Part shown: one piece after another, positions 1 to 64,000 of the stretch
Numbering within the stretch: position 1 is the stretch's first letter
Layout: the number at the start of each line of letters is the position of its first letter
DNA from: Callorhinchus milii
Lineage: Eukaryota
Direction: 5' to 3'
NCBI RefSeq assembly: GCF_018977255.1
Contig: NW_024704742.1
Coordinates: 55,058,001 to 55,122,000, forward strand
Length of the DNA stretch: 64,000 nucleotides
The notes under the pieces: model-generated
Seen by the model: the letters and a program-made list of their open reading frames with translations, nothing else
What the model was told of the DNA's origin: nothing
Database searches by the model: none
Position numbers and translations under genes: made by a program

Positions 1-1317
1 GCCGTCTTTGCTCCTATGTGCAGTTCTTTCTTCAGGTTCTTGCAGAGGCACAATACATATCCTGAATGACTGTAAGCTTTAGTGCCAATATAACTTGAAA
101 GAATGTAATTGCGAAGAGTAATCGTGTAGGGGATCCAAGGTCCATTGCAGTAATGATTGCATTTTAATCTGTGTTCCATCTCCATAAGTCTCTGCAGCCC
201 AATGGACTGGAAATGGACAAAATAGAAGTACAGTGACAGCTCTTAAAGCTAAATTAGCTTGTTTAAACCTAACCTTCTCACATTCTATTGTTTCCTGATT
301 TTTAAATTGTTGTAAACAAACACAATGATAGTCAGACAACAAAAACTTGCATTTATATGATATCCGTCACACAGCATAGCGTCTCGGAGGTCTTAATATT
401 AAGTAGTTGGATGCCGAGCCAGGGAGATAGGGTAGGTGACCACAGGCATGGTCAAAGAGGGAAGCCTTCAGGTGTGATCTGAAGACACAAAAAGATGTGG
501 CAAGGTGGAGGGACTGAGGCAGGGAGTTCCAGAGTGTCGGGGTGTAGTGACTGAAAGCATGGCCTCCGATGATGGAGCCGAGAAGTTGAAGGAAATGCAG
601 AAGGACAATAGTGATGTATTACAAAAAGACTGATGGCACAGATGCTTCTGCTGCTCATGTTTAGTCGACTGATCCAGCTACTTGTACTTGTTGAATTTGG
701 TGAATTTCTTAAATATTTTACCTTGTGCATTTTTGATCCATTCAAGTGTAAACGTCCTGGAATGCAGTGCAGTAATCGCAAGTCATTTCAAAAAGATACA
801 ATGATTCATTGTACATTGGTATCATTGCTTTAAAATATATATCAAGCTAAATAAAATTGATATTCTATATTAAATGTAAGATCTATTCTAGTTGAAGCAT
901 TATTAAGTATTATTAAGCATATTAATGAAACACCGATAATTTTAATTTAACATTTGACAAGAACTAATTTTTCAGATGTGTGTGAACAGGATTGGGCGTA
1001 AGAAGGGTTTGAGAATTCATGACACAACCCGTTCCTAATCCTAAAGTACCCAGTGGAGAGAAAGGAAGGAAAGACTGAAAGAGTTCTAACATAGATCACG
1101 TTCTCTTGGTCAAAGTAGCAACAGGTGTTGGCAAAACCTGACCAACAGGTTGCCTGCCTACATTGTTGGCTGCAAAATGGCATGTGATGTGGAGCCTATT
1201 TGTTTTAAAACTGAGATTTTGGGGAAAAAAGTAGTAACTCTAGAGCAGTTGTTGACAACCTGTGGCCCATGGGCCACTTTTGGTTCATGGTGGGATGTCA
1301 AGAAGTGGCCCGCAGAA

Positions 1318-1490
1318 CAACAACAACAAGATTGCATTTATAGAGCGACTTTCACGTCGGGAGGACATCCCAAGGCACTAGACAGTTGGGTTGGGACCCG
1401 AGCAGGGGGGAAATGGTCAGGGGGAGGGAAGGGAGGGAGCGAGGAGGGGGTAGAGAGTCGAGAGGGGAGCTGAAGGCACGGTTGAAGAGA
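1318..1490 (-). mobile_element. L2 3' tip
   Basis: Same 3' end as the young L2 ([22 protein letters not shown]), with tail. Confidence 0.88.
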
Positions 1491-2784
1491 ACACCTGCAT
1501 CAGTCCAGGCAAGTCCGCAGCAAATCAATACCTTGTTTCCGGTAGTTACTGAGCCACGACACCATGGTGCAGCAATAAATAAAGAAAAGTTCAATAAAGA
1601 AAAATGTATTTGGTTTGGCAACCACTTTTCTAGAGAACACCGAAAACTGCTAATTTCTTATTATTTTTTAAAAAAAACAAATGAAATAGATGTTTATTTT
1701 TGGAACTGCCGCCAGCAATCACATAATAATTCCAACCATTAATTTCACTCAATCCTCATTTCTGGAGCATTACAGCTCTGTAAAGGGTCTCAGCACCAAA
1801 GGTCAAGTACAAAACTGTACACCCAGAGCTCTGGTGGGAAGTTCAGTTTTGTTATAACGATAATACTGCTCTCCAGCAGAAAGTCGTTTTGTGTCATTCG
1901 TTCCCTGAAAGAATCCATCTCACTATCAATGCAGCAAATGTTTATTTTTAGTCTGTGCTGAAGTCGAGAGGAATGAAGATCTGGCGCTCCAAGATTATCG
2001 CACAGCATTGGAGTGTTCTAGAAATGAACAAGTTTATAACTGCAGCAATTATCTAATACAAATTGCTTCGATCATGAAAGAACTGGATGATAATAAAACA
2101 CATTTTACTTTTTTTGAACCTTTCTTTGAGTAATTGTCAAAGATTTTTTCTTAAAAAGAACAATTTACATTTATATAAGGCCTTTCATGTCAGGACATGT
2201 CAGAGTGCTTCACACAGCTGACGGGGGGGTTATGGGGGAGGGGCAAACATTCAGTCAAGAAACCTGAAAATTTAAAAGAAATGTAATACACAGGTACAGC
2301 TTGTGAGGATGAGGATTTTGTTTTTGAACAATCACGCATTATCAATCTGGTATCCCTGTACTTGTTAGTCAACTTTTCATACTCAAATTTTTTTTGTGCT
2401 AGATGTATTATTGTCTGGTTTCAAAGATATACGTCTTCTAAATTAAAACATTAAAAAGAATGTGAAAGAAAATTTCCATTTGCTGGTCTGTTTTCACAAA
2501 TAAATTCTAACCTCATCAAGAAGTAGCACAGGAAACTTTTCAATAGGGTTCCCCGATTGCATTTGCCAGATTAAGTATAGATCGAAAAAGGGCCAAGGTC
2601 AATCCCTGATCTCTACTGATTTATTAGATCTCAGCTGGGGAAAGATCTTCTAACTGCTATCTAGTGACACCTGGTGGAAATTGCACATTTGTCCACATTA
2701 TTTATAATGTAATAATAATAATCCTTGCGTTTGATACAAGATTATCAATATGTTTCAGCACACCCCCAACGTCACGTAAAGTTG

Positions 2785-3082
2785 GGGTGTGCTGTTTCCT
2801 TACTCCACACGCTTCTGTTTACCTAGCAGTAAATAGGAAGCCGGTTGATAGTCGATTGGTGGTTCACTTTTCCCGGGGTAATAATCCTTCAAAAAATATT
2901 TTCATTTAGTGATTCAATCCACGACTGTTTGTGGGAAATTGCTGTGCGCAATTGGCTGTCGCGTTTCACCCACAAACAGACAGTCAATTCACTTCACAAT
3001 ATATTCTGTGAAGCACTTTGAGACGCCTCGAGGACATGATGAGGCGCTATATCAAATGCAAGGATTATTATTTATATTATTA
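2785..3082 (+). mobile_element. Headless SINE (long form)
   Basis: Homologous to the body and tail of the 7745 copy. Confidence 0.85.
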
Positions 3083-3365
3083 TAAACGGTGGTATGATTG
3101 TCAACTTTATCTGAGGCAGTATCATGTTTGCAGTACATCAAGTTGAAACTCACTTCTAAAATAAGATGTTTAATGTCCACACAAAGAGGACCTTGGCTTG
3201 ACAGCTCATTCAGAGATCAGCACCTCAGACAATGTGGCACTCCAGTACCCGATTTAGACTGTGAGGTCCACGTTCCAACGTAGGTCTTCTGATCCAGAGG
3301 CGAGAGTATTATTAACTGAGCCCAGCCGACAAGAGGTGAGAGGATCATGATGAGACAACAACAAC

Positions 3366-3927
3366 GGGTCTTGAAGGAGTCAAGGGAGGGGGCGAGGGGG
3401 AGGGAGGGGCGAGCGAGGCGGGGGTAGCCCGCAGGGGGTTAGGAGTTCGCAGAGGTAGGGGGAAGCGAGGCCATGGAGGGCTTTGAAGGTGAGGACCAGG
3501 ATCTTGAACTGTACCCTTTGTGTGATGGGAAGTCAGTGGAGTCGGGCGAGGATGGGGGTAACAGGGTCGCGGAGCCTGGTGCGGGAGAGTTTTGGATGAT
3601 CTGCAGCCTATGGAGGAAGGAGTTGGGGAGGCGACAAGCAGTTTGTCTCTTTGACCGAGCCTTCAGCTCCCCTCTCGACTCTCTTCCTCCTCCTCGCTCC
3701 CTCCCTTCCCTCCCCTCACCCTGACCATTTCCCCCCTCCTCTCTCCCTCCCTTCCCTCCCCTCACCCTGACCATTTCCCCCCTCCTCGCTCCCTCCCTTC
3801 CCTCCCCTCACCCTGACCATTTCCCCCCTGCTCGGGTCATGACCCAACTGTGCAGCGCCTTGGGACGTCCTCCTGACGTGAAAGGCGCTCTATAAATGGA
3901 ATCTTGTTGTTGTTGTTGTTGTTGTTT
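3366..3927. mobile_element. L2 3' end (+, 3650-3927, with ~44-bp tandem 3' UTR units and (TTG)n tail) joined to an inverted upstream L2 piece (-, 3366-3640)
   Basis: The + part is nearly identical to the 3' end of the young L2 at 15747-16030. Confidence 0.88.
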
Positions 3928-3929
3928 GT

Positions 3930-4530
3930 AATGAAAGCGTATATGAGGGTTTTGTCAGCCTGCGGTGTGAGACGGTGGCGGAGCCGGGCGACGTTGCGGA
4001 GGTGGGGAAGGCAGAGTGGGTCATGGCACGGATGTGGGGTAGAAAGGACAGTTGAGGGTCAAACTTGATGCCAAGGGTCCGGACTGCCTCAGTGAGGTGG
4101 AGTGCGCAACCATGGACGGTGATGCTGTCAGCGCCTGAGGTGTGGAGGCGCTGACCGCAGCCAATCAGGAGAGCCTCGGTCTTGTTGACGTTCAACTGAA
4201 CAAAGTTGGCTCTCATCCAGGACTGACAGAGTTGTCGGGGCGTCGTGGCTGAAAGCGCGACCTCCGATGGCGGGACGGAGGGTGCGAGGGACCCCCGAGC
4301 AGGAGGCCGGCGCCCGTCGAGCGGAGGCGCCGGGTGGAGGATTGTGGAGCGAGGAGGTCGGAGAGGTCGGGAGGTGCCGGGGAGCGAAGGGATTTGACCA
4401 GGAGGGCGAGGATCTTGAAGGATCTTGGGACCAGGGTCAAGCGAAATCAGGTTCTGCCTATCCACGCGCAATACCGCACACAATCACGTTTGTAAAGCGC
4501 CTTTCGCACCGGGAGGACGTCCCAAACCGC
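3930..4530 (-). mobile_element. Rearranged L2 fragments
   Basis: [13 protein letters not shown]...FDPQLSFLPHI and FKILALLVKSL homology. Confidence 0.8.
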
Positions 4531-4531
4531 C

Positions 4532-4572
4532 GGGACAGGACAGGACAGGACAGGACAGGACAGGACAGGACA
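4532..4572. repeat. (GGACA)n microsatellite
   Basis: About 8 tandem GGACA units. Confidence 0.95.
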
Positions 4573-4955
4573 GCCCCCGAGCCGGGAAGGGCGAAACTAT
4601 GAGGGTGTTTGTATCCCATCCGAACGGAGAGAGGAACCCCCGTTTGCACGATTGAGGCGCCTGAAATCCGACGTTTTGCTTTCAGAGCCGGTTAACCGGT
4701 TGAATTATTAGAAGCCATCTAATGATATGATTAAAATTAAGTTAACAAATTAGCCATCGGTCGACTTGCTGTTTGACGTACTGCGCGATTGATCGGGACC
4801 CCCGGTCGGTCGATCATTTTCTTATTTTTTTTGTTTTTTAAAAAAAAAATACCGCGTGGCAAACAGGTTTTAAAGGACAAAAAAAAAAAAACCATAACGG
4901 ACAAAAAGTGTAAAGGAAAGTTTTGGGCGTTAAACCCTCCCCCCCACCCCCCCAC

Positions 4956-4964
4956 AAAAAAAAA
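4956..4964 (-). terminator. RNA polymerase III terminator (T9) of the tRNA-Leu gene
   Basis: A run of 9 A on + (T9 on -) begins 4 nt past the tRNA 3' end. Confidence 0.85.
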
Positions 4965-4968
4965 GTGT

Positions 4969-5080
4969 TGTCAGAAGTGGGATTCGAACCCACGCCTCCA
5001 GTCGGAGACCAGAAACCCCGCCCCGCACTGGGAAGGTACAACCTTGAGTCTGGCGCCTTAGACCACTCGGCCATCCTGAC
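4969..5080 (-). tRNA. tRNA-Leu(CAA) with 28-nt intron (5015-5042); mature 84 nt, long variable arm
   Basis: Reverse complement reads GTCAGGATGGCCGAGTGGTCTAAGGCGCCAGACTCAAG-[intron]-TTCTGGTCTCCGACTGGAGGCGTGGGTTCGAATCCCACTTCTGACA. This matches the canonical vertebrate intron-containing Leu-CAA genes. A and B boxes and acceptor stem are intact. Confidence 0.97.
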
Positions 5081-5459
5081 ACGCTGACAACACGCCGCCA
5101 GATACGCTCACATCACTGGCGGCCGCTGCTCGAGCTTTGCCTTGAAACCCACTGCCGTCCGCGCCGCGGATCTGCCTGAGCGCTGCCGGCGGCTCACAGC
5201 TGCCCTCCCCCTCCGCCTCCCCCTCCCCCGCCCCCGCCCCGAGCCTCGGCCGCGGGCACCGTTTTTTTTCGCGTACAAGAAAGCCGCTGCGTGAGCCACC
5301 AGAGTGCGCATGCTCGGAGCCGGCCATGTTGAGTGCGGCGACACGCAGGCGCAGTGCGGCCCCTCCCGGGCCCTCAGTGGGACAGTGAGAAGCGGTTCAG
5401 ATTGTCGCCGAGGAACGGCAGAGCAGCCCGTGACATCACAGCGCCGCGCACGCGCACTC

Positions 5460-5882
5460 GCCACTGCCACCCACCAATGTAACCGCCACTGTTACTGCCA
5501 CCGCCACTGCCACTGCCACCACCAATGCCACCGCCACTGCCACCGCCACTGCCACCCACCACTGCCTCCCACCAATATCAATGCCACTGCCACCGCCACT
5601 GCCACCTGCCAATGCCACCGCCACTGCCACCGCCACTGCCACCAGCCCACACCGGCCACTGCCACCTTCTACTGCCACCAGCCCACACGCCACTAGCCAC
5701 GCGCCACTGCCACCAGCCCACACCGGCCACTGCTACCAGCCCACACCGGCCATTGCCACCAGCCACTGCCACCCACCATTGCCACCAGCCCACACCGACT
5801 GCTGCCACTGGCCACTGCTACCAGCCCACACCAGCCACTGCCACCGGCCACTGCCACCGGCCACTGCCACCAGCCCACACCG
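5460..5882. repeat. Compound tandem repeat: (GCCACY)n hexamers grading into a ~23-bp unit GCCACCAGCCCACACCGGCCACT
   Basis: Read directly. It explains the low-complexity ORFs (HCHRHCH, PPPLPPP, VAVAVA, GGGS) in all frames. Confidence 0.92.
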
Positions 5883-5954
5883 GAGAAAATGCACCGGTCA
5901 CAGACAGTCAGACAATGATATTACACCAATTACAGTCAATGTTCAACCACCGTC

Positions 5955-6515
5955 AATAACAAATTACATTTGTAAAGAGCCTTTCACATCAGGAGGACAT
6001 CCCAAGGGGCTGGACAGTGAAGGGTCTGGACCCGAGTTGGGGGTTGGGATAAGGGAGGGCAGAAAGAATAGAGTGGCCGAAGGTGCGGTGAAAGAGGAGG
6101 GTTTTGAGGCATGTCTTGAAGGAGGCAAAGGAGGGGATGGAGCGAAGCAAAAGGGATGTGGGATGACGTTTCAAAGAGTCGAGGCAGAGAGGCTGAAAGC
6201 CTGGCCGCCGATGGTAGGGTGGGTTGGGCAGGGGACATTGAGCAGACAGAGCGGACAGGTTGATAGGGCATCAGCAGGTCAGAGACGTAGGAGGAGGCAA
6301 GGCCCTGAAGGGCCTTGAAGGCGAGGATGACGATTTTGAACTCTATCCTCTTGAGGGATGGGGAGCCAGTGGAGTCGGGCGAGGGTGGGGGCGATAGGGT
6401 CACGGAGCCTGGTGCGGGAGAGGACACAAGCTGCAGAATTCTGGATGATCTGCAGCTTGTGGAGGGAAAAATTGGGAAGCCCGACAAGCAGGGCGTTGGC
6501 GTAGTCGAACCTAGA
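5955..6515 (-). mobile_element. L2 3' fragment
   Basis: RFDYANALLVGLP...LARLHWLP, with tail. Confidence 0.9.
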
Positions 6516-7439
6516 TGTAATGGAAGATATATTCCACCAACACACCAACCACAGTCAATATTACTCCAAACACCGACCAAGGAGGGCCACAGACAAAAAA
6601 TTGTGCCAGAGCTGACAGCACAATAATTCTTGTCATAGGACTGTATTGTCTTTGTGATTTTAGCATACTGTATATAGTAATACAGAAATAAATTGACTAA
6701 ATTCACTGTAATTATCTGTTAAGTGCTTTGAAATGTTTTAATGTGATGAAGTGTTATAAAAATACAAATTATTTCTTGTATTTACTGGTGGGTTAATAGA
6801 ATCTCAGCAGTAAATTATGTAAACTTTTACATTAAATCTCAGTCGTGTTCTTTAGTGCTTGTTGCAGTGTGAGATATCTCATGTGTGAGAAGTCTGGACA
6901 ATTACAATATCGAGAAGAGGGTTACTTTACAGAATTTTTTAAAAATGTATATTTTTCTATCATTTCAGTGCAGCATAAAATGAATGTAAGGATTATTTTT
7001 ATATTGCAATGTTTGTAATTTAAGAAGATACATTTTAGGAGATAATATATTAATACAGGTTGTATATTGCAATATTTGCACTTATGATAAGATACATATT
7101 ACTAGATGATAAATTAGAGGAGTGTATTTATTGAAGTTTCTATCATGCCATTGCAGTATGTTTACTGCAGGGGTCACCCTTTTTGCAGACTTGAAAAAGC
7201 ACTTTATTGCAAGTATAAAATGAAACTTAATCAGATTCTGTGCAAGATTCACTTGAATCTGTTATTTGGATTCTTCTGAAAGTTGCAAAGAACACTTCCA
7301 GACACTGAACTCCTGCCAACTGCTGAAAAGTTAACCACCAAAGCAGCCAGACACAGTTTTACAGTTCCATTTGCAGCTCGAAAGTAAAACATATACAGAA
7401 AATATATTAATACAAGATAATACTGAGAAAACTTGTAAG

Positions 7440-7494
7440 ATGAAGCTTTGGATCGTTGTTTTGTTCATCGCCTTCAGCGAACTTGTACAAAAGG
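7440..7494 (+). CDS. PDGFRL: PDGFRL coding exon 1 (signal peptide MKLWIVVLFIAFSELVQK-G)
   Basis: ATG at 7440, hydrophobic leader resembling the PDGFRL N-terminus (MKVWLLL...), and a strong G|GTAAGT donor. Phase 1 matches exon 2. Confidence 0.88.
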
Positions 7495-7744
7495 GTAAGT
7501 GAGATTCAGTTGGACGTTCAGTTGCAGTAAAGATGCAGAAGTTTTATTTTGTCCTTTGTTCTGCTGGCTGTAGTCATTGATTTATTCAGCTGCAATTGAT
7601 TCTATTGATATGTTGCTGCATTTATTGAGCTGCTCTCACAGACTCAGTCTTATTGCAAGGGGTCCCTCAGTGAGTTTAAAATGTTATTTTGCAACTGAAC
7701 CACACTGTAAATATTTGTTATCGTTGCGGGTATGAACTAATTTA

Positions 7745-8337
7745 GAGTCCTGTAGCTCAGTAGTTAGAGCGTTCGCCTCGCGAGCAAGAGACCTGGGTTT
7801 GATTCCTGGCCGGGTGAAATGTTGGGAAAGTTTGCTTACTCCACACTCCTCTGTTTACCTAGCAGTAAGTAGGAACTCGGTTGTTAGTCGATTGGCGGAT
7901 CGCTTTTCCGGGGTGTAATAATTCCTTCAAAAAAAAATTGGTCACTCAATCCATGGCTGTTTGTGGGACACTGCTGTGCGCAATTGGCATTTCGCTCACA
8001 AATATCCAGTCAATTAATTTTATAGTATAAACAAAACAGAAAGTAACAGATGCTAGAAATCTGAAACAAAAACAGAAGTCACTGGGAACACTCAGCGGGT
8101 CAGGGAGTATCTATGGAGAAAGGAAAGTGAGTCAATGTTTTGGGTGCATGACCCTTCGTCATTGGAGTTCTGACAAAGGGTCATGGACACTCTCCTTTCT
8201 CCATAGATGCAGCCTGACCTGCTGAGTGTTCCCAGTAACTTCTGTTTTTGTTTCACTATACAGTATGTTCTGTGAAGCGCTTTGAGACGTCTCAAAGACG
8301 TGATAAGGCACTATATCAAATGCAAGGATTATTATTC
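7745..8337 (+). mobile_element. tRNA-derived SINE (long form) with L2-type tail, interrupted by a palindromic Penelope-type element
   Basis: GAGTCCTGTAGCTCAG head (A box), GGTTTGATTCC (B box), (ATT)n tail. Confidence 0.9.
8030..8255. mobile_element. Palindromic non-autonomous element (two inverted Penelope-type terminal units)
   Basis: Arms ~8062-8129 and ~8188-8255 are near-perfect reverse complements, with degenerate CTGANGA...GAAA cores in the centre. Confidence 0.8.
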
Positions 8338-9151
8338 TTATATCTAGACAGGCACTGAAGTCACTCACTACTGATGCCCCAAACTATTGCGTTAGATCCA
8401 TGTAAAACATTGTCAGTCTTTCGTATGAATAGGCATCTACTGTGTGTTTGCTGGGTCGAAGAGGATAGATCCCTCTTAATGGATCGGAAGGCAATAATCC
8501 ACATTATCTTTCCAATGGAGTTAGATACAAATCACAAGAATAAAGCAAGTCCAAGATCAATATTCAACCTCTTTGTTGCCTTGTAAGTTCATTGAGTGAA
8601 TGTTAATGCAAGTTTAATGTACGTTAATATAAGTGTTTATGTAAGTTTGGAATTTTCTTTGCAGTTATTCCTCTCATCTTTAATGGCACAACCTCCCCAC
8701 CTCTCCCCCAATTTGTGTTATGTTTGAGGATCTGAAAGTATATCTGTTTATGATCAAGAACTGGGAGAAATATTAGACTTGGGGTGGAGGGCATTTGTGC
8801 TATGAAGTTTTGCTTTTGGAATGATTTACAGGAAAATTCACCACAGTGTGTAAATGCCAGGAGCAAATTATTGGAGTGTTATATTATCCAAGGGTTTAAA
8901 TAATATTGGAAAATATGAGAACATTTTTATATTTCTTGTCAGAAACCCAAAATCCAAAGTATTGCCAGTTGAAATGTTTGCTTTTTTATGATAACTTACT
9001 GGAAAATTCCTTATCTGGTATATATTATACAGAAGTGCGCAATTGGCTGCCATGTTTCACCCACAAAATATACAGTCAATTCACTGAATTGATATCAAAG
9101 CCCCATATCACGACAGTTCAAATCATACATTGATACATGTAAATCGCTATC

Positions 9152-10912
9152 TCACTTGTGTTTGGGGCCCTGGACAGTGGTATGGGAGGAGATGAAAGGG
9201 GCGCAGGTATTGCAGCTTCTGCGCTGGGGTGGGAAGGTGCCGGGGGGAGGAGAGCAACTGTTGGTGGTGATGGAGGAATGAACCAGGGGGTCACGGAGGG
9301 AATGGTCCCTTCGGAATGCTGAGGGGGGAGGGAAAGATATGTTTAGTGGTTGGATCATGCTGGAGGTGCCAGAAATGATTGAGAATTATTTTTTGGATGT
9401 TGAGGCTGGTGGGGTGAAAGGTGAGGACTAGGGGGACCCTATCACGGTTCTGGGAAGAGGGGGTAGGGATGAGGGCAGAGGTGCAGGAAATAGGGCGGAC
9501 ACGGTCAAAGTCCCTGCCTACCACAGTGGATAGGATTCCTCAGTCGAGGATAAAGAAGGACACTTCAGTTGCTCTGGTGTGAAAGGTGGCATCATCAGAG
9601 CAGATGCAGTGAAGGCGGAGACACTAGGAAAAGGGAATGGAGTCTTTACAGGAGGTGGGGTGAGAGGAGGTGTAGTCCAGGTAACTGGAAGTTAGTGTGC
9701 TTGTAAAAGATATCTGTTGATAATCTATGCCTCGAGATGGAAATGGTGAAGTTGAGGAAGGGAAGAGAAGAGTCGGAGATGGACCATGTGAATGTTATGG
9801 AGGGGTGGAAGGTGGAAGCAAAATTGATGAATTTTTCCAGCTCACTGTGAGGGCAGGAAGCGGCCCCAACAAAGTTGTCAATGTATCTGAGGAACAGGTC
9901 AGGGAGCGAACCTGAGTAGGCCTGGAACAAAGAGTGCTCCAGATGGCCAACAAACAGACAGGCGTAGCTGGGACCCATGCGAGTTCCCATAGTGACAACA
10001 ACAGCAAAAACAAGTTACAATTATAGAGCACCCTTCACATCGGGAGGATGTCCCAAAGTGCTGAACAGTCAAGTATCGGGGCCCGAGCATCGGGGAGGGG
10101 TGGTGTAGGGGTGAGGGAAGGCAGAGAGGTGGGAGGGAGACCAAAGGCACAATCCACAAGAAGGGTCTTGAGACCGGCCTTGAAGAAGGGAGGAAGTGAG
10201 CCAAAGGGTCCGTGGGATGGAGTTCCAGAGTATGGGGGCAGAGAGGCTGAAAGCTCGGCCACCGATGGTAGGGCGGGTCGGGCGGGAGACATGGAGCAGC
10301 CCGGAGCCCACTGAATGGAGGGAGTGGGCAGGTGGTAGGGAGTCAGCAGATCAGAGAGGTAGGAGGGGGCAAGGCCATGGATGGCCTTGAAAGTGAGGAT
10401 GAGGATCTTGAACTCGATCCTCTAGGGGATGGGGAGCCAGTGGAGTCGGGCGATGGTGGGTGTGATGGAGTTGCGGAGCCTGGTGCATGAGATTACACGA
10501 GCTGCAGAGTTCTGGATGATCTGCAGCTTGTGAAGGGAAGAGTTGGGAAGGCCGATAAGGAGGGAGTTCCCGTATTCAAGCCTTGATGTGATGAATACAT
10601 GGGTGAGGGTTTTGGCAGCCTGAGGGGTGAGTTAGTGGAGGAGTCTGGCAATGTTGCAGAGGTGGTGGTAGGCAGTGCCGGTCATGGCGCGATGTGGGGG
10701 AGAAAGGACAGTTCAGGGTCAAACAAGACACCCAGGTTCCTGACTGGTTTAGTGAGGTTGAGTGTGCAGCCGTGGAGGTTGATGCTGCCAGTGCCCGAGG
10801 TGCCTGAGACACCATTTACTTGGAAGAAGTGGTTGGAGTTGAAGGTGAAGTTGTTGAAGCTCAGAACAAGTTCAGGCTGGCGGAGGAAGGTGGTGGTGGA
10901 TGGAAACTGGTT
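9152..10912 (-). mobile_element. Penelope-like (Poseidon-type) retroelement fragment: RT C-terminal half and linker toward the GIY-YIG domain
   Basis: ELVLSFNNFTFNSNHFFQVNGV / MGTRMGPSYACLFVG...LRYID..., RDRVPLVLTFHP, AFRRDHSLRD..LVHS..GTFP..RSCNTC. Confidence 0.9.
9998..10807 (-). mobile_element. L2 3' fragment nested in a Penelope element
   Basis: L2 3' homology. It splits the Penelope RT between ...NGV and TMGTRMGP, with GACA repeated at 9994-9997 and 10808-10811. Confidence 0.9.
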
Positions 10913-11190
10913 TGGCTGCTGTTTGAGTAAATGTTAACTTTTCCAGTGTGATAAGAAGGGCAAAATTGCACGATACAGAGAAGTGTGTGATTTTTCAGGC
11001 AGAAGGAACTTTGTAGGAATGTATAAATTGTGTGAAAAATGTAATATTTCCTAAACATCACATCACAAATGTGTTACAGAATGTTCCATTTTAGCTCTGT
11101 ATTTGAATTGATTGTTATTTACTGTGTCCATGGTGTTAATCACTGTTTGAATTGTATTTGTATTATATTACAGCATTTATATTATATTAT

Positions 11191-12488
11191 ACAACAACAA
11201 AATTACATTTGTAAAGTGCCTTTCACGTCAGGAGGATGTCCCAAGGCGCTGAACAGTCGGGGACCAGGACCCAAGCAGGGGGGGGGGGGGCAGGGTTGGG
11301 ATGAGGGAGGGCAGAGAGGTAGGAGGGTGGCTGAATGCACGGTCAAAAAAGAGGGTCTTGAGTCATGCCTTGAAGGAGGCAAGAGAGGGAGCAACGCAAA
11401 GGGATTGTGGGATGGAGTTCCAAAGGGCAGAGAGGCTGAAAGCCCGGCCGCCGATGGTAAAGTGAGTTGGGCGGGAGACATGGAGCAGCCCAGCCTGCTG
11501 AACGGAGGGAGCGGACAGGTTGATAGGGTGTCAGCAGGTCAGGGATGCAGGAGGGGGCAAGGCCGTGTAGGGCCTTGAAAGTGAGTACGAGGATTTTTAA
11601 TTTTATCCTCTGAGGGATGTGGAGCCAGTGGAGCCGGGCGAGGCTGGGGTTGATGGGGTCACGGAGCCTGGTGCGGGAGAGGACATGAGCTACAGAGTCC
11701 TGGATGATCTGTAGCTTGTGCAGGGAAGAGTTGGGGAGGCCGACAAGCAGAGAGTTTCCGTAGTCGAGTCTTGAGGTGACGAATGTGCTTATGAGGGTTG
11801 AGGCAGTGGTGCAGTCGGGCAATGTTATGGAGGTGGGGGAAGGCACAGATTTCTCCCCCATGTCCGTGCCTCATGGAGGAGAAAGGATAGTTGAGGGTCG
11901 AACAAGACGCCCAGGTTCCTGACTGGCTTGGTGAGGTGGAGTGCCCATCCGTGGATGCAGATGCTGCCAGTGCCAGTGTGGGGACGCTGGCGCGAGCCAA
12001 TCAGCAGGGCCTCGGTCTTGCTGACATTCAGCTGTGGAAGCTTTACTCTCATCCAGGACTTGATGCCTGATAGGCAGTCTGTTAGGATATCAGTTGTCCT
12101 GGAATTGAGGATGGAGGCAGAGAGATAGAGTTGTGTGTCATCCACGAATATCTGGAAGTTGACCCCGTGTCTGTAGATGGGGTCACAGATGGACAGGATA
12201 CCGTTTGTGAGCTTGACCGAGCAGACCCGATTGGAGGGGCTCGTGAAGGTAGTGGTTGGAGAGGAAAGAGTAAAGCTGAGAAGCAATGACTCTTTCAAGG
12301 ACTTGGAAAAAAAGGGAGGTTGGAAAGCAGGGATGGGTCCAGGGAAAGGTTTTTCAGGATGGGGGTGATTATAACTGCTTTTAGGGGGATGGGAACGGTG
12401 ACAGGTGATAAGGAGAGATTGATGGTGTCAGAGAGTAGAGGAGTGAGGAGGTGGAGCTGCGAGGTAAGGAGATGGGGGGGGTGGGGTC
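11191..12488 (-). mobile_element. Degraded L2 LINE, internally deleted
   Basis: [19 protein letters not shown] and VDDTQLYLS fragments, with tail. Confidence 0.9.
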
Positions 12489-12791
12489 AATTATATGTAA
12501 GTAACTGCATACCCAAGAGAAAAAGGAATAGAGAAGCATGAGAGGAGGCAAGGGAGGGGGATTGGAAAACGTTGTGGGTTCATGTGGAGTATAAGCACCA
12601 GTAAGGTCTAGTTAGGCAGAATGGCCTGTTTCAGTGCTGCAGATCCTATGTAATTCTGTAACTGTTTATATTATATTGGACTATTTGTATTGTATTATAC
12701 CTATATAAATAGGAATATGGAATCACTTATAATGAATGCGGCATTGTTTTTTGACAGATTGTGATCTGAATGTTTAATGATGTTTTATTAG

Positions 12792-13110
12792 GTGACTGTC
12801 ATCAGGCAGCTTTTAGGGGGCTCCAGCAGAATGCAAAAATGAAACAAAACGTGGCAGCAAATAGAAACCGAGCTTTAGGTAAGAAGATGAATCTGCAGCT
12901 TGCAAAGACTGGAAAGGAGAGAGGTTATCTGGAGAAGAGCCTGAAGATCATCTTCATTATGACACAGGTGATGGCTAAAGGACAGTTTCGTAAACCAAGA
13001 GAAACACTGACTCTAACTGCAGGGAAGACAGTGGAACTTCGCTGTAAGGGTAGCAATATTGGATGGTCTTATCCAGCTCACCTCAATGACTTCAAGGATC
13101 CCAGATTAAG
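12792..13110 (+). CDS. PDGFRL: PDGFRL coding exon 2
   Basis: ttattag acceptor. Encodes ...IMTQVMAKGQFRKPRETLTLTAGKTVELRCKGSNIGWSYPAHLNDFKDPRL, matching the PDGFRL Ig1 start. AG|gtaaag donor. Confidence 0.96.
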
Positions 13111-14160
13111 GTAAAGATAATATGTAGTGCATTACAATCATAAACAGCAAATCAATGCCCATGTGTATAATGTTTTCTGCATTTGATTGTTCTAAACGCT
13201 GGTAATTCTAACAATTCATAGCAGATTTGATGTGATGTAGCCCAAATGCCAATTTGCACACAGCAATGTCCTGCCAAACAGCCATGAAGGGAATAATCAA
13301 TTTTATTTGGGGGATTGTTGGCCAAAATGCTGGGAGGACACTCCCTTCTCCTTTTTGAACAGTGCAGTGAATTCTTTAACTTTCACCTGAACAAACAGAA
13401 ACAGATGCAACCTCAGTTTAACGTCTCATTCTAAGGACAGAATCACACATCCAATAATGTAGCACGTCTCTAGCACTGCACCGGAGTGAAGCCTAGACTG
13501 TGAGCTCAAATACCCCACATGGGCTTGAACCCCCCCAACCTTCTAACTCTGAGGCAAGAGTGCTGCCAACCTATGTCGATAGAGGATTGAGCGTGGCTAA
13601 GCTCTTAATGGCCTTTTTTTTCCTATACTTTTTTGGTGATCTGATGTTTTTTGATGATCTGATGTTTGCGTTATACAAGAGTAAGTGTGCTGTCAGGGCT
13701 CAACATTACCTTTTACCATTTGGGGAAATAATAAATCAACGTTCTGATTATCTTTAATTTTTCAACTTAATGAAAACCTTGAGTTCAATAGCAGACAAAG
13801 CATCATAGTGATAAGAGCACTTTTTGAACACTTTGGTCAGTAAGTACTGTGGTTGCACAGTGCACTGCTTTGGCAAGCTGCAGAATCAGGGACTGGTAGA
13901 TTGTAGCTTCATGCTGGTGGTAACCAGGTAACAAAGTCCTGAGCAATCTATCACAGGCATTATATACCCAGAGCTGCTATGGAAGACCTTTGTAGCTCAG
14001 AGATTCTCATGGAGGTCATATATCTGCTTTCAGGTGAGGGATCCAAACATGATTTTAATGGCGTTTCAGAGGAGAAGTCTTTAGATTGAACCTTATCCCT
14101 TCATAAAGGTTAAAAATGCCTGTGGTTGAAGCATATTGCATCAAATGTATTTGAGAGAAT

Positions 14161-14488
14161 ATAATAATAATAACATAATAGTAATCCTTGCACTGGATAT
14201 AGCGCTTTTCACGTCTTCTAGACGTCTCAAAGCACTTCACAGAATATACTGTAAAGTTAATTGACTGTATATTTGTGAGCAAAATGCAGCAGCCAATTGC
14301 GCACAGCAGTGTCCCACAAACAGTCGTGGATTGAAGTGACCAATTTTATCATTGTTTTTTTTTTCTTGAGTGTTTATTATCAGGCATGTGGAGTAAGGAA
14401 ACTTGCCCAAGGTTTCACCCTGCCAGGAATCAAACCCAGATCTCTCGCTTGCAAAGCGAATGCTCTAACCACTGAGCTACAGGACTCC
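14161..14488 (-). mobile_element. tRNA-derived SINE (short form)
   Basis: Same head and tail as the 35113 copy. Confidence 0.9.
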
Positions 14489-14881
14489 ACTTGAAAATAT
14501 ATCAGGGTGAAAGGAATAGAGAGGTATAGGAGAGGACAATAGGAAAAGTGGGGGTTTGATGTGGGGACTTGTGTAGAAATGAGCACTGGCGCAGACCGAT
14601 TGGGCCAAAAGGGTGTGTCTGTGCCGTACCACTCCATGTAACTGCGTAACTATTGGGATGTCACCTGTGGAATGCACCTGCTCACAGGTGAATGATTAGA
14701 TTAAGATGTTACACTGAATTTCCTGGAGATTCACTCCATGACTGTAAACAATTCGGCATAAAAAATCCAAAAGCGTATTAATAAATTGATGAAACATTTT
14801 TCTTAAGCACTGAAGGTACTAACTTGGATAAAACTATACAAAGCTTAATAGTAACATATGTTTTATTTTGACCTTGTTTAG

Positions 14882-15033
14882 CATTAAACATCAGGAGAAA
14901 TACAGTCAGCTAATGCTCAGCAATGCAACAGCTGCTGATACTGGAGAATACAGCTGTTGGGCAATAGTGTGTGATGGGCTGGAGTGCAGTAAGGATGACC
15001 TGAGAATGGGAAAAACATACATCTTCTTCACAG
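14882..15033 (+). CDS. PDGFRL: PDGFRL coding exon 3
   Basis: 152 nt, AG/GT flanked. Encodes (S)IKHQEKYSQLMLSNATAADTGEYSCWAIVCDGLECSKDDLRMGKTYIFFT with the Ig DxGxYxC motif. Phases are consistent. Confidence 0.96.
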
Positions 15034-15746
15034 GTAACCTGTAAAGTTTCCCATTTTTACAGTAGTTTAGATTTCCACCTTACTCCTTTCATCACCCAGT
15101 AATATTGGTACAATAATAATATACAATACAATTTTTAATAATTTAATAATCCTTGCATTTAATATAGCACCTATATCATTGAAAAAGTCTAAAGTCCCTC
15201 AGAGTTTTTGTGAATGGGGTGACTTTTAACATCAAGAACATCTCAAAGTGATTCACAAAGTTTCTGTCACATGTATTCATTGCACATTTGTAGGCGATTG
15301 ACTCACATGTATGCCTTTCTCACACCCATGACAGTCATATAAATATAATGTGTGTTCTGAGAAAGGCAAGTTTTAATGAGCTACATAGTGTTTAATGTAA
15401 TAAGGTGATCGCTTTGATTGTATTGTGAAATTTGCAAAACTCCCAATTATAAATCATGAAATCAGCAAAGTTGAAGAAGGCCAGTGTGCACACCCCAGCT
15501 GATATTTTGGCCATCGATCCTTTATCAGACTTTACCATTTTGGGGGATTCAGAAATAGCCTTTTAGAGAACTGCGCAAAGCAAACAACTGTTATGGGAAT
15601 GCAAAAGGCATATTCTCTATGATCACCAGCACAGTTGTAATTAATACAATTAATCTAGTTTGTGAATACCACTAAGCATTCACCAATTATCATGTTTATT
15701 CAATAACAACAACCTGCATTTATATAGCACCCTTCACACAGGGTAC

Positions 15747-18483
15747 AACAACAAGACAACAACAAGATTCCATTTATAGAGCGCCTTTCACGTCAGGAGG
15801 ACGTCCCAAGGCGCTGCATGACCCCTTTGTCAGGGTGAGGGGAGGGAAGGGAGGGAGAGAGGAGGGGGGAAATTTTGGGTCATGACCCGAGCAGGGGGGA
15901 AATGGTCAGGGTGAGGGGAGGGAAGGGAGGGAGAGAGGAGGGGGAAATGGTCAGGGTGAGGGGAGGGAAGGGAGGGAGCGAGGAGGAGGAAGAGAGTCGA
16001 GAGGGGAGCTGAAGGCACGGTCAAAGAGAAAGGTTTTGAGACCGGCCTTGAAGGAGGAAAGGGAGGAAGCAAGGCGAAGGCACTGGGGGATGGAGTTCCA
16101 GAGCCTCGGGGCTGAGAGGCTGAAGGCCCGACCACCGATAGTAGGGCGGTTGGGGCGGGGGACGTGGAGCAGACCGGAGCCAGAGGAACGGAGGGTACGG
16201 GCAGGTAGGTAGGGGGATAGTAGGTTGGAGAGGTAGGAGGGAGCAAGGCCGTGAATGGCCTTGTAGGTGAGGATGAGGATCTTGAAATCAATCCTCTGGG
16301 GGATGGGGAGCCAGTGGAGGCGAGCGAGGGTGGGAGTGATGTGGTCCCGAAGCCTGGTGCGGGACAGTACACGAGCTGCAGAGTTCTGAATGACCTGCAG
16401 CTTGTGGAGGGAGGTGGCGGGAAGGCCGGCGAGGAGAGAGTTCCCATAGTCCAGCCTTGAGGTGACAAAGGCGTGAACCAGGGTTTCAGCAGCGTGAGGG
16501 GTGAGGTAGTGCCGTAATCTGGCGATATTCCGGAGGTGATGGAAGGCGGTGCCAGTTGTGGTGCGGATGTGAGGGAGAAAGGACAGCTCAGGGTCGAACA
16601 AAACGCCGAGGTTCCTGACTGGCTTTGAGAGGTGGAGAGTGCAGCCTTGGATGCTGATGGTGTCAGCGCCTGAGGTGCGGAGGCGCTGACGTGAGCCAAT
16701 CAGGAGGGCCTCGGTTTTTCGCACGTTGAGCTGAAGAAAGTTGTCTCTCGTCCAGGACTCGATGTCGGACAGGCAGGCTGTCAGGACATCGGTGGTCGTG
16801 GAGTTGAGAGTAGAGGAGGAAAGGTAGAGTTGGGTGTCATCCGCATACATGTGGAAGTTAACCCCATGTTTGCGGATGATGTCACCGAGGGGGAGCATAT
16901 AGAGGGTGAAGAGGAGGGGACCGAGGACAGAGCCCTGAGGGACACCACATGAGACAGTACGGGGGGTGGAGGAGAAGCCATTCGTTGAGACGAAGTGAAG
17001 ACGGTGGGAAAGGTAAGAGCTAAACCATTCAAGGACAGTGCCTTGAAGGTTGAGGTGGGAGGACAAGCGGTGGAGTAGGATAGCGTGGTCGACCGTATCG
17101 AATGCTGCCGATAGGTCGAGGAGGACGAGGAGACAGAGGGAGCCCTGGTCACAGATAGTCAGGATATCATTGGTGACCTTGACCAGGGCAGTTTCTGTGC
17201 TATGAGCAGCACGGAAACCTGACTGAAGGGGTTCAAAAAGAGAATGGGTGGAGAGGAAAGAGCGCAGTTGGGAGGCGACAACTCTTTCCAAGACCTTGGA
17301 GAGAAAGGGGAGGTTGGAGATGGGCCGGTAGCTTGATAGCTGCGACGCATCAAGGGAGGGTTTTTTCAGGGTGGGCGTGATGATGGCAGTTTTTAATGGA
17401 ATGGGGACAGAGCCAGAGGAGAGGGACAGGTTTATGATGTCAGTGATATGTGGGGCAAGAAAATGGAGCTGGGAGATAAGGAGTGGAGTGGGGATGGGGT
17501 CAAGGGAGCAGGTGGTTGGTTTTAGGGATAGGATGAGTTCAGTGACAGAGGGTGGGGAAACGGGTACGAAGGTGTGTAGGGGAGGATGGGTAGGAGTCGG
17601 AGTGTGGGAGGGAAGGGGTGGGTGGTGGGTGGAAGTTGGAGGGGAAGTGACCGCGGAGCGGATTCCCTTGATCTTGGATTCAAGGAAATCCAGCATCTCC
17701 TCGCAGTGAAGGTTGGAGGAGATGACCTGCGCGGGGTGGCGGGGGGGACGGAGGAGTCGGGATGTGGTGGAAAACAGTAGCCTGGGGTTGTTCTTCGCCT
17801 CCAGGATTATCCTGGAGTAGAAGGACGACTTGGCCGAGGCTAGAGTGGAGCGGTAAATTTTGAGGAGGTCCAGCCAGATTTGTCGGTGGACCGTTAAGCC
17901 GGATTTGACAAAGGTGCGCTCAGCAGCCCGCACCTGGCATTTCAGTGAGCGGAGGTGGGTGGTGTACCAGGGGGAGGAGCGGGAGTAGGAGACAGTGCGG
18001 GAAGTGATGGGGGCAAGAGTATCGAGTGTGGAGGAGAGGATATTGTGGAGGAGGGAGAGAGGAGAAGAGGGGTCGGTGAGGGTTGAAGGCCAGAGGGAGA
18101 GGAGTTCAGAGGACTCCAAGGCATCGGTTAGGGATTGTGGGGGTAACTTCTTCCAAGGGCGGTAGAAGATGGTGGTGGGTCTGGTGGAGGTGGGGAGGGG
18201 GGTGGAGGTGGTGAAGGAGATGAAGTAGTGGTCGGAGATGGCCTTGTCGGTAATAGTGACATCCGAGACACTGAGGCCCCGGGTGATCACCAAATCGAGT
18301 GGGTGGCCGTGACTGTGAGTGGGGGAGTTTATGTGTAGGGAAAGGTTGAGTGAGGAGAGCAGGGAAGAGAAGTCTGTGGAGATGGAGCAGGAGGGGGTGA
18401 AGTGTAGGTTAAAGTCGCCCAGGATGATGAGGCGATCAGAGGAGAGGCAAAGAGATGTGAGGAGTGTTGAAATGTCAGAGATA
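15747..18483 (-). mobile_element. Young 5'-truncated L2-clade LINE in PDGFRL intron 3 (endonuclease C-terminus, full RT, 3' UTR repeats, (TTG)n-type tail)
   Basis: Uninterrupted ORF2 from about 18483 to 15951 with [26 protein letters not shown] and [15 protein letters not shown]. Terminal stem-loop and microsatellite tail. Confidence 0.96.
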
Positions 18484-18732
18484 GTAGCATCTTGGCTGGC
18501 TGATCAGTGGTCTAGTTTAATGCTGAGCCAGAGAGAAAAGGGAGGTGACCATAGGGATAGTTAAAGAGGAAAATCTTCAGGCGTTATCTGAAGACAAGTA
18601 AAGAGAGGAAAGGTAGAGGGATTAAGGCAAGTGGTTACAATGGTTCAGGGTGTACAAACTGTTTCAAACTCAATATCCATCTTACACCCTTCTACGGAGG
18701 TAATTGTGATCCCAATTATTTAATGTTCCCAG

Positions 18733-19026
18733 ATCCGACTGAATTATTCGTGCCATCAGCCAGCTACTTTGAAATTGTCTATCTTCAAGCTGATAAACCT
18801 TCCATAATCCCTTGTCGATTGAGCACCCCTTCAGCCAAAGTCACTCTGCACCAGGACCTGCCTCCACAAGAAGTTCCTGTGGATGGAACGTACATTAGTT
18901 ACGTTTCGAAGAAAGGTTTTATAATTCACCGGCCTCAACCTGAACATAAAGGGGTTGTATACTGCAAGGCAGCTTTACATGGGGTTCCACAAATATCAAA
19001 CAACTATCTTCTTCTCTATGTGGAAG
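18733..19026 (+). CDS. PDGFRL: PDGFRL coding exon 4
   Basis: 294 nt. Encodes DPTELFVPSASYFEIVYLQADKPSIIPCR...GVVYCKAALHGVPQISNNYLLLYVE. AG/GT flanked. Confidence 0.97.
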
Positions 19027-20183
19027 GTAATAACAAATATCTTACGATATATTCACGAGACTACGCATGCTGTTTAGCGGCAGTAAGAAGCATTATCTGT
19101 TTTGTATTAAAAGTAACTTTACATGTTTCCTCTTTCCCTGAGTAGTTGACAAATATTTATGCAGCTTACAAAAGTTTGTAATTGTGTTGTATTGTTCAAA
19201 CATTGAAGAGTAAAAACAAAATATTTAAGGTCAATGCCAACAACTTCCTATTTATCACCCTTTCTCCAAGCAGGATGTAAAGTGAGTACTTAAGATGGAG
19301 ATATCATGTGAATGGCTGGAGATAGTTTGAGAATAAGAGAAATCTGGTGATTGGCCAAATATTTTTCTAACATCCAGCTGTAAACTTCCTAGTTTTCCTC
19401 TGTCTGAGGCTACATGAAGTCAAGAGTTGTAAAAAATCCTTAAGTCTCCCTATATTAAACATGAAATAAATGTGATCTTAATCACTGACATGTACATAGT
19501 AGATGCATGAGCCATGTGCATGAACCCTGTGTATATATGCAATACTCATTTGTATAGGAGTATGAGCTGTGCGTATGCATGTAACTTAGTGTGTACACGA
19601 GGGTCACACACCTATCCATATGAATTATGACCACCCTGAAATGGTGTTTTTCTCTCTGGTCATTTTGCACTTCAAGGCCTTCTGGAAAACACAATTAGTT
19701 TTGTACATATCGCAAATTAGAGAGCGTTTGATATGACAAATTCCATCCCACATTTGAATGGCCTGCTACAGTCACTGGTTTGGCTCATACATGCAAAGTG
19801 AGTACTTGGCGAGGTACTGGAGGGCTGATAGGACCTGTGGTACCAAATCTCAGCCTGTGTGAGCATCTTCAGTAGAGTAGCTTAAGAGAAGGGCAAAGTA
19901 ATTCACCAAATTCCAATAAAACTGCAAATTGAAAACTAAATAATATCAGAGTGCAACTGAAAGGAAAACTTTCATCAAATTTTATATTATTTCAGAAGCA
20001 TTTAAAACAAGCGTATTTTCCTGCCACAATTTATGCAGGAAAAACATATTTTTAAAAAAAATTGTGTTGCTGTTTGGTTTGAAAGAGTTTTCCAATGGAA
20101 TCGAGCAGCTTAACTTTGTGATGTGTGACATTTCAGGCAAACTGCCACAAAAATCAGTAATGAACAGCATTTTATGTGTACAG

Positions 20184-20323
20184 TTCCTAGTGGCCCTCCA
20201 TCAACAACTATTGTAACTTCATCAAGCAAAGTGAGCTACGGAGACGAACTCAATGTAACCTGTAAAGTGCTTGGAGAACCAGATGTGCAGGTGATGTTTA
20301 CTTGGAAATACCCAGGACAGCCA
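20184..20323 (+). CDS. PDGFRL: PDGFRL coding exon 5
   Basis: 140 nt. Encodes VPSGPPSTTIVTSSSKVSYGDELNVTCKVLGEPDVQVMFTWKYPGQP. tacag acceptor, gtaagt donor. Confidence 0.97.
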
Positions 20324-21654
20324 GTAAGTCCTTCATGTTTGATTTTTAATCAATTCACTAAATAACTTTCTCCCTTATTTGTAAACTGATTGGAATATAT
20401 CAGTAGATTAAAGAGGTGTCCCCATATTTTTCTCAAAATATGAGAATAAAAAGAAAAACTATAGCAATGTCAAACAATTGTTCAGTTATTACTGTCGGCT
20501 GTAATGAATATTTAACCAACTAAAACTACATAGCTTGCCATTGAAAGCACTGTTTGGCAAACTTCTTGCTGCTTGACCAGCTAGGACCACCTTACCCATT
20601 AAAGCTTTGGCTTGCAGGGTTAAGAGCTGAGTGGGAAGACGTCCTGCCACCAGTAACTGATCTGCCTCTCCAAATCCTGCTGACAAATCCTCCCGACGTG
20701 AAAGGCACTATACAAATGTAATCTTTTTATAATCTTGTTGTTGTTGACAAGCCAGGCTGTGGCTGGTCTGTCATCAGTAATGCCCTGGAGTACGATGGAT
20801 CCACCTGGCTCAGGAGCCCAGATCACCACAGAGGATTGACTCAATTCTAACATTCCATTGGCGAGAACGTTAACCTGCAGCCAGTTCAGATCCAAGGAGA
20901 AACCCCACTTACCTCTCCCCCAAGGAAGATATCAGCCACTGAGGAACACAAGGCACTGAAGCAAACCGTTCCAAAAAACGTACATCTGGAAGCTTGTGCA
21001 TGCAGTTGTTTTAAAGTCAATACAAGACAGCCATTGTAAAAACTGCCCTATGATTTAAATAGACAGTTACAACAGTGATGGAAGCATTGGAAAACTTCTT
21101 GAGGGCCAGTTACGATGAGAAGGGGTCTCCTTGAAGCTGAACTGGCTCCAAGGTGACATGCCTGGCAACTGAATATTGGAATCGAGCCAGCCCTCTTCAG
21201 CAGTCTCAGTAGTCCAGTTCCTGAGCCAGGCGGATCCCTAGTATTCCAGGGTACTGCTGATGACAGCACAGTCAGCCTGGCTCATCAGCAGAACCTGGAG
21301 GGCAGACCAGTCACTGGGGTCAGGAACTCATCGCACTCATCTCCTGTTAACCCTGCAAGCCAAAGCCCTAATGGGTAGAGTGGTCCTAGCTGGACAAGCA
21401 GTGGGGAAGCTTGCCAAATTACGATATCAATGGCAAGTTATGCGGGCTGAGCTGGTTAGACTCCAGCAGTACCCCAACGCACATTCTGGGGCCCCGAAGC
21501 CTTGGCTCTTGCCAGCTTGTGCCTAATACTTTCCGGAATTGGGTAAGCAAGATGTATCCCTTCAGGGAGAGAGTTTGCATTCCAACATCATATCTATGGA
21601 ATTTGCATGCGTAGGAGGGATGCATGGAAATCTCAACTTGGTTTGGATACTCTT

Positions 21655-21966
21655 AATAATAATCCTTGCATTTGAAATCGCGCTTTTCACGTCGGGAGGA
21701 CATCCCAAAGCGCTTCACAGAACACACTGTAAAGTGAATTGACTGTATACTTGTGGGCGAACGGGGCAGCCAATTGCGCACAACAATGTCCCACAAACAG
21801 TCATATGGATTGAAAATGACCAATTTATTACTGTTTTTGTTTTTGGAGGGATTATTATTAGGCGTGTGGAGTAAGGAAACTTGCCCAAGGTTTCGCCCTG
21901 CCTGGCATTGAACTCAGGTCTCTCACTTGCAAAGCGCGTGCTCTAACCACTGAGCTACAGGACTCC
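21655..21966 (-). mobile_element. tRNA-derived SINE (short form)
   Basis: Same family. Tail loop matches the L2 tail. Confidence 0.9.
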
Positions 21967-23006
21967 ACTTAAGCATAGTGATGGGTTTCCGCACGTGTCA
22001 GATACCTGGCTGACCAAAATAGATTACAATGATGCGTAAATCATCAGTTACTGAAGTAATAATAATGCTTACATTTGGTATAGCACCTTCCCCGTTGAGA
22101 GGAAGTTGAGGTGCTGGAGTATGCACCAGACTGTGAGAAATCTCTGATTTGACCGTGGGTTCACTCGCACAGTTTCTCCATGTCTTTCAGTGCTTTCACC
22201 AAAATAAAGTGCAGCACACAACAGCCCACAGAGGAGCAGATACAAGAAGGGGGAAAAGAAAGGAATAACAAAGGATTGAAAATAAAAATAAATAACAGGT
22301 CAATCAGCATCTGAAAGCACTAGGTTAGCGTTTGAGGTGAAACCTTTCATTAGAACACCACTTATAACACAAGCTCGTATCTGAATCATAATCTTATCAG
22401 ATACTGATTGACCTGCTGTGGATTTCCAGCATCTGCAATCTTTCACTTTATCTCTAATGAATTTTGAAAGACTGCAAACAGTAGACTAGACACAGTGATG
22501 TTAGTTGTAAACTGTGTGGATCCCCTGGAGCTGCAGGGCAACACGCGTTATAATACATTATAATTCAAAAAAAATCACACACCACATTCTAATGGGTCTT
22601 CAGGAAAACATGGCTGCCAGCTGCTTTACACAAATTATTGCTACGTTCGCTTACAAAACACAGTTAATATACTTCATAATATAACCTACAAGATGTTTTG
22701 AGCCGTCCTCACAATGTGAAAGGCGCTATATCAAATATTATTATTATTGTAAGTGAGGTTACTCCAGAGCACCAACAACCAGCTGCAGCAACATTGGAAA
22801 TATTGGCAAATGGAATAGTTCCTGTCTACCTTTACTTCAATGCCACAATACGTGGCAAGAGGAGAAATGTCTAAATAAATGTGCATTTCCAAAAATAGAT
22901 AGTAAAATGTATCATTATATTTTTATAATGGTTTCTTTATAAATGCAAGTTACTGTTTCTTTTTGCTGTTTGAATGGACCGGCTGATCTCAGTTTTATTT
23001 TAACAG

Positions 23007-23198
23007 GATGAAAGGCCAGTGATTATCACAGACAAATGGAGACTAATAAACCGGGATGGGAGCCACACCACCAGATTGTCACAGAGTGTTCTTTACATTG
23101 ATGACATTGAAACAATTGATATAGGGGATTACATCTGCTCAGCTCAAAACCCAATGGGACAGACTGCAGTGGCCACGCGAGTGGTCGCACGTGACTAA
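23007..23198 (+). CDS. PDGFRL: PDGFRL last coding exon; joined CDS 1152 nt = 383 aa secreted Ig-domain protein
   Basis: Encodes DERPVIITDKWRLINRDGSHTTRLSQSVLYIDDIETIDIGDYICSAQNPMGQTAVATRVVARD then TAA. All six exons join in frame (55+319+152+294+140+192). Confidence 0.96.
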   Translation, partial: DERPVIITDKWRLINRDGSHTTRLSQSVLYIDDIETIDIGDYICSAQNPMGQTAVATRVVARD

Positions 23199-24462
23199 CA
23201 AAGTCCACGTATGATTGAGCTTCCCAAGTGGAAAAATCAATCCAACATGCAAAGGGAATGGTTCTGTGCCAATCCATGAACTGTATCCCATTTCTTGAGT
23301 GAATCCTTATGTGGAAACTTGGTGCAGAACTTGAAATATTTCAGTAGATCATGTTTCTCCGACAACCAGGCAACACAGTTTAAACGTTTATGTCTGTCTG
23401 CACAGTTGGTGTCCAGAAATCAATTACACATTCCTTTATGAAGCAAAACGTTCTAATACCAGAGATATGTAATGCAACTGAGTTCCTAAAGTACATGACA
23501 GTGTGACTCCCAGTTTTATAACGGGGGAGCCACAGAACATAATGCAAATTAATGATAATCTTCTATTATTTACTTAGCTGTTACCAGTAATACTTATCTG
23601 GAAGTTTGTTTGTTTGGAAACGGTGTTTGTTTGGAAACTGTAGAGTGTTTCTGATGAGAGAGAAGCTCCTCCCTCCACATAATAAAAACAGAATCAATCC
23701 CTCCACCCTTCCACAAACCTGACCTAATTCATTGAGATATGTTTGGGGGGAAGGGACTATCATTTAACATCAAATACAAGATCAGCCTTTTTTAAAATCC
23801 TGGTTGTAACCTGAGTGACAAACAAACAAAGTATCCAACAATTCACAGCTTTTGGCAGTATTGCTGTTTCAGTCTTTCACAAGCCACTTTGATGTACGTC
23901 AGGCAGCAGTTGAAATTAATGCGCTCATCAGACCCACCTTTAAGCAGTGCTTGTGGTTTCAAAAACAAGTTATGTTCTAGGGAAACTTAGGAAAACTGGA
24001 GCAGAAAGAGGCCATTCAGCCCATCAAGCCTGTTCCATCATCCCTATTGATTCCGCCTCAACAACTAGTTGAAGTAGAACATTTCATGTCTTCACAACCT
24101 TCTGCACATAATTTCTGACACTGTAAAAAAGGTGAAAGAATCAAATCCCTTTGGTGTTACTTAATTGTATTATAAACAGCTCACAGTGGGTTGACTCCTA
24201 GACAACTTATTTTTCCATATTAAAAAGGGTACATTAATAAGGACTTAACTGGGTCTCGCCCAGCCGAATAATTATTAGCTTTACGCAACAGAGATCTTGT
24301 CATTAAGTCCCAATGATCTGCTTTGTAACTGCTGTTAATGTGCTTGTTCTGTCCTGTGTACTAACCATTCATTAATTCATTAAGAAAGGGTTTTGAAACA
24401 CTTGTGCTTTGATCCTTCACCATATTATTGTGCATTTAAAATAGTTGTTTTCATTTCTGGGG

Positions 24463-24504
24463 AATAAACATACCGCATTTTTCACATTAAATAATATCAA
24501 TAAA
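24463..24504 (+). terminator. Candidate PDGFRL polyadenylation signals
   Basis: AATAAA at 24463 and 24499, followed by T/GT-rich sequence. Another AATAAA lies at 23681. Confidence 0.45.
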
Positions 24505-26307
24505 TATAAAAATCTGAGAAAATAGTCTTCAATTGTTGATAGTCATGTTTAGTTTCATTCAAATATATGATTAATTATGCCTTTAGCATTAAATCTAATG
24601 TATGAAAAAATATTAAGATGAATTTCTTAATTACCTTTTTTTTACACAACAACTTGCACCTATACAGGAGTTTTCACATTGGATGAGCATCTGGAAGCAC
24701 TTCACAAAAACGGTGAGGATCCCTGAACAGTGAGAGGGAATTTAAAGGCGTTCACCAAGGATATGGTCAAAGAGATATGTTTTAAAGGCAGTGAAAGAAA
24801 TAGCAAGGTTGCAAAAATAAGATGGCGCAAGGATTTGGAAATCAGGACAAGGATCTTGAAGTCAATCAATTGGAATACTGGGACCTCATGGAGCCTGGTG
24901 AGGACAACAGCAAACAACAATTTTTATTTATATATGCAATAAGAGTTTCAGAGTTGTAAAGCACTCTGAGACGCCAAAAACGGCAAAGTTTGATGCTGAG
25001 TCACAGAGAAATGGGAAGCGACCATAGGCATGGTCGAAGAGGAAAGTCTTCAAGTGTGATCTGAAGATTTCAGATTTGATGATTTAAGTATGGGGGGGAG
25101 GGGGGCAATGGACGTGCATAGCCTATTACGTTGAAAGCATCAATGAAGGTATTTGGTTGCAGAGTAAGTGAGAAAAGGATATAATGCAAAAGAAGAACTT
25201 CACAGGATTTCTGCCTCTAGAATATTGGTTACACCAATACTGTACAGTAGATACACATGTAAATGTATATCTTTCAGTACAAATCAGTCGTATCTGCCAC
25301 CGTGTGGCCACTTTCTGATATAACACAGAGCTTATCACACAAAGGATCTATGAGCAGCTGCTTTCTCAAAAACGCAGCAGACAGTGTATAATTTGCACAG
25401 AGCCCCAATTAATTGAAATATTCATAAGTCTTCATATGTTTTGAAGCTTTCTGCTCACACCCCCTCTCCTCTATCCACTCCCTTTGCTCAGCCAGCTCGG
25501 GCCTTTTGCAGGTCTCTCGACTTCACCGCTCCATCATCGGCGGCTATGCTTTCAACCACTATGTCCCAATCCTCTGGAATTCTCTGCCTCAATCCTTTGC
25601 CTTGCTCCCTCCTTGCCCATCTTCAGATCAGACTGGAAGACTTTCCTCTTTGATCATGTCTAGAGATACCTCCCTTTCTCGTGTGAAACTATGCCATTTC
25701 TAAGCAGGTGCTGCCCTGTGTGAAAGGTGCTATATAAATGCAACTTGTTGTGATATTACTGACCTTCCTTTTAAGTCAAAATTTCTTATTTGAAGCCATT
25801 CAAAGTGACATTTGCAATGCAAATTAATAGAATATGTAGTTTTTGAAGAATATTAAAGAAAGCAAGTTTGGTTCTCTCCATTAACAGATGTGTGTGTCTG
25901 TGGAGGGGAGGTGTACTGACCTGGTATATTTGAATTCAGTGGAAAAATGCTATTGGGTACATTATGTCAATTTACACTCACTTCACAGATTCTTTACGCC
26001 TGATGTGAGATGCTTCTACAAACAGGTCCCCAGTTGGCTTCACATTTTTACTTTAGAAACTAAACGAGCACATAATTAATGCTGTTCTATTAATCCAGTG
26101 TTTTACAATGAATTTTATCACCAGCAGTAAATTAAGATAACCGATGGTAGACTTAGTCAGACGATACTGACCATTTAAAATAAGCTGTTTTACTTACCAC
26201 TCTCAGTTTAGAGGAAACTGCTGTTACATGATAATGACAATAAAAATATATCTTGTACCAACTAAACATATAGCGTGGGCTAACATTCCAGTGCAGTGGT
26301 GGGGCTC

Positions 26308-27360
26308 ATAGAATCATACAGCACAGAAAGAGGCCATTCGGCCCATCATGTCTGTGCCAGCTCCAAAAAGAGTAATTCAACTAAATCCCACTGGCCCACT
26401 TTCTCTCCATAGCCCTGCAATCCTGAAATACCCATCTACTTCTCTCTTAAAAGTTGTTATTGAATCGGCTTCCACTACCCTTTCAGGTAATGCATTCCAG
26501 ATCCAAACAACTCGCTGGGTTAAAGAATTTTCCTAACCTCGCCTCTGTTTCTTTTAACAACTATCTTAAATCGATGTGCTCGGGTTACTGACCCACATGC
26601 CAGTGGAAACAGTTTTTCCCAGTTCAACCTATCAAATCCTCTCATGATCTTGAAAACCTCTATTAAATCCCCTCTTAATCTTCTCTGCTCTAGGGAGAAT
26701 AATCCTAGTTTCGCTAACCTCTCCTCATAACTAAGGTTCTTCATTCCTGGTACCATCCTGGTAAACCTCCTTTGCACCCTCTACAATGCCCTAACATCTT
26801 TCCTAAAGTGCGGTGCCCAGAACTGAACGCAGTACTCCAACTGAGGCCTAACCGGCATTTTATAAGTATTCAACTTAACCTCCTGACTTTTGAATTCTAT
26901 GCCCCTATTTATAAAACCTAGTTTTATGCTTTTATCCCGTATGCTTATTTAACAGCTTTATCTACCTGTCCTGCCACCTTCAGAGATTTGCTCTCTGTTC
27001 ATTCCCCTATAAGATTGTACCATCAGCTTATGCTGCCTCTCCTTGTTCTTCCTACCAAAATGCAGCACTTTGCATTTCTCCACATTAAACCTCATCTGCC
27101 ACGTTTCTGCCCATTTTACCAATCTGTCTAAGTCCTCTTGGAGTCTGGTGCTATCCTCCTCACCATTAACTACTTTTTCTAGCTTAGTATCATCTGCAAA
27201 TTTGGAAATTATGTTCCCTATATCCAGATCCAGATCATTAATATAGATCAGAAAGAGCAGTGGTCCCAATACCGACACCTGAGGGACACCAATACACACC
27301 TCCCTCCAGTCAGAAAAGCAACCGTTTACTACCACTCTCTGCTTTCTGTCTCCCAGCCAA
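26308..27360 (-). mobile_element. CR1 LINE 3' fragment
   Basis: KFADDTKL, QRRFTRMVPG..LSYEERL..LGLFSLEQRRLRGDLIEVFKI, and the typical CR1 3' end. Confidence 0.92.
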
Positions 27361-27364
27361 GGAT

Positions 27365-27635
27365 TTGCTGCATTGTTCGAGGTGCTGTCCTTCAGATGAG
27401 ATATTAAAACAAGGTTCCATCTGTCTGTTCAGATGTGCAGTAAAGATCCCATAGTACACTTTAAGGGAGTTTCTCCCAGTGTCCTCGTGAACAATCCTCA
27501 AATAACATTGATTATTGACTTCATAGCTGTTTGTGAGGCATTACTGTGCACAAATTGGCTGCCATGTTTGCTCACAAAACACAGTCATTGTACTTTACAG
27601 TAAATCCTATGAAGCCTTTTGGGAAGTCCTCCCGC
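27365..27635 (+). mobile_element. Ancient Deu-domain SINE (other decayed copies ~13290-13570 -, ~29170-29425 -, ~34060-34425 +, ~55125-55470 -)
   Basis: GAGGTGCTGTCCTTCAGATGAGATATTAAAACAAGG...GTAAAGATCCCAT matches the recalled DeuSINE central domain. Confidence 0.75.
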
Positions 27636-27750
27636 TAATTTATGAGTGTTAGTTTAGTGTCAGCCCTTAATAATTAATATTTTTTTTGCATGTGAAAGGC
27701 GCTATACAGGAAAAATTGAGGTTTTTCTTATTTAATGTTGGTGCAAGCTA

Positions 27751-27765
27751 CCACTAGGTGGCAGC
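27751..27765 (+). promoter_or_regulatory. Candidate CTCF site
   Basis: CCACTAGGTGGCAGC fits the CCASYAGRKGGCRS consensus exactly, in unique sequence. Confidence 0.6.
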
Positions 27766-28087
27766 ACACCCCTCCAGGTAAGTGGTTCACAAGGTCAATT
27801 TGGATGAAGAAAGGCCTTACGCTCATTTGATTGTTTGTTTATCAGCCCCCAGCGTCTGCCTTTTTGAAATGAAGGTAGGCGATTTTTATTTTGTGAAGCT
27901 CATGTCTCACCTCGAGTTTTTATTTCAGATTTCCAGCATCCGCAGATTTTGCCTTTAGATTTAGGTTCTGCTCAATATCAACTTGGTATTTTTGGTAGGA
28001 GGGGGTTGGGGCTGTAGGTCTCCTCTTGCCTGTACGCTCTCTGACACCTTCATGCACATCAAGTACATATCTATCATCTGTATAGGG

Positions 28088-28404
28088 TAATAATATAATA
28101 ATAATAATCTTTGCATTTAATATAGGGCTTTTCAGGTCGTCTCGATGTCTCAAAGCGCTTCACAGAATATGCTGTAAAGTAAATTGACAGTATATTTGTG
28201 GGCGAAACGCGGCAGCCAATTGCGCATAGAAGTGTCCCACAGACAATCGTGGATTGAAAATGACCAATTTATTATTGTTTTTTGTTGAGGGATTATTAGG
28301 CGTGTGGAGTAAGGAAACTTGCCCAAGGTTTCGCCCTGCCTGGAATTGAATCCAGGTGTCTCCCTTGCAAGGGAAGTGCTCTAACTACTGAGCTACAGGA
28401 CTCC
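28088..28404 (-). mobile_element. tRNA-derived SINE (short form)
   Basis: Same family. Confidence 0.9.
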
Positions 28405-28615
28405 ACAAATAATCCTTGCATTTGATATAGCACCGTATCACATCATTGAGACATCTTAAATCGCTTTACAAAATATACTGTAAAATCAATTGACTGTATA
28501 TTTTGTGAGCGAATTACCAAATTATTTTTGGAGGGATTACTTTTTGAAGGGTGAAGGAAGCAATTATTGGATGTACCAGAGCAGAGGAGCAGCCATTGAG
28601 AGTTTGAAATGCACC

Positions 28616-28769
28616 GATTTAGGTTCTGACGAAAGGTCATCGACCTGAAATGTTAACTGATTTTCCTCCCTACATTGATGCTGCCTGAACTGCTGAGTGT
28701 TCCCAGCGACTTCTGTTTCTATTTTAGATTTCCAGCATTTGCAGATTTTGCCTTCAGATTTAGGTTCTG
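28616..28769 (+). mobile_element. Short Penelope-type terminal unit with a hammerhead-like core, bounded by a 13-bp direct repeat
   Basis: GGTT-CTGACGA-A-AGGTC-ATC-GACCT-GAAA-TGTT-AACT. GATTTAGGTTCTG at 28616 and 28757. The body is homologous to the arms at 8030-8255. Confidence 0.75.
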
Positions 28770-30915
28770 TTCAATATCAGTTTGGATCTTTGATAGGAGG
28801 GGGTTCAGGTGGGGCTGTAGGTCTCCTCTTGACAGTATATGTTCTCTACTAGCTGTTAGTGTTCTGTAATCTAGTATTTCTCCTTTAACCCTGTACACCA
28901 TCCCCACTCGTGTGTGATTCCTTGTTGGTCTTTTATTGTTTAGTTTGGCTTAAATGTACTGATTATATCAGGTCTTTATTGGGAAATACAACACAATATT
29001 ATCCTTGTTTTTCAAAAACATAAAACCTCATGCACATCAACTCGCTTTCTCACTCATTGTGATCTATTTGGCAACTAAACTTGATTTGTTACTTTTCTCT
29101 CCTTTATCATCAATCCAAGAAAGGAGGGTGGGGGGGGGGGGGTGGGAGAGACAGACAGACATCTTGCACAATTTTATCTGGAGGATTGTCACCAGAAGAT
29201 CGTGAGAAACTCTCTGATCTCTGCTGTTTATGAAATACGATCTTTACAGTCCAACTGAACTGTCAGATGGGATTTTGGCTTAACATCTCATCTGAAGGAA
29301 GCCACCTCGAACATTGCGGGGCTCCACAAGCACTGCACTGGAGGGTCACTGGAGGGTAAACTGAAGAGTCCCAACATGTAGCTTGATACCGTAATCTACT
29401 CACTCAGAGGCAAGAGTGTTACAGACTATCCCAGGCTGATGCCATGAGATCTCAAAAAATAGCCGTAGTCTGAGAATAATCAAATGTTTAGCAATTGAAG
29501 ACCACAGTTTTTGCCCAAGGTATTTTGCTAATGAGTTATGCATTTGTCAACTATCCAATTTATTTTGTCTTTGAAATGTGTGTGAAAAGTTTTGACTTAA
29601 ATGTAAGTCTTCTGAAGCAATTCATCATTATGCACACAATGGACTAATTACTGTCACAAGGAGGAATTTCTGATAACTTGTATTTTCAGCTAAATGTGTT
29701 TCTTGCTAGTAAAATAAGATGGTATGGACATAGGAGCATAGATGAAACCTATAAAACTACACATCTAGACCAATGAGGTCAGAATAAAGGAACATGAACG
29801 ATCATAATGTTTTACACACTTTGAGAGTTGTACTCCAATTATTCTTAGTCATTTAATATACAGTATTTTACATTATTTTACTAAGTCGGTGACACAAATT
29901 TATGATAATCATAAAAGGAATTAAAGGGGAGGCTTGAAACATCTCATTACACAGAAGGTGGCTGGTTATGTGGAATTCTTTGCTGTAACAGCTGCCACAT
30001 ATACAATATATATATTTTGGTAAAAAGTCTGTGTAGAAACTGTTAATATTTCTTGCATAGTGTCCACCTGGCAGTGCAATTATTAAAACGTAGGAATACA
30101 TTTCAATATCATTGCCTTACAGGTAAGTGTCTCAGTGGAGAAAGCTATCCTTGCATTCCTTAACCTACCCGCTGGAGACACATACCAATTCCCATCACCA
30201 AAGTGTTTTTGTGCCATTCAATTTCTGTAATATTTAAAGTGATAATGAGTTCCAAGCTTAGCAATTTTAATTATCTCCATGACAAGTTAAAGCATTGGCT
30301 TTTGAGCCCTTCTCTGGTTGCTAACTATGTTGCCAAACACCAAGAGAGAGAAAATGCCTCGGGTATCATAATAAATAGTAGATCTATGTCAGTGCTCATA
30401 ATGGTCCTCATTACAATAAGAACAAAGACGTCACATTGTATTTGACACTCTATACCCAGCATACTTAATAGCAAAACTGTGGAATTTGAAATTTGTTCCA
30501 AACACTAGAGATTGAAATTTGGATCTTCCTGACCTATCTGTCTGTCTCAAATACATATTATCTATATCAGTTGCATTTACCACTGAGCTATTATAGATGA
30601 TTGGTAGTTACTTATTAAAACGTTGAATGTTGAAAATATCAAACACAGTTTAATATCTCTACCATTTACAGTCAGATTAACTTAATACATTTAACATTGA
30701 AGTATCATTACAAACACACCAAATAGTTTAGTGAGTAAATGTACCATTTGATATGGAGCCAGGCAATTGAAGAGGATCTATTTTGAATCCCTGGCCTTTG
30801 ATGAATTAACTGATCTCAGTCAAGCTGTGCAAGCAAGGGTTCCTGCTCCAAATTGATAACCCAGTGGCACGTCCCAAAAAGTGCATGCGTTTGTCTGAAT
30901 GGAACCAAATTATCA

Positions 30916-33240
30916 ACAACAACAACAACAAAATTACATTTGTATAGCGTCTTTCACGTCGGGAGGACGTCCCAAGGCGCTGGAAAGTGTACAGCATTTC
31001 AGAACCGAGCTGGGGTCAAGAGGGGAGAAGAGAGGGGAGGGGAAGGCGGGTGGCCGATGGCATGAACGAAAAGGAGGGTCTTGAGGCAGGACTTGAAGGA
31101 GGCTAAGGAGGGGGCGAGGCGGAGTGACTGGGGGATGGAATTCCAGAGGTTGAGGGCAGAGTGACTGAAACCTCTCACGCCAATGGTGGGGCGGGTGGGT
31201 CGGGGGACGTGGAGCAGGCTGGAGCTGGCCGAGCGGAGGGAACGGGCGGGTTGGTAGGGGGTGAGGAGGTCGCAGAGGTAGGGTGAGGCGAGACCATTGA
31301 GGGCTTTGTAGGTGAGAACCAGTATCTTGAACTGGATCCTCTGAAGGACAGGGAGCCAATGGAGTCGGGTGAGAATGGGGGAGATGGGGTCACGGACTTT
31401 GGTGCAGGAGAGGATACGGGCTGCAGAGTTCTGGATTATCTGCAGCCTGTGGAGGGAGGAGTTGGGAAGGCCGACAAGCAGGATGTTTGCATAGTCGAGC
31501 CTGGAGGTTATGAAGGAATGAACAAGAGTTTCAGTGGCCTGAGGGGTGAGGTAATGGCGGAGTCGGGTGATGTTATGGAGGTGAGGCAAGGCAGAGCGGG
31601 TCATGGCTTGGATGTGGGGAAGAAAGGACAGTTGAGGGTCAAACAAGACACTTAAGTTCCTGACTGGCTGGTGAGTTGTAGTGAGCAACCATGGAGGTTG
31701 ATGTTGCCAGAGCCTGAGGTGCTGAGGCACTGGCGTGAGCCAATCAGGAGGGCCTCAGTCTTGTTCACATTCAACTGTAGGAAATTTGCCCTCATCCAGG
31801 ACTTGATGTCCGACAGACAGTCTGTCAGGACAGCAGCGGTCCTGGGGTTGAGGGTGGAGGCAGAAAGATAGAGTTGGGTGTCATCCGTATACATATGGAA
31901 GTTGACCCCAAGTGTGCGGATGATGTCACCAAGGGGGAGCATGTAGATATTAAAGGGGAGAGGGCCAAGGACAGAGCCCTGGGGGGCGCCAGATGTGACA
32001 GTGCTGGGGCTGGAGGAGAAACCGTTAGAGGCAACGAAGTGGAGATGGAGAGAGAGATAGGAATCGAACCAGGCAAGGGCAGGTCCATGAAGATTGAATA
32101 AAGCAGAGAGGTGGTGTATGAGGATGGAGTGGTCGACAGTCTTGAAGGCAGCAGAGAGGTCGGCAGGGACAAGGATGCAGTGGGAGCCCTGATCACAGAT
32201 GGTCAGAATGTCATTAGTGACTTTGACCAGGGCTGTTTCCATGCTGTGGGCAGCATGGAAGCTGGATTGGAGGGCTGCAAAGAGGAAATGGCGAGAAAGA
32301 AAGGAGCGGAGCTGGGACGCGACGACTCATTCCAGGACCTTGGAGAGGAATGGGAGGTTAGAGATGGGGTGGTAGCTGGAGATGAGGAATTGTCCAGGGA
32401 AGGTTTTTTCAAGATGGGGGTGATGACGGCTATTTTTAGGGGGTTGGAAACCGAACCGGTGGACAAGGAGAGGTTGATGATGTTGGACAGGAGAGAGGCC
32501 AGAAGGTGGAATTGGGAGATGAGGAGAGAGGTGGGGATGGGATCAAGGGAGCAGGTGGTGGGTTTGAGTTTGCGGACAGTCGTGGTGAGGGAGGAGGGAA
32601 AGATAGGGTCGAAGGAGTGTAGGGGGGGGATGGGTGGGGTCATGATGGAGAGGTGATGTGCGGGTTGCTGTTGATGGGGCTGAGGTGGCTGAATGTATCC
32701 CCTCGATTTTAAATTTGAGGAAGTCCAGCATCTCCTTACAGTTGGAGTTTGAGGAGAGGATGGGCGAGGCATGGGAAGGTGGACGGAAGAGGCGGTTTGT
32801 GGTGGAAAAGAAAAGTCTGGGGTTGTCCTTTGCCTCCAAAATAACCTTAGAGTAGAAGAAGGATTTGGCATAGGCAAGAGGGCAGTGATGGGTCTGATGT
32901 GGTGAAATCAAATCTGCCGATGGACCATTTGTTTGGATTTGGTCCAGGCGCGTTCAGCAGCTCGCACTTTTGCCTTAAGATAATGGAGATGGCTGGTGTA
33001 CCATGGGGATTTACGGGAGTATGAGGCAGTTCAGGAGGTGAGCAAGGGAGTCCAGAATGGAGGAGAGGGAGTTGTGGAGAGAAGAGCGTGAGGAGGGGAG
33101 GTCAGTCAGTGAGGGCCAGAGGTGTAGGAGTTTGGATGATTCCAGGGCAGTGGAGAGGGAGAGGGAGGAAATTTTTTTCCATGGATGTATGTGATGGTGG
33201 AGGATTGGGGAAGGGGTACTGAGGTGTTGAAGGAGATGAA
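30916..33240 (-). mobile_element. Older L2 LINE copy with frameshifts
   Basis: Fragmented ORF2 ([31 protein letters not shown]) and tail at 30916. Confidence 0.93.
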
Positions 33241-35112
33241 CCTTAAGATCATAGAGTAGACCTAAAAAGAGAATTGGTTTCTTCAGATTAGGATGTACCC
33301 ACAATTAAAGTATAATATTACAATCTTAAGTGTGCATTTCTCATATAGCCTCTCCTAACCTTCCCATTTGCTTGTCTACGAACTGTCTTAAATCCCCACT
33401 ATAACACTCGCTCCCTGCAGCCTCCTGCTCGTTCCTCGTCCCCTCCACTCCACCATCGACGACCGTGCTTTCAGCACCATGCCCTGAAACTTTGGAACGC
33501 TCTCAGTCAAGCCTTCCGCCTTGCCCCTTTCTTTTCCTTTTTCAGATCACACCTGAATACCATCCTCTTCGACTGTGCTTATGGTCACCTCCTTCCTCCC
33601 TCCAGCTCGGCGTCAGGCTCCACCACTCCAAGATACTACCCTACATGCCGGGTGCTATATATTCTAAACTATATCAGGTTGATGGGGAGGTTGGGGGAAA
33701 ATCGCCCTGTGCCACGTTGCTATCAATCAGACCTCCAGTGCCTGGATTTTAGCCTCTCTGCACTCCACCCCTCCTGATACTAACCTCCAAAGATTTTCTC
33801 GACTGTCCATTTCTTTGGGATGTCCTCCCAACATGAAAGGTGCTACATAAATGTAATTTGGTTGTTGGTGGATTGAAACTGGACAAATAAAAGATGTCAG
33901 AGGTGCGAAAGTGACAACAAAGTGAAGGAGTGGGTCAGGCAAAAAGGCACTGACATCATGATCAATGTTTGTGAGGACGCAATGGCAAGCCATCTGTACT
34001 CACAGAAAATCACATGGGGGGGTTACATGAGGAAATGGTGGCTGCATTTAAGACATGCTGTCTTAGATTATGTGATTCCAAGTCCTGACGGTGGGACTTG
34101 GAAATCCTATAATGTAAGTCGACACTCCAATGTAGTGCTGGGGGGGGTTGTTGCATTGTCGGGGGTGCCATTCTTTGGAATGAGACATTAAATCGAGTTC
34201 CCGTTTACTTTTTCAGGTGGATGGTAAATATCCTATGCCACTGTTTGAAAAGAAAATGGTGTACAGGCCAACAATCCCACAAAATAAAAAAGGCTGATTA
34301 TAGGACATTGCTGTGTGCAACTAGATTGCCGATTTGCCGCAAATTTACAGTGTATATCCTATGAAATACTTTGGGACATCCTCCCAACATGAAAACTGCT
34401 AAACTAAATGCAAAAATGTATTATTTGTGTCAAAAGCCACATCTGAGTACTCATTTATTAACATTCCAAAACAGTAACGTGCATTTAGTATTCGCTAGTC
34501 TAAGAGAATGCTAACTGCTCTGTTCAACACCACAGCACTGTGATTTTTCAATTTTTGTAATAACAGAAACAGAGCAAACCGTATTACCTCACACAGAAAA
34601 AGCTAGTCCCATCACAAAACACTCCAGATCATTTCTGCAGGGTGACAGGCACTACTTAGAATATAATGGGTGGAAGGAAGTGGGTTGACCTTAGTCTACA
34701 AATTAATGGATACAAACCAATAAAATCATTGCTGTAAGTGATGCTTGCCAGCTGAAAAAAATGTTTGTTCTTTCTCCATTAAAGCACTCCAAATATCAAC
34801 ACTTCTCTATATAAATTACATACAAACCTCTATTTCAGAGGAGGTCCAAGACCCTGTGGTCTGTTAAATTGGCACTTCAACTGTGAAGAGCTCAAACCAT
34901 TTATTCTTCAAAAACATCAATTTTAAGGTGTAAAGGGAAGGAATTTTGAAAGTGAATTAATTTGCTGTTAATATTTAGCAATGATATTTTGATATTCAAT
35001 AATATTCAAATCCCAAACCCGGTTGTTCAAGTGCAGATGGCACAAAACCGGCCTCACGGTTCACCGCCAGCTGTGGCTCAAGCATCTTCATACCTACCAG
35101 CATACATATACT

Positions 35113-35433
35113 GGAGTCCTGTAGCTCAGTGGTTAGAGCACTCGCCTCGCAAGCGAGAGACCTGGGTTCGATTACCAGCAGGGCAAAACCTTGGGCAAGT
35201 TTCCTTGCTCCACACTCCTGATAATAATCCCTCAAGAAAAAAACACCATAAAAATTTGGTCACTCAATCCACGACTGTTTGTGGGACATTGCTGTGCACA
35301 ATTGGCTGCCAAGTTCGCCCACAAATATACAGTCAATTCACTTTACAGTGTGTTCTGTGAAGCGCTTCGGGACGTCCTCCCGACGTGAAAAGCGTTATAT
35401 CAAATGCAAGGATTATTATTATTATTATTATTA
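35113..35433 (+). mobile_element. tRNA-derived SINE (short form), young copy
   Basis: GGAGTCCTGTAGCTCAGTGGTTAGAGC...GGTTCGATT...GGGACGTCCTCCCGACGTGAAA...(ATT)n. Confidence 0.92.
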
Positions 35434-37882
35434 ACTGGACGCAGTACTCCAGCTGAGGCCTAACGAGTGTTTTGTATAGATTAACCATAACCTCCCTACT
35501 TTTATACTCTATGCCCCTACTGATAAAGTTCAGTACACCAAATGCCTTTTTTACTGCCTTACCTACCTGCCCCGCTACCTTTAATGATTTGCTTACTTGA
35601 ACACCCAGATCTCTCTGTACGTTCACCCCCCCTTAAGATTGAGCTACCAAGTCTATATTGCCTCCTATCATTCTTCCTACCTAAGTGTATCACCTCACAC
35701 TTATCCACATTGAAATCCATCTGCCACATGTCAGCCCATTCCACCATTCTGTGTATGTCTGCTTGCAGTTGGTTACAGTCCTCCTCACTATTTACTACCC
35801 TACCTAACTTTGTATCATCTGCAAACTTGGAAATAGTGCTCTCTATGCCCAAGTCCAGATCATTAATATATATTAGAAAGAGCAGTGGTCCCAATACCGA
35901 TCCCTGGGGGACACTACTGCACACCTCCTTCCATTTCGAGAAACATCCATTAACCACCACCCTCTGCTTTCTGTCACTCAGCCAGTTCTTAATCCAAACT
36001 GCCACTGTCCCCTTAATACCGTGGGCCTCTAATTTTTGTATTAATCTCTTATGCGGTACTGTGTCAAAAGCCTTTTTGAAATCCATGTAAATAATGTCCA
36101 CCGCATTTCCCTCATCAACCCTCGCAGTCACCTCTTCAAAAANTTCTATTAGATTTGTTAGGCAAGATTTGCCTTTAACAAATCCATGTTGGCTGTCTCT
36201 AATTACCTCATGTTCCTCTAAGTAGAGATTTATTCTGTCCCGGATTATGGTCTCCAGTAGTTTTCCTATTACCGAAGTTAGGCTGACTGGCCTGTAATTT
36301 CCGGGTTTGTCTTTCTGCCCCTTTTTGTAGAGGGGGTAACATTAGCCACTCTCCAGTCTCTTGGCACCACTCCTGTGTCCAATGAAGATTGAAATATAAT
36401 GGCCAAAGCCTCCGCTATTTGAACCCGTATCTCCCACAGCAACCTTGGGTGAAACCCATCTGGTCCTGGTGACTTATCAATTTTGAGCCCAGTCAATCTT
36501 TTCAGAACTTCCTCTCTGTCTATAGTAATCTGATCTATTTCCTCTACCCTCTCATCCAATACTGCGGCATTTGGGGCATCCATTTCCGTTGTGAAGACAG
36601 ATGCAAAGTACTCGTTCAGTACATCAGCCATGCCCTCTGCCTCCACAACAAGATTGCCGTCATTGTCTTTGATTGGCCCCACCCTACCTTTAACTAACCT
36701 TTTTTCCTTTATGTGCTTGTAAAATATTTTAGGATTCCCCTTTATGTTACCCGCTAACCTCTTCTCATGCGATCTTTTTGCCTGTCTTATCACTCCTGCA
36801 TTCTCTATAATGCGCTTTGCTATCCTCAGTATCTTGCGTCTTCCAATCGTCATACGCCGTCTTCTTCTTTTTCATCCTGGACAGAATATCCCTGGTCATC
36901 CAGGCTGGCTTGGTTGTTGCACATTTCCCTTTTGTGGGAATATATCTATTTAGACCTTGAGCTATCATATCTTTGAAGATCTCCCATTGCTCATGAGTTG
37001 TTTTACCTGCTAGTCTTACTTGCCAGTCCACCAACTCTAGGTCCCTTTTTAGCCCATCAAAATTAGCCCTTTTCCAGTCAAGCATTTTCACCCTTGACTG
37101 TACTTTGTCCCTGTTCATGAGTAATCTAAATCTAATAATATTATGGTCATTGTTACCTTGATGCTCCCCTACCGAAACCTGTTCAACCTGACTTATTTCA
37201 TTCCCCAGAACTAGATCCAGCAATGCTTCCTTCCTCGTAGGACTGGAGACATACTGCTCAAGAAAATTTTCCTGTACACAGTCTATGAATCTTTCTCCTG
37301 CCTTGCCCTTAGCGCTGCTATTTTGCCAGTCTATATTGGGATAATTGAAATCCCCCATTAACACAACTCTGTTCGCCTTACATCTATCCGCGATCTGGTT
37401 GCAGATCTGCTCCTCTATCTCCTTCCCGCTGTCTGGTGGTCTATAGTAAACCCCTATCAGTGTAACCACTCCTTTCTTATTGCTTATCTCTAACCAGATG
37501 GATTCTATTGTAGGGCCCTCCAGAGCCTCGTTCCTTTCTACAGCTATAATTGTATCCTTAACCAATATTGCCACCCCTCCTCCTTTTCTTCCTTCTCTAT
37601 CCTTCCTGAACACATTATATCCTGGAATATTTAACTCCCATTCCTGTCCTGGCTTGAGCCATGTCTCGGTTACTGCCACCACATCGTAACCCCCTACGGC
37701 CAGTTGAACCTGCAGCTCATCAACCTTATTCCCTAAGCTACGTGCATTTAGGTACATACATTTGAGGAAATTGTCCGCTTGTACCTGCTCTACACTTCCC
37801 ACTTGTCTTTTTCCTCTAATCTTCAATCCATTTTATCCTTGGATACTCATCCCCTCTCGACACTAGTTTAAATCCGCCCCTA
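35434..37882 (-). mobile_element. CR1 LINE: end of ORF1, endonuclease and RT of ORF2 (frameshifted), lacking its 3' end
   Basis: [76 protein letters not shown]1-type end GATTTAAACTAG at ~37863-37874. One N at 36143. Confidence 0.95.
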
Positions 37883-40800
37883 AGATTATTATATTAAATC
37901 AACCATGCATTTTTGATAAAATGTTATGCCACAAATTTAATAATATCTTAGTTACTTTTATGTTTTTATTGCTCTAATGATGCTGGCAGGACAATAGACA
38001 GAGCTCCACCAGCAAATCTTTTGTACATGGAAGGAATTTGTGTAAAATTGTTCCTCAATGTCACAAACATTACAGAATTTTTTTCAAAGTGGTATTCGTG
38101 CATCAATGTGGGAACTCACGACTTTAGATATTCCAATCCTTGAAATGAACACATCTCCTGGTTCCAGTGCCTTAGAATTGTTCCTGATAACAGCTGGAGG
38201 CTGAAGACATCTGCAAGAGAAAATCTTCATTCATTTCCCAAAGAATGTAGCACCTCTGTGCATGAAAACCAAAATGATCTTGATGAGAATCCCTAGAATT
38301 ACGTGGGGGAGGTAACAAAAAATAATTTACCATAATCAGATTACAATATCTAGTTTTACACTGTGAATAAAATGTGTTCTCCCTAACCACAGATGAAGAA
38401 AACACAAAACAGCAGCATATGTATTCCCGTACTTGCAGCTCCTTCGGGAAATAGCAAAATGATTTATAGATGACATTAAACTGCAAAATGCATCCTTTTC
38501 AAAGCCAACTATTAATAAGCAAGGGGATATAGCAGGTTATGAGACATATTAAACGCAGTGTCTAATGTACATCACGGCAGGCAGTTAAATGTGGGAAATG
38601 GGCCCACTTTCATCTATAGAGGGAAATCTCTTTATTAAAAAAATTGGAATGATACACACACACACACACACAAATTCTATGAAATTGAGGCAATTGCTGG
38701 AAGAACTTTAACATATTCCCTGCTGTAGTCGGCTTATTGTGATTGGGTGTTCTCAGAGATAAGTATAGGCAAGATCAAAAGGCTCATCATCAAATCTGCC
38801 CTCGAGGGACAAATCTCCTTGAGGACTTGCTGGCACAGTTTTGTGACTCAGTGGCGCATAATGGGTCCTTCACTCCTGTATTCTTTCGTCACAATGTATG
38901 AAGCTGAAAAAATAACTGACATTGACTACGATCAATAAATCATGAAAAGAATAAACAACTTGTGTTTATGTAGTACCCTTCATGTAGGATAAGGTCAGAG
39001 CACTTTACAATAACAGGAGGTGAACATCAAGCAGAGGAGGGAGGAGAAGGGGAGTTAACCATAGACATGGTTGAAGTCGTAAGTTTTAAGATGGACTAAC
39101 CAGCTAAAACCATATCATTTTTGTGAGGTTGAGTGATAAAGACCTGGGGCAAGATTAAATGAGACTTAAACATTCACAATAAGATCTCATTTTATAATGT
39201 AGGTTGTCCATTGGGCAGTAAAAGTGAATCTTAATCAGATTGAATTATTAAGCATTATTCAAGAACATTAGTACATTTAACCTCATCCAATTAGTAGGAG
39301 ATTTATATCCTTTGGCATCAGCTGCCATAACTTGATTTGGCTGTAATGGATGAATCGCTAAACACAAATTAGGATTGGTCTGGCCCCTTCATTTATTCGT
39401 TAGTCTTAAAAGTGGCAATTTGATAGTCCCATACTTTTGACTAGCGCTCACAGCTTTCAACCCCCACCCCTAACACCATCCCATGTTCCACAACCATGAA
39501 ATGATTAAGAAAGGTGAATTCATATCTAACTGTTGCAATTCTAAGCAGCTATAAGAGGAACATTGTAAGTGGATGATGTACAAATTACTTCAGCTACTGA
39601 AACCCACTCCTAATATTTTTTCAGGAGGATCAAGCAGGTATTGGACATGTGCAGAAACCCATCACCATGCTTACAATATCCAAACCAGACATGGCTCCCC
39701 ACATGTATTCCACCTCAGCATAGAAATTTCAGTGTCTGGAATGGATTCTGTACTCTCTCACTGGAGGAATGCACCCTACTTGTGATAGCCAGAGTGATGC
39801 GACACACATTTGTATATGCACACTGTCCTTTGTGGCAGAAATAGAAAGTAACACTGTGTACAACATGCAGAGATAGTTGTTGGTATTTGGTCAAGCAAGT
39901 TGCTACACATTTTTTTTTAAACTTCCAATCATTGGCTGCAAAACAATCTCTTGCCATGCACTCTACCATCGATCACATACACAACTGTGTATGGTACAAT
40001 CCATTGCTTTGAAACATACTTATTTCCTCGGCAAATGGTGCAGGAAATGAAGTTCAACACTCGTCTTGAATTACAGCAGAAAAGAAAAAGGAACCATCTA
40101 TTAAAAGGGAGGTTGAAATTATGAGAGTCTGGGGACTGGGGGAGCTAAGAATGCAAAGTGCCCATTCAGTTAGACAGATGCCTTAGATTAGGCAGTACAA
40201 CTTCACCTTACCTCCATTAATAGCTCCTGTTCCACAGGATATACCCATAGGTGTCCAGTCCAAAATCCAGGTAGTATATGCCATCAGATTACTGAAAATA
40301 TGCATCTGGGAGAAACTAAGTCTCTGTGGCTAAGGATTCAAACTGGAGGATTGCAAAGTTCCAATATATAGGAGTACCAATACACAGGGATAACACATGC
40401 AAAAAAGCAAAGTGATGGAGAAAGGGCAAGCAAACTGAAGGAAATCTGCAAAGTCAAAACCATCAGTTTAAGGGAAAGCTACATAGGTACATGAGGGAGA
40501 AAGGAATAGAAGGTTATGCTTGAAGGTTTAGTTGAAGAACAGGAGGAAGCTCATATGGAGCATAAAAACTGTCATAGACCAGTTGGCCTGTTTCTGTGCT
40601 GTATATTCTAATGTATTCCAGATTAAATCTCAGTTTACCTCTTCTATATTTCAGTGCGGTATGTGCATTTTTACTAATCTTCAAGTGGAATTGAGTTCTA
40701 CTTGCAGGTCTCCCTCTAACAATGCTTCAGTACATGTCAAGTTTAACAGACAATAAAAATCCTTGCATTTGATATAGTGCCTTATCGCTTTAACACTAAA

Positions 40801-41109
40801 GTGGTTTTGACCATTTTCACCCATGAAATAGTTTCCCATGCCTTATGCTGTAGAGACGTCTCAAAGAGCTGAAAAGGATATAGACATGACAGAGTACATT
40901 TCCAAATGCAGCAGCCAATTTAGTACAACAATGTCCCACAAACAGCCAAGGAGTGTGTGACTAATATGGTAAATGTTATTAGTGGTAAATTTACTACAGA
41001 GAAAGATCAGAGTTGAGTAGTATTCATTTGGAAATAGTCTCAAGCACTGTGGGGTGTGTGTGAGATCAGAAAATGAGGCTGCAAATCCAAGTGTTAACAC
41101 GAACAAAAC

Positions 41110-44100
41110 TTTATTTGACAAAAAATCAAGTGACAAAGAAAATAATTATTATGGTAACATGAGTTTCTTCAACATTGCAGTCTTTTATACAACCAGTATT
41201 TGATGTGGTATGGAGATCTACTGCACATTACTATTCAAGGTAGTTAATATTCTGCCAGCTAGATTGAATGGTTATAATCCATTTCAGATTCCACACTACC
41301 CATTCCTATTGGCAGCTAAAGCTTGTGGTGCCATTTCAAGCCGTTTAATCATTGCTTTCATCAGCTGCATTTCAGATATAGCACCAAAGGGGCTTTGCAT
41401 TCATTTAACTTAATTTAAAAGGGGGAATGTATTAAGACATGTAACCCAACTTCAACCGCTGGCATCCCATTGACCACACAGATTGGTACAAGTGTGAATA
41501 GCCTGAGGCTGGAACCCAGAAATTAGGAGAGCAAACATCTGCAACACTGATTGTTGCCTTGGTAGAAAAGCTTTTCCAGACAGCACAGCCTCTTTGCATT
41601 CACATCTTATTACCATCTTATTGAAGCCCAAATTAATATCCGATGATGTCAATTTCCAGAATAAACCTATATACATAATTTAGAATTAATGTCCCCAAAA
41701 TGAGAGCTTATCGTCTAAAAAGGGAACCTGCCTCATTTGTAAACCCAGTGTACTTGATGCATTTTTTGGGTGAGAGGGGAGTACATTTAATCAGCCAATT
41801 CCACATTTTCGAAATACTCAGTCAGTGAAAATTTGTTAAATGCCAGAAAGTTCTGGTGCAACTGTAATCTGTGCTCCCAGAATATAAAGTTTTGACAGGT
41901 AGACTATTCCAGTATTGAAAGGTTCCACACACAAACTCCTTTCACAGCTCTTCAAGAACACTGCTCTTCAAACAATATGTCTGGCTTTAAGAGTCGGAGA
42001 CAATTATTTTGAACACTAAACCTACTTTTTGTCCACACAATATGATAAAAACAGCAGTGCAACTTCAGCATCGGAACTCCACCAAGTAGGCAGCCTTCTG
42101 ATTTTTGTTTGCTTAAGTTACCCTGACTGAAGGAATTCACACAGATACAGCACACGTGATGGAAACATGGATTTTACACTTCAGAAAGCACAGAGAGAAA
42201 ATAAATATTTGAATTCAATGAATACAGCAGTGATTTTATTAAACTGGTAAACTGACAAATACATTTACAATGCACAAAGTTTAAAATGTAATTACTAAGG
42301 GGGGGAAGTACAATTAAAATATAAGTTTAATGAGAGCGCTTTGTTGTATTGTAATTCATTTCAATAACTTTCCTTCTATATTTACCTAAATATGCACAGA
42401 AAGCATATGTTTAATCAAACCATTGTGAAACCAAAACATATGCTGCATTCAGTACGATAAAAATCGAAATGATCCAAAAATGTAACCAGAAACTAATTTC
42501 ATCTAGAAAAAATGATTGTGAATCTTGGGTATCAACATGAGAAGTTAGAAGTAATACCTTTTAGCTATGTTAAATTATTGAAATGGAGATGCAACAAATA
42601 TCTAAAATGGTACAGGTAGTCTGTCTTATGGGGTAAATTTTTCAATCAGGTCTCAAATTAATTTATCTATTTGCAAACCTGAGAAGAAACGTTTTGTTAG
42701 CAATATTTGATTATACTGTCAAGCGCATCCAACAATTAATTTGAGTTCCAACATTTCCAATAAATACAACTAAGTTTTAAATAGATGTCTGATGAGTCAA
42801 TGTTGGTTTATACAAATCAGTCCACTGCAGTTGCTCTGGATATCAAATATTAGCAATCTTAAGAGTAACTCAAGGCATTAACTAACTATTGATTTTTTAT
42901 GTAATGGTCTATATTTACCCATTAGTTATGTAATGAACATTTTCACTTGCAATTTTGCATCTTGTAATTTTAGAAGTGCAAATCAAAGTTAAGAAAAAAC
43001 TAGCATCTACGAAATGCTTCAAATAAAAAAATGACACAATTTGTGACCCGCGACAAACAAGTGCTCACTATAGCAATCCAAATAAATGAGTTCAAGTATT
43101 ATACAAGTTACTTGAAATGATTTACTTATAGTAGACAAGGGAATGTTATTTCATTCGAAGGATACATTTTTAAAAACTGAACTTCCATCATATTTATTGG
43201 CTTAAGTCTTAAATTGCATAGAAATGAAGTGAAATTCAAAGTAAACCGAATTGCCTGGTAATGTTCTCTATTCCCTGCTTTTAAAACCCTTTTATAAGTT
43301 ATTTGTTGGCTTTGATTTTTAACATGGAATTTAATGTATGTATAATGGATAAAGCATAGTTTTGTTTTTATTTGACCTATGAAACATCACTCAAGAGAGA
43401 AAACATTACCACAAAACTGGAAATTCAATGCTGATTCACCTTTCAATTTACAATTATACTTTTAGTTCTCACTAAGATTATCTTGGAAAATATTGCAGTG
43501 AAATGTTCTATTTAATGCACTTGTTAATGTGTATAAACACGTGTTAAGTCAAAATATTTGGTTGCACAGAGACTTGTATGGAGCTCAAAATGGCTATGAA
43601 GATGATAATTAAACTATGTGGCCCTGCGGTGCAAAAAAAGACAAGACTGCACATGTCAATGGAGATCACCGATCTACATCCTGATGAGGGAAAATCATTA
43701 AGAGGATGAGTCACCACAGTCTGCTCTTGTGGTTGGCTCAAGAAGGGTTACATAAAATGCTGCTCGACAGTTTCCATTCACTATCAACCATCCATCTCAG
43801 CCAGGAAATGGTACAAAACTATATTGGGCAAAAGAGGGAAAGGAAGATAGCAAAGCAATTTGCAGAGGAACTTAAATGTCATAACATTAAAAATTATGAA
43901 TCACAGAAGTCTCCTTAGTTTCACTGCAATGTTTCTCAGGATAATCTTTGTATGAGTCTTTTTTTAAAAAAAGATATTCCTTTAATTAAACCATAGACTT
44001 TTATAAAAATAAAGCGAAACAAATAAGCATAAGGAGTCCCAAGACTGATTAGGGTTCAAGCACTATTTGCATTAACAGTCAAATTTCAACTTAATTCATA

Positions 44101-44804
44101 TTGCTTAAGTGCTTACAGCATTTTGATGTACTCTAAAATAGTCACCCATTGCACCAGATCTGACTACTGTATTTATTACGTTATAAATCTGTACATATGG
44201 TATTTGCATAAATTTAACAGATCAGGATCACAGGCTGCACAAAGCAGCTTATTTTACACCGTTCAAAGGCCAGGCAATTGTTACCTTGACCAGGCAACTG
44301 TTACTTCAGCAGTTTAAAATTCCTCTATGTCATGTTTAGTGCAACTTTAGATTGCCAACATGCAGATTTACTTATTCTACTGTGGAAAGAAAAATCTTCA
44401 ATTTCAGAAATCAACATCCTGTCAGTGAACAATAAAGGCATTCCTCAGCACTTACGCCCAATTTTCTAAAAACAATCCCATTCCACAAGTGACTGAGGAA
44501 ACGTAGTTAAACTATTAAATATCTACATGTCCTGAGTGTTTTTTTTTAAATAGGCAAAAGAGGCAAACACAAGAAAATTCTTGCTGTGTAAATTAAGTGC
44601 TCTTGTGCAACATATTTTCTATATACAGTCTATCATACACTTAGGAAGGAGATGCCTTTTCCATATTTTTAAGCCACAAACAGGATTGTATTTGTCAGGG
44701 CTAACAGCCTCGAGCCCTTAGTTGTCATAATGGCCATTGGCATAAAAATCAGCAGATGGGGTAACAGGCAATAATTCTGAACGGCACATGTTGCTTGAAA
44801 TGTG
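41110..44804 (-). other. MTUS1: Probable long MTUS1 3' UTR with tandem poly(A) signals (AATAAA at 42235-42240 and 41110-41115)
   Basis: AT-rich ~3.7 kb after the stop, free of recognisable transposons. Each AATAAA is followed on - by a U/GU-rich tract. Confidence 0.6.
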
Positions 44805-45024
44805 TCACCTTGGTGATGTTGCATGACTGGAAGATGGAGAGACTGAATTCCTTGAAGGTTGAAAGGAAATAGTCGGGGAGTTTGGAGATGTTTTTTTAGG
44901 GCTTAGAACATCTCCGTTATGTAGTTTCCATAGAAGTTCTTCATTTTCCATAGATAAACGCTTGTTCACTTTGGATTCCTTGTGCAATGACTGTTGTAAC
45001 ACAGCCTGTTCGGTGGAGAGTTGC
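44805..45024 (-). CDS. MTUS1: MTUS1 last coding exon ([39 protein letters not shown]...SPR*)
   Basis: Near-diagnostic MTUS1 C-terminus. The convergent arrangement with PDGFRL matches known vertebrate synteny. Confidence 0.97.
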
Positions 45025-46191
45025 CTGGAAATAAAGAAAAAGTGCATTTTTGATATTTGAAAGCCAACTCCCAATCTACTGTTTCAGAGAGAAAAGTTTC
45101 AGGTCTGCATTTTTCTAAAAATGCATAAACCTAAAATTTACTCTGCAGCCACTAGCATTTCAACGAGTCTTTATTTTAAGAAAGCTGCCCTTTTGGAGAA
45201 AATGGGTTCTTTGAATAAAGTCTCTTGCATTGTCATCTTTCTGCTTTTCATTTAAGAAACTAAACTAGAACAAACCTAGTGTATATCTGAAGACAGGTGT
45301 GAAAATAATAGTTTACCATATATTTGTATTGGGAAATAGTTTAATTCTAAACATATCTGTATAGTTGTAACACATAAACCCTTTACTGGCTACAAGAAGA
45401 TTGGATCTTTTTGAGAGAAACATGCAGTGAAAGAGAGGAATCATCAGACGTCTAATGCGACAAATCTCCTAACAGTGACAGATTTCTTTCCTCCCAAAAC
45501 TGTGAAGATGTTTAACGAACAACAATGTACACCAACAGCCCCCATGAATAGTAATAGTAATAATCCTTGCATTTAATATAGCGCCTTATCACGTCTTTGA
45601 GATGGCTCAAAGTGCTTCATAGAATATACTGTAAAGTGAATTGACTGTATTTTGTGGGTGAAACATGGCAGCGAATTGTGCACAGGAGTCTCCCACAAAC
45701 AGTCATGGATTTTTTTTGAGGGATTATTACCCCCAGAAAAGAGATCTGCTTTGACTGTATATTTTGTGGGTGAAATGTGTGAGCAAATAGGCTAATCCCA
45801 CAACAAAGCAAGTTGCACAACAGAGTGCAAAGCAAAACACATGTGGAGATCTCAGAAGGGAGAGAGAGTTTTAATTCACATGTATTGTGAGTGCCCTGCA
45901 GTCTAGCAGCCATGGCAGAAACTGAGGAAATTCTGAGCAACAGCTTGTGTTTTTTTGTGAGGAAAGCCTCTGATCACAAGGCTCAAAAAGTGCTACTGGT
46001 CTCTGGGTTGGCCAAAGATTTCAGTGCTCCATTTGATGACTGATTGGTCTGAGCAATAAACCATTCTTTAACTAAGGAACAAAATAAATTAGGAATAACA
46101 TAAGTTCCATCTCTTTCCCCTCCCCCAATGTTTTTTGTATGCATATTAAATACTTTATTCAGGGCTTTAAACAGTTATCCCCATCACTTAC

Positions 46192-46289
46192 CTTGACAAA
46201 GCTACATGTCTGTCCATTCGTGCTTTTAGGTCTTCATTTTCTTGTGATACAAGATTAAATTTTTCATCCAACTCGACATGTTTTTCCAT
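46192..46289 (-). CDS. MTUS1: MTUS1 exon (MEKHVELDEKFNLVSQENEDLKARMDRHVALS)
   Basis: 98 nt, QENEDLKARMD motif, ctag/gtaagt flanked. Confidence 0.95.
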
Positions 46290-47225
46290 CTAGAAACAAA
46301 AACAAACTTCTTATACACACACACACACAATCATCACTCCAGATCGAGTTTTTCAAGTAAGTAAAAGAAAGATAAAAGCCAAATACAGTAAAATTCATAT
46401 AAGTCATTTCAGTCAGGAACCTAACAATTAATGACTTACGAGAATTCCTAGTTATAGGCAAACTGATTAAGTTGCATAAAATCCAATTTAATCAATAATC
46501 TGCAATGGGCGGGTGTATTTCAATGCAGCTGGTAAAGCACATGCAGCTGCATTGAATAGTGGGAAATGAAGTTCTTCTGCATATGGATCAACTGATCAAG
46601 ACTGGGTTTCCTGCAATTCAATGCAGCTGGCTGGTAAGGGCACATTCATCAATAGATGATTATACGATTTATAAAGATAAGACTTAGTTTTTAATTGAAT
46701 CTAAATTTAGCAAGTCTAATCAGTTCCACCAGAATGTAAGTTGGATTGAAAATCGCTAAAAAGAGATAAAATAAATTATAACTTATCTCAACCTGAAATC
46801 AGTTTAAATCAACAAGTTGAACTGAAGCCAACAAAACTGGGGAAATGTTAATAAACATTCTTTGACTTACATTTCTGCAATATCAGCTACGTTCACTGGG
46901 ACACTATCCAAAGTGAATGCAACAAAGCTACTGCCAAATTTTCCTATGAATTTTGTCATCACTCTTGGATCTCCAAAACTCAAGAATCTTGATTTGTTTT
47001 TACTATTGAAGGTGCTGATAGAACCATAAATATTTATGGCACAGAAGGTGGTGATTTGTCCAATCGTCTCTGTGCTGACTCTCGAAAGAACAATCATTTC
47101 AGTCCCATTTACATTTCAAGCAAATTTCCTCTCCTTCCCCACCCACACACTTATAATATTAAGCTAATTGTCCAGTTATTCCACTGGATAGTACTTGGTC
47201 AGTCATATTCCCCACATCATTTTAC

Positions 47226-47345
47226 CAGCTTTTCCATCTTCATCAACTTCTTTTCCTGTTCATGTATTTTCTCATTTCTGATCTCCAGCACTGCCTTCAA
47301 ACTTTCCAGTTCTTGCTCGAGATAAAGGCTCTGGGGTGAAATTTT
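47226..47345 (-). CDS. MTUS1: MTUS1 exon ([40 protein letters not shown])
   Basis: 120 nt. Contains the hallmark MTUS1/MTUS2 [15 protein letters not shown] motif. Confidence 0.96.
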
Positions 47346-47473
47346 CTGAAAATAAAATTAGGCATTCTTAAACAGGGTTAATTTCTGAATAGTAAGACAA
47401 GCTGTCATGTATTTAAAATGTTTCCATGCAGATTTCACTTGGCTCCAGATTCAATTTTTCCCCTACATCTAGA

Positions 47474-47903
47474 ACAACAACAAAGTTGCATTTATCACAT
47501 TTATTACATTTCATGTTGGGAGGACGCCAAGGCATTGAGCAGTCAGTATTTTGGACCCGAGCTGGAGATCGGGATTGGGAGGGTGTTTGGCGCGGGGGGG
47601 CGGGGGGGGGGTGATCGAAGGCACAGTTGAAGAGGAGGGTCTTGAAGGAGGCAAGGGAGGGCCGAGGCAGACGGACTGCGGGATGGAGTTCTAGAGGGTG
47701 GGAGCAGAGTGATTGAAGGTCCGTGCGCCAATAGTGGAAATGCAACTAATGTAGAAAAAATATAAAACAATGCACGCCCATCACTGCAATCCTCACCAGG
47801 TTCCAAGGGCTCAGTCTCTGAGCTAATCAACTTCAAAATCCTCACCCTTGCATTCAAATCACTTCATGACGTAGCACCTCCTTAGCTCTCTGATCTCATA
47901 CCC
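47474..47903. mobile_element. L2 3' end (-, 47474-47735) plus an opposite-orientation L2 ORF2 piece (+, ~47772-47903)
   Basis: Tail at 47474. The + piece reads PITAILTR...NFKILTLAFKSLHDVAP..LSDLIPNY. Confidence 0.8.
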
Positions 47904-48051
47904 AACTACAGAAGAAATATCAAGGAGTGATCTAAAAGCTGTCTGAAGAACACCAGACTGAACTTCGAGAGCTTGAAGAAAAGCTTCAGCAGCTCTTCAC
48001 TGCAGAACAGGAGCATCTATAGCAAGCGCTCAATAATGAGCTGAGAAAGCT
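47904..48051 (+). pseudogene. Inverted, decayed copy of part of MTUS1 exon 51438-51652 (two in-frame stops)
   Basis: Matches the reverse complement of 51460-51607 without gaps, 133/148 identical by manual alignment. CAA to TAA and CAA to TAG. Confidence 0.95.
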
Positions 48052-48189
48052 GCCTAGAGTGCTGGTAAATAGCATTGTTAAAGGCTAGAAGCATCAGTAC
48101 AAATTGTAGTTGATCTACAGTTTTTTGCTGTGACCTTTGAAAAACACAATTTTAAAAAATCCCCACTGAATTATATAAAGGGAACTTAC

Positions 48190-48285
48190 TTGATCTTGTT
48201 GCACATGTGTTTTTGTGACCTGTTCCTTAGCTTTGACTTTCTCCTTCAAAGAATTATTTTCCTCATTTAGTTTTGAAATCTGTTC
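48190..48285 (-). CDS. MTUS1: MTUS1 exon (EQISKLNEENNSLKEKVKAKEQVTKTHVQQDQ)
   Basis: 96 nt, ttcag/gtaagt flanked. Confidence 0.9.
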
Positions 48286-48930
48286 CTGAAAAGTACAATT
48301 GAAATTGAACATCCATCTCAAACAAACATTTGGAAGAATCCAATATTCACACAGCAGCTTTCATCCTCCTGCATTCACAATGATACAGCTATTCCTGCCA
48401 ATCTCAGTGTAGAAGACCATCAAGCTGCAGCAACTTGTATGCAGAGGGCAGTTACTAGGCCACCCACACACAGACACCTTGTTTGCTGGGATCTAGGCTG
48501 CATGGTTTCATGGCATTGGACTTCCAATAAGGGCTTCATGAAAGACTGAAGTGCCAGTGGTAACATTTAGGTACAAGTTTCTTCAATACCACTTCATTTG
48601 TTTTTGCTGCTGTCGCTCGCTACTAGCTTGTTAAAGTGCATGTATGACATGGAGAAGGAAAGAAAACATACCACTTCCCTACAGAAAAAGGGAAGTGGCC
48701 CATTGTCCACACTATTTAAAACCGTGAAAGGTTTTAAGATGAGGCGAGTTGCACACCCAAGCTTGTATAACCTAAGAGATGCAATACACTTCTACCGTTT
48801 GTGCTAAATTTAAAACCTGGCATTCAAGTCAAATCTCTTTAGCTTCCAGAACTAATTAAACATATGAAGGAAACCATTATGCAAAATAATTTCTAATCGA
48901 TATATTTGATTACCTCTCAAAATAACTAAC

Positions 48931-49004
48931 CTGTAGTTGTGATTGTGTCTGGTTAAAGGTTTCTTCGAGGGAATGCTTTTCCAGTTCATATGATCTTGTC
49001 AGCT
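48931..49004 (-). CDS. MTUS1: MTUS1 exon (ELTRSYELEKHSLEETFNQTQSQLQ)
   Basis: 74 nt, gtag/gttagt flanked, phase 1 to 0. Confidence 0.9.
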
Positions 49005-50258
49005 CTACAAAAGAACAATGTGAAAGAAAATTTGTAATTTTATAGCACTTTAGATGAAAAGTCTCAACGCATTGCACAATTTCTGTGCCAGTTGAGCTGG
49101 TTTCAAAGAGCTTCACAATAAGATGTCGGATTTGAATTAACCCTGTGTGGCGGATTCACTAGTCCGTTTCCTAAGCCAGGTGGGTCCATAGGACACCACT
49201 GATGACAGACCAGCCAATCTGTCTCATTGGCAGAACTTGGAAAGGCAGACCAGTCATTGGGAGTAGGGATTCTTCCCTCTTCATAAGATTGGTTTGGATT
49301 TAGAAGGCCTTCAGCCCATCTAACCTCAACCCTCCAGGATACCCACCTGTCTTCCCATTACAGCATTAAGATGCTTTTCAAATGTTCAGTGTCCTGGCCC
49401 CAACCACCCTTCCTGGAAACCTGACCCAATCATTTACACTCCGAGTAAAGTAAAACTTCCTGGTATCAGTCCTGAATTTGCCCTTTGCAACTCAAACCAA
49501 TGTCCTCTTTTTCTACTGTGCTTTTGCATACCAAGTATTGACCTGGGTTTACTTATTCAATTCCATTTAAAATGTTATATATCTCTCTGAGGTCCCTCTG
49601 AGTCATCTTCTCTCAAGACTGATGAGCCCTGTCTCATTTTTGCTCATTGCTCATTCCTCTAACACTGAGGATTATCCTTGTTGCTTCCTCTGCGCTTGGC
49701 TTCTGTTAACCCTGCAAGCCAGTGTCAAACATGCCCTGAATGGAAAGCTACATGCTTTTTGCAGGAAGATCCCAACATACACTCTGGGGGCATCCCAAAC
49801 TCTGAGAGCCACCCAATGAATGACCAGCTAATCTGTTGGATTGCTTGTCAGAACATCAGGCAAAACCCGCTTCACTATTAAAAGTGTCATGGGATCCTTA
49901 ATGTCCACCTGAAGAAGCAGCCAGGACTTAATCCAAAATATAGCACCTCTGATGAAAAAGCACTGCCCCAAATTTGCATTGTAATGTCAATCCAGACCGT
50001 GAGCACAAGTTCTGAAGTGGGGCTTCAAGCCACAATGTCTGATCTAGAAAAGAGACTCATCTGACAAAGCCAAATTTGGAATGAATTACAAGGGCTGATT
50101 TGACACCTTTTTATAATTACATTGTTTCATTAAGCAGTATTTCATATTCGTGCTCACATATTTCAATCATCCAATTGTATGACAAAGTATTCCAACTTTC
50201 AGATACATTGTATCCAAATATCTTATTGTCACAAAATCCCTTATTCAGCAGCCATTAC

Positions 50259-50364
50259 CTGCAAGAGACTGTTCATAGTCTTCTGTGAGAGACTCCAATT
50301 TCTTTGTATGACTTGTTATCAGTCCCAATTTATGAGTTTCATGCTTGGAGTTTATATCTTCAAC
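50259..50364 (-). CDS. MTUS1: MTUS1 exon (VEDINSKHETHKLGLITSHTKKLESLTEDYEQSLA)
   Basis: 106 nt, tttag/gtaat flanked, phase 0 to 1. Not in the ORF track. Confidence 0.88.
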
Positions 50365-51437
50365 CTAAATTTGAAAAGAGTTTTTAAGCAGGCAATATGA
50401 AATCTGGTGCTCCAGTGTAATGTAAAATGCAGAATTTTACCAGGAATAATCCATGACTTAAATTAATTACATAATCACTTATATTTTACCATGACCCACT
50501 ATGACTGTGCATTTTATAAGAAGCAATATCATCATGTTTTTTAAAAACAACTACAATGGATTAATAAAACTGCACCTTCCGAGTAGAAATCTCCAAATTT
50601 ATGGGCTAACCAAGCCATGTTTTGCATACTATACCATTATGAGTATTATATCCATAGTCTGCCATGCAAACTCAGAATACTGGACTCTGTAACAGTTCTG
50701 AAACCTTCAAATTAGTATTAATTTCATAGTTTAGCATATTACATTGAAATATAGATTATAAAAGGATTTTATTCTTATAAAAGTGATAGTGAACATAACT
50801 GGTCGTTCACCACCCCCGATGGCAACCCCTGATGGCATAGGTTATTTGCCTCTAATTAAAGCATCATAGTAAACTACATTTGGGGTCAATAAGAGGGCAT
50901 TACTAATGTAGGATCCTCACTTTAATCTACAATTTAAAACATCATCATAAATGAAGATAAAGTCTCCATCAGCACTGATACTGATAGTGGCCTCTCGATG
51001 GCAGAGGACTCCAGTGAGCAGATCTGACTGCCTGAGAAAGGCAAAGTAGGGAAGAAAATGAAATTTTCGACCGCACTCATAAAACCACCATAACAGACAA
51101 TGTGGTATCAGAGTAAAGGGCAAATGAGCAGAGCAAGTATGGTGCCCATCTAATAAGACAATATAACAATTGTCTCACTCTTATATAGACAATACACTTA
51201 GGCACTGTATATAAAAAATATCCTACCAGGGAGTGAGGCTTCACCTCAATTGTATAAAAGATGATCCAAAGCAATGGTGTGGCCTTTAAGTAGCGGGCAA
51301 CCAAACATTTACACAAGACCAGGTAGGTCCGTGTTCAATCGGTACTGTGCTTTCAGTTTTTTCTTGATTCAGTATTTCTTGATCTATGGCATAAATTTAT
51401 TTAGTTGGCCAACAACCTCTGATCTGAAGGTACGTAC

Positions 51438-51652
51438 CTGCTCCTGCCATTGTGTTTGTAGCTTTCCCAGGTCATCATTGAGTACTTGTTGCAGCCGCTC
51501 CTGTTCTGCAGTGAAGAGCTGCTGAAGCCTTTCTTCAAGCTCTCGAAGTTCAGTCTGGTGTTCTTCAGACAGCTTTTGAATCACTCCTTGATAATTCTTC
51601 TCTAGTTCTTCTCTTTCCCTATCCAATTTATCACAAGTCTGCCTTCTTGTTT
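51438..51652 (-). CDS. MTUS1: MTUS1 exon (coiled coil, ...DREREELEKNYQGVIQKLSEEHQTELRELEERLQQLF...WQEQ)
   Basis: 215 nt, AG/GT flanked, phase 1 to 0. Confidence 0.93.
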
Positions 51653-52077
51653 CTAACAGAAAGAAACAAGAATATTGTCAGTGTAGAAGAAACACATTTA
51701 AGGATTTCTCTCAATTTCATCACATCAGCTTGAATTTATATTGTGCTCTTCTTGTGGGGTAGCATCTCTGAGCTCTTATGTTGCATTTACATTCAGCGTT
51801 TTACTTCCACTGCTCCTATTTCAAGGAAATAAATATTACCAAATCTGGCATTAGTGTGGATATACCAGCTACATTGAATATGTACATGGCCTGGTAATTA
51901 GATAATGGTACAGATCTTCAGGCAAGGTCACCATATGACACAGTGGCAGAGCTTGAGATTTTATACAATGAAAACAAACCCATTCGACTCAGCCTGTATA
52001 TATTTTACTCTCCTTTTATGATGAAAGGCTGAAAGGATTAAAAACTAAACAAGAAAGCTCACCAGCAGCACTACACT

Positions 52078-52346
52078 ATCTGTTTATCTAGCAGTAAGTA
52101 GGAACCCAGTAGTTAGTCGATTGGCAGATCACTTTTCCAGGGGTAATAATTCCTTCAAAAAAAAAATAATAAATGGGTCACTCAATCCACAACTGTTCGT
52201 GGGACATTGCTGTGCGCAATTGGCTGCTGCGTTTCGCCCACAAGATATAGAGTGAATTCACTTTACAGTATATTCCGTGAATTGCTTTGAGAAGTCTCAA
52301 AGATGTGATAAGGCACTATATCAAATGCAAGGATTATTATTATTAT
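52078..52346 (+). mobile_element. Headless SINE (long form)
   Basis: Homologous to the body and tail of the 7745 copy. Confidence 0.85.
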
Positions 52347-54439
52347 ACTATTATATTTGAGAAAAGTTCAAGTTAACTTTTTCTTGAAGAGATCACTTGG
52401 AAACTCTCATTCACCTCAAACTAACAGTGCTGCCCAATTCCTACTATGATTTAAACATTTGGGGAACTTATGTACAGAAATGAAGAAAAGAACTTCTATT
52501 CTACTACCATGTGCAGCAGCGCTCTGCCACTACAACACCTACCTATTCATTTTTTTTTGTTTCAACTAAAGCTTACCTGAAATATTTTTTGAAACATCTT
52601 CAAAAATAGAAACTTTAGAATTTGGTAATTCAGGGAAACATACAATTGTGGAAGTAATAAATGCATGGTAGGATGTTTGACTACCTCCTGCAGGCATGAG
52701 GTACATGGGCACACCCCAGGCTACTCCCTCTGATTTGTACTCATTGGAATGGAAGCACTTGGTCTCCCTAACAGTATGATTCAACTTGGTGTCGAGGTGT
52801 GTGCACATGAATCAAAAACCCTACCAACCTAATTCCTGTGGGTTACTCAAAATGAGTTTAATTTACCCACAGGAATGTATTGGAAGGATTTTGTGAGCTA
52901 CACAATTCTTGTTTTCTAATTAAATCTGCAACCCCAAGAATACTTTTTTTTACAGTTCCACACATAACTGGTACTCCTGGTTGCAAATAACTGATTTTCT
53001 AATGCTCTGTACTACTTTAGTGCAAGAACCATGCAGCCTCACACAACTCAATGCATCGTTTGGTCCTGCTGTAAGACTCACATATTTCACTTTGAGACTG
53101 TTTGTAGAGAATTGCTGTATGTACACTAGCTGCTGCATTACAAACATAGCTACCTACAAAAAATAGTCACTAGACTTTAAAGTGAATTGCAAAAATTGCA
53201 CTGTGAAGCCTTTGAGATTTCCCCCATGTGCAAAAGGCACTTTAAAACCATTCTCCCACCTACACATGAGTTTGCAGAGTAGGTCATCCCCACCTCCCCA
53301 CACACACAATTCTAATTGAGAAGCTGATCAATTTATAGAGTGTGCTTAATATCACAAAGACAAAACCTTGAGATTGAGAGTACATGGAACACTACATATT
53401 TTTCCAATTTGTGGGAAATTTATATGACATTTTTCATGTCAGGAGGATGTCTCAAAGTGGACGATGGGTACCTGAGCCAAGGGTGGAAGGGCCTTTGGAA
53501 AGGGTAAACCATAGACCAATCTCAGCCTGAAATGTTTTGCACACACTCTTCAAAAATCATCGAAGCTAGAAGAAATTCACACAAGAGGAAGCAGTTTGGC
53601 CCATTTTATATTTATACAGCGCCTTTTAAGTAAAATAATTTTCTCAAAGCTCTTTACTGAATGACATTAATTAGAAATTAAATGTTTGTTATTATGGAAG
53701 CAAACACAGCAGCTGATCTCAACTCTAGGAGAAATTTTGATGAGTCAAGAACCCAACTCAAGATAAGAGGAAACCTTTAAGTATGTTGAAAGCATATTTA
53801 TTACTCTCCATGTTTTATTGAAAGAGCAACTGAGCTAAGAGGGTGGAAGGAGAATGCCACTCCTGTCTACTTTCTAAGGCAAATGGGACCTAAACAAATC
53901 ACTTGTAATACTAATGAGAACTTCTAACAGCAGCACAATAATTGCCAGGGAAGGGGAAAAAAAAGCTTTCAGAGGAAGATTTCTTTCTTAGGAGTGGTTC
54001 CAAAATATATTTATATACAAAAACACTACCCAAAACATTAATGTTAACTGCTGTGTATAGGTGGACAGATTGCATTACATAAAATAGCATCTTTGTAATT
54101 ATACCAATGCTGCAGTCGATTGTAGGGGTAAGCACTAAAAAAAATGCACATTAATTAAAGCACTTCACACAAACGTCAACATTGCGACAAATTCCAGAGC
54201 TTGTGGGCAGACAGCCATGCTTTTACTGCTAGTTCAGCCCATTTTCCGTGTCTGTGTTTGCTCGTCTAAGAGGCTGTGTATTCCAATCTCAATTCCCTGC
54301 TCTTTCCCCAATCCTCTTCTCTGCACATGCCTGTCTAATTCCCTTTTTCAATGCCACCAACAGCTTGCGCTGGCAAATAGCTCCCCATCTGACAAGCCTC
54401 TGGGAGAAACAGTTCTTTCGCACTCCACGTTATAATTTT

Positions 54440-54775
54440 AAACTCTTGTCCTTGAATATCTACTTGTCCATTCCCTCCACTCAGCAGGCTCTGGCCTGCT
54501 CCACGTCCCCCATCATTGGCGGTTGGGCCTTCAGCCTCTCTGCCCCCACCCTTTGGAACTCCATCCCGCAGTTCCTTCCCCTTATTTCCTCTCTTACCTC
54601 TTTGAAGGCATGTCTCAAGACCCTCCTCTTCGACTGAGCCTTCGGTCACCCTCCTACCCCTACCTTCCCTACTCTCCACTCCTCCTGATCCCAACCCCCT
54701 GCTCGAGTCCAAATCCCTGACTGTCCAGCACCTTGAGAAGTCCTCCAGACATGAAAGGCACATTCAATTTGCTGT
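54440..54775 (+). mobile_element. L2 3' fragment
   Basis: IGGWAFSLSAPTLWNSIP...KACLKTLLFD plus terminal stem-loop. Confidence 0.85.
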
Positions 54776-57708
54776 TGAATTACACACTTGAGGAAATATT
54801 CTTACCATTGATCATCTCAAATCCTCATTATATTAAACACCTCGATTAGATCACTTCTAAATTTTCTAGCCACTTCTCATAGATATGCCCATCCATCTCC
54901 AGTATTATCCTCGTAATCCAAGGCTGCTTTGCTCCATCGCTAATATAGCCTTTCTATAAGGTGGAGTCCCAAACGCCATAGTTGGTGAAAGGGCAGGGCA
55001 TTAAGATTGAGAGGTCTGCAAAGATACACTTCTCTCTAATTGCTGCAGTACACATTGGTTTAGTGAGAAAATGTGAGCACACAAACACTGCAACAGGACA
55101 CAACCCAACATCATACAAGAATAAAAAATATCCTTGCATTTTATGCAGCACTTTTCATATAGGGAGGACAGCTCAAAGCTTTTCAAACGATTCACCATAA
55201 AATGCAGTAACCAAATTTGTAGGTGAACACAGTAGCCAAAATGACACAGAAATGTCCCACAAACAGCAACAAATGACCAATTGTATCTGGAGGATTGTTG
55301 GCCAGGATACAAGGAGAACCCCCTCTTCAAATAGTCCCATAGGATCTTTCATATCCACCTGAAAGGCAGATAAAAGCTCAGTTTATCATCTCATCCGAAG
55401 AACAGCAGTGAACCCCTCCCACCCAGCACTATATTGGAGTGTCAGCCAAGACTGAGTTCAAAGTCCCAAAATGGGGTACCTAAAAACATAGCTCCTTATA
55501 TGCACTATCCTGTATTTACTGAGATGAGTACAGTACAAGTACAGACAATAGATTAGTGTAAAACTACACAACCAAAACTACCATGTGAACAAAATGGAAA
55601 TATACAAATATGTAAACTAACGTAATATTTTCAATACAATTCTACATTTTTCAATGTGAATGGACATTAGTTTTAATGCAAATTCAGTGTAGCTTTTAAC
55701 TCAGCTGTCGGGTAAAACTGGAAAGTAATTTGGATACACCGACTGCAATGAGATAGATTATCTCAGGCAGCTGAGTGGAGTGCTCAGTGCTGGGGCAGTA
55801 ACTAGTGCTGCAGAAGTTCCACTAAGTGGGATGAGCAGAGTGCAGCAGGTCATGACTGTTTTAGCAATCGCATTCTTCAATAAAAAGTGAAGAAAGTATT
55901 TGTAGAACACCAAAAACAGGTGCAAGGGCTAGATCCAAGATGAAGAAAATACTTACAACATCAGAAAAAAATTTAACCCCATCTTTTCTCCCTCCCCCAC
56001 CATCAAAACAATCTGACCAAGCAGCAGGAGAAAGAAGCAGAAGGAGAAAATGAATCCAAGAAAAGAAAGTGGTAGTAACCAGAAGATGGTCATTTGTTTT
56101 GTTAACTCAGAAAAGTGATAAGATATAGAATAGCAGCAACAAATACCACAGAGTCCAAGTAAAGGAAAAACAATATATAGGTATGGGAGATGGTATTGAT
56201 TTAAAAAAAAATTATATTTGATACAGTAAGTTTCACATAAGGAGGATATCTGAAAACACTTCACAGGTTTACTGTAAAGTGTAGTGACTGTAGTTTATAG
56301 GCAAACACAGCAGGTACTCTGAAACATCAATGTCCCACAAACAGCCATGAAGTGAATGAGCAATTTTATCCAGGAGGATTGTTAGCCAGGACAATGGGAG
56401 AAACTCCCTGCTCTTTCTGCATAGTCCCATGGGATTTTTCATGTCCACTCCATTTCTGAAATAGAGATTCTTCAGAAATGTTAGGTTTGCGCACACCTCA
56501 TTTTTAAAGGTGTATTAACTCATAACATTTAAATTTTAGATGGATCACTTTTCTGGTGGTAATAATAATAATAAACTCCTTTGTGGTGTGTGAAGAGAGA
56601 GAGAAAGCGTGTACACCCATGCACCAACTTCAAGGAGAGCACAGCTTGGAATTCTCCTTTCCAAGAATGAAATAAAAATTTCTATAGGTATACAGAGCAT
56701 TAGAGCAGCATACCCAAATGAAAAGAAAGCACTTCAACATGATTTTGTAGTTCAATATTAAATATGGTTTACTTAACCCAGGAAGATATCTTAATGAAAT
56801 ACTCTTTTGAAAATAATTAATTAAGTACTATTTTGAAAAGACGTCACAACATTGATGTAGCCAGGGATGATTCCTTTTTAGATTTGTCTTAACTTTCACT
56901 TTGACCATCTTACGGAATGAATATTGAATCATAAGAAAAAAAATTACAACATTAATTTCTTGTGCACAGATGCTTTTTTTTATTTGCACTGCAATTAGTT
57001 ATTATAGTCGATGCCACGACAGAAATTTCCTCCATTATGGTAGCCGTCCCTAAATTCCCTGGCACAAATCATTTCAATAGGAATGTTGTATTGACAATGA
57101 AGATTTTGATGTAGATGTGCCCATAGAGGAGCTGCTGCAATTCACAGAACATCCCGTGAAGCACTTCCAATGTTAAAACTGTGATAGCAAATGCAAGGAT
57201 GATTATTATAGGTTGAGATGGACTCAGCCTCCTCACGATCAAAAAGACTTATTCCAGTCTAGGCTCAATAATGTGAACCCAGAGATAAAATGACAACTTT
57301 AAAAACCACAACAACAGCCATGATGTACTTCATGGATTAAGATAAAACTTCTCTGTTGACCAATTGAGAATCGTTTAAAATGTTGGACAATAGGACAAAT
57401 TTGAAAAAGTTTGAGAAGCAAAATACAGCATGGAAACAAGGGGGGGAGGGAATCACATTCTAAGGCGGCTCCTTGTATAACAGAGTGATTAATGCCAGGA
57501 ATTCCATGAACTGTGGACTCAAAGCCAGCCCTAGGGAAATCTAAGGCACAAGTGTTTTAACAGTTATCATGGAAGAGTCAAGGCACTGGAATTTTATCAT
57601 TTAAATGGTTGCTAAAAGTTCAGAACAGATTACATTTAAAATGCGTTCAACACGCTCTCTTTAAAAGCCCGTTTGCCATTTCCTTTACGCAAGCTTCTTT
57701 ACTCTTAC

Positions 57709-57775
57709 CTAATTCGCCCTGCAGATTCAGCAGCTCTTGAGACAACTCCTTGTGTTGTTTGTTCCCTTCTTCACG
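57709..57775 (-). CDS. MTUS1: MTUS1 exon (REEGNKQHKELSQELLNLQGEL)
   Basis: 67 nt, cag/gtaag flanked. Homologous to MTUS1 REEALKQHKTLSQELVNLRGEL. Confidence 0.93.
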
Positions 57776-58945
57776 CTGTGAAGAGAAACATTTGTCACTG
57801 TGTAAATAACTGAACAGCAAAACCTGACAGCTAAACTAGACAACACGTTTAGGTCTGCTATGATACTCCTCAACTATAATGTTACATTAATAGTTTTTAA
57901 CAGTTTCAGGCGAATAGTAGTTGAAATACTTGAAGGGAAGTGTGGACATTCTCAAAGTATTTTCAACATTCTTTAGTTGGCTTCGGCTGTGTATTCAGTG
58001 GAGTTAAGGCAACACTTTCATATTTACATTTGCAAAATATTGCACAACAGAAGAGTCACATAACTATCCTATTCTAACAAAAAGTCTAAATATTTTACCA
58101 CAAAACATACAGTCAATTCACTTTACAGTATATTTTGTGAAGCATTTTGAAACATCCCGAAGACGCGATCAGGTGCTGTATAAAATGCAAGAATTGCTAT
58201 TATTATTACCACCACACAATTGACTAACAAGAATCGATAATACAATACTTTTGGATAAAGGTTATAAAGTACTGCTGACAAAGCAGTATAGGGCTGAGTC
58301 TTGATTTAAGCTTTCAGCTGTCTTCACCTTCTGGATAAATTAGCTGGACGCTACCGCCTATTCCTGTGGCGAATTTCATATATTACGAGATCGTTGTATA
58401 TTACAAAATCATATTTTATCATTCTATAATTCGTATTGGGTTAAGAAAAAGCAAATGCCTGATAATACTTCTTGCTGCCAGGTAGTCACTGAAATGTTAT
58501 TACAATACAAAGCTGTTTTTCAAAAATACTTTATTTTGTTACAAGGAGGAAAAATAAATGCAAAGGGTATACTGTATTATTCAGCAATTGTAAATGTAGC
58601 CAAAAACATGCAGACAAATGCAGATAAATTAGACAAAATAAATGCTGAGATCTCACTCACTGCCAATCAATAAAGCTCAGGAAATTGAATTCAACCTCTC
58701 TAATCCCTAAAGCACAGACACAACGTGGTTAAACAATGCTGTAGGTCAGTCAAGCGTTTCTACCTCACAAAATGCCTCCCCCAATGCACCACAATTATTC
58801 AGGTCTGATGTTGCAAAGAAGAGGGCAAACCTGAGACTACAGTAAGGAACAGCTGGAGATAAAAGAACTGGTTCGAAACTACTTGCATTAAGCCACCAAG
58901 CCTTCATTTCCTCTCAGTAAATCACACAATGAACACATCAGTTAC

Positions 58946-58999
58946 CCTCTTTCCAGCACAAGGACCGTAGAGGCATACTTTGCTGCTGCTGCAGCCCAT
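58946..58999 (-). CDS. MTUS1: MTUS1 internal alternative first coding exon (MGCSSSKVCLYGPCAGKR)
   Basis: ATG GGC TGC AGC AGC AGC AAA GTA TGC ... AAG AGG|gtaact. Phase 0 joins the REEG exon. It resembles my recollection of the N-terminus of a short mammalian MTUS1 isoform. Confidence 0.8.
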
Positions 59000-59265
59000 T
59001 CTCTGCTTTTTGTCCCTCTCTCCTGGCTGTTTGAATGTATAAAGCAGGAGCACAGGTGGCCAGCACCACAACCCAAACTGGTCTTTCTACATTTGCGTTA
59101 TTGCTAGGAAGAGATCCATTGGACCTTGCCTTGCACTCTTAATTTTCAGGATGTGTACCACATTTCCTACAGTACTCTGCCCTGTGAAAAAAAACAGCTG
59201 CTTTCATAGGGAGGCACAGGGAATTGCTCATTACACCAGCCACAGCCCTGTGAGTCTGCAAACTG

Positions 59266-59295
59266 GAGAGAGAGAGAGAGCGAGAGAGAGAGAGC
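59266..59295. repeat. (GA)n microsatellite upstream of the MTUS1 internal first exon
   Basis: Read directly. Confidence 0.85.
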
Positions 59296-62200
59296 GAAAG
59301 CTGATCAATGTTAAATTACTCCAATGACAGGAGCTAAAGCAGAGCCCAGAAACCTTTATCGATCATCAAGTACAGTAATGGAAAAAGCTCATTTTTGTAT
59401 ACGGCTTAATACGTACTGCAGTTAAGTGTCTCCAACAGGGAAGTCATTTCCTTTCTCAAAAAAAATTCTGCTGAATTCCGCTTCAATGGAACAACTTTAC
59501 AAAACACATGCCAAGATTAAGTCATCCCTGGTCAAGCACAAAGGTTTACCATAATATCCAAAGGAAGAGAGTCCATTTGAGGAAATAAAGCAAGACAAAC
59601 AATTTTCTGCAGTCTTTTGTTTGGGGAAAATAAATGAACTTGTACCAAAGCATGGTTTAAATTTTTCTTACAGCACAGCAAAACGAAAACAGAAGTATAC
59701 ACATGGGCATATACACTGGAGAATAAGGTAACTGTCGTCACTGTGTTGATATTGCCACATTGATAGCCAACAGGTGGTGAAAAAGTCAAATATGTTCCCA
59801 CCTTTGCCATAACTTCTGTAGAAAATTAAACTTTTAGCGCAGAAATGATACAAGTTACTAAATAAAACTGTGCGAATTAGTAGATATACCACTAACACAC
59901 ATTTTGCAACATACGATACCCAAGAGTAAAAAAAAAGTTTTAAAAGTTTAAATTAATCATAATATTAAAATGCACATTTTTCCAATTCAAGCTTTCAAGT
60001 TACAGACATGCTCACCCAGAGGAAGGTTCAAACAAACACGTCCTTAGCATTTTATTTTCATTCATGTAAAAATATAAAGCTGACATTTGATTGATAGACC
60101 AGCCTGTGATAGTTATTTGTAATCATCATGAAGGGAGCTGATCTGGGCAAGTACTGAAAAACATGCAAGAAGATGAGGCCTTTAACAGATGCTCTTTCCA
60201 TGTCAAAAGCAGACATTGTATTCAGAGACGGATATAAAACAAATGCACAGAGCAACCTCCAGTTGGAAGGAAATGATCTGAAAATCAATATTAATAAAGT
60301 GGCCATCCAATGTAATTAAAAAAACTACCATTTGACTGCAACATTCATCATGACACAACCCTATCCTTCACAAAGTTATGCAGATTAGCTCAATTTAAAT
60401 TGATGCCTGGGGTTTACTAGATACAGCACCAGCCTGAGGCTAAAGTATAATTCACCGTGAATCAGAAGCACAACACTTAGGTTTCGGTTTATTCACATAA
60501 GCAGCAGCCAGCAGCAAACCATTCTATTGTCCAACACAGATGCATAACAGTTGAATTACTTAAAATTGAAAGAGGTATGCCCTGCTCAAGATGCTTATAT
60601 ATATCTATATATCTATATATATATATATATATATATCATAAACACAACAACGACAAGATTACATTTGTATAGCGCCTTTCACGTCAGGAGGACGTCCCAA
60701 GGCGCTGGTTACACACACAAAAGGATTTTAATTGAAAAGCTTTTTAACAGAAGGCTGGTTACAAAAAAAGCATCAACATAAAATAATAATTCTTTCACTT
60801 AAAATAAATGTCTTGCATTTCTAACTGTATGATGATACTCTACCCCAGAAATTTGAAGTGGGCCATAACCTTAAGGCCAGCAAGATACTATTCCTTAAAG
60901 TCCATCCATTCCTTTGTTTTAACAGTGCAGAAATCAGCTTCCTTACCCAGTCATGGTAGCATGCGCAATATCCACAACATATCTAACGACTGGTGAAAAT
61001 GGAAGTACATCTTCAATCATTCACACGCAAATTGCAAGAGTCAGCACTTTATTTTATCAGAGCTAAATCTCATCTCAAGAGAAACAGTAGCTATCGATCA
61101 CACAATCACAATTCACCAAATGGAGTGGTGGATTCAGCAATTTCAGGTTTTCAAGTATATGAAAACAAATATAGATTGCTATATGATACAATCTTGTAAT
61201 TTGACATGGGATTAAGCAAAGATCATTTACTCAGCATGCCTTTTTAATTTATTAAAAGGTTTCAATGAAATCTATTTCTTCATATTAATTTCTTCCCAAT
61301 AAGGATATTTGAAACCTGGGGCAGAGGGCTGTTTGCATGTCCCCCAAGTAGTTACATTACAATTTAAACTAATACGATTGTTTAAAATCAATAAGCAACT
61401 CAAAGTCTATCTCCTCACCTTCTCTTCCCTCACCCAATCACAACAGTATCTTCTACCAGAGATATTTAATTCTACAGCATTGTTTGGAAATAGTTTGGAT
61501 GTCACCATTGGAAATTCAAATTACCATAACAGGTTGAGGCCAATTTAGTTTACATTTTTTCTTTGGCCCGTAAATACATGCACCAAAACAATTCCCAACA
61601 TTGTTGAATTTCCCAATCCCTCTCTCTACCCATCAACTGAAAATAGAAACAGATTTTTGAATGCTTCAAGATCAGCAGATTGAACCTTAAAAATACTCAA
61701 CTAAGGTCATTATATGTTTGATAGATATGAATACTAAATTTAGTTATCAATTGAACGATGAATTCTTAGGTGGCTGGGACGTCCTCCTGACGTGCAAGGC
61801 GCTATACACGTGTAATTTGTTGTTGTTTGCTAAATATTTGATTTCCAGATTGCAGTTTATGAAAAAAAAGTTCATTCATTACTTATGGGAACTGCCAATT
61901 AAAATGATTCTGAAACGGTTTAATTGCACATTTAATATTGTAGTGTTCCTGTCTAAATCGCACACCAGATGGAAGCTCCAAACACAAATATTCTACCATA
62001 CCTCTATTGTTCTACATCCTACAGAAACATGTAGCAACCAGTGAAACAGGTCAAATGATAAGTTGTGTAATATATTTAGTTCTAGCTTATGTTGAACCAC
62101 AAGAAACTATGGATGAAAAGCAAATGACCCTTCAAGTCTGTTACAGTAAATTTTGTAACCATCATTATTTCTTCCCAATCTTAAATCAAGTACTTTGCAC

Positions 62201-63393
62201 TATAAAATGTTTAAAACTTACTTCCCGTTTCACAATTCGCCAAAGCAAGTACTGTATAACTGGGACACAAAAGGGTTTGAAATGCAAACAGTTTTGTTTT
62301 TCAGGGTTAAGTCTATTTTCTTAAAAACATGGAACATATATAGAAAGGTTTAAAACATCAATGTAACAAGAATAGTTGTAAGGACTTTGCAATGGGTGTT
62401 TTAAAGGCCATATATGAATAATTTAATGCAAACTGAAATAGTTCAACTAATTTCTGAACTTGGATTGTGATAAGATGACCAAAATACAATCTTGGTAACT
62501 ACACCAATTATTGGAGTTGAGAATTAAAATCAAATGTATTGGGACTCCTGCAATTGGGTGTTTGTTTGTCTGGTATGGAATGTGCATATGGAATACATTC
62601 ATGCCACAGAGGAACCTTCCTTAGCAAGTTTAGGCACAGGTTGCCAAGAGCCAAGATTTGGGGATTTTGCGTAAATTGTAGGTACTGCTGATTTTAATCA
62701 GCTCGAACCATGCAGCTTATTATTGTCAACATTAGCAAGCTCCTACTTTTTCCGATGCTAGGACCACCCACCCAGCTAGCTTTGGTTTGCAGGATTTAAC
62801 AAGCATTAAACCCAATACTCCATGAAGCACAATATGAATAGAAGTGTCAGACCAGTTTTGAGAAATAATTTAGATTCCTTGAATAGATTTTATTCTTTTC
62901 AAAATATAGCTGAACTCTAAAATCAATACTTCCTTTTACAAACATCCAAACCTGTGTTAGAATCCAAAACTTCTGTTAGCTAAACCATCAGAAATAAACC
63001 CAATATAATTTCCATTCAGGGTGAATCATCCTTCACCAATTCCCTTCCTTAATGCAACATTTCTAAGGATCCTGCATTTCAAGAGTCATCATTTCTCCAA
63101 ATTACTTGATCATCTCTTGGGTATGTACTGTTCAGCCCTTAGTTCTACTCCTTGACTAATCTTCATCCATTTTTTAAAAAAAGTGGTGTAAAATCAATAG
63201 GCATGAACTGCAAATCTTTCATACATCTCTCTGGGGAAAACATAATGGACAAAAGATTCTAACTAATGATGTTTAGTGAAAAGACCAGATCACAAAAGAT
63301 CATCATGAATCAACGTAAAGTCTCTAAAGGTGAGTGCATTCCATGACAAAACCTTGCTGGCACTAGAGAAAAACTTAGCTATGCTACATCCTA

Positions 63394-63850
63394 CAACAAC
63401 AACAACAAAATTACATTTATAGAGCGTCTTTCATGTCGGGAGGACGTCGCAAAGCGCTAAACAGTCAGGTGTTGGGGACTGAGCATGGGGGAGGGGTGGT
63501 GTAGGGGTGAGGGAAGGCAGAAAGGTGGGAGGGAGACCAAAGGCACGATCGAAGAGAAGGGTCATGAGACTTGAAGGAGGCAAGGGAGGAAGCGAGGCGA
63601 AGGGACCGTGGGCTGGAGTTCCAGAGTGTGGGGGCAGAGAGGCTGAAAGCCCGGCCGCTGATGGTAGGGCGGGAGACATAGAGCAGACCGGAGCCCGCTG
63701 AACAGAGGGAGTGGGCAGGTTGGTAGAGAGTCAGCAAGTCAGAGAGGTTGGAGGGGGCAAGGCCATGGATGGCCTTGAAAGTGAGGACGAGGATCGTGGA
63801 GTCGGGTGAGGGTGGGAGTGATGGGTGAGGGCGAGGGTGGGAGTGATCAT
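63394..63850 (-). mobile_element. L2 3' fragment
   Basis: [13 protein letters not shown] homology, tail at 63394. Confidence 0.88.
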
Positions 63851-64000
63851 ATTGTTACAGTTGCAAGCATTAAAACTGACTTACTTTGGTACAGTACAGG
63901 CATGATGAAAACAATCAACATCTTCCACACTATTTATAAGTCAAGTCAAGCTGCTGAGATCAGCACTAGAAAAGCAAAGTTAAATCAACAAGCTTGCTGA

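Follow-up and report, generated by a model that had tools for sequence, protein, structure and literature searches.

An old inverted copy of part of an MTUS1 coding exon in the elephant shark, probably near-neutral debris with a cryptic 3' splice site

The window analyzed here is a stretch of 64,000 nucleotides of the Callorhinchus milii genome in which MTUS1 lies on the minus strand; the earlier identification of the gene holds, the exon being 100% identical to Callorhinchus milii proteins named MTUS1 homolog. The features discussed below, with the evidence for each and with two relatives called organisms B and C, are:

51438 to 51652, minus strand: source MTUS1 coding exon, 215 nt, whose copied part is 51460-51607 (protein identity, RNA contigs)
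50259 to 50364, minus strand: first exon in the loop between exon and copy, 106 nt (AG/GT ends, RNA contigs)
48931 to 49004, minus strand: second loop exon, 74 nt (AG/GT ends, RNA contigs)
48190 to 48285, minus strand: third loop exon, 96 nt, with a donor at 48190 joined to 47345 (main form) or 47905 (isoform X2) (AG/GT ends, RNA contigs)
47904 to 48051, plus strand, antisense to the gene: inverted MTUS1 exon copy, 148 nt (repeat search, comparison, genome search)
47906 to 47928, minus strand: cryptic 3' splice site in the copy, a pyrimidine tract (15 of 20 letters) with AG at 47907-47906 (sequence)
47882 to 47905, minus strand: coding part of the isoform X2 alternative exon, LGMRSES and then TAA (XP_042198174.1)
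47764 to 47903, plus strand: older LINE fragment adjoining the copy, common to organisms B and C and antisense in the alternative exon (DNA matches to the family)
47475 to 47752, minus strand: younger LINE 3' end, missing in organisms B and C (joints of 47474 to 47753/47765, tblastn)
47500 to 47505, minus strand: AATAAA, which might serve the alternative last exon as a poly(A) signal (sequence)
47226 to 47345, minus strand: canonical next exon, whose acceptor has 12 of 20 pyrimidines and is weaker by that count than the cryptic one (RNA contigs)

The inverted copy described in an earlier note on this DNA is real: direct comparison aligns 47904-48051 with 51460-51607 without gaps at 133 of 148 positions, and a repeat search returned the same two arms (148 nt each, 90% complementary, separated by 3408 nt). 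Searching the genome with the exon gave two matches among two candidates, the exon itself and the copy, the latter well beyond chance (E=1.4e-49); the stretch 48045-48189 matches only itself. The copy carries the two nonsense changes reported before (TAA at 47933-47935 and TAG at 48020-48022) and, in the Callorhinchus milii assembly, lies there without either splice site of its source exon. In the pre-mRNA the 15 differences become seven G-U pairs, two A-C, two C-A, and four other mismatches, as had been counted, with the A-C adenosines of the exon at 51489 and 51483. The duplex was said to span most of the exon, and 148 nt can indeed pair, more exactly 69% of its length. Folding predicts -244.9 kcal/mol for this duplex against -58.8 +/- 6.3 for 100 shuffles. 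The three exons that had been placed in the loop have AG/GT ends, are all joined in RNA contigs, and total 276 nt, in frame. An assembly artefact, the caveat attached to the first description, is countered by four further samples from one study, which contain 0.69-0.77 of the sampled words of 47480-48300, and the 47904 junction is spanned by a 225-nt contig of RNA assembly X5 with one other letter; no contig among those listed spans the 48051 junction. The comparison covered 4 of 24 sequencing runs, 41 of 414 letter differences, and 15 of 123 joints.

The exon is rich in purines; read in reverse, the copy is therefore rich in pyrimidines and comes with a 3' splice site already in place. The resulting acceptor is canonical, its tract followed by TAG at 47908-47906, all within the copy. 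Strict acceptor-like sites occur antisense in five of seven MTUS1 exons and sense in none, and the one at 47905 is the first such site past the 48190 donor. NCBI isoform X2 (XP_042198174.1) splices from 48190 to 47905 into the LINE fragment and loses 145 residues; its ending, LGMRSES and a stop, is encoded once in the window, right behind the AG within the copy, and is found in one of five elephant-shark proteins and none of 17 shark and ray proteins. The suggestion that the copy alters splicing thus stands in part: the copy touches splicing as the source of a 3' splice site for X2, not through duplex-driven skipping. The splice signal at the copy's edge had been overlooked in the earlier note. 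Downstream, the alternative exon has two candidate ends in donor-like motifs near 47847 and 47798, and the AATAAA lies about 380 nt beyond the X2 stop, within an insertion that organisms B and C lack. The 48190-47905 junction is missing from both of two RNA assemblies, so X2 may be minor, tissue-restricted, or an annotation slip. The X5 contig across the alternative exon runs unspliced through 47905 at a depth of 5.8, like other intron contigs (3.2-9.7). An apparent alternative-exon signal in the word shares of runs X7-X11 (0.14-0.16 vs 0.11) was discarded because LINE words could cause it. X2, known as an annotated database model, would be a shortened and probably rare MTUS1.

On balance we favor, with somewhat better than even confidence, an old local inverted duplication that is now near-neutral debris with a leaky cryptic exon, and not an editing device. 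A DNA-level event, through template switching or break repair, would have inserted a piece of the MTUS1 exon in a LINE fragment lying 3.4 kb downstream, and probably predates the separation of the elephant-shark line from organisms B and C; exon and copy would then have drifted apart with occasional gene conversion, and the donor at 48190 could be joined to the cryptic site, so that splicing runs into the antisense LINE fragment and yields the truncated MTUS1 of the X2 model. Neutral debris had been the fallback of the first description, and it fits best: both RNA assemblies contain a single unbroken, unedited mRNA, and the copy has decayed, with two stops among other changes.

The arrangement is that of a templated insertion, an inverted copy of a nearby template with two genome matches 3408 nt apart, but the copy adjoins a LINE fragment and in Callorhinchus milii consists of nothing but exon sequence, so that the patch might instead have been reverse-transcribed from MTUS1 RNA during LINE insertion. 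We regard this as extremely improbable. The two LINE pieces are separate insertions, organisms B and C having one and lacking the other, and the copy shows no continuation into the exon that follows (1897 of 2000 shuffles reach its score); nor was there any signal of extension to the donor or next exon in further comparisons (220/500, 738/1000, and 772/2000 shuffles), and at the protein level the best of 18 sequences reached 14/500. The copy has no exon-exon junction and no tail, and the repeat in B appears to include 27 nt of intron. A single 5'-inverted LINE insertion bringing the exon patch along and leaving a target-site duplication of 5 nt was rejected because B and C keep the plus-strand piece and lack the minus-strand piece; the duplication fell with it. 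The older fragment, which we take to be L2-like, belongs to the family according to DNA matches, while tblastn to the LINE ORF links the younger piece and not the older. LINE copies suggest at most one to three shared bases at 47904, and no pre-insertion allele was seen. Pfam gave no family for proteins P0122 and P0002; PF27558 is annotated for P0001 and not for P0002. As to when the duplication happened, in both relatives depth is zero over the bin of the copy itself (47920-48073). We at first read this as absence of the copy and withdrew that reading after finding doubled or extra exon depth; contigs from the copy may have been placed on the better-fitting exon instead. In organism B most of the exon is covered by one contig alone, which has a length of 198 nt and a depth of 124.1, 2.09 times single copy, and is collinear with 51411-51608, including the donor and stopping where the copy stops (51607); in organism C the exon bin has about 106-112 nt of extra single-copy depth. 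This read depth, which leaves place and orientation unobserved, suggests that there is a second copy in both relatives too, one that in B is almost identical to the exon along about 198 nt. An origin confined to the elephant-shark line, with unrelated duplicates or effects of assembly behind the depth in B and C, and chance plus a fast-evolving exon end behind the uneven divergence, is still a rival, and one we consider unlikely. It draws on the empty bin, on the lack of a joint across the site among the 15 joints listed of 123, on exon-side changes concentrated in the variable 3' part, and on the chance of at most one change in 81 nt at 6% copy-side decay (P=0.04). It sits poorly, however, with the extra depth in both relatives, with a collapsed repeat in B that ends within a few bases of the copy's end, with a flanking contig in B that stops near the copy junction (collinear end 47899), and with the age of the copy itself. 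The copy is old, as it keeps four ancestral residues where the exon has changed: among shark and ray proteins, the copy's Q is found in 13 of 17 and the exon's E in none, K in 13 and N in none, H in 15 and R in none, and N in 10 and D in one. Against this set (17 protein sequences from 16 species, distant elasmobranchs and not chimaera DNA), five of the 15 nucleotide differences fall on the exon side, three on the copy side (the two stops and an E where 15 of 17 have D), one leans to the copy side, and six are unpolarized; no chimaera protein fragment for closer polarization was found among 60 matches or the 120 listed of 255. The exon-copy divergence of 10% fits the 11-13% between Callorhinchus milii introns and organisms B and C. 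An 81-nt core (copy positions 31-111) has one mismatch, at position 79, a clustering with P=0.0005 for a window with at most one mismatch under uniform placement, and the identity in B over 149-198 nt has a probability of 1e-4 or less under neutral decay. Core and B copy together point to a duplication of DNA that is ancient and whose two arms have stayed similar through occasional gene conversion, and from these sequences we infer that exon and copy have been partly re-homogenized, although no single recent conversion tract spans the core, since position 79 differs. Selection for pairing, instead of conversion, could also lie behind the core.

Two possible uses of the copy have to be weighed. 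The earlier note proposed that the copy is an editing-complementary sequence (ECS) whose duplex directs ADAR to recode the MTUS1 coiled coil. Low-level, scattered editing is plausible in a duplex of such length, and 36 of the 53 adenosines in the paired exon part would recode if edited; moreover, exonic editing sites pair as a rule with an intronic ECS (PMC1920255). But the exon has no other letters in either RNA assembly, from two studies, which leaves the proposal unsupported and, in our judgment, very unlikely. X5 and X8 are assumed to be RNA, both containing spliced mRNA contigs, and as assembly contigs drop rare variants and the tissue is unstated, zero edited letters means no majority editing. 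Each A-C site falls on the third base of a codon (CAA, GTA), where editing would be silent, and the only UAG-context adenosine in the paired part is synonymous as well; the imperfections of the duplex thus do not focus editing on a recoding adenosine. The G-U direction, seen in 7 of 11 transitions (P=0.27), is a chance excess. Nor is conservation of the exon raised, with 12 of 149 differences to organism B against 11-13% in introns, whereas described ECS sites show raised conservation (PMC4053966). Exon skipping fared no better: neither assembly contains a skipped or back-spliced form, the main mRNA is one normally spliced form in both, and calculation from depth likewise allows for no assembled variant of the skipped, back-spliced, or edited kind in either. 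The second use would be a switch in which exon-copy pairing hides the cryptic acceptor and gives full-length MTUS1, loss or ADAR-weakening of pairing gives a truncated polyadenylated isoform, and conversion or selection keeps the pairing. A two-strand fold is predicted to pair 21 of the 23 nt of tract and AG and to gain -152 kcal/mol relative to folding each strand alone, removal of the upstream introns leaves 436 nt between the arms, an annotated isoform uses the site, an AATAAA follows, and the copy seems retained, and homogenized in B. We nevertheless find such a switch distinctly improbable, with the junction unassembled, the alternative exon at intron-like depth, and the AATAAA within sequence that B and C lack; the tract is mostly paired also in the copy folded alone (mean unpaired 0.31), and the duplex over the acceptor has four mismatches in 30 nt, not the best-kept part. 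Donor pairing in the fold (8/10) was set aside, since in Callorhinchus milii the copy stops short of the donor. The strongest form of the idea, a self-made switch kept for more than 170 million years, with recurrent conversion matching the arms and duplex formation choosing the isoform, is about as improbable.

Were X2 real and regulated, it would lose part of the C-terminal region common to all human ATIP isoforms, which serves dimerization and AT2-receptor binding (PMC8147298), if that region is assumed to map to the 145 residues. The locus would then also offer a small, self-contained system in which to study how RNA structure conceals a splice site. A true switch would let ADAR, transcription speed, or temperature tune full-length MTUS1 against a form without the last 145 coiled-coil residues, and would mean that new last exons with built-in regulation arise quite generally from purine-rich exons copied in inverted orientation. 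Even as debris only, the copy is a dated example of local inverted duplications seeding cryptic splice sites and a molecular fossil with four ancestral residues of a fast-changing exon.

Loop-out exon skipping by inverted repeats reportedly occurs with Alu duplexes (PMC13019944), and as there a long duplex would enclose whole exons; unlike there, one arm is an exon itself, and no skip or back-splice contig appears in the two RNA assemblies. The ECSs of the GRIA2 Q/R and R/G sites, as far as PMC1920255 and PMC4053966 describe them, are likewise intronic stretches complementary to a coding exon of the same pre-mRNA; the MTUS1 duplex differs in its silent mismatch adenosines, unedited RNA, and unraised conservation, and in being long and near-perfect with arms three exons apart. 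In the accessible literature, subscription journals lying outside its scope, we found no paper on MTUS1 with Callorhinchus or on such an inverted exon copy. Pseudoexons and terminal pseudoexons through intragenic inversion are a class set out by Dhir and Buratti 2010 (cited in PMC8819188), and here too reversed own-gene sequence supplies a new splice site and possibly a truncating terminal exon; those inversions, as presented there, are recent and pathogenic, whereas in MTUS1 the copy is extra, the gene intact, and the event of old date; pairing between the new acceptor and its exon of origin is also possible. In the exonization of antisense SINEs, a poly(A) read backwards becomes the pyrimidine tract (PMC2394776); similarly, reversed purine-rich sequence here gives tract and AG, with a retroelement-derived exon body, but it is a coding exon of the gene itself that provides the tract, and the body is an antisense LINE fragment. 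In origin there is a likeness to templated insertions by template switching or MMBIR (PMC8421209; PMC5453318), which likewise are short, inverted, copied from sequence close by, and fixed in the germ line; here, however, at most one to three shared bases are suggested at a junction, and the template is 3.4 kb away, compared with within 100 bp for the tool of PMC8421209.

The inverted copy of an MTUS1 coding exon described in the earlier note is a real feature of the elephant shark genome. A repeat search of the window found its arms, 47904-48051 and 51460-51607, separated by 3408 nt, and direct comparison gave 133 of 148 identical positions without a gap, together with the seven G-U pairs and two A-C mismatches at exon adenosines in the pre-mRNA, and the two stops in the exon's frame, that the note had counted. 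The gene lies on the - strand; the source exon (51438-51652, 215 nt) matches Callorhinchus milii proteins labelled MTUS1 homolog without a difference, and MTUS1 is the name of the best relatives listed by the protein search that bear a clear one. The copy amounts to 69% of the exon in this genome, including neither splice site, and a genome search with the exon matched the exon and the copy only. An assembly artefact, which the note had considered, is contradicted by four other samples, in which the region's words are present at 0.69-0.77, and by a 225-nt contig with one difference that crosses the 47904 junction in X5, one of two RNA assemblies (X5 and X8) from two studies. Elsewhere in the gene, exon 50259-50364 encodes T in the window genome and the homolog protein P0002 vs I in P0001, an allelic or assembly difference.

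Two LINE pieces, presumably L2, lie beside the copy:

47764-47903, + strand, LINE fragment abutting the copy; its best copies elsewhere in the genome match at 74-79%
47475-47752, - strand, 3' end of a younger LINE next to the + strand fragment, with AATAAA on the gene's strand

Insertion of the - strand piece came after the split from the relatives B and C, because their contigs join 47474 to 47753 or 47765, that is, without it; these joins also rule out both pieces as one 5'-inverted insertion. Beside the copy, 48052-48156 is unique in the genome and is not covered by C at 80% likeness; C's contig is apparently several hundred bases longer there, a deletion or replacement.

The copy is old and has probably undergone gene conversion. 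In both B and C the copy's bin has zero depth and the exon extra depth. B has one 198-nt contig on the exon at 2.09x single-copy depth, collinear over 51411-51608 with the donor included, whose end coincides with the copy's end; C has about 110 nt of additional single-copy depth alongside an unbroken exon contig. The simplest reading of these depths, which speak to amount and not to place or orientation, is one ancestral inverted copy that would be present in both relatives, hardly changed from its exon in B and diverged in C, with elephant shark between the two. That the copy is instead specific to the elephant-shark lineage, with the zero depth in its bin set against the extra depth on the exon, is unlikely. 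The identity pattern across species fits, indirectly, occasional gene conversion; a core of 81 nt in the elephant-shark copy has one mismatch (P=0.0005 under uniform placement, P=0.04 counting copy-side decay at 6% only). In the intron that follows the source exon, another B contig, at 51080-51180, also stands at raised depth (104 against about 60), and B's duplicate may exceed 198 nt.

Against 17 shark and ray sequences from 16 species (P0137, a second isoform of one species, was dropped), the 15 differences polarise to the exon in five cases and the copy in three, with one leaning to the copy and six open, and at four codons changed in the exon the copy retains the ancestral residue shared by sharks and rays. 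Since divergence from B and C is 11-13% in introns, and 12 of 149 exon positions differ in B, the 10% exon-copy difference is about what drift would produce in a copy as old as that split. Their divergence suggests that B and C come from other chimaera families; if they belong there, the split would date to about 187 Ma (PMC12952989), and the chimaera crown group is placed, from morphology, at 173 Ma (PMC11521621).

The NCBI isoform X2 (XP_042198174.1, 1245 aa) departs from the normal sequence past exon 48190-48285 and ends in LGMRSES, which the window encodes once, on the - strand from 47905 and followed by TAA; these codons are directly preceded by a pyrimidine tract and TAG, both within the inverted copy. 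The tract has 15 pyrimidines in 20 vs 12 for the true next acceptor, and the cryptic site is the earliest strict acceptor-like site past the donor. The copy holds such a site because MTUS1 exons are purine-rich (57-68% in the seven checked): strict sites occur in five of seven exons read backwards and in none read forwards, and introns contain 15 in 10,556 nt. X2 would be without the last 145 residues, and the AATAAA at 47505-47500 is a candidate terminator of its last exon. Proteins ending as X2 number one of five in elephant shark and none of 17 in sharks and rays; its junction was not found in the contigs of either RNA assembly, and the X5 contig at its alternative exon is unspliced, at a depth as for introns. 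We regard X2 as a database model, and the short isoform is probably rare. The splicing effect that the note had proposed holds in part: the copy supplies the acceptor annotated in X2, but the main mRNA is spliced canonically, with no skip assembled in X5 or X8, and the annotation indicates an effect other than the one proposed and probably minor.

Recoding by editing, the note's other proposal, is not supported. The exon-copy duplex is predicted at -244.9 kcal/mol (about -40 for each arm folded singly). Both A-C adenosines are third positions (CAA, GTA), where editing would be silent, as it would at the sole UAG-context adenosine, and transitions compatible with G-U are 7 of 11 (P=0.27); the pair does not bear the marks of an editing site kept by selection. 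In each RNA assembly the exon, 51460-51607 included, lies in one mRNA contig that matches it letter for letter and has all four canonical joints. In the bins checked (five in X5, six in X8) this contig by itself accounts for the whole depth observed, which leaves no more than about 0.5 of depth for any assembled contig with an edited base, a skipped exon, a back-splice or another junction. Editing at a low level may still occur, in the tissues behind X5 and X8 or in others, since rare variants are lost when reads are assembled into contigs.

Other features of the window
16000-17600, - strand, LINE, probably fairly young since an ORF2 stretch of 533 aa is open
35559-37832, - strand, second LINE type, which we take to be CR1-like, with endonuclease-like and reverse-transcriptase-like frames; contains the window's single N
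58999-58925, - strand, short ATG-initiated frame within the long upstream intron, which reads MGCSSSK from its start and runs 25 codons to a stop; could be an alternative first exon, and no homolog among the fetched proteins begins so
21647-21802 / 35273-35428, inverted pair, 156 nt, 92%, apparently repeat-derived
3646-3735 / 15940-16029, inverted pair, 90 nt, 99%, apparently repeat-derived
5204-5888, degenerate tandem array, GCCAC-rich, with units of 12 nt and 23 nt

The account we favour, with modest confidence, is that template switching or break repair, known as sources of such copies (PMC8421209, PMC5453318), made the inverted copy before the split from B and C; that it was kept in those relatives and later converted with the exon; that its acceptor yields a rare short isoform; and that the whole arrangement is near neutral. 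An origin as a retro-copy seems scarcely credible. Alternatively, exon-copy pairing might act as a switch that hides the cryptic acceptor: a two-strand fold predicts 21 of its 23 nt to be paired, and 436 nt would separate the arms once upstream introns are spliced. We nevertheless think such a switch improbable, and a conserved one slightly more so. That the duplex serves as a recoding editing-complementary sequence (ECS) for ADAR is very improbable.

A search of the literature accessible without subscription found no paper on this locus, nor on inverted duplication and pseudoexon together. The exon-copy pair lacks two tested features of ADAR ECSs (PMC1920255, PMC4053966) and is not placed in that class. 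In its working the copy resembles pseudoexons that arise by intragenic inversion (PMC8819188), and also SINEs exonized in antisense (PMC2394776).
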